A stretch of 63,331 nt of DNA, filler included, from Licmophora abbreviata (Eukaryota), in NCBI GenBank assembly GCA_900291995.1. It is 13 parts of 13 records of this genome, joined end to end, with 100 filler letters (N's around TTAATTAATTAA, not from the genome) between each part and the next. Parts side by side here need not be neighbours in the genome. Positions count along the whole stretch, not along the records: positions 12,260 to 20,862 come from OLMU01003557.1; 12 more parts are not named here. One strand, written 5' to 3'. The notes below the pieces were generated by a model that was not told the origin of the DNA, searched no databases, and was given only the letters and a program-made list of their open reading frames with translations. This document shows, piece by piece, positions 1-63,331 of the stretch (within the stretch, counting starts at the first letter, position 1; every line of letters begins with the position of its first letter). The position numbers and the translations under genes are program-made.

Positions 1-1500
1 CTTCCCACCAACGCGCCGTCGCCACTCAATCCAAAAACAAATTCCCCAACTGCATCAGCTGAAACCGTGGACTTAGAATCGACTTCATTACTGTGGAAGT
101 ATCCCTTGTCGCAGGGTCCTTCTGTCAAGGCCAACGCGACCTTTCTTATTTCAAGTTCCTCTGGTAGTGACGACTGCGTCTGCGACCTAATATCCGTCGA
201 CTGCTTGAATTCCGTACGGTGTCTTCCAAAAACGCGTCACGATGCACAACAGACCATGACACTGGGGATACTGATACGACAACGTATGAAGGAAAAGGCG
301 GAAATTACTTCAGAAGACGAAGGCTGGGGCAACTCGCCAGTCGGAAAGGGATTGCAGTATGTTGCGATTGCTGCTTGGAAGCAGTGGATTCATGAGAACA
401 AGCTCCCTTCACACTTTCGTCGGCATCGGTCGATCTTTGTCAATGAAACGCTTTACAAACCTTGCGAGGAGAATGATTACAACGGAAAAACATGCTTCTT
501 TGACAATGTGAATGCAGTGGAAGACGTTCATGAGTTGGAAGAAGTTGCCATGAAGGCAGAGTCGAAGCCGCTACTACCAAAGGAAATACCGGAACTCATC
601 GAGGCTGACTTGGTGCACTTTCGCAATCAGAGCAATCATCAGGATGGCGCGAGACCACCCGCCCTCGCATATCTCTTATCCTTTGCTCATATTTCCCGCA
701 TTCGTTTCAATTTACGTCCGCACATGAAAGAAATCTACAAGCAGCGTCTTCAGTCCGTCATTCATGTTGCTCGCAAAGACACGGAAGAAGATACACCGCT
801 TCGAGTCACCTTGCATTTGAGAAGAGCCGATGCATGTGGTCACCAGCAGAAAGGATACGAGACAGAGGGGTCGAAGCTTGATAGCCCCGCGCAGACTTCA
901 GGGAAACGCAAGTGCTACGCGACTTCCGTATACTTGAATGCGCTGAATCGAACACGCGAGCTGGCCGGGAAGAAAGTTGTGGATGTGTATCTGGCTACAG
1001 ATCATGCCGGCTCTGTAATGGAGGAGATAGAAACAGACTTCAAAGAGCTGTACGATCAGGTGAACTGGTATTTCCTTGATTACTTTTCGGAGAATACATT
1101 CAAGTACGACGGCTTTGTCGAAGGCAACGGCATGGACAAGGCCAAGCAGGCGCGGTTGGGAGAGAGCGCCGTAGCGGATCTCTTTCATGCAAGTCACGGC
1201 GAAGTCTTTATCGGTCACCTTGGGTCGCGATTCGGGAAGGTTTCATGGCTACTCATGACGGCACGAAACAACCGATTTGTGCCATTCTTTTCACCGGACG
1301 GGCACAGCTATTGTTGCGAGATTGACGAGGCGTGTGCGGAAGTGAGGGAGCACATTACTGACATGGAGAACTGTATGACATTCTCGCATGAGATGGCGCG
1401 TGACATTCCAATGAATAGGTCGCCCGAAGGGTACTGGGAAGTTGGTTCGAGGAAACGACAGGAGTTTGTGAAACGACAAAGAAAAAAGACGACACAATAG
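1..1500 (+). CDS. Alpha-1,6-fucosyltransferase-like glycosyltransferase (GT23/FUT8/NodZ-like), 5'-partial
   Basis: Frame open from base 1. Motifs LHLRRADAC (H-x-R-R-x-D), VYLATD and DLFHASHGEVFIGHLGSRFG resemble the three FUT8/NodZ-type GDP-fucose binding motifs. Confidence 0.65.
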   Translation, partial: LPTNAPSPLNPKTNSPTASAETVDLESTSLLWKYPLSQGPSVKANATFLISSSSGSDDCVCDLISVDCLNSVRCLPKTRHDAQQTMTLGILIRQRMKEKAEITSEDEGWGNSPVGKGLQYVAIAAWKQWIHENKLPSHFRRHRSIFVNETLYKPCEENDYNGKTCFFDNVNAVEDVHELEEVAMKAESKPLLPKEIPELIEADLVHFRNQSNHQDGARPPALAYLLSFAHISRIRFNLRPHMKEIYKQRLQSVIHVARKDTEEDTPLRVTLHLRRADACGHQQKGYETEGSKLDSPAQTSGKRKCYATSVYLNALNRTRELAGKKVVDVYLATDHAGSVMEEIETDFKELYDQVNWYFLDYFSENTFKYDGFVEGNGMDKAKQARLGESAVADLFHASHGEVFIGHLGSRFGKVSWLLMTARNNRFVPFFSPDGHSYCCEIDEACAEVREHITDMENCMTFSHEMARDIPMNRSPEGYWEVGSRKRQEFVKRQRKKTTQ

Positions 1501-2173
1501 ATCAATGTTGCAGCTACTTGCTTACTTTCGCTAGAGAGAGCTCTCTAGTAGAGATTGGTAGTAGTGTTGAGCTCATCAGTAGATCGAACGGAAAGCGCAA
1601 GATCCTGGAAGGCGGTCTTTATGCTGGTTGGACACGGCAGAGCATGTGCTAGAGGCGGATCAAAAGATAGCTCGAGGTGGTCACGCGAGAGAAGATCTGG
1701 AACGAGCTGCGTCCTTTTGTCAGTTGCGGCTGGCCCATCAAGTTTGGCGACTCAGTTCAGGACAGTAGCCGCTACATACAACACTTTTTGGCCGCGCTTT
1801 TGGACAACATGGGAAGACGGCGAGAAGAAAAGGAGAGAACTAGGACACGACCAGGTGCTTGCTTTGCAGCTCATAGAGATCGCATACTAGCCAATCCTCG
1901 AAGCTTGTACATCACTACTCTGCAAACTAAGATTCTCTCCGACCATCTATACGGCAACGGACACGCGCTTTCTGACCAGACGAATGCGTCGTATACGGTA
2001 GAAAAGCTAGGAAAGAACATCATAAGTGAAAAGCAGAGCTCAACCAGAGTATTGTATGATACCAGTAGGCTAAGCATTACGTTCTTAGGTGGGTCAGTCA
2101 GCCGAGCACAAATCAACAAACAGACAGAACATCTTTCCTCATTGATCCGCCGGCCGGTCCATCCCCGTTCCGC

Positions 2174-2977
2174 TTAACGGTTACTCTTACTGACACGTTC
2201 GATTTCATCCTTCTTCTTGATGGCATAACTGTTGGACGATCCACGAGCCGCATTGATGAGCTCCTCGGCCAGGCACTCCGCCATGGTTTTCAAGTTTCGA
2301 AAGCTGGCTTCACGGGCGCCCGTAGCCAACAAATACAAAGCATAGTTGACACGACGGAACGGACTCATGTCGACAGCCTGTCGACGAACCACGCCGGCAC
2401 CACCAACACGCGTCGAGTCCTCTCGTGGTCCACTGTTGATAATGGCATCGACCACAACCTGAACTGGGTTTTGGTCCGTGAGGAGATGAATAATTTCGAG
2501 GGTGTGCTGAATGATACGACAAGCCATGAGCTTCTTTCCCGAGTTACGACCCTTCTTCATCAGGCAGCAAGCGAGACGCTCCACAATGGGACAGGAGGCC
2601 TTGCGGAAGCGTTTTTTCTGGTATCGTCCGGCCGTGTGCGGAAGGTACGTTGCATGGTCTCCCTTGCAAGCAATGTAGTCCTAAAGGGAAGACAGAATGA
2701 ATCAGCGTGAGCAAAGCATGTCTCCAAGGCTTCTCTGGTTACTATAGATCCATCCGCATCCTCCCGTAGACCGCCGTCCCAACAACAGGCTCGCCCAGTC
2801 AACACTCACCACCAGAGAAATGTCGCGAATCTCAATGTCGTCAAACGACCATTTTCCAAAGAGTTTCACTTCCGTGGCTCCGACAACAGGAACAAACTCC
2901 TCCTCCTCTTCTTCCACGACCTCCTCGGTTTCCTCTTCGACCTCGGCGGGGGCGATTTCTTCTTCGACGTCGGCCAT
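2174..2977 (-). CDS. RPS5: 40S ribosomal protein S5 (uS7); exons 2977-2810 and 2680-2174
   Basis: [25 protein letters not shown]...[22 protein letters not shown]...[10 protein letters not shown]...[25 protein letters not shown] intron 2809-2681 joins in frame. Acidic N-terminal extension. Confidence 0.97.
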
Positions 2978-3412
2978 GGTCAAGATTGCTTCTGGGTCAG
3001 GTGCTATGTCCAGCAGCCGTCCATTCGAAAAACAGCCTTACCGCTTACTCGAATTTCATACTGGAATGAGCACGTAGAAACTTCCGTTCATATGGGAATC
3101 AGGAATGTTGGAAGGCCATACAGACATACGGCCAATATTGAATATGGTGCGTTACGTCAGCCAACCGAGATTCCCGGTGACGTGTTTGGGTTTGGCGCGA
3201 AGGATTCGTGGTCGAAGGAAGCCAAATTCAAGCGTTCGGAGAACTCTCAAATCTTTGCTGTGTTGTTGTGGCACGATGGACCATATGATCTCAAACAGCT
3301 AGGAATATGGTGCATACGTACGAGAATCGAGGCACCGAAAAAGATATGAAGCTGCACATCCCGTTCATTTCCCTTACCGGTCACTTTTTGTTCCTTCTAA
3401 CACCGTGCAAAG

Positions 3413-4944
3413 ATGAAGTTTACCTCCGCCGTTGTCCTTGCCCTTGCCGCCACGGTCAGCACTACTGCTGCCTTCGCCCCGGCTCGTAAGTTGAACAGTG
3501 ATTTGAAAGTTCGAGTCGCCCTGTCGGGACTCTTGTCATTGCTTTCTCGTCACACGTAAACTCCAGCACTCACACCGGTTCTTTCGTACCTGATAAATAA
3601 CGTTCTCATCAGGCACCTTCGGTGTGCGCACGGCTGCCCCCGCCTCTTTGCTGGAACTTGAGGCCAAAAAGTCAATTGAGGATTTGGCGGATGCCGACCT
3701 CAAGGGAAAGAAGGTCCTCGTCCGTTGCGACGTGAATGTCCCCCTTGACGGAAAGAAGATCACTGACGACACTCGTATCCGCTCTTCCATCCCCACGATT
3801 GAATACCTTAAGGGCAAGGGTGCCATTGTCACCGTCTGCTCGCACTTGGGACGCCCCAAGGATGGTCCCGAGGACAAGTTCTCCCTTGGTCCTTGTGCCG
3901 AACGTATGAGTGAGCTTCTTGGACAGGATGTCAAGCTCGCCCCTGATTGCATCGGTGACGAGGTCACCAAGATTGTCGACGCCGCCGAGGAAGGCGATGT
4001 TATCATGCTCGAGAACACCCGATTCTACAAGGAAGAGGAGAAGAACGAGGCCGACTTTGTGGAGAAGCTTGCGGCTCCTTTTGACTTGTACGTCAACGAC
4101 GCCTTCGGCACGGCCCACCGTGCCCACGCGTCCACCGAGGGCGTGACCAAGTTCTTGCAGCCGTCCGTTTCGGGATTCTTGCTTGCTAAGGAGTTGGAAT
4201 ACCTTGATGGTGCTGTCCAGAGTGGCAAGAAGCCCATGGCTGCCATTGTTGGTGGATCCAAGGTTTCCTCCAAGATTACCGTCTTGGAAGCTCTCCTTGA
4301 CAAGTGTGACAAGATCATTGTCGGAGGTGGCATGGTCTTCACCTTCTTGAAGGCCAAGGGACTTCCCGTAGGTACTTCTCTCGTCGAAGATGATTTCGTA
4401 GACACCGCCAAGGATGTCATGGACAAGGCCGAAAAGCTCGGAAAGGAGATTATTCTTCCGGTCGACATTGTCGTCGCCGATGCCTTCGACAAGGATGCCA
4501 ACACCCAGGTTGTCTCCGCCGATGAGATCCCCGACGGGTGGATGGGACTTGACAATGGCCCCAAGAGCACAGCAGCACAGAAGGAGGCCCTCAGTGACTG
4601 CAAGACAAGTAAGTGGAACCGAATAAGACGTTGAAGCTTCTCATGACGACCGGCTTATCTCACCTCCTTATCTCGCTTTCCAATCTATAGTCATCATGAA
4701 CGGACCTCTTGGTGTGTTTGAGTTTGAGAAGTTCGCCGCTGGAACCATGGGAATTGTTGACATCTTGGCCGATCTCACCAAGGATGGAGCTGTCACCATT
4801 ATCGGAGGAGGAGACTCGGTCGCTGCCACAGAACAGAGCGGACGTGCCGGTGAGATGTCCCACATCTCCACGGGAGGAGGCGCTTCGCTGGAGCTCCTCG
4901 AGGGCAAGGTCCTTCCCGGAGTCGCCGCTCTTAACGAGAAATAA
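3413..4944 (+). CDS. PGK: Plastid-targeted phosphoglycerate kinase; exons 3413-3485, 3613-4608, 4691-4944
   Basis: Exon 1 encodes [24 protein letters not shown] (signal peptide plus AF motif). Core motifs [54 protein letters not shown]. Two GT-AG introns with matching phases. Confidence 0.97.
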
Positions 4945-5420
4945 GCGCAAACAAAGACATCGAAAAAGTCGCATGCATAAGGCACCACGAGTAAATCACT
5001 TTACCTACCTTCACTCGTCGTAGCACTTGTCGTCGTAGAAGCGGGCGCCATGATGATCCTCCTACTTTGACCCGACGAGATAACCTCTTGCTTGCAAGCA
5101 CTTATTGATGTCGCTCGACACCTTCCCTTGAAAAGCACACGGCAATCAGTGCATCGTTCAATCGGCAGAATCTTGACACTGCAAGCAGGCGTGCGTTTGA
5201 ACGTCTATTCGTGTTTTGTTGCATACGGAGTAGCTGTCGAGTGCGAGCTACGAGCTGGCGGTGCTATTCAACCAACCTACCACCAAGCAAACGCTTTTAC
5301 CATTCGACATGCAACATTATTATTATTTTTAACTTATTTGTAGTCGGTTTTGTATCTCAACGACTTTCTTCTGTCGAGAATATCACTCCACACCTGCCGT
5401 TGGTACAATATAAGGTGTGC

Positions 5421-8400
5421 CTAGACAAGCTCCAACTCTTGCCTTTCCTTTCCTGCTCCCTTTGGAGATTTGTAAGGTATATCACTAACCGCCTTGTCCT
5501 GTTCCTCCAACAAAATCAAGCGCAGTCGCTGGCTTCGATTCTCACGATAATACCAGATCATTCCAAGCAGCATGATAGCAATGATGCCGATCCATGCCAC
5601 CAAGTTGAGAACAAGCGCATTGTAGGGCTCTACACCTTCTTCCACATTATCTCCATGCTCTTCTCGGTAGTCGTCCCATGCCGACTCGACGTATACGTTG
5701 ATGCTTAGTAGGATTGCGTCGAACGTACCATGAAGAACAACAGCCGGGAGGATAATACGACCCACACCGATGCGATGGCTATTGTCGTCGCCGCATTCGA
5801 CAAACTTGCGAATCATGTTGATGCTCTGCATGGCAGCTGATAGAGCGTGAATCGGAAAGACCGATCGGAAGAATAGCACAATCCACTCTTGCAGGATTCC
5901 GGATCCGTCGCCAGATGACGCGGTGCCGCCAAAAATGAAGACGTAGAGAAAATTCTCGGCACAGGCCAGTCCGACGGCGACGCTGATCATGCCGGTAGTA
6001 ATGGCCATTGCCTTTTGGCGGAAGGTGCGAGCGTCGCTCTCATCTTCAAAGAACTCGTCTTCTGTCTTGGCGCTACGCATCGACGTTGAGTAGTCGTCGC
6101 CTTCGCGATGTTTCTTGCTGCGCTTCAAATGAATGTTCCGATGGGAGTATTCCGAACCAAAGGAGTTGGCCCGATTCAACTCACTTACTTGATGACCACC
6201 ATAGGGATAATTGACAAGGCCACCTTGAACAGCACTTTCGTCCTGGGCTTTTCGGTCCAAGCCCGTCAAGAAGATGAGGTCGGGGTGCTCAACACTGCGA
6301 AACGTGTAGTACTTGCAAAGTTCCTCCGTGACAGCGGCGACAACGTATGCATTGATCAGCTCGCCCACCATCCAAATAGACCTATAATGTGTGACGACCC
6401 AGTCACCAAAGGCTTCGCCTCGAATCATCTCCGCAACCATATAGATCCAGTACGAGATTGCCAAGATCATGTTCACCAAGAGACCTTCAAAAATGAAGGC
6501 GGCCGGTGCCGCCATCAAGAATCCCGCAGCAAAGAACTTGATGACGGCGTCTAGACTCAAGTCGCTTTTGTGAAAGATCCAAAAGACAACGTAAAGAACA
6601 AGGAAGCTCTGCGCGAACGTGGCAGTGAGTACAATCGCATCGTTCCACGAAAACGAGGCTCTGGGATTGAAGACGAGCGTCAGCAAAATCGCCAGGAAGG
6701 TACACGAGAAGCCCACCAAGATGATCCTGCTCAACTGACTGAGCGCATGCCAGTGGGGTGAAATGCCCACCTTGCGTCGCATCTTGCCGAGCCATCCTCG
6801 TCGCAGATCGTTGACATTCCTCTGGTAATCAGAAAACGGCTGAAGAGTAATAAAATCAATGCGCTGGTACTTGGGAGGCACCAATACCCGCATCTCCCTC
6901 GCTTCCTGTGCCAGCGCACAAATACTCATACACTGGAACCAGCATTTGCAGACACATCCACAACACATCGCCATCAGGCAGCTAAAACCTCTGGACACAC
7001 AGTCCCCATGCTGTCGCTTCTTCTTGGTTCCAAACAACGAGAAGCCATTCGCCGAATCTTGCACTTGGAACTCCTCTTCTTCTTCAACCTCCTCAATCGG
7101 CGGATCCACCGGATAGCATCCAAGCAACGTGTGACCACACGCTCCCTGATACTGATCTTCCCGCGTCGATTGCGTCTTGCTCAAGTGAGAGGCATTGTAC
7201 AAGTGATCCTCTTGAGCTCGTGCGCGTGCGATGGCATATCGCGTACGCATGCGACGACGGCGTCCCACAACACCCAAGACAATAAAAAACGTCAAGACCA
7301 ATCCCGTTCGAATGTGAGCACCAATCGCACCGTCGTCGCGGTTGCCGTTGGACCAGTCCTGCTCGCTGCTACTCGAGTCATCCTCGGGCTTATCATTGCT
7401 CTCGTTGTTGCTGGACGATGAAGACGAGTAAGACGAAGAATACGAAGAAGAAGACGAGGACGACGAGTCGTCGTTGTAGCTGCTGCTGTAGGTGGAGGAC
7501 GACGATGAGTAGGACGAGGACGACGACGACGAGTCGGACCCAGAAGAGTCGTCAGTGCCGAGGGCTCGATCGCTCATTGTAGCCCAGTCATCGTCTTTGA
7601 CGTCATCACTGCGATCCCATTCATCTCGTACAAATTCCAACAAGGGCCTCCAAAACAAGTCTTGAGCATCCCGCAATTTGCAAATGCCATGGAACTTGTG
7701 GTCGTGATGATGATCGCTTGTCGTTGTTCTCGCAGTATCATGCAACCATCGGTTGTTGTTGTCATTGTTGCGGTTGGTACCATCGTCGTTGGGGTAGTTG
7801 TAAATGTATCCGTCATAGTCATCCCCATTCTCATATAGATCATGGTAGTAATCATCATCGTAGGGATTGTAGTCTTCCTCCGTTTCGTCTTCTGCAAATT
7901 CATCCACATAATGTCCGTGACCAAAGCCCCACACCACAAAGGTCGTAGCAATCAAAAACCATGTAATGAGAAGAGCAATGGCCAACACGTTGGAAGGTTT
8001 CGCATTGCGATTGTTGCTGCGTCCAGTAGAGGACGTCGGTGAGGTCGGTTCACCACCGCCACGTCGATCGTTGCGTACTTGCAACAAGTGTTCCGTCCGA
8101 TGACTAAGTAGCAATCCAAAGCATCCCATGGCGGCACAGACGAGACTCTCGTCGAGAAAGAGAGACTTGACGGAAGTACTGAAGCCACGATATCGCTTGA
8201 CGGCAGGTGTAGCAGTAGTTGGATCTTCTTCGTCATCGTCGTCACCCTCCTCATCTCTTCGTCTCTGACTCATTGTACTGACACGCGATTGATAAGAGTC
8301 ATCGTCTGAACTGACATCGTCGGAGTAAAAGAGACGCGAGGAGGGGGTGCGTGGTAGGAGATTCTTTTTCTTGTCGTTGTTGTTCTTTGTAGTGTTGGTG

Positions 8401-8831
8401 TTGCGCGTCGTGGAAGCATGCTGATTCGTACTACTACCCGTAGTAGTCGTCGTAAAGACACTGCTGCTTACAACACTGGAAGTCGCTCTGTCGCGTCGAA
8501 AGAGTGTTGAGATGCCTGCTGTCAAATTGTGAAATGGAGAAGAGGAAGCTGTAGTCGTGGCAGTACTACCGGGTGGCATGTTGCTATCCGCAGTATAACT
8601 GCTCGCTCCAGCAACGCTATCGACAATGTCACCGCCGCCATCGGCAATAATATCACTCATGTCGCTGATGCTCTCATTGTTTCGGTTGTCGAGGGGCACA
8701 GTGGGTGGCAAGTAGTTACTATTGCCGCTTCCGGAGCGACCCTGCGGAGACTCATCCGGTCGACGCCGTCCCCAGCGACGACTGCCGCTGCTATTCAACG
8801 GATCTTTTTTGCGACCAAAAGAGGATGGCAT
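5421..8831 (-). CDS. Large membrane protein with C-terminal PrsW-family intramembrane metalloprotease domain and Cys-rich PLAC8-like segments
   Basis: 1136-aa ORF. VTEELCKY (EExxK), GLACAEN (xxxEN), HAL and LHGTFD (HxxxD) motifs lie in a multi-TM C-terminal half. CCGCVCKCWFQCMSICALAQEAREM resembles the PLAC8 C-terminal motif. Confidence 0.75.
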   Translation of the reverse strand: MPSSFGRKKDPLNSSGSRRWGRRRPDESPQGRSGSGNSNYLPPTVPLDNRNNESISDMSDIIADGGGDIVDSVAGASSYTADSNMPPGSTATTTASSSPFHNLTAGISTLFRRDRATSSVVSSSVFTTTTTGSSTNQHASTTRNTNTTKNNNDKKKNLLPRTPSSRLFYSDDVSSDDDSYQSRVSTMSQRRRDEEGDDDDEEDPTTATPAVKRYRGFSTSVKSLFLDESLVCAAMGCFGLLLSHRTEHLLQVRNDRRGGGEPTSPTSSTGRSNNRNAKPSNVLAIALLITWFLIATTFVVWGFGHGHYVDEFAEDETEEDYNPYDDDYYHDLYENGDDYDGYIYNYPNDDGTNRNNDNNNRWLHDTARTTTSDHHHDHKFHGICKLRDAQDLFWRPLLEFVRDEWDRSDDVKDDDWATMSDRALGTDDSSGSDSSSSSSSYSSSSSTYSSSYNDDSSSSSSSSYSSSYSSSSSSNNESNDKPEDDSSSSEQDWSNGNRDDGAIGAHIRTGLVLTFFIVLGVVGRRRRMRTRYAIARARAQEDHLYNASHLSKTQSTREDQYQGACGHTLLGCYPVDPPIEEVEEEEEFQVQDSANGFSLFGTKKKRQHGDCVSRGFSCLMAMCCGCVCKCWFQCMSICALAQEAREMRVLVPPKYQRIDFITLQPFSDYQRNVNDLRRGWLGKMRRKVGISPHWHALSQLSRIILVGFSCTFLAILLTLVFNPRASFSWNDAIVLTATFAQSFLVLYVVFWIFHKSDLSLDAVIKFFAAGFLMAAPAAFIFEGLLVNMILAISYWIYMVAEMIRGEAFGDWVVTHYRSIWMVGELINAYVVAAVTEELCKYYTFRSVEHPDLIFLTGLDRKAQDESAVQGGLVNYPYGGHQVSELNRANSFGSEYSHRNIHLKRSKKHREGDDYSTSMRSAKTEDEFFEDESDARTFRQKAMAITTGMISVAVGLACAENFLYVFIFGGTASSGDGSGILQEWIVLFFRSVFPIHALSAAMQSINMIRKFVECGDDNSHRIGVGRIILPAVVLHGTFDAILLSINVYVESAWDDYREEHGDNVEEGVEPYNALVLNLVAWIGIIAIMLLGMIWYYRENRSQRLRLILLEEQDKAVSDIPYKSPKGAGKERQELELV

Positions 8832-9493
8832 GGTCGTGGATTGAACGCAAGCAAGCGATCAAAAGAAACACAAGAAGATACTCTCTCTAACAGGTCGGGG
8901 TCGGTCCTTACAGTCTGGATTGTGGGTTGTTGTGCTTTTGGTTTGCCTTTTTCGTGTTGATGCGGCTCGCCGAATTTGGATTTGCAGATCTTTGGTTTGG
9001 ATACCACAATGACAGAAATCCGTGTATAAGTAGCCATACAACATTAAATAATTTCAACGGATATACTATATGTCATTCTGTTATTTCAAACCTAAGCTAC
9101 TTACATTGGATCGCATCAATGGCTAAATAATCATATCCCCTGTGGCGAAACCTCGAGCACGCGCGCCGCGACTCATGGAAGGCCAATCATTCAATGGTCT
9201 AAATATATTAATAAAAATACACCTTCGCTGGCTCTTGCCGCCCCGCGTGTGTTTCGTGTGGCTAAACTTGAATCAAAATTCAACCAAAATCAAGCGGGAG
9301 CACGCCGTGCATCAGCATAACCTCTACATAAATAACAAGCATCTATCTCCCTTGTTGTTGTAGTTGTACTTGTGACACAGCGTGACAGCAACTGGTCTCG
9401 TGAAGGTCCTGCATCCCCGCTACGCTAGCTCAAAGGCACAGAGTAGAAGTAACGGGACGGCTCGTAGATAGCCGACGTTCTCTTTTCATCAAG

Positions 9494-12159
9494 ATGAGTG
9501 GAAGTACTTCGAAAAAGAGAAGTCATCACGACACTATTGCTGCGACTCCGCACCTTTCAGACAATGACGACGAGCATCATCGGACCGACACTACGAATCG
9601 CAGTCACAACACGGATTCATTTTCCGACGATGACGACGAGGCACACACCATGCAAGTTTGTGCCGGCTGCGATCGTGCCATTTGTTTGGCATGTCATGAA
9701 TTGGAAAAAGGAAACAATGGTGAACCCGCTCTCCTTCCTTGCTCTTGCTGTCACACGACCTATCAATCCCAACAGCAACAAGACTCGGACAACGAAGGAG
9801 TCATCGTTCCCTTGGTGGATGAGTTTTGCATGGACTGTCGGAATACTTGCAAGTTTTGCGGTAAACTGTGTTGTCCCAATTGCAGTCAGCAATGCGTCGT
9901 TGTGGCCTTGTCGTGTGTCCGGACGATAGCAAGTTTGTAATCGAGTGTTCGAATTGTCATCTTCCCTTTTGCTTGATCTGTCTGAATGTTGATGGTAGTA
10001 GCAACAGCGGCTGTCCGCAGTGTCACGCCAAACCCTCCAAGAGAATGTCCCAGTTGGCGCATTTGCGATTGAAGAGTATCGGTCGAGCATTTCAGCAGAG
10101 TGAAAGTAGTGATGATTTTGGATTGAGGAGTATGTATCGAGCATTTCGGCAGAGTGATAGAAGTAGTGATTTTGATGAGTTTGATGCGATAGTCGCCCAC
10201 GGAACCGCTACTATTCCTCATTCTTCTTCCGCTGCAAGCAACAAGATGGCGTCGTATCCAATAATACGAGATGCTGATGGTGAATCCTTGGTCGTGAAAC
10301 AGAGTGCACAAGGGACATTTTTCGTGGAGGAAACCATCATGGATCGTGATGGCGGTGGTGAGCTGAGAACTACTACTCGTACCTTTGAAGAATGGCGAAC
10401 GAGGCAAAATGATACGCCACTTGGTGTCGATGCTTCCACTACTAGCATATCGAATACACGAATTGCGATCTCGCAGAGTGAATACAAGCGACAGCAAGAG
10501 GAAGCGGATGCTGCAGCAGCGGAATTGTTGGCACAGTTGGATGAGGAAGAAATCAAGGAAGAAAAGAAAAAGAACAAAAAGAAAACCAAACGCAAGAAGA
10601 AGGATAGTGGTACCAGTAGTACAATTGGTGAGAGTGCTCGGGTGGCGGTGCAGGGGAAGGAAGACAAAGAAGTGGAAGAGAATGATGCGAACAACCCAAA
10701 GAACAGTGAAACTTCCAAAAGCAAGATGGCCATGAAGCAGAGAAAGAAAAAGGTGGCGAATCCGCAGCAAGACAACGACGACTCTCGAGACAGAGAGTTG
10801 GGGTCGACGCGGGACGAGTCGACGTCATTGATTGCAGACAACGACGAGGACCACGACACAGGATCCAAGACACCACCAGAAATGACGGAAGATTTGCAAA
10901 TCTTGTCTCACACTGCAGGGGGCAGTAAGTCGAATCAGAAAGAGGAAGACTTGCTGTGTCAGCTTGTGGAAGACGAAGATGAGCCCGGGCTGGAAAAGTT
11001 CCTGCTCGATCTCAAGGGTGTGCCTGGTAAAGGGGCTTTGCGCAAGAATGCCAAAAAGGCGCTGAAGCGCTTGGCCGCAGCGGCAGCAGTAACGGAGGAA
11101 GTAGAAGAGGAAGAGTATAATGATGTCGACGAAGAGTTCTTGGTCGATGAACAAGACGGGTCACCATTGATTCAGGTGATGTCGCGAAAGATGAATCATC
11201 ATCCATCCTCCACAACGGGTCATGTGAGTCAAAAGATAACACGTATGACGAGTACGGGACCGCGTGCCGAATGCGTCTTGAACATGTCGCCGCAGCTTGT
11301 TGGATGGGTGATTGGCAAAGGCGGAGTGCGTATACGCGACTTGATGGAAGATACGGGGACGCGGATCTGGATTGACCAAGAGTCCATGGGACAACACGAA
11401 CCGCGTGTGGTGTATATCAGTGCACCAAAACTTTCCATGGTAGATTGCGCTGTCAAGAGTATTCAAGAGTTGGTAGAAACGGCCCCTGGGAATGCATCGG
11501 TATCGTCAACGAATCATGGAGGAAAGCGGACGACCGAAAAGAAGGAAGCGACGGGGATTAAGCAAGCAGAACAGGATACCAAGAGACATGCGCCGGAACC
11601 CAAGGCGCCACTGCGGGCTGGTGGAGCCAAACAGGCGAATGTGGTACGCGAAGTACTGACTTGCGAAGGCCGATACGTGCCGCTGCTGATTGGCCGTCGC
11701 GGATGGACCATCAAGCACATCCAGGACACGACGGGAGCGCGAGTTGACATTGATCAGAGTGTGACGCCCCGTCGTATTACTGTTTCCGGATCAGAAAACG
11801 GTGTGCGCAAGGCAACCCGCATGGTTCGTGACGTGCTGAAGTATCCGCATGCGCAAAACCCCCGTGACGGAGAAGAGGCGGTTGGCACCACAGCTGGCAA
11901 GTCGATGGATTTTGCCGCTGCCGCGAAGCACCAAACGCACGCTGGTGGTTCTCCGACGTCCATTGACCCGGAGATTGTTCGAGCCAACTTTGATGTCACT
12001 GGCGGGCATACGCCTCCTCCCGCGTCGCTCATTATGACGGGAGATGCCAGGAGCACGGTCTCGGCGACATCGTCTCTTTCGTCTACACCAGAACCGTCTT
12101 CGACGAAAGCACAGCTGAAGCATGGACCTATCATGACTGATTATCAGCGAGAGCAGTAT
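9494..12159 (+). CDS. KH-domain RNA-binding protein with N-terminal Cys-rich region; apparent frameshift near 9895; truncated by gap
   Basis: Two KH GxxG loops (VGWVIGKGGVRIRDL, VPLLIGRRGWTIKHIQ). CxxC repeats continue from ORF 9494-9940 into ORF 9868 in the -1 frame. Confidence 0.75.
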
Positions 12160-12259
12160 NNNNNNNNNNNNNNNNNNNNNNNNNNNNNNNNNNNNNNNNN
12201 NNNTTAATTAATTAANNNNNNNNNNNNNNNNNNNNNNNNNNNNNNNNNNNNNNNNNNNN
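12160..12259. other. Artificial scaffold spacer, first of twelve (others start at 20863, 26608, 28726, 31109, 35315, 38030, 41388, 45607, 46927, 49842, 61489)
   Basis: Each is exactly N44-TTAATTAATTAA-N44, which places stop codons in all six frames. Confidence 0.98.
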
Positions 12260-13227
12260 GATGACGACTCCCTCATCAATGTCCCATACAAGTCCACCGC
12301 TTTCCGATCTCCCATAAAGGCTGCCGACCGCGCATCTTCCAAGGCTCCCGTCTTGTAGTCCTCCTCTGAAACTTGAGCGTCATCAGTATTCTCTATCGTC
12401 TGATGGATTGCCAGCTTGGCACGAGCACGTCGATAGAAGGCTCGTGCTCGAATGGCCGTGTGTCCTCCTTGTTGCGGATCCTGCGTCATGTCCAAGACAT
12501 CCGTACAAGCTTGAATGCACTTGTCATGATCTTGCGCCTTCCAACGACACAGTGCCTCGTGCAATCGACACGTCGCATAGTCCTCCAACAACAACAACGT
12601 CGTCGTTGTCACTACTTGTTCCCCTGACCGACAGCGATAACAATATGGCAGGAGCAATTGACTGGCTTGATAAAAGGTTTCGGCGGCCTCCAATATGTGT
12701 CCCTCATCGTGTAATTCCTTTCCTTTCAATCTAAGTTGTGTCGCTTGTTCTTGTACACGCTGCTGCTGAATCACACTCGACTCTTCGTCTGGATCCAAAG
12801 CTGTCGTAGAGTCGGCAGGATCGCTAGTGTCATGCCTGTTAGGCTGCTCGTCCGCCTTCATGACTACCACAACGTGCTGTTCGACACCATCCGTATCGTC
12901 GTCGGTGGGGAATGAGGATGCTACTGTTGTCGCTTCGTCTGTATCGTCATCTTTGGACGGATCCAGCGGAACATCACCGCCCCTCAGTGCCAGTAGACGG
13001 ATGGAGGATGGCGGCAACACTCGTCGTCGTCGATGACGTGATGAAGAGAAGGAGACTGCCTGTACTACTATCCGCAATGACTGTGTCTTCTTGGCATACC
13101 TCGTCGTCGCTGACAAGACTGCGAAAAGCACCACGGGAAGCAGAAGCAGCTTGTATATCGTCCTAAGACTAGCAGCAGCGGAGGATACGGAAGGTGATGA
13201 TGATCCTCGAATCCTAGTACTCTTCAT
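12260..13227 (-). CDS. TPR-repeat protein with N-terminal hydrophobic signal/anchor; 3' truncated by gap
   Basis: TPR-like helices LRLKGKELHDEGHILEAAETFYQA, CRLHEALCRWK...CIQACTDVL, RAFYRRARAKLA. Hydrophobic segment LLLLPVVLFAVLSA. Confidence 0.7.
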
Positions 13228-14261
13228 TGCTCTCTTTTTCCTCTCTCTCTTTCACCGCAGCGGTAAGGACAACGAAGACGCACGGATGGTGGTGGTGCAG
13301 TGGATGGCAAAGGTGTGTGCAGCATACACATCCGTATGAGGCTGCTTGTGGTGTTTCGAAAGACACATCACACACACTACACTGCCAGGTGTCATCATCA
13401 CAGCGCGCGAACTCTCTGTCTCGATCAGCAACGGCTCTGGACACAGGACAGACTGTGTAGCTCCGCGAGTGAATTCCAGTCTAGCTCGATATGTTAGACC
13501 TATATCGCACCCTTGTCTGGCAGAACCATCATTAGTAGACTATCCACATTAGAAGCTATCCAAAATGTTGGCTTGCTCGTGAGGTTCGGTGGACCTCTTC
13601 GTCTACCTCGTAGTTTAAGCTAGATAAGCACGACATGAGCCGTGTCCTCACCTCTAGAACGTGATACATGGTCGAGTCGAGTCGAGTCCACCGCAATCTG
13701 CAAGCAAGACTTCAAGACTTGCACTAGACCGTCTTGCTAATTTATACTACACTAGTATCATCGTAGTATATATTCGTATCTATATCTTTCCAGCAGGTAG
13801 CTATGATCTATACATGCCAAGGAGGTGCGACAAAGACAGCGAAGGCCCCCACGTTATAGTCTTCATCGCGCTTGCGCATGAGATCAGGGTTGGCTCGGGG
13901 GGGAGAACTACAAAAAGTGCTGAGCCCACCGACATCATAGAGCCGGCCTAGATTCTCAATCCAGTCGTCGTCGCTCATGTTGTTGTCCGCTTCCGCAAAC
14001 GACCTGCCTTGTTCCGTCCTTCACTCCGCCTTGAATGAATCGCGCGATGAGAGCATCCGCGCGACCAGAGCCCATCAGCTCATCAGAATCACACATCGCA
14101 GATGATGACGATGGTGCTCGAATCCTTCCATTTCTGACTGCATTCTTCACAGGAAGGAGAGAAACTTCAAACTTGATACTGTGTACCTCATATGTATGCA
14201 CACTGCGAGACTCCTAGTGCCAGACTGCAAGACGAGCGAAACTAAGTGATTTTCGTCTACA

Positions 14262-15598
14262 ATGATGTTTTGGCTCGTGGTGGTTGGCCTTCTTCTTGTA
14301 TCCTGCTGCTCCAACGTAGTATCGTCATCATGCACGCCATCCTCATCTCCAGTACGGATGCTGTCACCGTCAAGACGACGGCTGATGGAGCAGTCTCGAG
14401 ACTATCACGACCCATCGCAACGACAACACTACAGCAGTGACAACGCGAGGACTACGACACTGTCGCAAGCATCACTCGCTAGTTGCAGAAGAAGAAAAGT
14501 ATGGAACATCCGAGGTGGTGGCAGTGCGGCTTCTAAGAGCTCACCCAGTACTAAGAATTCTGCTGCTGCTTCTAGTACTCGTGCTTCCCTCCTCATGATT
14601 GGACTCAAGAACAGTTTGGCCAGTAGCTTGGCAGCCGCCTGTAGCAAGACGATACTGGCACCCTTTGATACCATCAAGACCATGCAGCAGTACTATTTCA
14701 AAAGCAGCGGTCAGTCCTTGTCGCTGGTACAAGTCACGCGTATGATACTTGAACGACCGGCGGGATTCTACGAACTCTATGTGAGTGAATTTTGACATGT
14801 TATGTGAGGTTTGAATGAACAAACAGTGTGACTAACGACGACGATGTGAAATGTTCTCCTACAATACTCACTACAAAACAGGCTGGATTGGGAGTTGCGG
14901 TAGTCGGTGCCATGCCCTCGGTGGGTCTATACTTTGGCGTCTATTCCTACTGCAAACGAGTGTTGGTGCCGTATTTACAAGACAAATCACATCAGTATCA
15001 ACTGCCCGTCTCGGAAAAGGTAATTTGGACGACTTCCATTGCCGCTTCGGCAGCCATTGGAAATACCGTAGCATCCTTTTCACGAGTACCCTACGAGGTG
15101 GTCAAGCAAAAGTTGCAAACGGGAATGTATGACACTACGTGGCACGCGATTCGAGACATGGCAAGCACTAATGGATGGAGGGCCTTCTTTCCCATGGGCG
15201 GAGTGTCGATTCAAATGTGGAGGGATATTCCTTATGCTATTGTTACATTATTGTCGTACGAACAGCTGCGAGAATCGTTTGTCAAACCTTACAAGGAACG
15301 CAACCCAGATTCCTCGTCATGGTGTGACATGGTGGCTGGGGCCGTGGCGGGAGGTATTGGGAGCTATGTGACAAACCCAATGGACGTTGTTAAGACTAGA
15401 ATACAAACGAACCCAAAACTCTATGGGGGTTCGATTTCCAAGTGCGCACGAATGACGTTCCAAGAAGGAGGAGCCATGGCCTTCCTGCGTGGCAGTGTTC
15501 CAAGGCTGCTTCACAAGATTCCGGCGAATGGGTTCTTCTTTTTGTTTTACGAGTTCTTTGGACGACTCTTACAAGTCGACACTGTTGAAGAGGTCTAG
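14262..15598 (+). CDS. Mitochondrial carrier family (SLC25) protein, SAM-carrier-like, with N-terminal signal peptide; intron 14781-14881
   Basis: Three Px[DE]xx[KR] signatures: APFDTIKT, VPYEVVKQKLQ, NPMDVVKTRIQ. WRDIPY resembles the SAM-carrier R[DE]IP motif. Phase-0 GT-AG intron. Confidence 0.85.
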
Positions 15599-16084
15599 AG
15601 AGAAAGAGAAGACGACTTGGCTCAGAAGCGAGTTTGCGACTGTGCTCCTGATAAATAGCCGTATCGTAACACATAGGGCGAAGAGCTAGGAGGCGTCTCG
15701 TGGCCAATACTGGTACGGGTACCAGGTTAGAGTGGTCATATCGTAGACCCGAATCTTGCTCTACCAAAACGATGGTGTCAAACATGAGAAACCGGCAGCC
15801 TCGATACTGTGGCTGGCCAAGGACGATATGTGCACTTCACGTCAATGTATCGGCGAGTTGGGCACATCTGTACCTATGCGACATAGTCTACCGTATCGTA
15901 ACATCCAGCACCCGGTTCTGGCTGCCAGTTGTGTCTCTGGCTCTGGATCTCTAAGCACTCCTGCTTCACCTTGCTCTCTAGCTACGACGATGACAACCAC
16001 AGAGAAAGCGACTTTTTGATGACTTAGCAAGAACCATCTACTATCAGCAGCTTTGCCTCCTGTGAAGTAATGGCTGTAGAACAT

Positions 16085-16144
16085 CGGCGGCGTCAGGGGC
16101 ATCTGTACGACATCGTATGTCTCAAGACCCCGTCATCCCCGCCG
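16085..16144 (-). promoter_or_regulatory. Candidate SECIS element (type II-like) in the 3' UTR of the SelU-like gene
   Basis: Minus strand reads CGGCGG-GG-AUGAC-GGGGUCUUG-AGACA-UACG(AUGU)CGUA-CAGAUGCCCC-UGAC-G-CCGCCG. It has helix I, an AUGA/GA kink-turn core, helix II and an apical mini-helix, and lies about 40 nt after the stop codon. Confidence 0.75.
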
Positions 16145-16183
16145 GCATCCCAACAGATCTTGTTGTTGTCAACAGTTCCCAAG

Positions 16184-16900
16184 TTACTTTTCTTGTCGTT
16201 TTTGTTCTTCTCGTTTCAAGGCAATCACAGCTGCCAGTATATCACGGACAGGCAAGTCTGTTCCGGTCTCTTCTTCGTATGCATATCGCGGTTTGCCTTC
16301 TGTATCAAACACAATGATACCCCCCTGTACAATCCCCTCTCCTTTAAAGTTTCCAGCGATTCCTTTTGTTTTTATTCGATTGTACGAATCACACAGAAAG
16401 GACACAATTGACATTGGATTCAACATGGCGAAGCTAGGTCTGACCCGTCGATCGCCCAAGGCTGAATAGAACGCGTAGGACTTGTCGACATACAATGGAT
16501 ACGAAAAGTAGTCTCCATGAAACTCGCAGACTCCCTCATCGTCGACGCCAGTCTCTTTAATGACCCCAAAGATCCCAAATCCTTTGAAATCTTCTTGTCT
16601 CTGCGCCGCGAGCACCGCTAATGACATGGCTTGCTCGCGGCAGAAGAATCAGCCTGCGAATATGGTAGTGGAACAGGACGAGTATACGAAATTTCCACAA
16701 CGATGCGACACATCATGAGTATACACCAACACAAAACCAAAATTGCACCGCCATCAGGAAGACTCACCCGGTCGACGAATGACACATCCAATACTCCCAG
16801 TTCCCTTGCTGTGGCGTAGAATCATTTCACGGCCACGTACGACATCGACTTCGCGGAGCATGTTGGTGCTGTTTTCTGAATCTACTTGAATTTCGACCAT
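16184..16900 (-). CDS. Selenoprotein U / peroxiredoxin-like 2 (AhpC-TSA_2) family selenoprotein, UxxC; exons 16900-16768 and 16653-16184; a further upstream exon is possible
   Basis: Splicing GT-AG intron 16767-16654 gives IGCVIRRPG-TGA-FFCREQAMSL with TGA at 16651-16649, matching the SelU RRPG[U/C]xxCRE motif. Downstream YPLYVDKSYAFYSALG and GEGIVQGGIIVF are typical of the family. Confidence 0.88.
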
Positions 16901-17616
16901 CTAACAAATGGACATATCGAGAGAATAGCACGAGCGAGAAACAATGAGCAAAGCGTGCCCTCGAAGACATACATAGGAAACTACCTTCGCTTGATACACA
17001 CCGTCGAATCCCCGAGACGCGCACTCCTCATGGTGGGCGAGAGATTCATGTACTCGGGCACCTCCATCTCTGCGTCATCCGAGATGCTGCTGAGTTCCGA
17101 CGTCACTGCCTCAATGACTTTGGGAGGAAAGACTCGTCTGGCACAGGACATGATGAGAGAGTCTTCAATGGATCAATGGTCAACGGTCCCGGAGGAGGCT
17201 GTGGTCGCTTGGTGACCATTTGACATCACTAGAAAGCACAGGTTGAATTTGAGGTTGCGACGCAAAGCTCCGACTATCATTTCGAACGATTGCCGGCTCG
17301 CAGGATTGCGCGGGAAAATTGAGTATAGCGAAAACAGGGGAGTCAACAGTGTAATAGTAATACATGTCTTTATACCGATATTGACATTGATTTTCAGAAC
17401 GACGTGAGTATAGAGATTGTGGCAGAGCCATATATTAAGATACCCTCCTACTCTTATTGCCTGAAGTCCATGTGAGTACCGCTTCGAAGGCAACTCCCAG
17501 TTTCATCAAGTTCCAAAAGGAGAAAAATCAACAAAAATTGTGTGAACCATCTTAGACTACGCCGGTTCGTTCACAACAACAGGTACTGCATTTAAAATAA
17601 GTAGTTCTCAAGCAGG

Positions 17617-20600
17617 ATGACGATGGAAGTCGACGAAAACGTGGTATCCTCGACGGCCAACTATGTCTATGTGCTGTCGGACGATCAAGCATGGATCCCA
17701 GTGCGTGTCATTTCCATGAGCGAGAATGGCGAGGTGCAAGTTGCTTCGTACGGCAATGAAGTGAACAACGTCCAGTCTGACGACGGCAGCAAAGACTCGC
17801 CAGAAATTGAGGCATCCCATACTGTCATCCGACTCTCACAGTATCCTAACCGAACGCTTCCACTGCAGAACGTAGATGAGAATGGAAGTCTCAGAGAAGT
17901 AGAAGACTGCTCGAAGCTTCCTTTTTTACACGAGGTAAGAGAAAGATTTTCCAGTGCCGAATTGCCGGAAGCCGCACCTCAGCTCATTACCGCACCTTCT
18001 CGACTGTTTGTTCCGCAGGCTGCCATCTTGTACAACATCAAGGCACGACATGCTCGTGCGCAGCCCTATACCCGATGTGGCGACATTGTGCTGGCTGTAA
18101 ACCCATATCAGGTAACTCACTGTATGCAGGATTCGTAGGCTTGCACGACGAGTCTTTCCTCTCACATCGGATACCTCTATTGCTTTCTATTGCGTGTTCA
18201 GTGGCTAAATGATCTCTATTCCGACGCAAGGAGACGGGCCTATGGCAGGGCGTTGGTATGGGAGGGTGAGTACAACAATGCCACGGTCGTGTTACGTACG
18301 CACGAGTTCCGTCAGCACCATCTCACAATGCCCCTCACACGTAATTATAACGCACAGCCGCTTCGTTTGAAGGGGATCCTCGTTCGCAGGTGGAACCCCA
18401 CGTCTACGAGATATCGGCACTGAGCTATCGCGGATTGGCCGTCGAGGGACAAAATCAATCCATTCTCGTGAGCGGCGAGAGTGGTGCCGGAAAGACAGAG
18501 ACTGTTAAGATTCTACTGTCGCACTTGGCAAGTGTGCAAGCGCGATCACACCACCCAGATGAAAATGGTGCTCGAACGTCGTTGATTGTTAAGCGTGTCG
18601 TCGACTCGAATCCTCTGCTAGAGGCCTTTGGGAATGCAAAGACGATACGCAACGACAACTCGAGCCGGTTCGGCAAGTTTTTGCAGCTCCAGTTTGATGC
18701 CGAAGATCCCACCATCGCAAGCTACAAGGGAAAGGCCATCGCAGACTGCGTCTTGGCTGGATCCAAGTGCGACGTCTATCTTCTAGAAAAGAGTCGTGTG
18801 GTGGGGCACGAAGACAGAGAACGGACGTACCATATCTTCTACCAGTTGCTCGCCGCACCGAACGAGTTCAAGGCTCAGGTCTGGGATGGACTCGTCAATA
18901 CCGACAATGAGTCATTCGCGTATGTGGGTTGGAGTGACACGAAGGAGATCGAAGGCATGACGGATCAGAAACGATTTCGGCAAACTTGCGATGCTTTGGA
19001 ACTCATAGGCGTCAAGGACGAATCCTTGTTGACGCTTATGCGAGCCATTTGTATCGTCATGCAGCTTGGTAATTTGGTGTTCGAGGAAGACACCAATGAT
19101 GAGGAACGATCGGAGATTGTGACCAAAAAAGAGTTGACGGGTCTGTCAGAGTTGATGGGTGTTCACGAGGTCGAGCTGAGCGCCTGTCTGACCACTCGTA
19201 CCATCAAGGCAGGTGGAGAAGAATACAAGGTCCCGTTGAACGCCGTCAAGTCCAAGGATTCGTGCGATGCGTTTGCAAAGGAGATCTATGCAAGGGTGTT
19301 CCTCTGGTTAGTTCGGACGATCAACAACGCAACGTGCGCTGAGATGAATTACGAGGGTAATGAGGGGCGCGACTTTGGCCTCATTGGCCTGCTGGATATC
19401 TTTGGTAAGACTTGAACGGGCACGCCTGGTATGGCTCTCACTCGTTTTTGCTCGTATTCTGACGGTTCCCTACTTGATTCGATTCATGTAGGTTTCGAGA
19501 GTTTCGTGACAAACCGCTTCGAACAACTTTGCATCAACTACGCCAACGAGAAACTTCAGCAAAAGTTTACCAATGACGTGTTTCGATCGGTCAAACAAGA
19601 GTATGAATTTGAAGGTATAGAGCTGGCCGAGATAACCTTTGCTGACAACCAGAAGGTTTTAAGCTTGATTGAGGGTACAACAGGACTCATCTCGATCTTG
19701 AACGAGGAGTGCGTCCGTCCAAAGGGAAACGATTCAGCGTTTGTTTCAAAAGCCAAATCTTCAAACAAACAATCCGACTGTCTGATCTCCAAGAGGAATT
19801 TTCACGAATACGAGTTCGGTATTCAACACTATGCAGGATCAGTTCTCTATAACGCAAATGGCTTTGTCACGAAGAATACCGATGGAATTGCACCAGATTT
19901 AGTTCAATGTGCGAAGAATTCTATCAATGACATTCTCCGCCGTGAGATAGACAGCGATGATAGCCCAAGTCCGTCGATGAAGTCACAAAAGGCTCCATCA
20001 ACACGGAGACTTTTCCGCAGGAAGAGTTCTATTGTGGCCGAGACCGTCTGGACGAAGTTCCGCTACCAGCTCGTTTCTCTCATGCAGAATTTGTCTCAAA
20101 CCAGGACTCGTTACATTCGTTGTATCAAGCCCAACACTGTCACCAAACCGTTGCTGATGCAAAATGTGTCTACTGTAGAACAGCTTCGATGTGCTGGCGT
20201 GGTGGCAGCTGTTACAATTTCTCGGTCGGCGTTCCCCAATAGGGTTGAACACGACGACGTCCTAAGGCGATTCAGGTCTCTTTGGACCAAGGGAAATGAA
20301 CGGATTTCTGCAGAGAGCCCCGAGTCTGCGAATCCCGGCGACGAAGTCCGTCGTGACGTCGACCGTCTCCTAACGCCAGTGTTGCGTGAACGTGAAACAA
20401 CAAAACAAGGAACAATCGTCAAAGCGTTCGTGATTGGCAAAACTCGGACATACTTCCGCACGGGAGCTCTCGAGCACATGGAAGCAGCGCGACTGAGCGG
20501 TCTTGGAGATAGCGCCACAACGATGCAGAGTGCCGTTCGCGGACATCTTGCGCGTCGTCTCGCTGGCCGTAGAGTCGATGCATGCGCTGTATTGCAGTGC

Positions 20601-20862
20601 TGGATCAGATGTACGCAGTCAAAGATGGAGTTGTCGCGACTCCGCATGAAAAAGAGCGCCACGCTGATTCAGGCTCTCTTCCGAATGACTGTGGCCCGAG
20701 GCGCCTTCACACGATCTACGCGTGCCAAGGAAGAAAACGAACGCCAAACGAGGGAAAGAGAGCGTGTGCTCGAGGCCCAGGCACGCAAGAAACGCGAAAT
20801 GGATACCGCGGCTGTTGCGGCTGCTTCAGCGGCTGTTGCCACTGCGGCTGCACAGACTGGGT
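17617..20862 (+). CDS. Myosin heavy chain (motor plus IQ motifs); exons 17617-17934, 18019-18111, 18202-18265, 18358-19404, 19492-gap
   Basis: GESGAGKT P-loop, LEAFGNAKT, NDNSSRFGK, DIFG|FE, NYANEKLQQ, YIRCIKPN, QLRCAGV and IQ-like repeats. Four GT-AG introns restore the frame. Confidence 0.95.
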
Positions 20863-21012
20863 NNNNNNNNNNNNNNNNNNNNNNNNNNNNNNNNNNNNNN
20901 NNNNNNTTAATTAATTAANNNNNNNNNNNNNNNNNNNNNNNNNNNNNNNNNNNNNNNNNNNNAAAACGCGTTGAGCCCGAGGGTTTGTGACACATCTATC
21001 GCAATTTCTCAC

Positions 21013-22252
21013 GATGAGCATAAAGACACGCTCCGAAGGAACGAAGCACAACACGATGAGCTGGTTATCGAGCTGGTTGGCTGCCACTGTCGCGCAGCCT
21101 GAATTCGAGGAGCATCAGCTGCCGCAGTCGCCATCGAGAGTCGAAGTGATGGAGTCGGGACAAGCGCCTAGTGATGTTGAGCGACGAACGACAAGCGTGG
21201 AAGAATCTCGTTGTGTCACGCATCAGGAGCAGCAACTAGACTATAAAGACACAGAGTTGCCATCCAACGAGAATGAAAGTGATATCGCTGTTCTACACCA
21301 TTCGACTTCCTTCGCCACAACGATCATGGACGAGCGAACGAAGTCTCTTGTCTTCGACGATTCTCTCTATCGTCTCAAGCATGTGTCGCGTTGGCCCTTT
21401 GGCAAGTTCAAGACAATCGCGCTTGTCGTCTGTTGCGTCGCAGGGCTGGTATTGGCCGTTCTTGCTCGTCGCTCGCTCGCCTTTGTTCACCTACGGGCGC
21501 CAATGGACTTTTATCCTTTGTATTTGCCAGTCGATAGAGTGGGCTTGAGCAGGCTGTCGGTCTGTCTCAATGAGACTGTTGTGGTTGAGACAGGGGCAGT
21601 CGAGCAAGAGTTTCGCGAGGCTTGTCATATCTACGATCTCTCTCTTGACGTTGTTAACGATACAAATTGGAACGTCGCTAGAACATGCCTCGGAGCCTGC
21701 ATCATACTGGGATCATGTGTGACCTTTATTCTTTTCCTTACAGTATGGTATTGGCAGACGATGAACCTGAAGCCTATCTGCATCGGACTCTTGCTGACAT
21801 ATCTTTTGCAGTCGTGTAGCTTCTTCATGTACGACAGTGATCTGTGTCGTACGAACAGCTGCATGGTGGGTCAAGGCACCGCGTACAGTATTGTAGCCAG
21901 TGCCTGTTGGTGTATTGCAGCACTGCTGTCGATTCGAATGGATGTCATAATGATGAGAGCAAAAAGGCGACTAAAGCGAAAGCGAGAGCGGGCATTGAGA
22001 CGTATTCAACGTCGAAAGCGGAGACTGGCAAAGCGACAGATATCGGCTGCAACTGAGTCAACTACCAGTGCAAGCTATGATGACTTGGATCGTTTTGATG
22101 GCTCGGATCGCTATGAGGACTCGGATCGGGCGACCGTACGGGAGACACCACCACCATCACCGAGAACGGTTGACAGTCTCCGGAGCGAATGTGGGTACAG
22201 TGCTGAGCATGAGCAGCATGGCAACACAGGTTCACGGCTATGTGAGGCATAG
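21013..22252 (+). CDS. Hypothetical multi-pass (about 4 TM) membrane protein with basic C-terminal tail
   Basis: Long ORF with about four hydrophobic segments and Cys-containing loops. No family confidently recognised; start codon uncertain. Confidence 0.55.
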
Positions 22253-22312
22253 ACGGAAACAGTTTAGAAGTCTACAGAAGATTCATTGGCAATGTTCTAT
22301 TCGATGGTGCTA

Positions 22313-23365
22313 CTATCGCTCGAATATGCGCCCCTCTGTCAAGTTCATGGCGGGGTTCAAATAATCAGCTTCATAGTAAGATTCGACCAACTGTTCCAAT
22401 TCCGGTGTATAATACAATCGGAGCTTCTCTTTTGCGTCGGTGGCGTGCTGCCGTCCAGCAGCAGAGGGCATTGGCGCAAAGACAGATTCGTTCTTGTGCT
22501 TGCCCCAGCCTGTTCGACCATGTTCTTCCCATGCACCTACTCTCTTCAGAAGTCGTTCAACATCATTAGACACACTCTCCATATGGCCGACGAAGTTCAT
22601 GTGCTGCCAGTGATCTGGCTCGACCATGTGAGTTTGTGCTCTCCAATGGTCGTCATCACCGCAGCTCTTGGAAATGATGTGGAAAAAGCCTAGCATAGAT
22701 TTGCTCGCCGTCTCCATACAAATCACTTTCTCCTCTTTGCAACATCGCTTGCTAAAATACTTTGGCTGGACGAAAACCTTGTCGAGGTAAGCCGACAAGA
22801 GCCGTTCTTTCGGGTCGCGGACGAACAGTGCACGAGTCCACCGAGGGTCAAGCATCATATGTGCTACTTCTTCTTGGCTGAACTGGTCGAGGTACTTTAG
22901 CCCAGTACGCTCCCTAGAAATCATTCCCCCATACTCCTTGTCGTAGTCAGGAAAACCCATCATTTTTCGGCATAACATCCTCCAAGCTGTCTTGCCGACC
23001 TTGGAGTTCATATACAAAACGAGTTTGTACTTCTCCAGTACGACGGGCATCGGTCGAGAAGCTGATCTCGTAGAGTATGGCTGGTACCCAGGAGCCCGTA
23101 ATGGCTGTCCTCCAGCTTCCTCTTGCTCCGTGTCGTTTACTCGAGATGTATTCGAATCACGGATTGACAATGGCTGCACGTCACCTTGTGAAAATCCATT
23201 CGATACTATTTCCCGACGCTCTGTAAACACCGTGCGTTTTATCCTGATGTTTCGCAAAAAGACGAGCAAACACAACATAGAAAGACGTATAGAGAGGGCT
23301 GTCCTCCGCTTGAAACACCACAGCGGAATCATCGTACGTCGTGCTGAGGGCATGATGTAGACCAT
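22313..23365 (-). CDS. Golgi carbohydrate sulfotransferase (Sulfotransfer_2 / CHST-like)
   Basis: Type II signal anchor, 5'-PSB-like SKVGKTAW, 3'-PB FVRDPKERLLSAY, HWRAQ, and LYY...YEADY. Confidence 0.88.
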   Translation of the reverse strand: MVYIMPSARRTMIPLWCFKRRTALSIRLSMLCLLVFLRNIRIKRTVFTERREIVSNGFSQGDVQPLSIRDSNTSRVNDTEQEEAGGQPLRAPGYQPYSTRSASRPMPVVLEKYKLVLYMNSKVGKTAWRMLCRKMMGFPDYDKEYGGMISRERTGLKYLDQFSQEEVAHMMLDPRWTRALFVRDPKERLLSAYLDKVFVQPKYFSKRCCKEEKVICMETASKSMLGFFHIISKSCGDDDHWRAQTHMVEPDHWQHMNFVGHMESVSNDVERLLKRVGAWEEHGRTGWGKHKNESVFAPMPSAAGRQHATDAKEKLRLYYTPELEQLVESYYEADYLNPAMNLTEGRIFER

Positions 23366-23753
23366 GGACTACCACACTGGCGATCGCGTTTGGTGTGATG
23401 ATGATGTTGAACCTTATCCTGCGCGACCCTTCGATTCCCGAGTGACCGATTTGAGTCGATTGATTCAATCAGAGTATCGGCTGGCGCGTCCGCGACGGCT
23501 TCTTCTTTCTTCTTTTCTTCTCCGATCGATGGCTTTGCCTCGAAACCCATAATAAGCTAAGCTGCAACAGACTTCAGTGCTCCCGTAGTCTAGTCTACTC
23601 TGCATCATGTGCACAACTATGCAATCAAGGCAAAACATCAATCCATACCGATGTATGTCGAACAGTGAAAGTATTGTAAAGGTTGAGTAGAACATTGAAG
23701 ATATTTAGAACATTGACGGAATTGATTCTAACAAGTCGACAGCACCTGGAGAG

Positions 23754-25826
23754 CTAGATTACGGAAGCACTTGCTCGAGACGAATTGTCTGATTCTTCGT
23801 ACATCCCTCCCGCCTGTGTTGTTCCATTCTCGGCTCCCGGGTCGTCTCTATATTGTTCTTTGAGTTCAAGAGAAAAGGACGAGTCAGAAGTCATCCGTTG
23901 ATGCCTCACTGAGCCCCCGGACCGCTCTTGCCGTCTGCGTACCCATACCAATACAACAAGAAAGAACGATACAGCAAGAATAGCCCCTAGCCACGAGTGT
24001 GCAATAACATACTTGAACATGGCACCGTCCTCCGTCGACGAAGTTCCCGCTGCCGACGTACCCGACTCGCTGCTGGGAGCTTCACAAGTAGGACAGGGTT
24101 CGCATGCTTCCTTGCTCGCTAGGGAGCGATCCAGTTTCTGTTGATTGCTCTCGAACGATCCACCGTAGACAAAAGTCTTGACCATGTCCAGAGCCACTTC
24201 GGGAACATCCAAAGGCACCATGTGACCACTGTTCAATACCTTGAGATACTTTAGATTCTTGTATTCCTTCATGTATCCCGAGGGTTCGCCTCCCGCCTTG
24301 TGCGCCCAACTGTATCGGGGTGCCATGTTCCACTCTTCCCGGTACGTCCACGGTAATTTTTCTAGGAGCACCTCGTTACCAACGTGGTTACAGATGAGAT
24401 CCATTATGCCGTTGAAGAACAACAAGGAGACTTTCTTTTCGAGCAGCCTCACGACTTCTGGCACAACGCCCAAACCATCTTGGTGACTCAAGGCATTCCA
24501 TGGAGGGTCGGTACATTCCCGATACTGCTGCCCAAACGTCGTTGCCGCCGAAGCATGAATCGCCTCCAGAACAGTCTCTTTGTCTACATGCAAGTCATGC
24601 CCAGACCATCCACCCAAGTAGCTTTCCACAATCTTGTGCCCCGGCGGGAAGGATCGCGAGCCGTGTCGGCTTTCCCACTTGCGAACATCGTACTGACTTA
24701 CTTTGTAGTTGGCAGTAGTACCGCCTTGCGACTCGGCCACAATAGAATCCAACAGGTCAAAGCAAATCGGCGTGCGATACTGATTTTTCGTCAGTCTCGT
24801 TTGGCACTCGACCTCTTTCGTTTGCAGTGCGTTCATTTGCGCCATCCCAATAAGCCCATGCCCAAATGCGGCGCCAGCTGCCGCATACTGATGAAAGGGA
24901 TCGACCCAGCCATTCCCAATGGCGGCGCCAGAGAGTTGTATAGTGGTGGACGGACTCTTTTCGTTCTGTTCGAGAATGTAGGCCATCATGCTGGGAATAT
25001 AGTGTCCAGCATGCGACTCTCCCGTAAAGTAAATTGGTCGCTGCGTAGTACTTCTGTCATCAGTCAAAAAGACGTCGGCATGCAAGTTGAGAAACTGATT
25101 GAGCCAATGATAAAAGTCGATGTTGACCTTCTCATCGTTGCTAGGATACGTCTTGCTCTTTGTGAAGGACAGTCCTGTCCCTACGGGCTGATCGACATAG
25201 ACGACATAGGCCGGGGCTTTGTGCCATGAGTATTCATTGCGAGTCAACACCGTGTTTCCGTCCGCGGTAGTCGAGAACCGAATCGGACCATGCTCGAGGA
25301 ACAAACCGTCCATGCTACTGCAGCCTGGACCTCCGTTGAGCTGCGAATTGACGGAAGATAAGCAAAAAGAAGTCCAGTGTGTTAGAGAGAGCTGCAAACT
25401 GGGACGAAAGAAAGCAAAATTACAATTACGCACCCATATGATTAGAGGAATGTTGGATGCATCTGTCTTGGCAGCTGCGACGGGATCAGGATAGAAGAGC
25501 CAATAGAAAAAGTACTTGTCGTCTTCGGTGGATGCCGGCAAGTGACCGGCGTAGTGCTGCAAGTCTGTTGCGAGTGAGTCATCCAACAAAGGAAGCTTCT
25601 CGACGCGATGGTCTTCGGGAGAAGATGGAAGAGTGTAATATCCGTCGAGGCGGCGATGGCGTCGCGTGGTAGTAGCAGTATCCGTGATGTTGCGTTCAAG
25701 AAGTAGCCCTTCGAAAGACGATGTTGGTGAAAAAGAAGAAATGTCGACGTGCTGCAGTCGACGAACGCCCTCTGCCCGGTGCGCTAACCACCAAATCGAA
25801 AGAATACAGTGAAGCGATCGCATCAT
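23754..25826 (-). CDS. Serine carboxypeptidase S10, KEX1-like, with C-terminal TM helix; in-frame intron 25433-25341
   Basis: IIW|LNGGPGCSS, DQPVGTGLS, GESHAGHYIP (catalytic Ser), DLICN (Asp), GHMVP (His). Signal peptide and C-terminal TM segment present. Confidence 0.93.
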   Translation of the reverse strand: MMRSLHCILSIWWLAHRAEGVRRLQHVDISSFSPTSSFEGLLLERNITDTATTTRRHRRLDGYYTLPSSPEDHRVEKLPLLDDSLATDLQHYAGHLPASTEDDKYFFYWLFYPDPVAAAKTDASNIPLIIWVRNCNFAFFRPSLQLSLTHWTSFCLSSVNSQLNGGPGCSSMDGLFLEHGPIRFSTTADGNTVLTRNEYSWHKAPAYVVYVDQPVGTGLSFTKSKTYPSNDEKVNIDFYHWLNQFLNLHADVFLTDDRSTTQRPIYFTGESHAGHYIPSMMAYILEQNEKSPSTTIQLSGAAIGNGWVDPFHQYAAAGAAFGHGLIGMAQMNALQTKEVECQTRLTKNQYRTPICFDLLDSIVAESQGGTTANYKVSQYDVRKWESRHGSRSFPPGHKIVESYLGGWSGHDLHVDKETVLEAIHASAATTFGQQYRECTDPPWNALSHQDGLGVVPEVVRLLEKKVSLLFFNGIMDLICNHVGNEVLLEKLPWTYREEWNMAPRYSWAHKAGGEPSGYMKEYKNLKYLKVLNSGHMVPLDVPEVALDMVKTFVYGGSFESNQQKLDRSLASKEACEPCPTCEAPSSESGTSAAGTSSTEDGAMFKYVIAHSWLGAILAVSFFLVVLVWVRRRQERSGGSVRHQRMTSDSSFSLELKEQYRDDPGAENGTTQAGGMYEESDNSSRASASVI

Positions 25827-25956
25827 GGCGATAGCGAATAGAGAGGAGGGGCGATGGTTCGTTGCAGACTTCCGATGCAGGTCTCTGGCACAGCAAGCGA
25901 CACACAATGACCGCTCTCAAAATTACGAGTTGGGTTGTCCAACAAACGAGGCTTCG

Positions 25957-27300
25957 AATCGACTTTAGAGCTCGAACAAGCTTCAGTTTTGTTCAACACT
26001 GGTGCAGGCGAGTTACAAACTGCTCAATGGGACCCAGGAAGCAACGAATCGGACTGCAACCGGCAAAGGGTGGCACATTCAACATCGCGGGCAAGTATAG
26101 TGTGAGAGCGGCGGCAAAAATGAGTAATATTATCAGCGGTTCGCATGGAAAGAACCCTGCGCGCTCTGCGGATCAAAGCTTCCCCGCGCGATCAAGCAGT
26201 TGACTTTGACCATGTTTTCGATTGCCTCTTTCGTCTCCATTGTGTCAATGAATGATTTTAAACTGAAACAACCAGCTAACAGGCACACAAAGGACACGAA
26301 ACCGTTGCATATGCGCAGATACATTCCCTATTGGCATAGATAATGAGATTGGCGCTGCCATTCGTTGGGTTGCGTAATTCCGAAGATGTCGTAAATGCTG
26401 TCTGCAAAGCTACATACTATTTAATGCTATATACTGAGTACCAAACGCTGTATATATTTAACCGTCTGTCCGTTTCCGCTATTTTCGAAATCGGTGCCGC
26501 CGAAAAAATATGATAGGAGTCAAGCGCTTCCGATTTTTTATCGCCGCCCTTTGTGGCGAGCAGGATGTAATTTTCTTAAATTCTCAGCCATCCATTTCTG
26601 ATTTCACNNNNNNNNNNNNNNNNNNNNNNNNNNNNNNNNNNNNNNNNNNNNTTAATTAATTAANNNNNNNNNNNNNNNNNNNNNNNNNNNNNNNNNNNNN
26701 NNNNNNNAATCGACTTTAGAGCTCGAACAAGCTTCAGTTTTGTTCAACACTGGTGCAGACGAGTTACAAATTGCTCAATGGGACCCAGGAAGCAACGAAT
26801 CGGACTGCAACCGGCAAAGGGTGGCACATTCAACATCGCGGGCAAGTACAGAGTGAGAGCGGCGGCAAAAATGAGTACTATTATCAGCGGTTCGCATGGA
26901 AAGAACCCTACGCGCTATGCGGATCAAAGCTTCCCCGCGCGATCAAGCAAGTTGGCTTTGACCATGTTTTCGATTGCCTCTTTCGTCTCCATTGTGTCAA
27001 TGAATGAATTTAGACTGAAACAACCAGCTAACAGGCACACAAAGGACACGAAACCGTTGCATATGCGCAGATACATTCCCTATTGGCATAGATAATGAGA
27101 TTGGCGCTGCCATTCGTTGGGTTGAGTAATTCCGAAAATGTCGTGAATGCTGTCTTCAAAGCTATATACTATTTAATGCTATATAACTTTCTATTACACG
27201 CTTTATATATTTAAACTTCTGTCCGTTTCCGCAATTTTCTTTTCTCAGAACATTCATGTCCTGAGATGAGAAGATTCTCAGCCATCCATGTCTGATTTCA
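25957..27300. repeat. Near-identical ~530-nt segment on both sides of a gap (about 25957-26490 and 26708-27238) plus a shared short tail
   Basis: Both copies begin AATCGACTTTAGAGCTCGAAC, differ by scattered SNPs/indels, and end near TTCTCAGCCATCCAT(T/G)TCTGATTTCA. Confidence 0.9.
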
Positions 27301-27407
27301 AAGGGTGAGGCGGACTGACAGACGGACGGACGGGAGGACGGATGAGTGTTGAAGTTTCGATTCCAAATCAGGTCCGCTTGTAAAAATCAAAAAGATCGGC
27401 GTCGACC

Positions 27408-28649
27408 ATGAACTACAGCAGCATGAGCCTCTATCCTCGCCCCACGTTCCAAGCCTTGTGTTCGTGGAGCATTGTACTGCTATGCTTCAGCGCTGCTACA
27501 TGGCCCGCAACAGAGGCATTCACTGTACTCGACTCCAAACAACATTCGATTCGTCATGGCACTTGGTCGGCGTCGCGACTGGCATCCTCCGCCAGCACGG
27601 AGCTCCCCGATTCGCTGGAGGGCGCATCTGAGCTAGCGGCCGAAGCTACTTTCAATTACTTACAAGCGTCCGGGCCTTGCTCGCGATGTCGGGTAGACTT
27701 TGATACGAGTGCTGGCGATGAAACCTTCACCTTGTTGAAAACTAGCACCGAATTCATGCAGAACTACGTCAGTGCCTTGTGCTACTTGGCCATTCCGAAT
27801 CTTCAGCAGCAAAAGCAGAATGAACTCATGAACCTAGCGGAAGCACGAGTAAAGTTGGAAGAATTGCGAAGCGTAGAACAGCAAAGGCAAGATGAAGATG
27901 CTGCAGATTTGAAAGATACTGAAGGCGACGAGGAATCCACAACTACTACGCGTGTCATGACATCATCACTTACAGAGGCACAAGAAGCTGAAAAGATCAG
28001 ACTTGCTGAAATTCTCAAGACCAACGGCGCTTCCACGTCGTCACCGTGGGAGGGACCCAAGGCCCGCGTATACTTCCCCGACGAAGGCAGCGCTGCTCTG
28101 GCGCGTCGTGACTGGCTAGGCACGGGCGACGGTGGGCCGCGCGTACCGCCCTGTGTGGAGTTCTCGTCCTGTGGGGGTGTGCAACAACATGATGTGAGCA
28201 ATGATATGTTGATATTCTTCTTTTGTCCCAAAGCGAGTGAAAGTGACTACGTGGAAGAGCTCTTGCAACAGACGGAAACGAAATCTGACAATCTTCAGCT
28301 CTCCATCCTTGTGAATCCCTTGCTGGTCGATATGGGCGTCACAGGCTTTGGAATGGCGGGGAGGATGCTGAGAGAGAGACTGTTGGACAATCTGGATACA
28401 ACATACTACCTGCGCACACTCCAGTGGGGCGCGTTGACGCGACAGTGGCCCAACATGTATTCCGTTTGGCAACAGGATGCGGATGCCAGTGGAGGATACC
28501 GACTAATTTCGTCGTTGGATCGATTGCCGTCTAATCCTGAAGTTGAAGATATCTATGACGTTGAGAATGGACTACAGGAAGGGAAAAAGGAGGGCTCGGG
28601 CTTGTTGAACTCGTTGGGAGACTTTGTCAATGGAATGATGAAACTTTAG
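27408..28649 (+). CDS. Plastid-targeted DUF1995 / LPA3-like protein
   Basis: Signal peptide ending TEA-F. ARVYFPDEGSAALARRDW, ILVNPLL and YYLRTLQWGALTRQWP resemble DUF1995 motifs. Confidence 0.75.
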   Translation: MNYSSMSLYPRPTFQALCSWSIVLLCFSAATWPATEAFTVLDSKQHSIRHGTWSASRLASSASTELPDSLEGASELAAEATFNYLQASGPCSRCRVDFDTSAGDETFTLLKTSTEFMQNYVSALCYLAIPNLQQQKQNELMNLAEARVKLEELRSVEQQRQDEDAADLKDTEGDEESTTTTRVMTSSLTEAQEAEKIRLAEILKTNGASTSSPWEGPKARVYFPDEGSAALARRDWLGTGDGGPRVPPCVEFSSCGGVQQHDVSNDMLIFFFCPKASESDYVEELLQQTETKSDNLQLSILVNPLLVDMGVTGFGMAGRMLRERLLDNLDTTYYLRTLQWGALTRQWPNMYSVWQQDADASGGYRLISSLDRLPSNPEVEDIYDVENGLQEGKKEGSGLLNSLGDFVNGMMKL

Positions 28650-29407
28650 TAGCAAGAACAGGTTTGATTAGCTTTTCAGTGGAAACTTGCTTGATTAACT
28701 GTACAGTGGAAACATGAATTCGCTCNNNNNNNNNNNNNNNNNNNNNNNNNNNNNNNNNNNNNNNNNNNNTTAATTAATTAANNNNNNNNNNNNNNNNNNN
28801 NNNNNNNNNNNNNNNNNNNNNNNNNAGTGGAAACTTGCTTGATTAACTGTACAGTGGAAACATGAATTCGCTCGTCGTCTTGGTCTTCGTTCTATCGATG
28901 CATCTTTGCTACTCTATCACTACGGTATGATAGATTGCTAGCCCCCAATCTCTCATGATTACGTAGTCCAGAAGCGTACGAGCGGAGAGAACCTCTAGGA
29001 GACGCGTATTACTGGGTAGTGATAGCACATAGTAAGACCCCCGAGCATCGGCGGCTTAACTTGCGATCATCGCCTGGACAACTCAAGGTGGAGGGGTCTT
29101 CGGTTTGAACATTGAACATACCGGTACGCCACGACCGAACCGTCTGCCCCCCACCCTCATGCTTGCCGCACCAAGAACCTGTGCTCCTCGCGCACGCGCT
29201 GCTATGTGGTATTTTGCCGCCACACACAACATCAGCGCCTCACAAAACTTCGTGTTGTGTGTGGTCGCGGTCCTACCGTGTATCGTACCTTTGGTCGGAC
29301 TTTAAACTTGCTAAACTCTGCTACTATTGTCTAGAGACTTTACTTCTTCCCTTCCGCCGTTTTGCTATTGCTTCCTTTCAAACTCAGTTTTGTCGAACAG
29401 TGTCATT

Positions 29408-30878
29408 ATGGCAGATCAAGAAGAGCAAAAGCCTGCAGGCGGAGACGCAACTACGACGCCGCCCGATGGCGCCGACGAGAATGAGACCTCCATTACTGAC
29501 GTCGCTACGACTGCTACTGGTAGGCAGCTGACGCCTGCAGAGGCAGCCATTATTGAAATCATGAAACGAGCTGGTGCTTCTTCGGCTGTGCCGTCCGTGG
29601 AGCCGGAAGAAGAAACTGAGCAACGGCATGCCTTTTGGGATACGCAGGTGAGCAGCAGAATTGAGAGGGGGGAGGACTGAATCTGAGTCCTATTGTTTGT
29701 ATTCGGTTCTTCCTAGCACTCATGCGTTTGTTTTTCTGCCTCCCTAGCCCATGCCTCATACTGCCCCAAAAGGTGAGGACCTGCCGGAAGGTCCGATTGC
29801 CGAAGGCGACGCTTCCAAGCTGCGCGACACTCCTTACAAGATGCCGACCGGATTCGCTTGGAGCGACGTAGACGTGACCGATCCTGCCCAACGAAAAGAA
29901 CTCTACGACTTGCTGGCGAACAACTATGTCGAAGACGACGATTGTCTCTTTCGATTTGATTACAGCGAGGCCTTTCTGGAATGGGCTCTGACCCCTCCGG
30001 GCAGTACTGCCAACTTCTGGCTGGGAGTGCGCTCCACCAAGTCAACTAAACTTGTGGCATTCATTAGCGCTGTTCCCGCCTCAGTACGAGTACGATCGAG
30101 TTCGTCAATCGACATGGTGGAAATCAACTTTCTCTGTGTACACAAAAAGCTTCGGTCGAAACGACTGGCCCCTGTCTTGATTAAGGAAATTACGAGGCGT
30201 GTCAATCACACCGGCGTGTGGCAAGCCGTCTATACGGCAGGAGTGGTTCTGCCCGTGCCAGCCGCTTCGGCTCGGTATCATCATCGCAGCTTGAATCCGA
30301 AGAAGCTCATCGAAGTGGGGTTCTCGCGTTTACCGCGTGGCACGACCATGGCGCGGCACCTGAAGAACTACAAACTGCCGGCAACAACAAGTACTCGTAA
30401 TCTGCGAGAAATGACTGAGAGTGATGTAGAAGGCGTCCATGCCCTTCTCACCAACTATTTGTCGCCCAAGTTTCAAGTGCACGTGGTGTTTAGTCCCGAA
30501 GAAATTGCGCACTGGCTGTTGCCCCGAGAGGGCGTGGTGAATTCGTACGTGGTGGAAAGCGATAGTGGCACGATTACAGATTTGATTTCATTTTACCATT
30601 TGCCGTCAACGATTCTGAATCGAAATGACACATTGCGTGCTGCGTACAGTTTCTACAATGTGTCAAGCTCGGACTGGGTAGACTTGATGCGCGATGCGTT
30701 GGTGCTGGCGAAGAATTGTGGAAGCGACGTCTTCAACTGTCTGAATCTGATGGAGAATGACGAGTTTTTGAGCGACTTGAAGTTCGGACTGGGCGACGGA
30801 CAACTTCAGTACTATTTGTACAACTGGGCGAGTGGAAAGGAGATGAAGCCATCCGAAGTCGGGATCGTCTTGTTGTAG
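29408..30878 (+). CDS. NMT: Glycylpeptide N-myristoyltransferase; intron 29648-29747
   Basis: [65 protein letters not shown]-terminal GIVLL. Confidence 0.97.
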
Positions 30879-31380
30879 ACGCCAAGAGTGGATAACGGGT
30901 ATGCGGCTAGACATGATGCGCTCCAGCCGACGCGGATCGTTGTCGCTGTTGGAGACTACTCTACTGTAAGGTTAGGCGCTCGTAGACAATAAGTGCGTGA
31001 GCTAACTTCTAAAGGTGTCTCGGCGCGCCATTGTAGAATGGACGGTGTGTGAATAAGACCCCATGATGGATGCGGAGTCGGGTTAGTTCACTTTACTGTA
31101 CTTTCTTANNNNNNNNNNNNNNNNNNNNNNNNNNNNNNNNNNNNNNNNNNNNTTAATTAATTAANNNNNNNNNNNNNNNNNNNNNNNNNNNNNNNNNNNN
31201 NNNNNNNNATCCGGGTACCCTATTCTCGTCTTCCCTCCACCACGCATCCACACGTCGCCGCTCGTCTCTAACAGCAAGCACAACTTCAAACTCAGTTCAG
31301 TTCAGCACCCAAGCTGCATTGAGAATTTCAAATTGTCTTTATGCATGCCTGCAACGGTGCCTCATGCGTGAAATTGGAGC

Positions 31381-33038
31381 ATGAAGGGCAGCATGAGCAC
31401 CTCCAGTTCTCGTTCTAGCAACGGCCTGGGTCGGTCTTTCTCTGGCAACAGCAGCAACAATTCGTTGCAAAACACCGTGGGGAACGACAGCATCGTCGTG
31501 CAGGCCACAGAGGGATGGCTCGAGCTCTTTCTCACTCCTCACGAGAAGGCCACCTTTGCACAGTGGCAAGAGCAAATCAAAGACAAGTCTCTCACGCATC
31601 GATTGACCCGCAGTCTCTCTGAGTCTCTCGCCAATTACATCCCCGATACCGTCGCTCCCAACGTCGTCACCTGGCCGGATTCCTCTGCCTGGGACAAGCT
31701 TGGTACTTGACCAATCTCTACGGCGACGACTTTCCCGTCGCCTGTACCTGGGTCAGCGTTATTAACATCCTGCTCTTCTTCTTGACGAACAGTGTCGAGC
31801 CCTATCACGCCGATCGAATACGTCAGAGGACACCGCTGGGAGAACTCTTCAAGTACTCCTGCGACTCCTGCAGTACCGTCTGGCTGGTCATCCTCACCAC
31901 CTACTGTTTGGGAGGAACGTCGGTCAAGATTCAATGGTATGCCGTACAGGCGTCGCAGCTCGTCTTGTTTTACAAGCACGTCAGTGCCTTTCATCGCAAT
32001 GCTGGACTCCGATACAATGTCTTGACTGGGCCCGGTGAAGTCATTATGAGCTGCATTCTGCTCCTCTTGATTCGAGCGACGCTGGGACTGGACTGGTTCC
32101 TGGCAGTCTATAAAACTACCTTGCATCGACTCTTTACGACACTACCGGGCGAGACGGAACCACTGCATGAAAAGTACATGGAAGATCCAGCTGCCCTGGC
32201 GCTCGAAAGTGTCATGTTTCTCTACTATGCACTCTACTTGCTGGCACTCGTCAAGTCGCTATCTCTACGCAAACCCCACGGATGGTCCCGCTTCGGCTTG
32301 AGCGCCTCTCTGCTGATGCGCAGTATACCTGCAGTGCTCATGCACTACGGATTGACGGCCTTTGAACTGCGTGTCGTCGATGTCATTTGCGATGGCTTCT
32401 TCCTCGCGGTACTCACGAGCGACGTGACCTTGGCCAAAATGGCGGGACGCGAAATTCACCCCTGGGTGGTCCTCATGAGCATGGCGGCAGTCTTGTCATC
32501 TTCCACCATTCTGGCATTGGTACTGGTATACTACATTGCGGTCTTTGGAGACTTGTGTAGCTATCTCAATATGCCGTTGCTCACGACGTGTCGGAATGTC
32601 TATTGTGATGGTGTCTACGATCTATGTCATATTGGGCACAAAATGCTCTTTCAGAAGGCTCTCAGTTTTGGTAATAGACTCTTTGTCGGAGTCGTTGGAG
32701 ACGACGATGCGTCGCATTACAAGAGACCGCCCATTATGAGATCTGCCGAACGATGTGCCGAAGTCGAAGCATGCAAAGCTGTAACAAAGGTCATTCCGAA
32801 TGCGCCCTGTTTCGGATTGACTCAAGAGTTTCTAGACGAACATGAAATACACGTCGTGGCATTTGGAGAAGAGTATCTGGAGCGTTATCCTGATCCTGAC
32901 GACGATCCCTATTACCGACTGCCGAGAAAGTTGGGGATCGCCAAACCACTGCCAAGGACCAAGGGACTGAGTACATCGGATCTTATTCGACGAATCCAGG
33001 CGGCACTGCCTGCCGACGAAAAGAAAAGTCCGACGTAG
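31381..33038 (+). CDS. Fusion of a CEPT-like CDP-alcohol phosphotransferase membrane domain (degenerate motif) and a choline/ethanolamine-phosphate cytidylyltransferase; -1 frameshift at about 31671
   Basis: IPDTVAPNVVT/LAGFLCLG reads across the shift, followed by TPLGELFKYSCDS. C-terminal domain has VYCDGVYDLCHIGH (HxGH), YKRPPIM and RTKGLSTSDLIRRI. Confidence 0.85.
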
Positions 33039-33346
33039 TTCCATTGACAGCAGGGATGGTTTTAGTAGTTTTGTGTTAGCACGTATCTTATAGCTGTGAC
33101 GTGCGATGTTTACTTTATAATTCATCGTGGCGCTCGACTTCAAACCATCGCCGTGGCAATGCAGGACCACTGAGCTCTGGACTAGACACGTTGAGAGAAT
33201 CGGCGTTCGCTTGTGGTTGCTACGAAACCTTCAACCTGATGCTGCAGATCATTTCTATAATCTTATTTGATACTTCTTAATCAACCTGGACGGTACTTGC
33301 GGCTCGACAAAGGAAACACAGTGTATACGAAGAACGAATATCGGTG

Positions 33347-35190
33347 TCACGTCAAATTCGCGCCGGGCAGACATGATAGGATATTGCGGATGGCGACCAG
33401 AATGCCAGAGGTGCTCTCGTCTTCATGCAAGGTGCAAAGTGGGTGGTTTAGCTCCATCTTGTTGTTCTCGTCTACAGCTAGTTCCAGGTCTTTCATCCCT
33501 GTGCTGCTTCTGTGCATGCGTCGGTTTGTCCATGTTTTTGGGCAATGTCGACCCGAGTCTGTCAAGTGCGACGTAGGCCCTCGTGCGAGCTTCGGTAATC
33601 CCCCGCCCCCAAAGCTCACAGTCGATAAGGAGTCAATCCGCTTTAGAGCTGCAAAATTACTGGACTTCTCGCCACTGTCTTTTACTTCGTCAAAGCTGTC
33701 ATCGCTGTCGAGACCAGTGTCCCTTTCTTCTGTGGACGAGACCAAGCTTTCATCGCGCACATCATATGAAAGGTCATCCTCGTCCACGGATAGAACCAAG
33801 CGATTGTCATTCATATCATACGATAGCTCATCTTCATCCGTGTAGTAGGTACCTGACGAGGATACTGAGCTAGCATCACCCATAGAATACGACAGCTCAT
33901 CTTCGTCAGTATAGGTGCCTGTGCCATTTGTATCCAGCAGCGAGATCTCTCGATCACAACTGATAGTTGTATTGACTTCCCAAGACTCTGAGTTTGATGA
34001 CAATCCACAGGATGTCATGGGCGGCAATGGCCGCGCGGTCTGTCGTACTGCGCATAGTTGCATGGCGACCACAAGGGTATGCGGTTGGCTCGCCTCGGGG
34101 TCTCAGCGGGAGACTGCGGCATGAAGGTATCGAGTACTGCCTGATGCGGTCCGTCAGTCATATCGTCTGGTCGAACCGAAACCTCTTCACATTTAGCGTC
34201 AGCATCGCATATCGGTAGATCACCGTCGCGCCTTTCTTTGGTGACTGTGTCGGAAAGCAAATCACTCGGTACTATCATAGACCCTTTGCAAATCGATGAA
34301 GCGCGATCCGCGACTCCTTCTGCGATAGTGTGATTCTTAGGCTCTTTCTCATTGGATTCGTAGATCTCGCTCGCACGCTTGTCAGCAAGCGTCCCCGTCA
34401 ATATGTCTTTTTCCGTCGCGCACAAAGATTCGCCCCTAGCAATGCCCCCTGACTCGTCTTCCGTGATTGTTTTCGTAACCGTCCCCAATTCTCCGTCACC
34501 GTCCTCCTTCGGAATATATTGATCGATGTCGTCTGAAGATCCATTTGACTTGTCTTCGACTGTTGCGTTGGAAAAAGTCTCTGTGATTGTACCAATTGTT
34601 CCATCACCTTTCGTGAAAGAAGATTGCTCCAAAACTACTTCCTGGCTCGTTTCATCTGTGGAGTGGTGGTTGCACAATAGATCGAGCGACGGCCTATGTT
34701 CTGAGGTTGTATTCATGAAAGCATCGGCAGGCTTTTCGAAAGTATGCTCACCAACTTGAGACCCCTCAGCGATCACTCCCAGCGTATGATCGCCGCGCGG
34801 GTGCCGTACAATCTTATCTTTGTAGACAAGGTTTGAGTATGAAGCCTGTGTCATCTCAGCTTCCGAGTTGTGCGCACGGACGATTTCGAGATGTAAAACT
34901 GAAACGGTGTCTTCGTCACCATCACTACAAGACAATTCACGGGGTCTCTCGTCGTCTCGTGACTCGACTGCACTAACATCGGTCGTTTCCTTGTGCGCTG
35001 GTCTTGCCACCGACGGAGCTTCGGTCACTGTTACATGAAACTTCATGGTCGCTGCTGTGCAAATATCCTTGCGGTCGGTCAATGCATGAGATTGCGCACT
35101 GTGAGACCGTGACAGTCCCGTGATGTTTCTCCGATCGCTGACTTTTGTTGGCGGGAACGAAATTTCGCCAATTTGTGAGACGTCTCTCAA
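33347..35190 (-). CDS. Hypothetical acidic low-complexity protein(s); two overlapping ORFs
   Basis: 391-aa and 241-aa minus-strand ORFs overlap at 34015-34072. Ser/Asp/Glu-rich with a repeated YTDEDELSY. No recognisable domain. Confidence 0.4.
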
Positions 35191-35498
35191 CAGTGTGATC
35201 GGATCATGTCTTATTTCGTAATATAATCCTAGAGAGTGAATACGTGCTACTCGTACTATACAATCGGCGAGACGAATGCATAATTAATAATTAGTGTACG
35301 AATACTAGGGATATNNNNNNNNNNNNNNNNNNNNNNNNNNNNNNNNNNNNNNNNNNNNTTAATTAATTAANNNNNNNNNNNNNNNNNNNNNNNNNNNNNN
35401 NNNNNNNNNNNNNNTCGCACCTCCGTTTCTTCTCTCCAGCCATTGTGATGACACTCACGATCTCCCATGCTTCTTTCTTCATCGATTATTGAACACAG

Positions 35499-36080
35499 GC
35501 GGAAGAGGACGTGAATACTGAGCTCAAGCTGATCCTCGCAGGCGAAGGAGGCGTCGGAAAGACGACGTTCATGAAGCGTCACCTGACATGAGAGTTAGCG
35601 AAGAAGTACGTTGCTCTTCCACACCACCGTGGAAAGATCAAGTTCAACGTTTGGGTTCTCGCTGGACAGGAAAGTTTGCATACCTCCGTGAGGGATACTA
35701 CAAACGTGCAGACTGCGCCATCATCATGTTCGACTTGACCTCTCGCCGGACCTACAAGAATGTTCCCAACTGGTATCATGCATTACTTGTGTCTGCAAGA
35801 TATCCCCATTGTTCTCTGCGGAAACAAGGAAGAGATCAAAGACCGCAAGTTCATGCGCGAGCAGGTCACATTCCACAGAAAGAAGAACCTCCCTTACTAC
35901 GAAATCCCTGTCAAGACCAACGACAACCTTGAAAAGCCATTCCTCTGGTTGGCTCGGAAGCTCAGTGGCGACGACAGTCTTCAGTTTGTCGAGGCTCCTG
36001 TGCCCCTTCCGATTGACCAGTCCCTTGCCAATCTCGGAGGCAATCCGCCGGAAGAAGATGATGAAGAAGAAGACGTCTAG
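35499..36080 (+). pseudogene. RAN: Decayed Ran GTPase paralog
   Basis: Fragments [92 protein letters not shown] and an acidic tail, spread over several frames. TGA at 35589-35591. Confidence 0.88.
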
Positions 36081-36219
36081 TAGAGACGATGCAGCTGAGG
36101 ACCGACATCAACCTGTGACGGGGAGTACGTCTATGACAGTACACAGTCATGCGGTAGGGCCTACAGTAGTAACAAGGCATATCTAGAATCTGCAACTACT
36201 GTTCCCTTAGAAATCATGC

Positions 36220-39200
36220 TCATTTCACAGACTTGCCACCCGACCGATTCCATCCAATAATGGGCAATCTATGAAACTCGTTGATGTGCTGAGGAATTGA
36301 TGCTCGTCGTCCCAAACCACGATCCAAACATGCTACTAACTCAATAGCGCATTTGACATTCGTCACCAAGCTCACGTCAAAATCCACCGCCGCACGACGA
36401 ATACAATACCCAGAAGTCACCTCGTCGCGACGAGTCGATCCCTCGCTCACATTCACGACCATATCCACGTTGCCTTGCTTGATCTCAAACAACGCACTGC
36501 CGGTTTCATCATCATCTTCGTCCGTCGGTTTCTTCACAACTGTGATATTGGTAATGTCATGCTGCTCTTTGTAATATTTGGCAGTCCCAGGAGTGCCCAA
36601 CAACTTGTAACCCATACGGGACAGTTCCATCGCGGAACGGGCAAACTCAGCACGAAACTCGTCTGATGCAATCGACAAGAGAATGGTTCCAGAACGACTT
36701 GGTATCTTGAAGCCCGTCGACAGCATGGCCAACAAGAAGGCTTCGTGAGCATCGTCTCCAAAACAAGCCACTTCACCGGTAGAGGCCATTTCCACTCCCA
36801 AGGTTGGATCGGCGCCACGGAGGCGGGTGAAGGAAAACATGGGAGCCTGAGAAAGAGAACAACGGACGACCGTGAGTTTCAGAGAAAATACTTGCACACC
36901 GGAGCATACTATGGAGCACGCTTACCTTTACGCAAACATAGTCGATGTCAAGCAAAGAAATCCTGTAGGGCTCAGCGTCCATACCCGACATGGCCTTGGT
37001 CGCGAGAGAAATGAAGTTGTGGTTCAGCGTCTTACTGACGAACGGGAACGTCCGACTGGCCCTCAAGTTGCATTCAATGACCTGCACGTCGTTGTCCTTG
37101 GCCATGAATTGAATATTGAACGGCCCCGTGATGCGAAGTGCTTTGGCGATCGCCGTGGCAGAGCGCTTGACCTGGCGAATCGTGTTGACGTAAAGCTTCT
37201 GCGCCGGCAAGATCACCGTAGCATCACCACTGTGGACGCCGGCATTCTCCAAGTGCTCTCCAATCGCATAATTAAGGATTGTTCCGTTGTTCGCCACGGC
37301 ATCAAACTCAATCTCTTTGGCATTAACAATGAACTTGGTGACGACGACTGGCTTGTCGGCTGCAATGTCGGCGGCCACGCCAAGAAAGTTTCGAAGCTGC
37401 GTTTCTGTCGCCGCAACACGCATCGCGGCACCGGAAAGAACAAAGCTCGGACGGACCAGTACCGGGAAGCCGACGGTCTCGGCGAAGGCGATCGCTTCAT
37501 CCTTTGACTTCAACACGGACCAAGCGGGCTGTTTGATGCCCATAGTGTCCAACATATCTGAAAATTGACGCCTATCCTCAGCTCGTTCGATATCGCTCGC
37601 GTTTGTGCCCAAAATGTTGACCCCGCTCTGCGCAAGGGGACCTGCCAAGTTGTTCGGGATTTGTCCGCCCACAGACACAACGAGACCAGCCGGACCCTCG
37701 CGTTCGTAGATGTCGAGTACTCGCTCCAGACTCAGCTCTTCAAAGTAGAGTTGATCGCTCTCGTCGTAGTCTGTACTCACAGTTTCTGGGTTGTAGTTGA
37801 CGATGATGCTTTTGAAACCGTCCCGTCGTAGCTGGCGGACACACGACACAGCGCACCAATCGAACTCGACACTAGACCCAATGCAGTATGCACCACATCC
37901 TAGAACCATGACACCACGCTCCTTGGCGTCTGCAAGGGACCGGGCTGCCTGTGCGTTTGAGAAAGCTCTTGCGCGCCGGCTGAAATCAGCCGGAGAATGA
38001 TTGCGTTCACGTTCCACTGAAGAGAATCGNNNNNNNNNNNNNNNNNNNNNNNNNNNNNNNNNNNNNNNNNNNNTTAATTAATTAANNNNNNNNNNNNNNN
38101 NNNNNNNNNNNNNNNNNNNNNNNNNNNNNTACGACGGCGTCAGATCCGACGAGTAGCCGGTAAGGTCCAAGTCGTCTTCGCTGCCAGCGTAGGTCATGTA
38201 GAGATAGTTCGTCTGGGCTGGAAACTCTGCAGCAAGCGTGTCGATCTGCTTCACACAAGGCACGACTCCAAGAGCCTTGCGCTTGTCACGGACGCGTGAC
38301 TCGCCGTCCAGTCCGCAAGGAAGCCCCACGTATCGTGCAATCTGATGAGACCACGGAGACAGCATCAACAATGAGGTGCGTATCCGTAGCACTGACCAAC
38401 TAAACAAAGCACACACCGTTTCTCACCTGTCGATCACTGAATCCAGCCATCTTGAGGGCACGCATTCGTTCGAATCCATTCGTCCCAACAAGCGATTCAA
38501 GACTGCTGCTAGCCTTGCAGGCCTGCCTCATATCTGCGATGTTCTTCAGCTTAGAAAGGAACCATCGGTCGATCTTAGTCATCTGGTGGACTCTATCCAC
38601 TGACCAGCCAAGTTCGAGGGCAGTCTGGACGGCAAAGAGTCGAGTGTCTGTGGCGGTAGTGAGCTGCCTTTCGAGCGGAATGTCGTCCGGAATCAAGCTG
38701 GAGTCGTGACCGTCCAAACCGTCGAGAGACGGGTTGACCATACGACACGCTTTCTGAATTGTCTCTTCGAACGTGCGGCCGATCGACATAACTTCCCCCA
38801 CACTCAGCATAGACGACCCTAGCTCGTTGCTGACTTGCGAAAATTTCTTGAGGTCCCAGCGAGGCATTTTGACAACACAATAGTCCAGACTAGGCTCGAA
38901 GCAAGCCGTAGTTGTCTTGGTCACAGAGTTGCGAATGGACACAAGGTTCCTGCCTAAGGATAGTTTCGTGGCGACGTAGGCGAGAGGATATCCCGTGGCC
39001 TTCGAGGCAAGCGCCGATGAGCGAGACAGACGCGCGTTGACTTCAATGATGCAGTACTTCTCGCTTTCGGGGTGAAGAGCGTATTGGATATTGCATTCAC
39101 CAACGATCCCCAAGTGGCGAACGACTTTAAGGGCAGTCCTTCGAAGCATGAAGTATTCTCGGTTTGTAAGAGTCTGCGATGGAGCAACGACAATGGAATC

Positions 39201-41180
39201 CCCTGTGTGGATGCCGAGTGGGTCAAAGTTCTCCATGTTACACACAGTGATGCAGTTATCGCTCGAGTCACGGACAACTTCGTACTCCAGTTCCTTCCAT
39301 CCACGAAGATCCTGATCGATCAAGATTTGAGAGCTGTTCGTAAACGCCTTGGCGGCCAGGCTCTTGAGTTCAGCGTCATTCGCCGCGAACCCCGACCCGA
39401 GACCTCCCAAGGCGAAAGCCGCTCGGATCAAGACTGGATAGCCAATCTTGTTGGCCGCTTCGACCGCTTCGTCGATGTCACTTGCACTGTACGACAAAGC
39501 AATAGTCTCGTCAATCTCTTTCAGCTTGGAGCTAAAGATCTCGCGATCTTCGGTCGCTTCGATGACTGGAATCTGGGTTCCCAGCACTTCGACTCCCGCC
39601 TCTTGCAATTGACCGGTCTTCCACAATTCGATTCCGACATTTAGGGCAGTTTGACCTCCCATTGACACGATGATACCATCCGGTTTTTCCTTTGTGATGA
39701 TGTCCATTACGACTGAAGGGCGAATGGGCAAGAAGTATACCCGATCAGCCCCGCGAAAGCTCTCCCCTTGTTCCTGCGAGGTCTGCACCGTTGCGATATT
39801 GGGATTGATCAAAATAACTTCGATTCCTTCTTCCTTCAAGGCTTTGATACACTGACTTCCCGAGTAATCGAACTCTCCTGCCTGTCCAATACTCAGACCG
39901 CCGCTGCCCACCAATAAGACCTTCTTGTATGTCTTGCGCACATAGCTTAGTCCGTCTTGCAACACCAATGGCTGTGGCACATTCCGAACGTGTCCGACGA
40001 ACTTATCAAACAGAAACGCCGTGTCCAAGGGCCCTCCGCTGGCCTCCGGATGAAATTGGACGCTGAAGAATGGCTTGTTGGTATGCACAATACCTTCATT
40101 CGTCAAGTCGTTGGCATTCAGAAAGAGCGCCTTCCAGTACGTAGGGAGCGAGCTGGTATCGACGGCATACCCATGATTCTGCGGCGTAATGTAGCAACGT
40201 CCGGTCCGTAAGTCGATTGCGGGTTGGTTCATTCCGCGGTTCCCGTACTTGAGCTTGTACGTCTTGGCGCCGGCGGCGAGAGCCAACAACTGGTTTCCGA
40301 GGCAGATACCAAAGATGGGTCGCGCGGGTTCGAGCTGAAGCGCATACTGAATGGACGCAATCGTTTCAGGGCACATGGTGGGATCGCCTGGGCCGTTGCT
40401 GAGAAAGAGGCCGTCCCATTCAATCTTGTCGGGGTTGGCCTTCAAGTCATAGTTGAAGGGAACAACCGTCAATTGAACCTTGTGTTCTTGTACAAGGTAT
40501 CGGATAATGTTGAACTTCATACCACAGTCGTAAGCGACAATGCGAGTAGCATTACCCTTTCCATACGTGACGATAGACTTGGTCGACACCTCCGCAACGA
40601 GATTCCGTTCGTTGGGATCAGGGAAGTCAGCCTTCGGGATGGGTTGGAAGGAGGTAGGATTGACGGCGATGCGTCCAAGGATACTTCCGCACTCTCGGAG
40701 CTGCTTCGTCAAAGCACGAGTGTCGACGCCGTAGACTCCAGGAATATCGTTGTCGCTCAACCACTTGGAAAGGCTCTTCTGCGCTGCCCAATGAGAGTGC
40801 TCCCACGAGTAGGAACTGACGACGAGACCGGCAATGTGGATATCGTTGCTCTCAAAATAGAGGGGAAGCCCGTGATCATCGAGGATCTTGTCATCTGGAA
40901 CGCCGTAGTTTCCAATCAAGGGATAGGTCAGTACCAAGATCTGTCCTCGGTAGCTTGGATCGGTGAGCGCCTCAGGATAGCCCACCATGCCAGTGTTGAA
41001 GACAACTTCGCCCCAGCGACTGACAGGTGCGCCAAAGGACCGTGCTTCGATCGGAGGCGATCCATCGGCCAAGTACAGTAACGCAGGGTCTCCCTGGGAG
41101 CAGATGAGGAGAGGTGGAGAGGCATGAGGTGAGTTTCGAGCGAAGGAGTGGCTCAAAAGGCGACAAGCGGGACGAAACAT
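36220..41180 (-). CDS. CPS: Carbamoyl-phosphate synthase with fused glutaminase and synthetase domains and MGS domain; introns 38426-38342 and 36925-36847; spans gap 38030-38129; 5' end uncertain
   Basis: [104 protein letters not shown]. Confidence 0.96.
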
Positions 41181-41785
41181 TCACATATTTTTAACATGGT
41201 TCCTCTTGGCGCGCCAATATTGTCAGTATGAAAAATAGATTCCTTTTTCTTCGAAAAATAGTAGAACAAAGTGTACGGAATCCAGCCCGAAACGGAATCT
41301 CAGTTTCGATTTGCGAACCAATGCTTGCCAATACATCCAATGCGATCATGACGCTTCGTCTCTCGATGTATCGTTTCTGACGTACCTNNNNNNNNNNNNN
41401 NNNNNNNNNNNNNNNNNNNNNNNNNNNNNNNTTAATTAATTAANNNNNNNNNNNNNNNNNNNNNNNNNNNNNNNNNNNNNNNNNNNNCACAAAACAACTC
41501 ATCGCCTTGGATCTGCGATTGTGGCTGATTTGCCAGTAAAAAAAAATCTCTTACAGATATTGAATCGCTAGCAATTTGCTAGTGAAAATACGTATTTCAA
41601 ACGTACGAGGAAGACACCTTTGCTGCGTCGCGCGCCCACCATGACACGCAGCATCAGTCGGAGTCGCGCAGCCATCATCACACTTACATCCAGATTGGAT
41701 TCGATTGATTCGATTCATCGCGAACACCGCAAACGTTTCTCACAATCGTTTCTCACAAACTTCAAACTGTTCATTCACCATCATC

Positions 41786-43645
41786 ATGATGCACACTGAA
41801 ACAGACGAGAAGAAGGCCAAGGCTGCTGCACGAGCAAAGCAGTGGCGCCTCGACAAGAAAAAGGACGAAGCGAAACGCAAGGAACGTGAATTGAAACACA
41901 AGGAACGTGAATTGAAACTGAAGAAAAGCAGATCAGAAGCGAACCGCCGGTACTACGTGAAGAGCAAAATGGCCCGCGCCAAGAACGACTCTGAAAGCCC
42001 CCCGCCACCCGTCGAGACGCCAGCGGGTCTGATGTGGGCACCCCACCCGTCGTCACAGATGTTTCTTCCTCATCAGCTCACGGCGCCGTCGCAACTCCAG
42101 ATTCTCTATGCGCAGAGCTTGCAGCGTGAGTTTGATTGTATTAAGCACGTCACAAGTGAGAATAGCAAGATTGCCGCCGACAATGACCAGCGGGCTAAGC
42201 GGGCTAAGCAGTGCATCTCGGAAGAAGTCAGCTTCCGCCAAATGATGATCGCCTCTGTAGGCGCGGAACAGACTCGTCTTTCCACCGTGTAAGTAGACGT
42301 CTTCCTTTTCGAGCTTGATCATCTGTCATGTGTTTTCACTTACGTTGTTACTTCTATTCCTTTCTCTCTTTCTCTTTGTAGCTCTGAGTCGCCGCAGCTT
42401 TCTAGGCAGCTAGTATTCAACAAGGATGGGGATGACGACGCGAAGATGGCAGCCAAGGAGCACGAAACAGACGCCGTTGCCGATGAAGTGTCGGGCAGTG
42501 TCAACGGGCCGTCTGGTGCCACCCGGCGCAAGCTTTCGAAGCGCAAGACGATACCACTTCCGACCCAGTCGGATGATGTTGACCCGTCATTCGCATCGCC
42601 GGCTAAGAAGAAGCGCAAAGCATCCAAGCAGCCGCCTATCTCCGCCCGCAAGTCGCCGCGCTCGTCGCGCAAGCCACCCGTCTCTGCCCGCAAGTCAACG
42701 CTGAAGCCCGGGTCCCCTTGGAAAGATGACGCTGATTGGTGGAACGACATTGCCATTGTCGGCGAAGTCATGCACAACATCAATTCTATCCACTCTGGAG
42801 CGGATTGTATTGACGGCGGAAAGCGCCCATATGTCTTCAATGCCACCAAGGTGCGCGATCTACTGGACGCGAACCCCGAGAGAAAGGTATGCTTGTTTGC
42901 GATCTCGGAGCCCTGTAATATTCCTGCCATCGGTGACGTGAAGCCCGGGATTCAGGCTGTGCCGGTGCTGAATGCCATTTTGGTCCCCAAGGAATTGCCA
43001 GGTCCGCCGCCGTTTGTGAGCATTCATGAAAAGGTCGTGCACGTGTCAGAGCTTAGTTTGTCCTGGCGGCACGCAGTACCTGGCTCTTGGGCGGACGGTC
43101 GCTTGCTCTACCTCAAATCAAATCGTCGCGTCACCAAGAACTCGTCCAACGACCTTGAGGACTTGTCGATTTTCCAGCATGCTAACCTCTTCATGATGAA
43201 TTCGAAAGATGCCGAAGTTACTGAAGTGGACTTCGAGTTCGTTTCCCCCGACGGAGAAGAAACATTCCCCGATCGTGTCAAGGTCACTGGTGACATGGAC
43301 GAGGTCGTTTCCAAGTACATGAAAGGGAACGATCTCAACGAGGACCTCCACGAGCTTGTGAAGGAGGCCCTCCAGGACGACATCGACAAGGCCCGGGCTG
43401 AGAAGGAAGCCAAGATGAAGCTTTTGCGCAACACCGGCTTTGCCCTTGATACCCTAGATGCGATTCAAGTCGTCAAACTCTACCCCGAGAACGCATTCAT
43501 TGTAGATTCAATGAAGTGCAACTTTGTGAATAAGTTCTACGGCGACTCTGTCAATGGGTTTGTGAACGCTCTAGCGGCCACCGCTCTCGACTTGTGCGGT
43601 AACAATCCGGCTCCCACGGTCGACTTGTGGGGCAATCCCTTCTAG
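41786..43645 (+). CDS. HEAT INTOLERANT 4 (HIT4)-like nuclear protein; intron 42289-42381
   Basis: Basic NLS-rich N-terminal half. C-terminal blocks KVCLFAISEP, VPVLNAI, TEVDFEF and VVKLYPEN...KCNFVNKFYG match, in order, the plant HIT4 blocks as I recall them (KVYVFGCTEP, VPAVVVI, TEVQIMF, KFYKFYPQP...SPFINRYYG). Confidence 0.65.
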
Positions 43646-44062
43646 AGGAGAAGTTCGACAACCGCTCGAAAAGATCGATCGACAATCCGTAGAATGATGC
43701 AACCGTGAATTAAGAATGACCGACTGACATTAGAAGTCCATGTTTCACTTCCGTTCAGTCCGTTTGTAGTGTACGTATTAGCAAGCAAAGTACCAGGACA
43801 AGCTGCCATCAGCATGCTCGATCACACTCTTCCGGGACGACCGAGGTTTCAAATCAGCAGCTCGATTTGGCACCGATAACGCATCATCAGTCATGGGCTC
43901 CATCACAGCTTACACCGTACTCGACAGCAAACAAACATGCAGTAGATCACTGAACAGAACAGAAAGAGGATTAAATTTGAAAAACTAACGAAAGAGCGAA
44001 ATCCAACTTCTATGAATTGTAAGGAATGAGTGTGCCATATTTGCCTAGCTTGTGGGTGGCCA

Positions 44063-45421
44063 TCACGCCGTTTCAGCCAGCGAGTCGTCTCCGCCGTCTG
44101 AAAGAGATTCTGGATTGAAAGCTCCCTCAACGCCGTCGCTACTCGCTTCGGTACCTCCTGTCTCAAGACGTGATTCTTCATCTGGAACGCCGGAAAATAC
44201 GACAGCAACCCCTGCTCCTTCCGCCAAGTTCGACGACTCTGTTCGGAAGGCAGACGACCGGCGTCGCTTGACGCTCTGATCTACGACTTCATTCCATACT
44301 GACTGAGAAGTTCCCCCACTACTAAGTCTTCTGTTCTTCGGAAGGTTCATTGTTCCGTGGTGTATGGCATAGTAGGAAACACGCCACCATGACCAGTCTT
44401 TGAAGCTCTTCCGGATGTGCGAGTATCGCGGTTGGAAGTACAAGAGCCAATTGAAGAACCCTTGGGACGGTTGCAGAATGTTTCCCGTCAGCACAAGCCA
44501 GTAGGGAGGAGGCGAATGGGCGATGACACGAATGAGATTCGCGATGGTAATCCAGGAGTAGGTGTTGAGAAAGATGAAAGAGTACAGCAGCGCCCTTGTC
44601 ACGACCTGATTTCCCAGGGCTGGCCGAATGGTGACGGCTTTTCGCAAGTGGTGCGCAGTGCGGTGGCGACTCTTTTGCAGAGCATTTCGCTCGTGCTTCA
44701 TGACATAGAACGTAAGCACAGCAAGAGCACCAAAGATAACTACCAAGGCCACGAGGGTTGGGCCCAAGTTGAAGGCCCACTTGTACTTGCGGTGGTCCGC
44801 TCCTCTCTGACACGGAACATTAGGGTTCTCGACGCATCCCATCGGGAACGAATTGATAGAGCATCGACCAGTAGGAGAAGGGTTGTAAATATTCAGCGCT
44901 ACCCCGGCTGAGGCAGTACCGATTGCAAAGAGAATCGCAAAAGCATGGCACCAGGGCTCGATCCATTTGGCAATGAAAGCATCGCGTTCCCCGCCACAGA
45001 CGGTAACCGCGTAGTAAACCATGAGGATGGCGTTGTAGATTGGCTGCGCGTATCCGCTCTGGAGCATGAACCCCTGGAACTCGCAGGTCGAGACATTGCC
45101 GTAGGTGCCATCGATGGGGAGAAAGTCTGGCATGAGGATCGTGCCCAGTACGAACATGAGAGAAAACGGAATGTCGGCGATGCTGATCGCGCACAAAAGC
45201 CGGTTCTGGATGCGCCCGAATCTGTGCATGGAGGACTTGAGAATCATGTAGAGGACGACGCAAGAACCTAGCACGGATAACGCGCCCGTGATTCGAGGGA
45301 TATTGTGGAGGGCTTTCAGTTGCGCTTGCGTGAACGAGGGTCGACGACCGCCCCCGCCCGGGGGACCCATTCCTCCGCCTGGTGGCATTCCCCCGGTGGG
45401 CATTCCTCCGGTCGCATTCAT
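44063..45421 (-). CDS. 7-TM G-protein-coupled receptor-like protein (cAMP-receptor/Git3-like, diatom-expanded type)
   Basis: Seven hydrophobic helices, LSVLGSCVVLY, NRLLCAISIAD, extracellular TCEFQGF and TM7 LQPSQGFFNWLLY. Confidence 0.85.
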   Translation of the reverse strand: MNATGGMPTGGMPPGGGMGPPGGGGRRPSFTQAQLKALHNIPRITGALSVLGSCVVLYMILKSSMHRFGRIQNRLLCAISIADIPFSLMFVLGTILMPDFLPIDGTYGNVSTCEFQGFMLQSGYAQPIYNAILMVYYAVTVCGGERDAFIAKWIEPWCHAFAILFAIGTASAGVALNIYNPSPTGRCSINSFPMGCVENPNVPCQRGADHRKYKWAFNLGPTLVALVVIFGALAVLTFYVMKHERNALQKSRHRTAHHLRKAVTIRPALGNQVVTRALLYSFIFLNTYSWITIANLIRVIAHSPPPYWLVLTGNILQPSQGFFNWLLYFQPRYSHIRKSFKDWSWWRVSYYAIHHGTMNLPKNRRLSSGGTSQSVWNEVVDQSVKRRRSSAFRTESSNLAEGAGVAVVFSGVPDEESRLETGGTEASSDGVEGAFNPESLSDGGDDSLAETA

Positions 45422-46332
45422 GGTGATACCAAAATGGAAACTGTCTTCCTTACCGCCGCTCTTGCTTCTCAACGTTCCCCCGATCGAATTGGAAAGCAAA
45501 ATAGATGCTATGATACACTGCTCAATATGTCTTGCAATTTACCCGGTACACTAGTCTACAAGTACCATCAGCCGCTCGTGGTACCATCAGGTATTCTATC
45601 TACGAGNNNNNNNNNNNNNNNNNNNNNNNNNNNNNNNNNNNNNNNNNNNNTTAATTAATTAANNNNNNNNNNNNNNNNNNNNNNNNNNNNNNNNNNNNNN
45701 NNNNNNAGTAGAAAACACTCGACTTACTCGACTTTACTGCTCGAATGAATCAACCATCACTAAACGATGGTGGTTTACATACATTTAGCAGCATTGGCCA
45801 TACAACGACCGGAAACGGTGAAGTTAGTGTGCACCAAGTCATATTGATTGGAGGCCACACCATGCAAGATGACTTGCTTGCCGCCACCATCAGGGCTCGC
45901 AGGTTTTCGTTTCGTTTATGCAATCTCATCCCCCGAGCGGATGAAACGGTTAAAGTACTGTAAGTAGATTAGACTTGACTCATCGATACGCACCTTGAAT
46001 TTGGACCTGCCACTCTAGATATTGTTCGCGGCCATCTTTGTGGAGCCTAAATGGTGATCTCTCTAGAGATTAAATGGTTTCTCGGACTAACTGTTTATCA
46101 TAGCTCTCATCTATTTGTCAGGGTCGATTCCTATGCGCGGGTAAGCAGCAAGCACATGACCACACAATGGAGTCAAGCCTGCGCCCCGTCGTTGATTCAC
46201 ATTACTTTTGCTCTCTTGCGTCTTGTTATTATTTGATTGTCCCTTCCATCCTTTCATTTCGATCGATTCATCATTCCGTAGTCACTTGCACCACTTGCGT
46301 TCCCGCTATAGCCCTCGTCGTTGCTGTTTACG

Positions 46333-48146
46333 CTACTCCATCCACGTGACATTATCTCCCAATATCAAGACATCACTGGGCAAAGACCCCGCGCACGGTG
46401 ACAACAGATGCAGCATGTCGGACTCGAGCAACACCCGTTCCACAACCACAAATCCCGCCACACCACTCGTATATAAGTCATGCGCCATACCCGATTCCCG
46501 ATATGCTTGTACCGCATGCGGATGACATATCGCCAAGACAGCATGCTGCAGCTTATTGTCCGTCACGTCTACTTGTACCAATTGCACCGGTTCCGTTTCT
46601 TGCTTGGCTGACACCGGAAGGAGGGATGCCGACAACGCCAAGGACGAGTACTTGTATATTGTCACTTTGCTAATGGGCACATGCGCCAAGAAGGGCGTGA
46701 GTTTGGTGGTTGCTGACTGTCCGTAGAAGTAACGCTTCATGGCCCGGGACTTGAGCTGGCGTCGGGTGGTCGAATCGCGTGACACGGCCCCACCCGAGCG
46801 AGGCACCTTGATGATCTTGAGGAGCGACTCTGGCTGGGCGGCAGAGGAAAAGTGTGACTGTAACAAGCTGTACAAACGATCGTGCCCCAACACCAACACG
46901 ACCGTAATGCTCAACGCATTCACTGCNNNNNNNNNNNNNNNNNNNNNNNNNNNNNNNNNNNNNNNNNNNNTTAATTAATTAANNNNNNNNNNNNNNNNNN
47001 NNNNNNNNNNNNNNNNNNNNNNNNNNGTGAATAAATGTGTGTTTGTGGAAGTAGTAAACATATGAGTAGTGATCGCTGTGAATCGAAACCATCACCAGGA
47101 TTGTCATACGAAGCCACATAAGACACACCAGGGCAACACACGAACGCACCTTTTGAATCCACCCATTCGTATTAACGATGACCCCACTGGCCTGTTCCGC
47201 ATCGAAATCCACCCCAGACGACGCCTTCGTCCATCGTTGATCAATCTTTTGTCCCAACGCGGTCACTTGTGCCTCCCACAGCTTTCGACTGTCACCACCG
47301 CCACTGCTAGTATTACTTTTGTTGTTGTTGCTGAAATCGTCGTCCGCGAGTGATGTAGTACCATGCCAGAGTACCAAGGGTGTCACTGAGTTTGATTCGG
47401 ACACTGTTGCAGTGGGTTTCATTTCAAGGACAGGAGCAACGCAGAGTGTTCCTGGAATGGAAATGGCGTTGTCGGCAGGGTCCAAGTCGACAAAGAGGGG
47501 CGTGCGTCCCAACTTTGTGGCTGTATTGGATCAATACGATGGTGGTGGTGGTGGTGGTGTGAGCATAGAAACACCCCGATGAATCTCGAACAAGCACACA
47601 TACATAGAGAGAAAGAGACGCACACACACACATATGCACGCACGCACCATAGGCCAAGAGGATACGACAGAGACTGGTCTTGCCCGAGTCGACGTCCCCC
47701 ACTACCAAGACTCTTGGTCCTTGTGCTTGTTGTTGCAGAGCAGTATCTCTCATGGCTTCCAATTGTGCATGCGTATTGACAAAGGCAACATTACAGGACG
47801 TATCTTCTGCCTCGACTTTGTAGAGAAAGAGTCCCGTATCGTCAAAGCTATTGGAACTAGTAGAAGTATCCAAGACACAGCCATGCCAGGTGAAGAAGGC
47901 CAGTGTTGTCGGACTGCTGGGGGAGGAATCGAATTCGTAGGCCTTGTGCAAGGCCAGTTCGACTCCCAGCAGTTCGCAGGATCCACGTTGCAGTGTCACA
48001 ACGATGCTGCCGCTTGCAGTGCTCATGTTACTAGCACTACCGATCCGGAGTTCGGACTCCGCGGTCAGGATGTGACGTTTCGTAGTGTCGTCCGAGACTA
48101 TCGGAGGCAAGTCCGAAGTAGAATAAGAGGCAGTAGCAGCCGTCAT
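46333..48146 (-). CDS. CLP1: Polynucleotide 5'-kinase / cleavage-polyadenylation factor Clp1; intron 47647-47521; spans gap 46927-47026
   Basis: GSCELLGVEL, AFFTWHGC, PRVLVVGDVDSGKTSLCRILLAY, PLFVDLDP, SGVIVNTNGW, RSGGAVSRD, YFYG, GVAGFVVV, LSPCAGSLP. Confidence 0.92.
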
Positions 48147-48510
48147 GGTGAAGCATCCAGCAGAAACGACGACGATGGCGGCAACGAGGAACAAGGAGTG
48201 CAAAGTTTGTGATGCATTCCGGTACGACACGAATTTAACTCGAAAAAAGCCGAAATCTGAAATCTGAGATCGCGCGGCAGAGGTCGATCGATGTATGTGC
48301 GCCGGCGGTCAACGATGTGTTATCATACTTTCAACTTTGATGCGCTGTATCATAATCAGGCCGATCAAGTAGTATCGTTGTTGCCGTGTTTCTTATTCCA
48401 GTTTCGTTGCAATCTTTTGCACCTCTAGCTACAGAAGTGTGGTTTCTAAAGCGAACCGTGATCCGTAGACTGCTAGAAACTCAGTCAATCTCAAATCTCA
48501 ATCCACCAAA

Positions 48511-49209
48511 ATGGGACAGTGTCTCTCGGTTGTGAATCAGATCCTCGAGACTGCCAACACAGTCGCTACACCAGAAGCTAACACAGCTCATTCTTCGTCG
48601 TCATCGTCGCCCTCTCCGTACTATGCGTCTCTTCCTGCCGGTGCAGAACGTTATTCGGTCCGCAACGTCTACGACGGCGATACGCTCACCCTCACCGACC
48701 AACGACGCGTACGCTTCCTTGGTGTCGACACTCCCGAACTCAAAGAACGAGAGCCCTTCTCTCAAGAAGCCAAACACTACACCTCCTCTCACTGCAGTGA
48801 CTCTACGATATGGTTGTCCTACGAACCGAACCATGAACGGAAGGATCACTACGGTCGATTGCTGGCATGGGTGTGGGTCGAAGCTACCAATACTAATAGT
48901 ACGGATGGCCAAAACTACCTCTGTGTGAATGAGGGACTCATCCAACAGGGCTTGGCCAGTGCGTATACGCCCTCCTCCAATATCCATTTTCACAATTGGG
49001 ACAAACTCTTGGCCTTGCAACACCAGGCGCGGAACGAGCGAAGGGGCATGTGGAAGGACTCTCACAATGAAACAGTCTACAAGACGGCCAATGGATCGGC
49101 GTTTCATAAACGGGACTGTGAACATTTGGCGAATGTACGCCATCTCACCGAAATGACCAAGAACCAAGCCATGGACAAGGGATTGCACGCGTGTCGGACT
49201 TGTTACTAA
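48511..49209 (+). CDS. Staphylococcal-nuclease (thermonuclease) domain protein with N-terminal MGxC motif and C-terminal Ada-like metal-binding domain
   Basis: VYDGDTL, RVRFLGVDTPE, DHYGRLLAWV, NEGLIQQGLA, ARNERRGMW, then FHKRDC...GLHACRTC. Confidence 0.88.
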   Translation: MGQCLSVVNQILETANTVATPEANTAHSSSSSSPSPYYASLPAGAERYSVRNVYDGDTLTLTDQRRVRFLGVDTPELKEREPFSQEAKHYTSSHCSDSTIWLSYEPNHERKDHYGRLLAWVWVEATNTNSTDGQNYLCVNEGLIQQGLASAYTPSSNIHFHNWDKLLALQHQARNERRGMWKDSHNETVYKTANGSAFHKRDCEHLANVRHLTEMTKNQAMDKGLHACRTCY

Positions 49210-49941
49210 TGCTAGGATCATACTGAGGGAAATCAAAAAGACTGCGAGCGTCCATGTACTCGTCGCTACTTGATAATATTTATTCTGATGCTCTCTACTA
49301 GCTATAATATGATACTCACGAGATAGCCCGTTGGCCACTATTATCGCTTACGGTTTAATTCAAAGTCGCGCAAGTTTGTTGTGCGAATGTATCGATTGGT
49401 CTGCGCGCACGGCGAGTTGGAAGACGTGAAGCAGCTCTACAGTACCATCGTTGGGCACAATTCTTCTTGTCGATCAGAGACGAAGACATAAAGTCGTTGT
49501 GGCTCATTTAAACATGCATCCGGGCTGATGACATTCTTCAGGGTTCCTCACTCATACCGTGCGCAAGGTATCGGATGTGCCAAAAACTCTCAAAGACGGG
49601 ACGTCGTCGGGCTAGCAACCCACATTGCGGCGAGTCGAGACACGGCGAGCGTGCATTCGATCGTCGCCACTGTACTTTTATCAGCGTGTTCTCTACTAGC
49701 TATAGACGATACTAACGAGATAGCCCGATTAAGCCATAATTTTTCTTATCAGTCAAATGCAAAGAGGTAATCGTTGTGGCTCGTTGAAGCATGCATCTGG
49801 ACTGATTATATGCTTCAGTGTTCTTCTCTCATACCAATGTGNNNNNNNNNNNNNNNNNNNNNNNNNNNNNNNNNNNNNNNNNNNNTTAATTAATTAANNN
49901 NNNNNNNNNNNNNNNNNNNNNNNNNNNNNNNNNNNNNNNNN

Positions 49942-50744
49942 GGAGGCGAAATACGAAGAAGACCCTCGGCAACATCATCAGCGGTAGCATTGATCGAAGC
50001 ATGCCATTCCATGTGATTCTGAACACACCAATACATCCATCGCTTCGGGGCAGGTAATGACTGATGGAACTCCGATAGAGCATACGATTGTACAGTATCA
50101 ATGAATCCGTCGTGCAGGCCATCGTCGGCGTCCAATATCGTTTCCAAGATTGGAACTTCGTTTCTCATCTCATAGGTACGCTGCAACAATGCTCTGTCCC
50201 CCGTGTATATTGCATGCGGCTGTAGCTGCTTCAATAGCTCCTCCCCCTCTTGGCCACCTCGCCATGAGCCTTCGAGACCCGCCTTGCTGTGCGTCAACAT
50301 CTCGTAGTTGTTGAGCGAATCGACGAGAAAGAAGCGTGGGTGAGGCCGTAACAGATCGACGAGCTCCGCATGAATGCTCTTGTCTAAGTTCGGGTCTGTC
50401 TTGATGATCCAGAGAAAGTTGGTCGAGTTCTGATGAAGGATGGTGGGCAAGCAGATGGATTTCCACTGCTCGAACCTCGCCCTTGTCAAGTATTTCAAGT
50501 CTCCCTGATGTTGCATGAATCGCGTATGAACGATGTGTATCAATGACGGTACAAGGTCCAGATTGTTTTCATTGGTCACTTCTGGTTGTGGCTGTAAAGG
50601 CGAGAGCAGGGCCCCGTACTCAGGCCACAGCGCCCTGGTCGTTGGTGTCCTGGAAACTTCCAAAACCACCGATGCGATTGACAACCCCAACAGGACTTCC
50701 ATCAGTGCCTTCGCGGAGACACGAGAACGGCGGGCCCATCCCAT
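49942..50744 (-). CDS. Putative GT-A glycosyltransferase (rhamnosyltransferase-like); 3' truncated by gap
   Basis: Signal anchor, HTRFMQ, RFEQWKSICLPTILHQ..NFLWII, and DxDD motif LDADDGL. Confidence 0.65.
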
Positions 50745-51136
50745 GCTAGGCTGCTACCAACCACGAGGCGTTCAATATACACCGGTAGGTTGGGATACAT
50801 TCGACGAACTCGGTGTGTCGTGACGCTCGTGATTGATCTTTGCGTGAGTGTGTTGATCGGATGCTCGTCATTGTCTCACGATCTCACAATATTGCGATCA
50901 AGACGCCATCTCAGCGGGCCAGCTTTTGATCCAATTCGGTCGACTCACTCGACTAAAATAGTAAAATGCCACCTTTTGGCGCGCGCAAAATTTCAACGCT
51001 GTCGAAATGTCTGTGTCGAAAAGTGCGCGATCAACTTCCGAATGAATTGACAATGGTAAATGGTGAGACATTCTTTGCTCGACCGCCGCCCAACTGAGTC
51101 ACGTAGTCTGGCCCTCCTGCCTTTTTGCTTGCCACC

Positions 51137-54100
51137 ATGTCGGATCCCGAGATCAAGAGTACCTCTCGGAACATCCAGGTCGTACTGCGACTTCGGCCAA
51201 TGAATAAGCTCGAGACTTCGAGACGATCGAAGAATTGTATCGAACTACACGATGATCCTCGTTCTCTTACCGTCGATTCGCCCCTTGAAGGAGAATACGA
51301 CTTTACTTTTGATCATGTAAGTACTAGAATGTCTGTCGATGAATACCTGTAGGAACGAGGACATCAGATTGCGCAGGGTTCATAGAGAAATTAAATTCCC
51401 TCTTGCTATTTGCTGGCATTGACGATTTGAACAATGACTCTCACGTAATATTCCTCCTTGTTGTACTTCTTCGACAGGTCCTTGAGGAACATGCGACACA
51501 GCAGGAGACGTATAGCCACTCTGTGGATTCTGTGGCATTCAGCTTACTCGAAGGCTTCAATTGTACAGTGATGTCGTACGGTGCCACAGGTACTGGAAAG
51601 TCTCTTACTTTATTGGGCGACTCTGCCCATGAGGGTATGATCCTGCGAATCGCTCAGGCCTTGTTTGACGCTATTGAGAAGACCGATGATATCCACACGG
51701 AGTACACTATCAAGTGTAGTTTTGTGGAGATTTACCTTGAAAAAGTCTTGGACCTACTGCTGCCGGGAGGTCGAGATGAAGCTGTCAACATTGCATCGTC
51801 TGGAGATATCGTGGGAGCTGCGGAGCTGTGTTGCGTCGATCGAGATGACATTCACAATGTCTTGGCTAGAGGAAGTGCCCATCGGACACAGAGTAGTACG
51901 GAACTCAACACAGACTCGAGTCGTTCGCATGCTGTCTTCGCCTTGACCCTGACACAGACGCGCGGATCGACGCAAACGACGGCTCGACTGCTTGTGTGCG
52001 ACTTGGCGGGAAGTGAATTTGCATCACCGCAACGTGCAAATGACATCATGGGTGCTGTTCAGGCGGAAGCCAAGATGGTCAACAAGTCACTGTCGGAACT
52101 TCATGGACTCGTCAAGATTCGTTTGGCGGATGCTTCCACAGCTGTAGGTGCAGACAAGACCTTGCCAGAGTCTGCGAAACGATGCAGACTGACGCGCTTG
52201 CTACAAGGTAGCTTTGGTGGGAATACTCTCACCACCATCATTTTGACCGCATCCCCGAGTAGTTACAACATTGGGGAAACGATAAGCACCGTCAACTTTG
52301 GACAAAGGTGTCGAAAAATTACCAATTTCCCGAGAGTCAATCAAAGGGCGACTCCGCTTGCAATGCAACGAGAGCTAGCGGAAAAGCAAGAAAAGCTGCG
52401 AGGACTGCTAACCCTCGTCAAGGATCTTGCAAAAGAGTGTAGGGCCTCGAACGAACGGATCGATGGCGTCGAAAGCCGCGATAGTCGGCTATGGGACAAT
52501 GTCCAGACATTGTTGGAACACGAAGATGAGAACGTTGAAGAGAGGCTTGAGGTGGTGGTACGGCCAGTCCAGAAAGACGAATCTACCGATATGCCATGTC
52601 TTCAATCAGACCTGGAGGAACAGCTGGCGGAGCTCAGGTCGGAAGTTGCGGTCCTACGGACGCAAAATGAAGAGTTGACTGCAGACAAGAAGCGGAACTC
52701 GGTAGAACTCATGAACTCCAAGAATGAAATTCACCTCTTGAGTCAGCGCAAGACGGAAGTGGAGCACAACCTTCGGACAAGTCAGTTTCGCGAGAATGAG
52801 GCAATCGTATTTCTTCGTCAGTTTCGTCGCTTCTATCGAAATGTGTTGCGCGACAAAGCGCGGCATGGAAGTGGCAGTTTGAGGAAGATAACAGAAGAGA
52901 TCGGTCAAAAAGCGTCGAATGCGCCGGATTTGAACCAGCTCACGGATGTGGACGCCCTAATGCTGGAAAGTGGGCTGATCGAAGATTACGAACTTAACGA
53001 TGACAAGTCGGGAGGAACGTACGGACCAAGCAAGGAGGCACTTGTACGAAGTGCTGCAGCTGCCGAGAAAGCAGCGGCCCTTTCCGACGGACTGCGACAG
53101 GGAAAAAGCGACAACACCGAAACCATAGACGATGGAAGTAGCTATGTCACTGCAAGCTCCGTTCGATCATCCATACGTCGGATTGGTACCCTCAACGTGA
53201 GCGTCGAGGATGGGAAGGAGTCTATCAGTGACGTGGGCGATGGTGGCGTAAGCCAGTACGTTCAGGATGACAAAGTCGAAGATGCTCACTCGCTCGACGA
53301 TGCTAGCAGCATCGGGGAACGCTACGGAGCTGACGGCCCAGACGCAGGCGTTTCTTCTTTAGCAACGGGATCGGAGAGTTCCAGAGGGCAGGATGGAGGG
53401 AGTCTGGTTGCAGCAAGGGCGAAACTGCTTATGACACCAGCGGGCCGGCTTACAACAATGCGCGAGAAGGAACTCGAGAAGGAACTCCTGGGAATGTCTG
53501 AGCATTGTATTGATCTTCAGATGGCGCTCAAGGAAGAAAAAGCGACTGTCGAGGCGCTCACCAGTCGCTCAGGAGGCCTCAGCAAAAAGAAACTGGCACA
53601 AGAAGCTATTGCTCTTCGTCAGCAGCTCGAAAAAATGAACGAGAATTTAATGGCGATCGCCTGGAAGATGAATGAGCTCAACCTAATTAACAAGTCTTAC
53701 AACGAGAAGATGGTGAATCGCGAGCAACATGTGATTTATTTGGAGGAAAATCTTGTCGAATTGCAAAACACAAACCGAAAGATCGTAAGGGAGAGGCAGG
53801 AAGCTGAAAAGAGACTTCGGGAAGAGGTCGAGAGTTTGACCACTGTCGTGGATGGAATGACGCTCCCCCTGTGGCAGTTTGGGGATATGGAAAAAGCTGT
53901 GAAACCGACAATCAATAGAATTATTGTTTCGCGAGGGGCGGGGTCGAACAAACTTACTTCAATGCTCGATCAAAAACATGAAAGACGGATGTCCGCCGGC
54001 GAAATTGAGCCAGATCTCGACATCGACTCTGTGAATCGCACGCCCGAGAAAGAATCGAAAGAAATGACGACGCAGACTGAGCGCGACGAAGTCGCGGAGA

Positions 54101-55527
54101 AAGCCGACATGGAGATGCAAACTGATCCGGAGGAATCAGTAGCGACGACTGAAGCTGAGGTTCAGACAGACGAAGCTGCCAATGGAAAAGCTTCTGAAGA
54201 GCAAGTCGGCGAGACGCCTGGCACATGTGACATCCGCTCTTCTCCCGAAATCCATTCCACTGACCTTTCAGCAGTAGCTGCTTCTGATTCTGGAGCAAGT
54301 GAGGACCAGTTCGTTCCATCCTCCGAAGACGAACAAAGCCTTGGATCCGTTAGTGAAGAAGAGAAGAATAGGAGGAGACGCGGCTTTGGGACAGCTCTAG
54401 GTACGACCGCTATGACGGGAGGCATTGTCGCAGAGATCTGTGGAAGCGACGACAAAGATGGTCAAATTGATCCTACGAATGAGCCCATAAGCGATGAAGC
54501 TGAGACGGGGACGGCAACAGTAGGGGTTAGCTCCATTGAAGAAGAAGTCAGGGGCGAGGAAAGTGAACGAGAAAATGAGTCTGCCAAGAAGTGGGCTGCT
54601 GGGCTTGGGATCGCTGCTGGCACGGCTGAAGTAGCCGCTGGGGTGGCTTCATCCCTTCAAGGGCGAGAGGATGGCGAGGACCAAAATTCGGTCTCGTCCG
54701 AGAGCGATGCTAGCATTGACCATTTTGAGCCAAAGCGACGCTCACTGCAAAGAGATTTAACGCCACCAAGGGTTTCCGAGGTGGATTACGAATTCGTTGA
54801 GAACGCTCACGATCTGGGTCACCAAGACGAGGAGACTTTCGTAACGGTTGGCGCATATGATGAGGGGATAGACAACATAAGTCAGTCCGCTCGTGGCGAC
54901 AGGGTACCGAGTCAGAACGATGCAGAACACGACGACGATGCCGCTGACTTTGAGGATGACTTCGTGGTGAAAGAGACTCCCTCCAATGAGACTGACGGTG
55001 TCAATCCTTTTCATGAGGAGGAAGACGCAAGTTCTAGCAATGATTTTGCTGAGCGGCAGGCCAGCAACGACAGTTTCGTCGAAGAAAAAGAAGCCGTAGC
55101 CGCACTCGAGTACGAGCACGAACGAGAAGAAGACATCACCATGCTAGCCACTGACCAGGAAGATGTTCTTGATCGTCCAACAAAATATATGCTAACAGAC
55201 GATATGCTCGTTGGAGGCAAACCAACAGGCTTCGAGCCACGACGCTTCGTTGACAAACTTGGCCCGAGCATCAGGCCCGGAATTATGGAGGAAAACAAGA
55301 AGTCAGCACGCGATCATACGCGAAGAGCGAACGAAGAGGGCGAACGAAAATCTATGGTAGCCCGCGACGAAAAGAAGCACAAGAAGAAGAAACGGAAATC
55401 GAGCGACCCTAACAAGAAGAAAAGGAAGGAGAGCAAGAAGAAGTCTTCCCGTGACAAAAGTGGACATCGTGATCGAGACCATTCGCAGAAACGCTCCCAC
55501 CGCCGTCATGAGTTTGTACAGGAATGA
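51137..55527 (+). CDS. Kinesin heavy chain-like motor (N-terminal motor, coiled coil, acidic and Lys-rich tail); intron 51317-51477
   Basis: IQVVLRLRP, FTFDH|V, YGATGTGKS, SFVEIYLE, SSRSHAVF, DLAGSE, NKSLS, LTRLLQGSFGGN, ETISTVNFGQR. Confidence 0.93.
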
Positions 55528-55660
55528 TGCCAACTATACATTGGTACGGATATCATAGAAGCATAGAGGTCGACGAAGCTTCACTTTCTATTTTTGCAGC
55601 TAGACTATCCACCCACCAGTCTTTGCGCGCATGCACTGCTACGGCTCGGTAGGTTTGTAG

Positions 55661-56114
55661 AATTATTGCATTAGGGCTTCTCTGGAGGCAGGGCTAGCTT
55701 GGTGGCAAGGCTTTAGTACAAAACCGTTAAGCTTCCGAACGAGAGTCAAGTCGTCTCGCTTGTACTGTTACGATACGATGGGCCTCCACAATTATTGGAA
55801 TAGGGCTGCCCTCAAGGCATAGCTAGCTTGGGGGCTAGACTTAGTACAAGGCATTTAGCTTCAGTATGAGAGTCAAGTCGTCTATTGTACCTTAGCAAGC
55901 AAGCTATCCCAGTCCCCACTTTACCGCTACTTCAAGCGGGCACGAGTACAGTGCCTGTAACGCCGGTATAGTCTTACAATGACTGACCGGCAGGAAAGGC
56001 CCGAAAGATTACGCTCTCAGTTTATTTACTGGCACTTCAAGCGGGCAGACGAGTACCTGTAACGCAGGCATAGTCATACAATGACTGACCGGCAAGAAAG
56101 GCCCGAAAGGTTAC
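55661..56114. repeat. Two adjacent pairs of diverged tandem non-coding repeats (A: 55661-55765 and 55790-55890; B: 55929-56012 and 56034-56114)
   Basis: A copies share ATTATTG..TAGGGCT, GCTAGCTTGG, TTAGTACAA and GAGAGTCAAGTCGTCT. B copies share ACTTCAAGCGGGCA, CCTGTAACGC and TACAATGACTGACCGGCA.GAAAGGCCCGAAAG.TTAC. Confidence 0.85.
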
Positions 56115-56423
56115 AATAGGACCGGCATTTCTCTTTCAGTGTATTTATGGAAAGCGGACAAATGATATTTTTGGGGCAATTACATTGGTCACAATGACTG
56201 GCCCAAGGGTCATTGCAAATTGAGAGGTCACACTATCACAACTTGTGCCGCCAAACAAGCCATTGTTTGTGTACTCATATAGGAGAGTGCTTTGTCCAGC
56301 GGCTTTTTACCTCTACCTCTATTTTATACAGTCCAAACGCCCCCAAAAAGCACTGGCGGTATTAGAAGCCTCCATTTTATCGTCGACTATTGAACCCTCA
56401 AGTATTACTTCAGCGAGATAGAG

Positions 56424-59400
56424 ATGAAGACTTCCAATCCTGTACTTTGCATTCTCACTTTGCTACTGTGTGTGAGCACGAGCCCGACTCTCGCGACAAG
56501 GAGAAGAGGCCTCTTCGAAAAGCGCGTCAGAAAACACAGCTCTATCAGAGCAGATGGAGAGCCCGAGGATCTCATCGACAGCGATGGCCATCGTCATCGC
56601 GTCGGGCGCGTCAACTTGCAACAGCTTGATTTTGACGCAGACGAAATCGAAGTGCAATTTCCAGGCAGTGACGGTGTAAGGAGATACCGTAAGCCAATAA
56701 GACGGATCAAGATGGATAGATTTGATGTCGGGAGGCGTTCGTTTTATGCTGAAAGCGAAGATGACTCGGATTCGACCATTACACTACTTGAAACGACTGC
56801 TGCTGATGGAACAACAGTTTTGGCCGGCACTGTACTTTCGAACCAAACTGTGTACCAGATTCGGCAGCTTCATGATCAGTCAGTAATCATGGATGCAATG
56901 AATGCTTCCGAATTTTCTCCTGAATATGAGGGACCCCTTCAGGAGCTGGACCCCGCCATGGACTCGCCTTTCGATTCCTCGCTGGACATAGTAGACGGAC
57001 AAGGGATAAGCGGCGGTGCTCGCCTGTTGAGGGGCAGCAACTCAAGCAACGCACATCGTCGTTTAGACAATGGTAGCGTTCTTGATATAATGGTACGTCC
57101 TGAAACATGATTGAGCAGTCTCTACAATCTCTTTTCTTCTTGTATTCTCAACAACGAGCCCACCCCTGCATTGCGGTCTTAGGTTGTCTACACACGCGGC
57201 GCAATGTGCTCGGCCGCAGGTTTTGGCAGAGGAGGAAATTGTAATCCTACCGATCAGAACAAAGCTACCATGGAAGCTGTTATTAACTTGGCAATTGCTG
57301 AAACAAATGCAGCTTACGAACTATCGAACATCCCAACAACGATGCGTTTGGTCAAAGCACACTACGACGCCAATTATGATGACTACAACAATGGATGGAC
57401 AGAAACACTCGGTAATCTGAGGTCAAAAACTGGGCCATTCACGTATGTACATAGCATGAGGAGCCAATATGGCGCTGACTTTGTGGCCATGCTTGTTGAT
57501 AGCAGCTCATATTGTGGTATCGGGTACAGACCTACATATCCGGATGCAGATAGTGCCTTCAGCCTCACAAAGTGGAGTTGCGCCACGGGATACTTTTCGT
57601 TCGGTCACGAGGTAGCTCACAATATGGTACGTCGCGTTGTACAAGCAGTGCATGATTTGATTGATTCTAAACCAGAAATCTTACAAACGAGCGACCGCAT
57701 TGTTTATTTCATAGGGATGCAATCACGACCGCGATAATGCCGGTGGCGGAGGCCAGTACAACTACGGCTATCAAAACCCGCAAGGAGACTTCCGATCTAT
57801 CATGGCATATGACTGTCCCGGTGGATGCAGACGCGTAATGCGATTTTCGAATCCAAAAGTGAATTATTTGGGTCAAGCAACGGGCAACTCCGGAGCCGAC
57901 AATGCCCGCTGGATTCGAGAACGGCTCGCTTCTTATGCCAACTTTCGCCAGTCCGTCAGTATCGGCCAGCAGTCCACGCCTCAACCTACTCCGAATCCGA
58001 CTCCTCAGCCAACACCCCTGCCAGCGAGCCAACCTACTCCAACGGTCGCTCCCCAGCCAGTTCCTACTCAAGCGCCTGTTCCGATAGCACCACCTGGTGC
58101 GCTAATCGCAAGTATGGCAGGAGGGTACATCGGCGGTGATGGGAATATGTTCGATGTCGTGGCAAAGAACGACATTACAATCACAAACTTTGCTGTTCAC
58201 GCGTATGCATCGACAACCATTACGGTTGAAGTGTACAAACGTAAGACGCCAGGATCATGCGAAGGACTCCATGCAAGCGAAAGTGCCTGGGAGTTGATCG
58301 GCACAACGTCGACTGTTGCTGCTAACCCATCGACTCCTACAGTTCTTCCGGTGGGATTCATGACGCCTGTAGCTGTCCCTGCGGGCACCAAGCAAGCATT
58401 TTACGTTACCTTCACCAGCGCCACCAACTACAACCGATACTCTCCTGGCTCACAGTTTGGAAGTGTATACTCGTCGAACGAGGACCTCGAATTTCACGAG
58501 GGATATGCCATTGGTTATAAGTTTGGGAACATCTACTACCCACGAGTCTTCAACGGTCTCATCTACTATGTCGATGGTGTCCCACAACCAACGCCGGGTC
58601 CGACAGTCCAACGAACCCGTGCCCCGACGCATGTCCCGACACCGCGGCCTACTCTGTCACCGACCCCCAGACCGACCCGCTCGCCAACTCCGGGGCCTAC
58701 ACCATCGCCCACGAAAGCACCTACACCGGCACCCACGCCTACAACTCCAACCCTATCCCCGGTCTCCCAAACGCCAGCGCCGATACTCGCAACTCCAGTA
58801 CCAACAGGAAGCCCGACGCCAGCACCGACTCCAAGACCAACCCCTATACCGACGCCAAGTCCCACTCCAGTTCCAACCCCGGGACCAACGCCCAGTCCGA
58901 TGCCTCAGCCTACACCAACTCCGACGCCAATCCCGAACCTGGAGACAATTACAACACTGTACGCTGGCGGAAATGGACAGGCTGGCAACATGTTCGATAT
59001 AGAGGCTCTGGAGCCGTTGACCGTGCGGTCGTTAGAAATCCACACGTATTCAACACGACAACAGGAGGTATACATCTATACCAAGCAGGGCTCGTACTCT
59101 GGATCAGAAGAAGACGAGACTCAGTGGCAGCTGATATGCAACATTCAGGTGATTGGCCAGGGATCAGGAAATCCAACCATCATTCCCGAATCAGCAATCC
59201 AATCTGTCTCAATAAGTGCTGGCGCGATTCAGTCTTTCTACGTGACACTCGCTGAGAGCGCTATTCGGTACACCAATGGCATTGTCAGCATTGCCGACCA
59301 AAACCTTCGATTCGTTTCGAGTTCCGGGAAGCGCTACCCTTTCGGCGACACGTACGCCAATCGCATCTTCAACGGAAGAATTCATTACACTGTTGATGGC

Positions 59401-60258
59401 ACTGCTCCTGCAGCCAGCGCTCCTACGGGTTTAGTCAATGGACCCTCCAAACAAGTTGCGACGACCTACGTGAATCGCAACGGTTCCTATGGAAACATGT
59501 TCACCGTCGAAGCCAAGGAGGACATCATTATTGACAATATGTATGTCCATACATTCCATCAACCTGGGACTCTTGTACAGGTAGAAGTATACAAGATGAC
59601 CACAATCAACGCCTCCTATCTGACAGTCCACGACCAGATAGACCAATGGCAACTCGTCGGTACCGCAACAGTCGAAGGGCAAGGAACGTACAATCCCACC
59701 ATGCTTCCTCCTGGAACGCTATCGGAAATATCCATCCCCCAAGGCAGCATTCAATCCCTCTATGTGACTATAGTTGGGGGTGGCATCCGGTACAGCAATG
59801 GCGAATCTACTTCTCTGAGCAACCTGCTGCCACACACGGAGAATGACGATCTCATAATTCATGAGGGCGTCGGTATTGGCGCACCACGCTTTGGTGGCAT
59901 GTTTCCATTCCGTGTATGGAATGGCGTGTTGGAGTACCATACGCCCAGTGCCGCAAGTCCAGATGCAGAAATTGGAACGAGCGTCATGACTGGTGACACG
60001 ATATTGGGCATGAAATTGGATGAGGGCAAGTCCTGCGACCGGAGCTCCGCATGTAAATCGAACTTTTGTGGTAGTGCGGTCGATCAAGGCAATAACTCAT
60101 TGTTGGACGGCAGTCTAACACGGAGTCGGACACGTGGGCATCATCTCAACGACAACAATCGTCGTGAGTTGAGTGGCAAGATCTGCCTTCCGAACAATGC
60201 CATTGCTCAAGACGATGGGGACTTTGCATCGTCGCGGAATGAAGAGCAACACACTTAG
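56424..60258 (+). CDS. Secreted metzincin metalloprotease (reprolysin/M12B-like) with Pro/Thr linkers and three repeated C-terminal beta-rich modules; exons 56424-57092, 57183-57626, 57715-60258
   Basis: Signal peptide. Spliced zinc motif HEVAHNM|GCNHD (HExxHxxGxxH) and Met-turn RSIMAY. PT repeats and three GNMF-containing modules. Confidence 0.9.
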
Positions 60259-60544
60259 TAGTGGGACGGGCGGGACGTTCGTTGTATTCCCATGCATTGG
60301 GGTTTAATCGCGTCATCGCTACATTAGAAATTAAGCAGCTTAGCACATTAAGCACACTTTCAATGCACATCCACAACCTTCGCTGGCGGATCGATCTCGA
60401 AACGTAGTTTGAATGATTGACTAACAGTTCGGCTAAGTGTACAACACATGCTTGACTCATGCGACTCAGCTCGGATTCGTTCGGGCGTTTGCGACTTGAA
60501 AAAGTCTCATACCGGTACATCTTCAATCTGTCCACCATGGCACC

Positions 60545-61488
60545 ATGGCGGTCTCCTCCGCTTTCCAGAGTCGGACTTGCCTTGTCGTTTCATTAGTGTC
60601 ACTCGTGATGTGCGGATCTACTGTAACATGGAGGACGCTCAGTCTCATGACAAGGAATGAAGAGATCGCGTGGAACGACGGTCGCGATGAGGACATGCGT
60701 CGAGAGGTACCAATAGTGACAGCCGATACACATGCGTTTGATCAGCGGACGACGAAGGCGACGTCCAAGCCTGATGCTCCTCAGATACCACACGTTCTCT
60801 TTTTTACTTACTCGACAAACTTCACGGATACTCCCAAAGCGCTTCGCGACAATGTTCAGCATACAATCGACCGATACCGTGAATTTTGGAAGGAACCTGA
60901 CGCACCCGTGCGGTACCTTACAAACGACGACTGTCGACTCATCCTGCAAGGGGTCTATCCTTCCTTGATACCTCATTTCGATCGAGAGCGACATGGTATG
61001 TACAAGGGTGACATATGTCGCGTTGCAGCTCTATGGCAAACTGGAGGCTACTACTTTGATGTCGATCTGCGCGTAGTATAGCCTGTGTCCTTGTCCGCCG
61101 ATACGGAGTTCTCGACGTGCCGCATGGATCAACAAGGGGAGCCTACAGGCTTCTTTCAGGCGTTTCTGGCAAGTCGCAAAGGCCATCCTGTGCTGTACGA
61201 AGCATTGCGACTCACGGAATTGTACTATCAACACAAACATCGACTCAAAGGTGATTACATGGGCACCAGCGTCTTGCTGGATGCGTACATTGCTGTCAAG
61301 GACCCGGGCGTAGTTCATCTCTACACAGAAGCCAATCTAGACGACAAGCATACGGCGGTGCTCTATCCGAACGTAGCACGTCAACAAGGGACGGGGTGCT
61401 GCTGTAATTTCATTGTGCACGACGCCATTGAACGAACTGTTTACTTTTTTCTCGCGAGTGCCGCTTCCAGCGACTCTACAGAAACACT
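60545..61488 (+). pseudogene. GT32/DxD-type glycosyltransferase interrupted by an in-frame TAG (61079-61081); truncated by gap
   Basis: QIPHVLFFT, GMYKGDICRVAALWQTGGYYFDVD, then TAG, with the same frame continuing (FFQAFLASRKGHPVL, YMGT). Confidence 0.7.
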
Positions 61489-61588
61489 NNNNNNNNNNNN
61501 NNNNNNNNNNNNNNNNNNNNNNNNNNNNNNNNTTAATTAATTAANNNNNNNNNNNNNNNNNNNNNNNNNNNNNNNNNNNNNNNNNNNN

Positions 61589-63009
61589 GCCAGCAAACAT
61601 GAATGCACCAAAGATCAGACCGTAGGCCGGTTCGCCTTGTCCGTCAAGGCCCCACCAGACTGTCGTTTCGTTGACGTGCTGCGCCAACAGACTCAAAGCG
61701 GGCGACCACAGAAAGATAAAGATCTGTAACGATCCTGTTGTACACCCTTGAATAATCCCAACGCGAAGCAACTCCGAATCCGCTCGAAAGGCCCGAATCA
61801 CTTCTGCCGCCTGTCTAAATGCTGACTGTCTGTAGTTAATCTGCGCCCCACCACTGCTGCTAGCACCAGCAGCATGACCGTAGTTTTCAGTCCACATGAT
61901 TATGACCATGACAAGTGCTACCCCCGTACACGTAACGGCTCCTTCAAACGGCCCTACAGGACCCAGCCGCTCCGCCAGCTGATGTGCCAGATAGCCTGAC
62001 GCAATTGCCGCTAGATTGCTCGCCACAACCGAATCGCGCATAATCAGCTCGTACTTGTCGGCGGGAAACCCACGTTGTCGATACTCCGCATCGAGCCATG
62101 TTTCAAAGACAGATGATAGCAGATTGGTCGTTATTCCCCCCACGATGCGACTTATGACAAGTCCGGCAATGAAATTGTACTGTTCCAGCGTGTTGATTGC
62201 CATTTCCAAGGCGCAGTAGATGATGGCGGACTTCTTGCGACCAAAGCGATCGACGAGAGGACCTGTAAAGGGAGATGTGATTGCTCCAGTGACGAAGCCG
62301 AGACAATACAATGAAGCGGCAGAGTATCCATAGCCTTCGTAAAGTACGTAGAGATGAGTTCCTAAGGGGAGAAGAGAAAACAAGAGCGAGGCGTCGCGTT
62401 CAATATCTGGGAGCCATGCACAGCATCGCATAGCAGCTAGAGTCACCTACCTTGCAGTCCATCGGCCAGCATGATAGCGACCGTCACTAGTAGATAGTTC
62501 AGTCGAAAGGCCAGGAGCGACGACTGGCCTTTATCATTGTCTACTTCTTCTCCTTCTCCTAGAACCGGTATTGGCTCGACTGCAATGGATGGCAACAGTG
62601 CCGGGGCCTCATGCTGGTGGTGTTGTTTACCCTCCCTGCTATCAAAGCTCAAAGACGTGACATATCCCCAGCGATCATACTCAATGGTACAACGCTGACG
62701 TTTCCGATAGATCTTGGCCCTTGCAGTCGGCTCGCGTCTCCGAACGATCGCAGCCGAAGCTCCAGGCTTGTGGTGTGTACGCTGCCCCTCATCACTACTA
62801 CTGCTGTCGCTTACTATTGTCTCTTCTTCATCTGCTGTATCGGGGTCTGAAGACTTGACTACATGGCCCGCGGCTTGAGGTCTTGTCGTCGTGATGCCGG
62901 CGGTCGCCATGGCACGAGCCTGCAGTGTCAGACGACTGCTGCTGCCATAGTCCGATGAGGTGCGTCGCAGCGGACAATAGCCGCGAGAAAATCGTCTTCT
63001 CGAGGGCAT
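61589..63009 (-). CDS. MFS transporter, MFSD5/MOT2 (molybdate-anion transporter, DUF791) family; intron 62450-62362; 3' truncated by gap
   Basis: YLLVTVAIMLADGLQG|THLYVLYEGYG, LVDRFGRKK, RIVGGITTNLLSSVFETWL, IFIFLWSPAL, YGLIFGAFM. Start codon uncertain (63009 or 62910). Confidence 0.88.
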
Positions 63010-63331
63010 GGCGCGAGTGGACAAGCAGCGTTCCTAGCTAGAAAGAGATCAGAGAGCAACGAGACAACGAGACAACGACTGAGCTGACGAGCCACGCGCT
63101 GAAGAGGTGAAAGTGAAGACAGTCGCGTTGTCACGTTTTTGTGCGCCGTCTCGCTGAACGTCCCAAAATTTTGCCAGTTCAACGCCTCTTATGAATATTC
63201 CACTTCGAATACGATAAAAGAAAAATACTCTTCGGATCAAACAGGAACGAATGGATCCAGACATTTTTTGCGTACAGAGCTTGATCCGTTGAGCGAGTGA
63301 GCAGCGCCACCTTTTTGGCGCGCCACACGGT

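Follow-up and report, generated by a model that had tools for sequence, protein, structure and literature searches.

A spliced SelU-type gene of Licmophora abbreviata with an in-frame TGA predicted to encode selenocysteine

The minus strand of the window, by which we mean the whole 63,331-nucleotide stretch of DNA analysed here, carries at 17151–16184 what is best explained as a nuclear gene of three exons from a diatom-like eukaryote, which is predicted to code for a thioredoxin-fold oxidoreductase of about 250 residues. The predicted product is a member of the SelU / peroxiredoxin-like 2 (PRXL2, FAM213) family, in which one in-frame UGA, at 16651–16649, would be recoded as selenocysteine (Sec), and we consider it very probable that this Sec-encoding SelU gene is a genuine feature. 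Three observations carry this reading: a splice-compatible gene structure, the family membership of the product, and a TGA that is conserved while coding sequence is kept on both its sides. From there we infer Sec insertion, the identity of the hairpin that would direct it and the kind of substrate.

Exons, introns and reading frame

Exon 1 (17002..17151, minus strand) comprises 50 codons. Its reading frame opens with the ATG at 17151–17149 (MSCARRVF...; MSCARRVFPPKVIEAV...) and closes in phase 0 with ...TCG ACG, the boundary with the donor GTGTGT falling at 17002/17001; its product shows 34% identity to residues 1–48 of the database homolog P0014 (E 1e-06). Intron 1 (16901..17001, minus strand; 101 nt) is of the GT..AG type and runs from GTGTGTAT... 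to ...TTGTTAG, and the exon-joining script gave phase 0 for the junction of 17002 to 16900. In P0014, a 31-residue in-frame insert sits exactly between the segments matching exons 1 and 2; this insert would be a translated intron, at a position equal to that of intron 1. Exon 2 (16768..16900, minus strand) encodes MVEIQVDSEN...GSIGCVIRRP plus the first base of a Gly codon, its 3′ end reading ATT CGT CGA CCG G, and matches P0014 residues 80–121 (E 3e-08). An ATG also stands at 16900, where it abuts the intron acceptor TTGTTAG, and the predicted start codon is the upstream ATG of exon 1, not this one.

Intron 2 (16654..16767, minus strand; 114 nt, GTGAGTCT...ATTCGCAG) is in phase 1 and falls within the Gly codon just before the TGA. 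Its donor GTGAGT occupies 16767–16762, and its 3′ end is ...TTCGCAG, with the AG at 16655–16654. Exon 3 (16184..16653, minus strand) begins GC TGA TTC TTC TGC CGC GAG CAA GCC ATG; it thus supplies GC, the TGA and then FFCREQAMSLAVL...KRQEK, ends with a TAA stop (16186–16184) and contains the AhpC-TSA_2 domain. The first-pass annotation had seen TGA-TTC-TTC-TGC-CGC-GAG two bases after an AG acceptor and had proposed that joining the GTGAGT donor at 16767 to this acceptor yields VIRRPG-U-FFCREQA. Both statements hold: the TGA lies at 16651–16649, directly after the two bases that follow the AG, and the script found the junction in frame, with the exon 2/exon 3 boundary translating as GCVIRRPG*FFCREQAM. 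The joined coding sequence measures 753 nt, a multiple of 3, and its stop codons are the single internal TGA and the terminal TAA.

By comparative alignment, the in-frame TGA (16649..16651, minus strand) would be the selenocysteine codon, the U of a U-F-F-C redox motif. The TGC at 16640..16642 (minus strand), identified from the sequence and its translation, encodes the Cys of the UxxC motif that would act as the resolving residue. It was also correctly noted earlier that the ORF track opens this protein at an internal Met (MSLAVL): the stop-to-stop ORF 16184–16648 opens FFCREQAMSLAVL, and the next ATG beyond the TGA lies at 16627. Two other ways of reading the exon 2/exon 3 region were ruled out. 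Retention of intron 2 gives the translation RRPGESS-stop; and the next downstream AG, within CGCGAG, used as the acceptor, loses the frame of exon 3, as worked out by hand.

The gene has a convergent neighbour, a mitochondrial carrier gene at 14819–15598 on the plus strand (Pfam Mito_carr, E 1e-38), and a divergent one, a myosin gene (Myosin_head), also on the plus strand, from about 17605. Since the carrier stop codon lies at 15598, the 3′ UTR of the SelU gene can measure at most 584 nt. Public contigs of the sequencing run X1, 95–99% alike, align at 15900–16074 and 16148–16333 of the window, in the UTR and the C-terminal coding part, and none of them spans a splice junction; relative to the window they show an A>G change at 15995 and have 3 bases deleted at 16160, immediately 5′ to helix I of the hairpin described below. 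These differences suggest a related strain or allele within the public data. Runs X2 and X3, from the same study, gave no contigs matching the locus.

Family assignment and conservation of the TGA codon

The product of exon 3 matches Pfam AhpC-TSA_2 (PF13911) over residues 19–128 (E 2.5e-18; 66.9 bits, the cutoff being 27). Of the 64 homologs that a database search yielded, every one has PF13911, and the best is 70% identical. Those that carry a species name are all from diatoms, namely Amphora coffeaeformis, Entomoneis paludosa and Thalassiosira oceanica; the diatom relative P0055, the Entomoneis paludosa entry, bears the UniRef label 'Redox-regulatory protein FAM213A'. The closest solved structure by sequence is prostamide/prostaglandin F synthase (PDB 9us9, E 1.2e-10 with the family profile), whose RRFGCVVCR aligns with RRPG-U-FFCR of the window protein, its first Cys standing opposite the TGA. 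In three database homologs the TGA column is occupied by Cys: P0014 (RRPGCFFCR), P0030 (RRPGCYLCR) and P0065 (RRPGCYFCR). The PF13911 domain, together with the (C/U)xxC placed directly after the RRPG strand, assigns the predicted product unambiguously to the SelU/PRXL2 family, as had been proposed from the RRPG[C/U]xxCRE motif.

The TGA was then compared across 80 related loci taken from metagenome contigs, with protein identities of 38–59%. The search patterns were based on the C-terminal portion of the protein, hence they were blind to the TGA codon. Eight of the 80 loci were left unassessed, either as the match begins at residue 12 or later or as the contig end is too near. All 72 assessable loci have TGA at the homologous codon (71 directly and L047 after splicing), and none has TGC or TGT; the question of whether orthologs carry UGA or Cys at this codon is answered by these 72 loci and by the three Cys homologs named above. 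Directly upstream, (V/I)RR(P/A)G is read in frame in 70 of the 71 loci with an unsplit TGA, and xxCRE follows downstream; a single assessable locus of the 72, L077, which reads PLVRGD, lacks the C of xxCRE. Poly(A) tails, a possible sign of cDNA, were present on the contigs of 1 of the 80 loci, which is uninformative.

The two loci without a direct upstream read, L006 and L047, have an intron there. The L006 intron is identical in position and phase to intron 2 of the window gene (CCT G|GTACGC...GTAG|GA TGA). The L047 intron (L047:2387–2520) splits the codon itself as TG|A (GGG TG|GTAAGT...AATAG|A GTT TTG TGC), and splicing rebuilds the TGA. In L047 the TGA is therefore present in the spliced mRNA only, so that scans of genomic DNA for an in-frame TGA would miss this locus.

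Upstream of the TGA, the 94 codons of exons 1 and 2 are conserved as protein, as the two exon matches to P0014 show. Coding conservation on both sides of a conserved stop is accepted as the comparative hallmark of recoding. The TGA conserved in 72 of 72 loci and the coding conservation that flanks it are thus the basis on which the UGA at 16651–16649 is read as recoded to selenocysteine, which agrees with the earlier proposal, Sec incorporation as such being predicted from the alignment.

The TGA might instead stem from faulty sequencing or assembly, or from a mutation of TGC or TGT in this strain, and the real gene be an ordinary Cys-type PRXL2. Cys forms do exist in the family (P0014, P0030 and P0065), and both segments covered by the X1 contigs (15900–16074 and 16148–16333) lie outside the TGA codon. 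Against this, TGA occurs independently in 72 of 72 assessable relatives, TGC or TGT in 0 of 72, so that TGA is the state expected for the clade; we regard an error or private mutation as extremely improbable and retain the Sec codon.

Two other places in the window that resembled an ORF broken by TGA were rejected as Sec codons. The TGA-split pair of same-frame ORFs at 2069–3349 encodes no recognisable protein. The TGA at 19413–19415 on the plus strand, within 19200–19640, falls in an in-frame, stop-poor intron of the myosin-head gene; this intron (...LLDIFG|KT-TGA-TGTPG...HV|GFESF...) makes two long ORFs mimic one that is broken by a single TGA. In addition, a tRNA gene search of the window returned none.

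Hairpins in the 3′ UTR of the relatives and of the window gene

The 3′ regions were searched with a home-made SECIS descriptor, which asks for ATGA, for 7 or more pairs in helix II, for GA and for a helix I. Among the 78 relatives' loci with 80 nt or more of 3′ sequence, 40 contain a descriptor candidate, and the element of the relatives is found past the stop, on the coding strand. These candidates share the core GA-AUGA-C...U-UGA-(A/C)AA, which the descriptor does not demand; examples are L017:800–864, L062:893–981 and L040:1110–1191. The AA or CC at 10–13 nt past the quartet is missing in 21 of the 40, including the nearest relatives L001 and L005, whereas the members of one subgroup (CGGGAUCUCCUCCG) carry a CC at 11 nt.

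Two covariance models were built from the relatives, R1 (27 relatives, 6 bp) and R2 (51 relatives, 13 bp). Of 43 loci that were not used to train it, R1 recovers the coding-strand element in 29 (30 matches with E up to 1), some of these test loci being close kin of the training sequences; it reports no descriptor candidate in L005, L002 and L011. Across the 51 aligned sequences, pairing stands at 89% in helix II, where 6 of 6 pairs covary, and at 58% in helix I, and the true register reaches 72% against at most 51.5% in slid controls, figures that are flattered by the alignment having been fitted to the model. On this comparative evidence, the 3′-UTR kink-turn hairpin of the SelU relatives is real. 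Rfam found a SECIS match in none of 20 related loci, and its negative result in the window (no SECIS match with E up to 10 at 15000–17600) therefore says little.

In the window gene, folding and the descriptor pointed to just one element comparable to those of the relatives, a 3′-UTR hairpin at 16074..16156 (minus strand) that is a candidate SECIS. Its sequence is GGCGGGG-AUGA-CGGGGUCUUGAGACAUACGAUGUCGUACAGAUGCCCC-UGA-CGCCGCC, with the AUGA at 16136–16133, 47 nt past the stop, and the partner GA at 16094–16093. Helix I is long, with CGGCGG/CCGCCG as its GC-rich core; helix II opens with GGGG/CCCC; and the apex consists of one unpaired A (16122), 10 nt past the quartet, and a mini-stem of 5 bp closed by the loop ACG. 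Neither AA nor CC occurs 10–13 nt past the quartet of this candidate. The ATGAC...TGA core is alike in the window candidate and in the 3′ UTRs of the relatives. With the quartet forced open, the energies are −34.2 kcal/mol for the whole hairpin and −11.6 for the upper stem, and both pass the cut-offs of −12.6 and −3.7 given in the accessible part of PMC2375036.

The whole-hairpin stability of the candidate is unremarkable (z −1.81; 12 of 200 shuffles fold equally well). In its favour, its descriptor score of 16 is reached by 9, 34 and 37 of 1000 dinucleotide shuffles for lengths of 200, 400 and 584 nt, respectively, and by 15 of the 684 ATGA sites on both strands of the window, 2 of these 15 also having ATGAC and T-GA. 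The published primary SECIS pattern, searched over 784 nt past the stop (to 15400), has one match, which pairs at 4 of 10 positions and lies within the neighbouring gene.

Searched over the window, R1 gave no match with default filters, and with the filters off the candidate was absent from its 12 matches with E up to 10; it was absent as well from the 8 matches of R2. When the search was confined to the 584-nt UTR, R1 ranked the candidate top, yet with 2.0 bits and E 0.95, and R2 gave it 2.9 bits in the UTR region with the wrong pairing. The window element is GC-rich (0.62) and the training set of the models is AT-rich. Local alignment of the 3′ UTRs placed the best block between the window and L001 in the 3′ arms of both candidates, at a score that 11 of 200 shuffles equalled, and found nothing between the window and five other relatives. 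Elsewhere in the window, the best R2 match, at 9042–9088 on the minus strand (14.4 bits, E 0.24), was dismissed as probably due to chance, with no stable fold (z 0.21); it reads GAAUGACA...UUGAAA, its middle is only 13 nt long and its helix I is AU-rich. A descriptor match at 8660 on the minus strand, with a score of 22, was dismissed as lying, by eye, within apparent coding sequence.

We lean towards the hairpin at 16156–16074 as the SECIS of this gene, and regard it as probable rather than established. If it is, it would be an unusual one, GC-rich, with one unpaired A where the AA/CC apical motif would stand, and invisible to Rfam, R1 and R2. A relaxed or lineage-specific apical requirement in diatom-like stramenopiles could be behind this; the suggestion is tentative, and we place it somewhat below an even chance. 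It follows from taking the UGA as Sec and from the fact that about half of the relatives' candidates are without the canonical AA/CC.

The hairpins also bear on the possibility that the UGA is decoded, though not as Sec, either through near-cognate tRNA readthrough as Cys or Trp or through UGA being generally a sense codon. The homolog P0052 is written with W at the TGA position (RRPGWVLCR), and SECIS support in the window is moderate, both in favour of such decoding. On the other hand, TGA terminates 21 of the 47 ORFs of at least 200 codons in the window, one of 1394 codons included, which argues against a genome-wide reassignment of TGA; the W of P0052 would be explained more simply as a translation-table artefact of the record; and the conserved AUGA...GA hairpin found after the stop in the relatives makes sense for Sec insertion only. 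Diatoms are in addition documented users of Sec, SelU included, according to the accessible part of PMC2375036. Decoding as another amino acid is thus exceedingly unlikely, and selenocysteine remains the preferred reading of this codon.

A mechanism can be proposed for the gene product. During translation the UGA at 16651–16649 would be read as selenocysteine, the 3′-UTR SECIS hairpin, for which 16156–16074 is the best candidate, recruiting SBP2, eEFSec and Sec-tRNA[Ser]Sec by the standard eukaryotic route. The active site would be Sec-Phe-Phe-Cys, straight after the conserved VIRRPG strand. Its selenolate would attack an oxidised substrate, for instance a peroxide, an endoperoxide or a disulfide; the intermediate would be resolved by the Cys three positions further along, giving a selenenylsulfide that cellular thiol systems would then reduce.

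Database annotation and comparison with known systems

Among the 64 database homologs, the motif RRPG-C-xxC is intact in just 3; P0052 has W in it, P0046 has residues missing within it, and it is absent from the other 59. In many of these 59, the first residue is the equivalent Met or the one that immediately follows the TGA. One could take from such entries that the TGA is a true stop, and that the locus is a decaying pseudogene or encodes only the C-terminal protein of 147 residues from Met 16627, without the redox motif. The truncated annotation of most relatives, with the motif missing in 59 of 64, would fit a true stop, as would the fact that R1 and R2 do not confirm the SECIS candidate of the window. 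However, truncated entries are also the artefact expected of gene callers that take TGA as a stop; the 94 codons upstream of it are conserved with homologs; and all 72 assessable relatives, even those at 38% identity, retain the TGA along with the upstream (V/I)RR(P/A)G frame, which is unexpected for a dead stop. A true stop is accordingly very unlikely in our judgement.

With the UGA read as Sec, ordinary gene calling cuts the window gene at its catalytic residue, and the same error runs across public protein collections, which bears out the first-pass annotation in its expectation that standard callers truncate the gene and lose the active site. P0058 (NCBI THAOC_12266, from T. oceanica) and P0003–P0007 start at the internal Met or just past the UGA, for instance with MSLAVLAA..., MCREHG... 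or LCREHG..., and appear to be truncated selenoprotein models; P0003–P0007 are the closest database relatives, at 65–70% identity. Correct models bear on estimates of the dependence of diatoms on selenium. Functional work on this SelU protein needs the full model, since the truncated form is without the active site. The gene itself adds one further member to a selenoprotein family that has already been described in a diatom, and will not surprise a specialist, whose interest could rest on the atypical apex of the SECIS candidates in this clade.

The original SelU paper is that of Castellano et al. 2004. In the accessible parts of later articles, SelU is described as a selenoprotein family whose Sec forms are scattered and which has Cys forms in mammals (PMC2375036; PMC3316567). 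The window protein has the AhpC-TSA_2 domain in common with this family, as well as the (U/C)xxC after RRPG, where Sec and Cys interchange at one column. Two traits set it apart: an N-terminal extension of about 95 residues, otherwise confined to its near diatom-like kin, P0014 among them, and a SECIS candidate without the AA/CC motif.

More distant is PRXL2B/FAM213B (PDB 9us9), a Cys enzyme whose CxxC (RRFGCVVCR) matches the UxxC site of the window protein; this distant similarity does not imply a shared reduction of prostaglandin endoperoxide. Among diatoms, the T. oceanica protein P0058 is merely 49% identical to the window protein and is annotated in truncated form. Newer work on diatom SelU did not come up in a literature search that was not exhaustive. 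The closest known system is that of Thalassiosira pseudonana, for which the accessible part of Lobanov et al. 2007 (PMC2375036) gives 16 selenoprotein genes, two SelU among them, and a sequenced Sec tRNA; a Sec-containing SelU in a diatom has therefore been in print since at least 2007, and the first-pass annotation was right that diatoms encode Sec by UGA. As described there, the T. pseudonana SelU genes are of the same family and from the same kind of organism as the window gene, and they use the mechanism proposed for it, a UGA for Sec together with a SECIS in the 3′ UTR.
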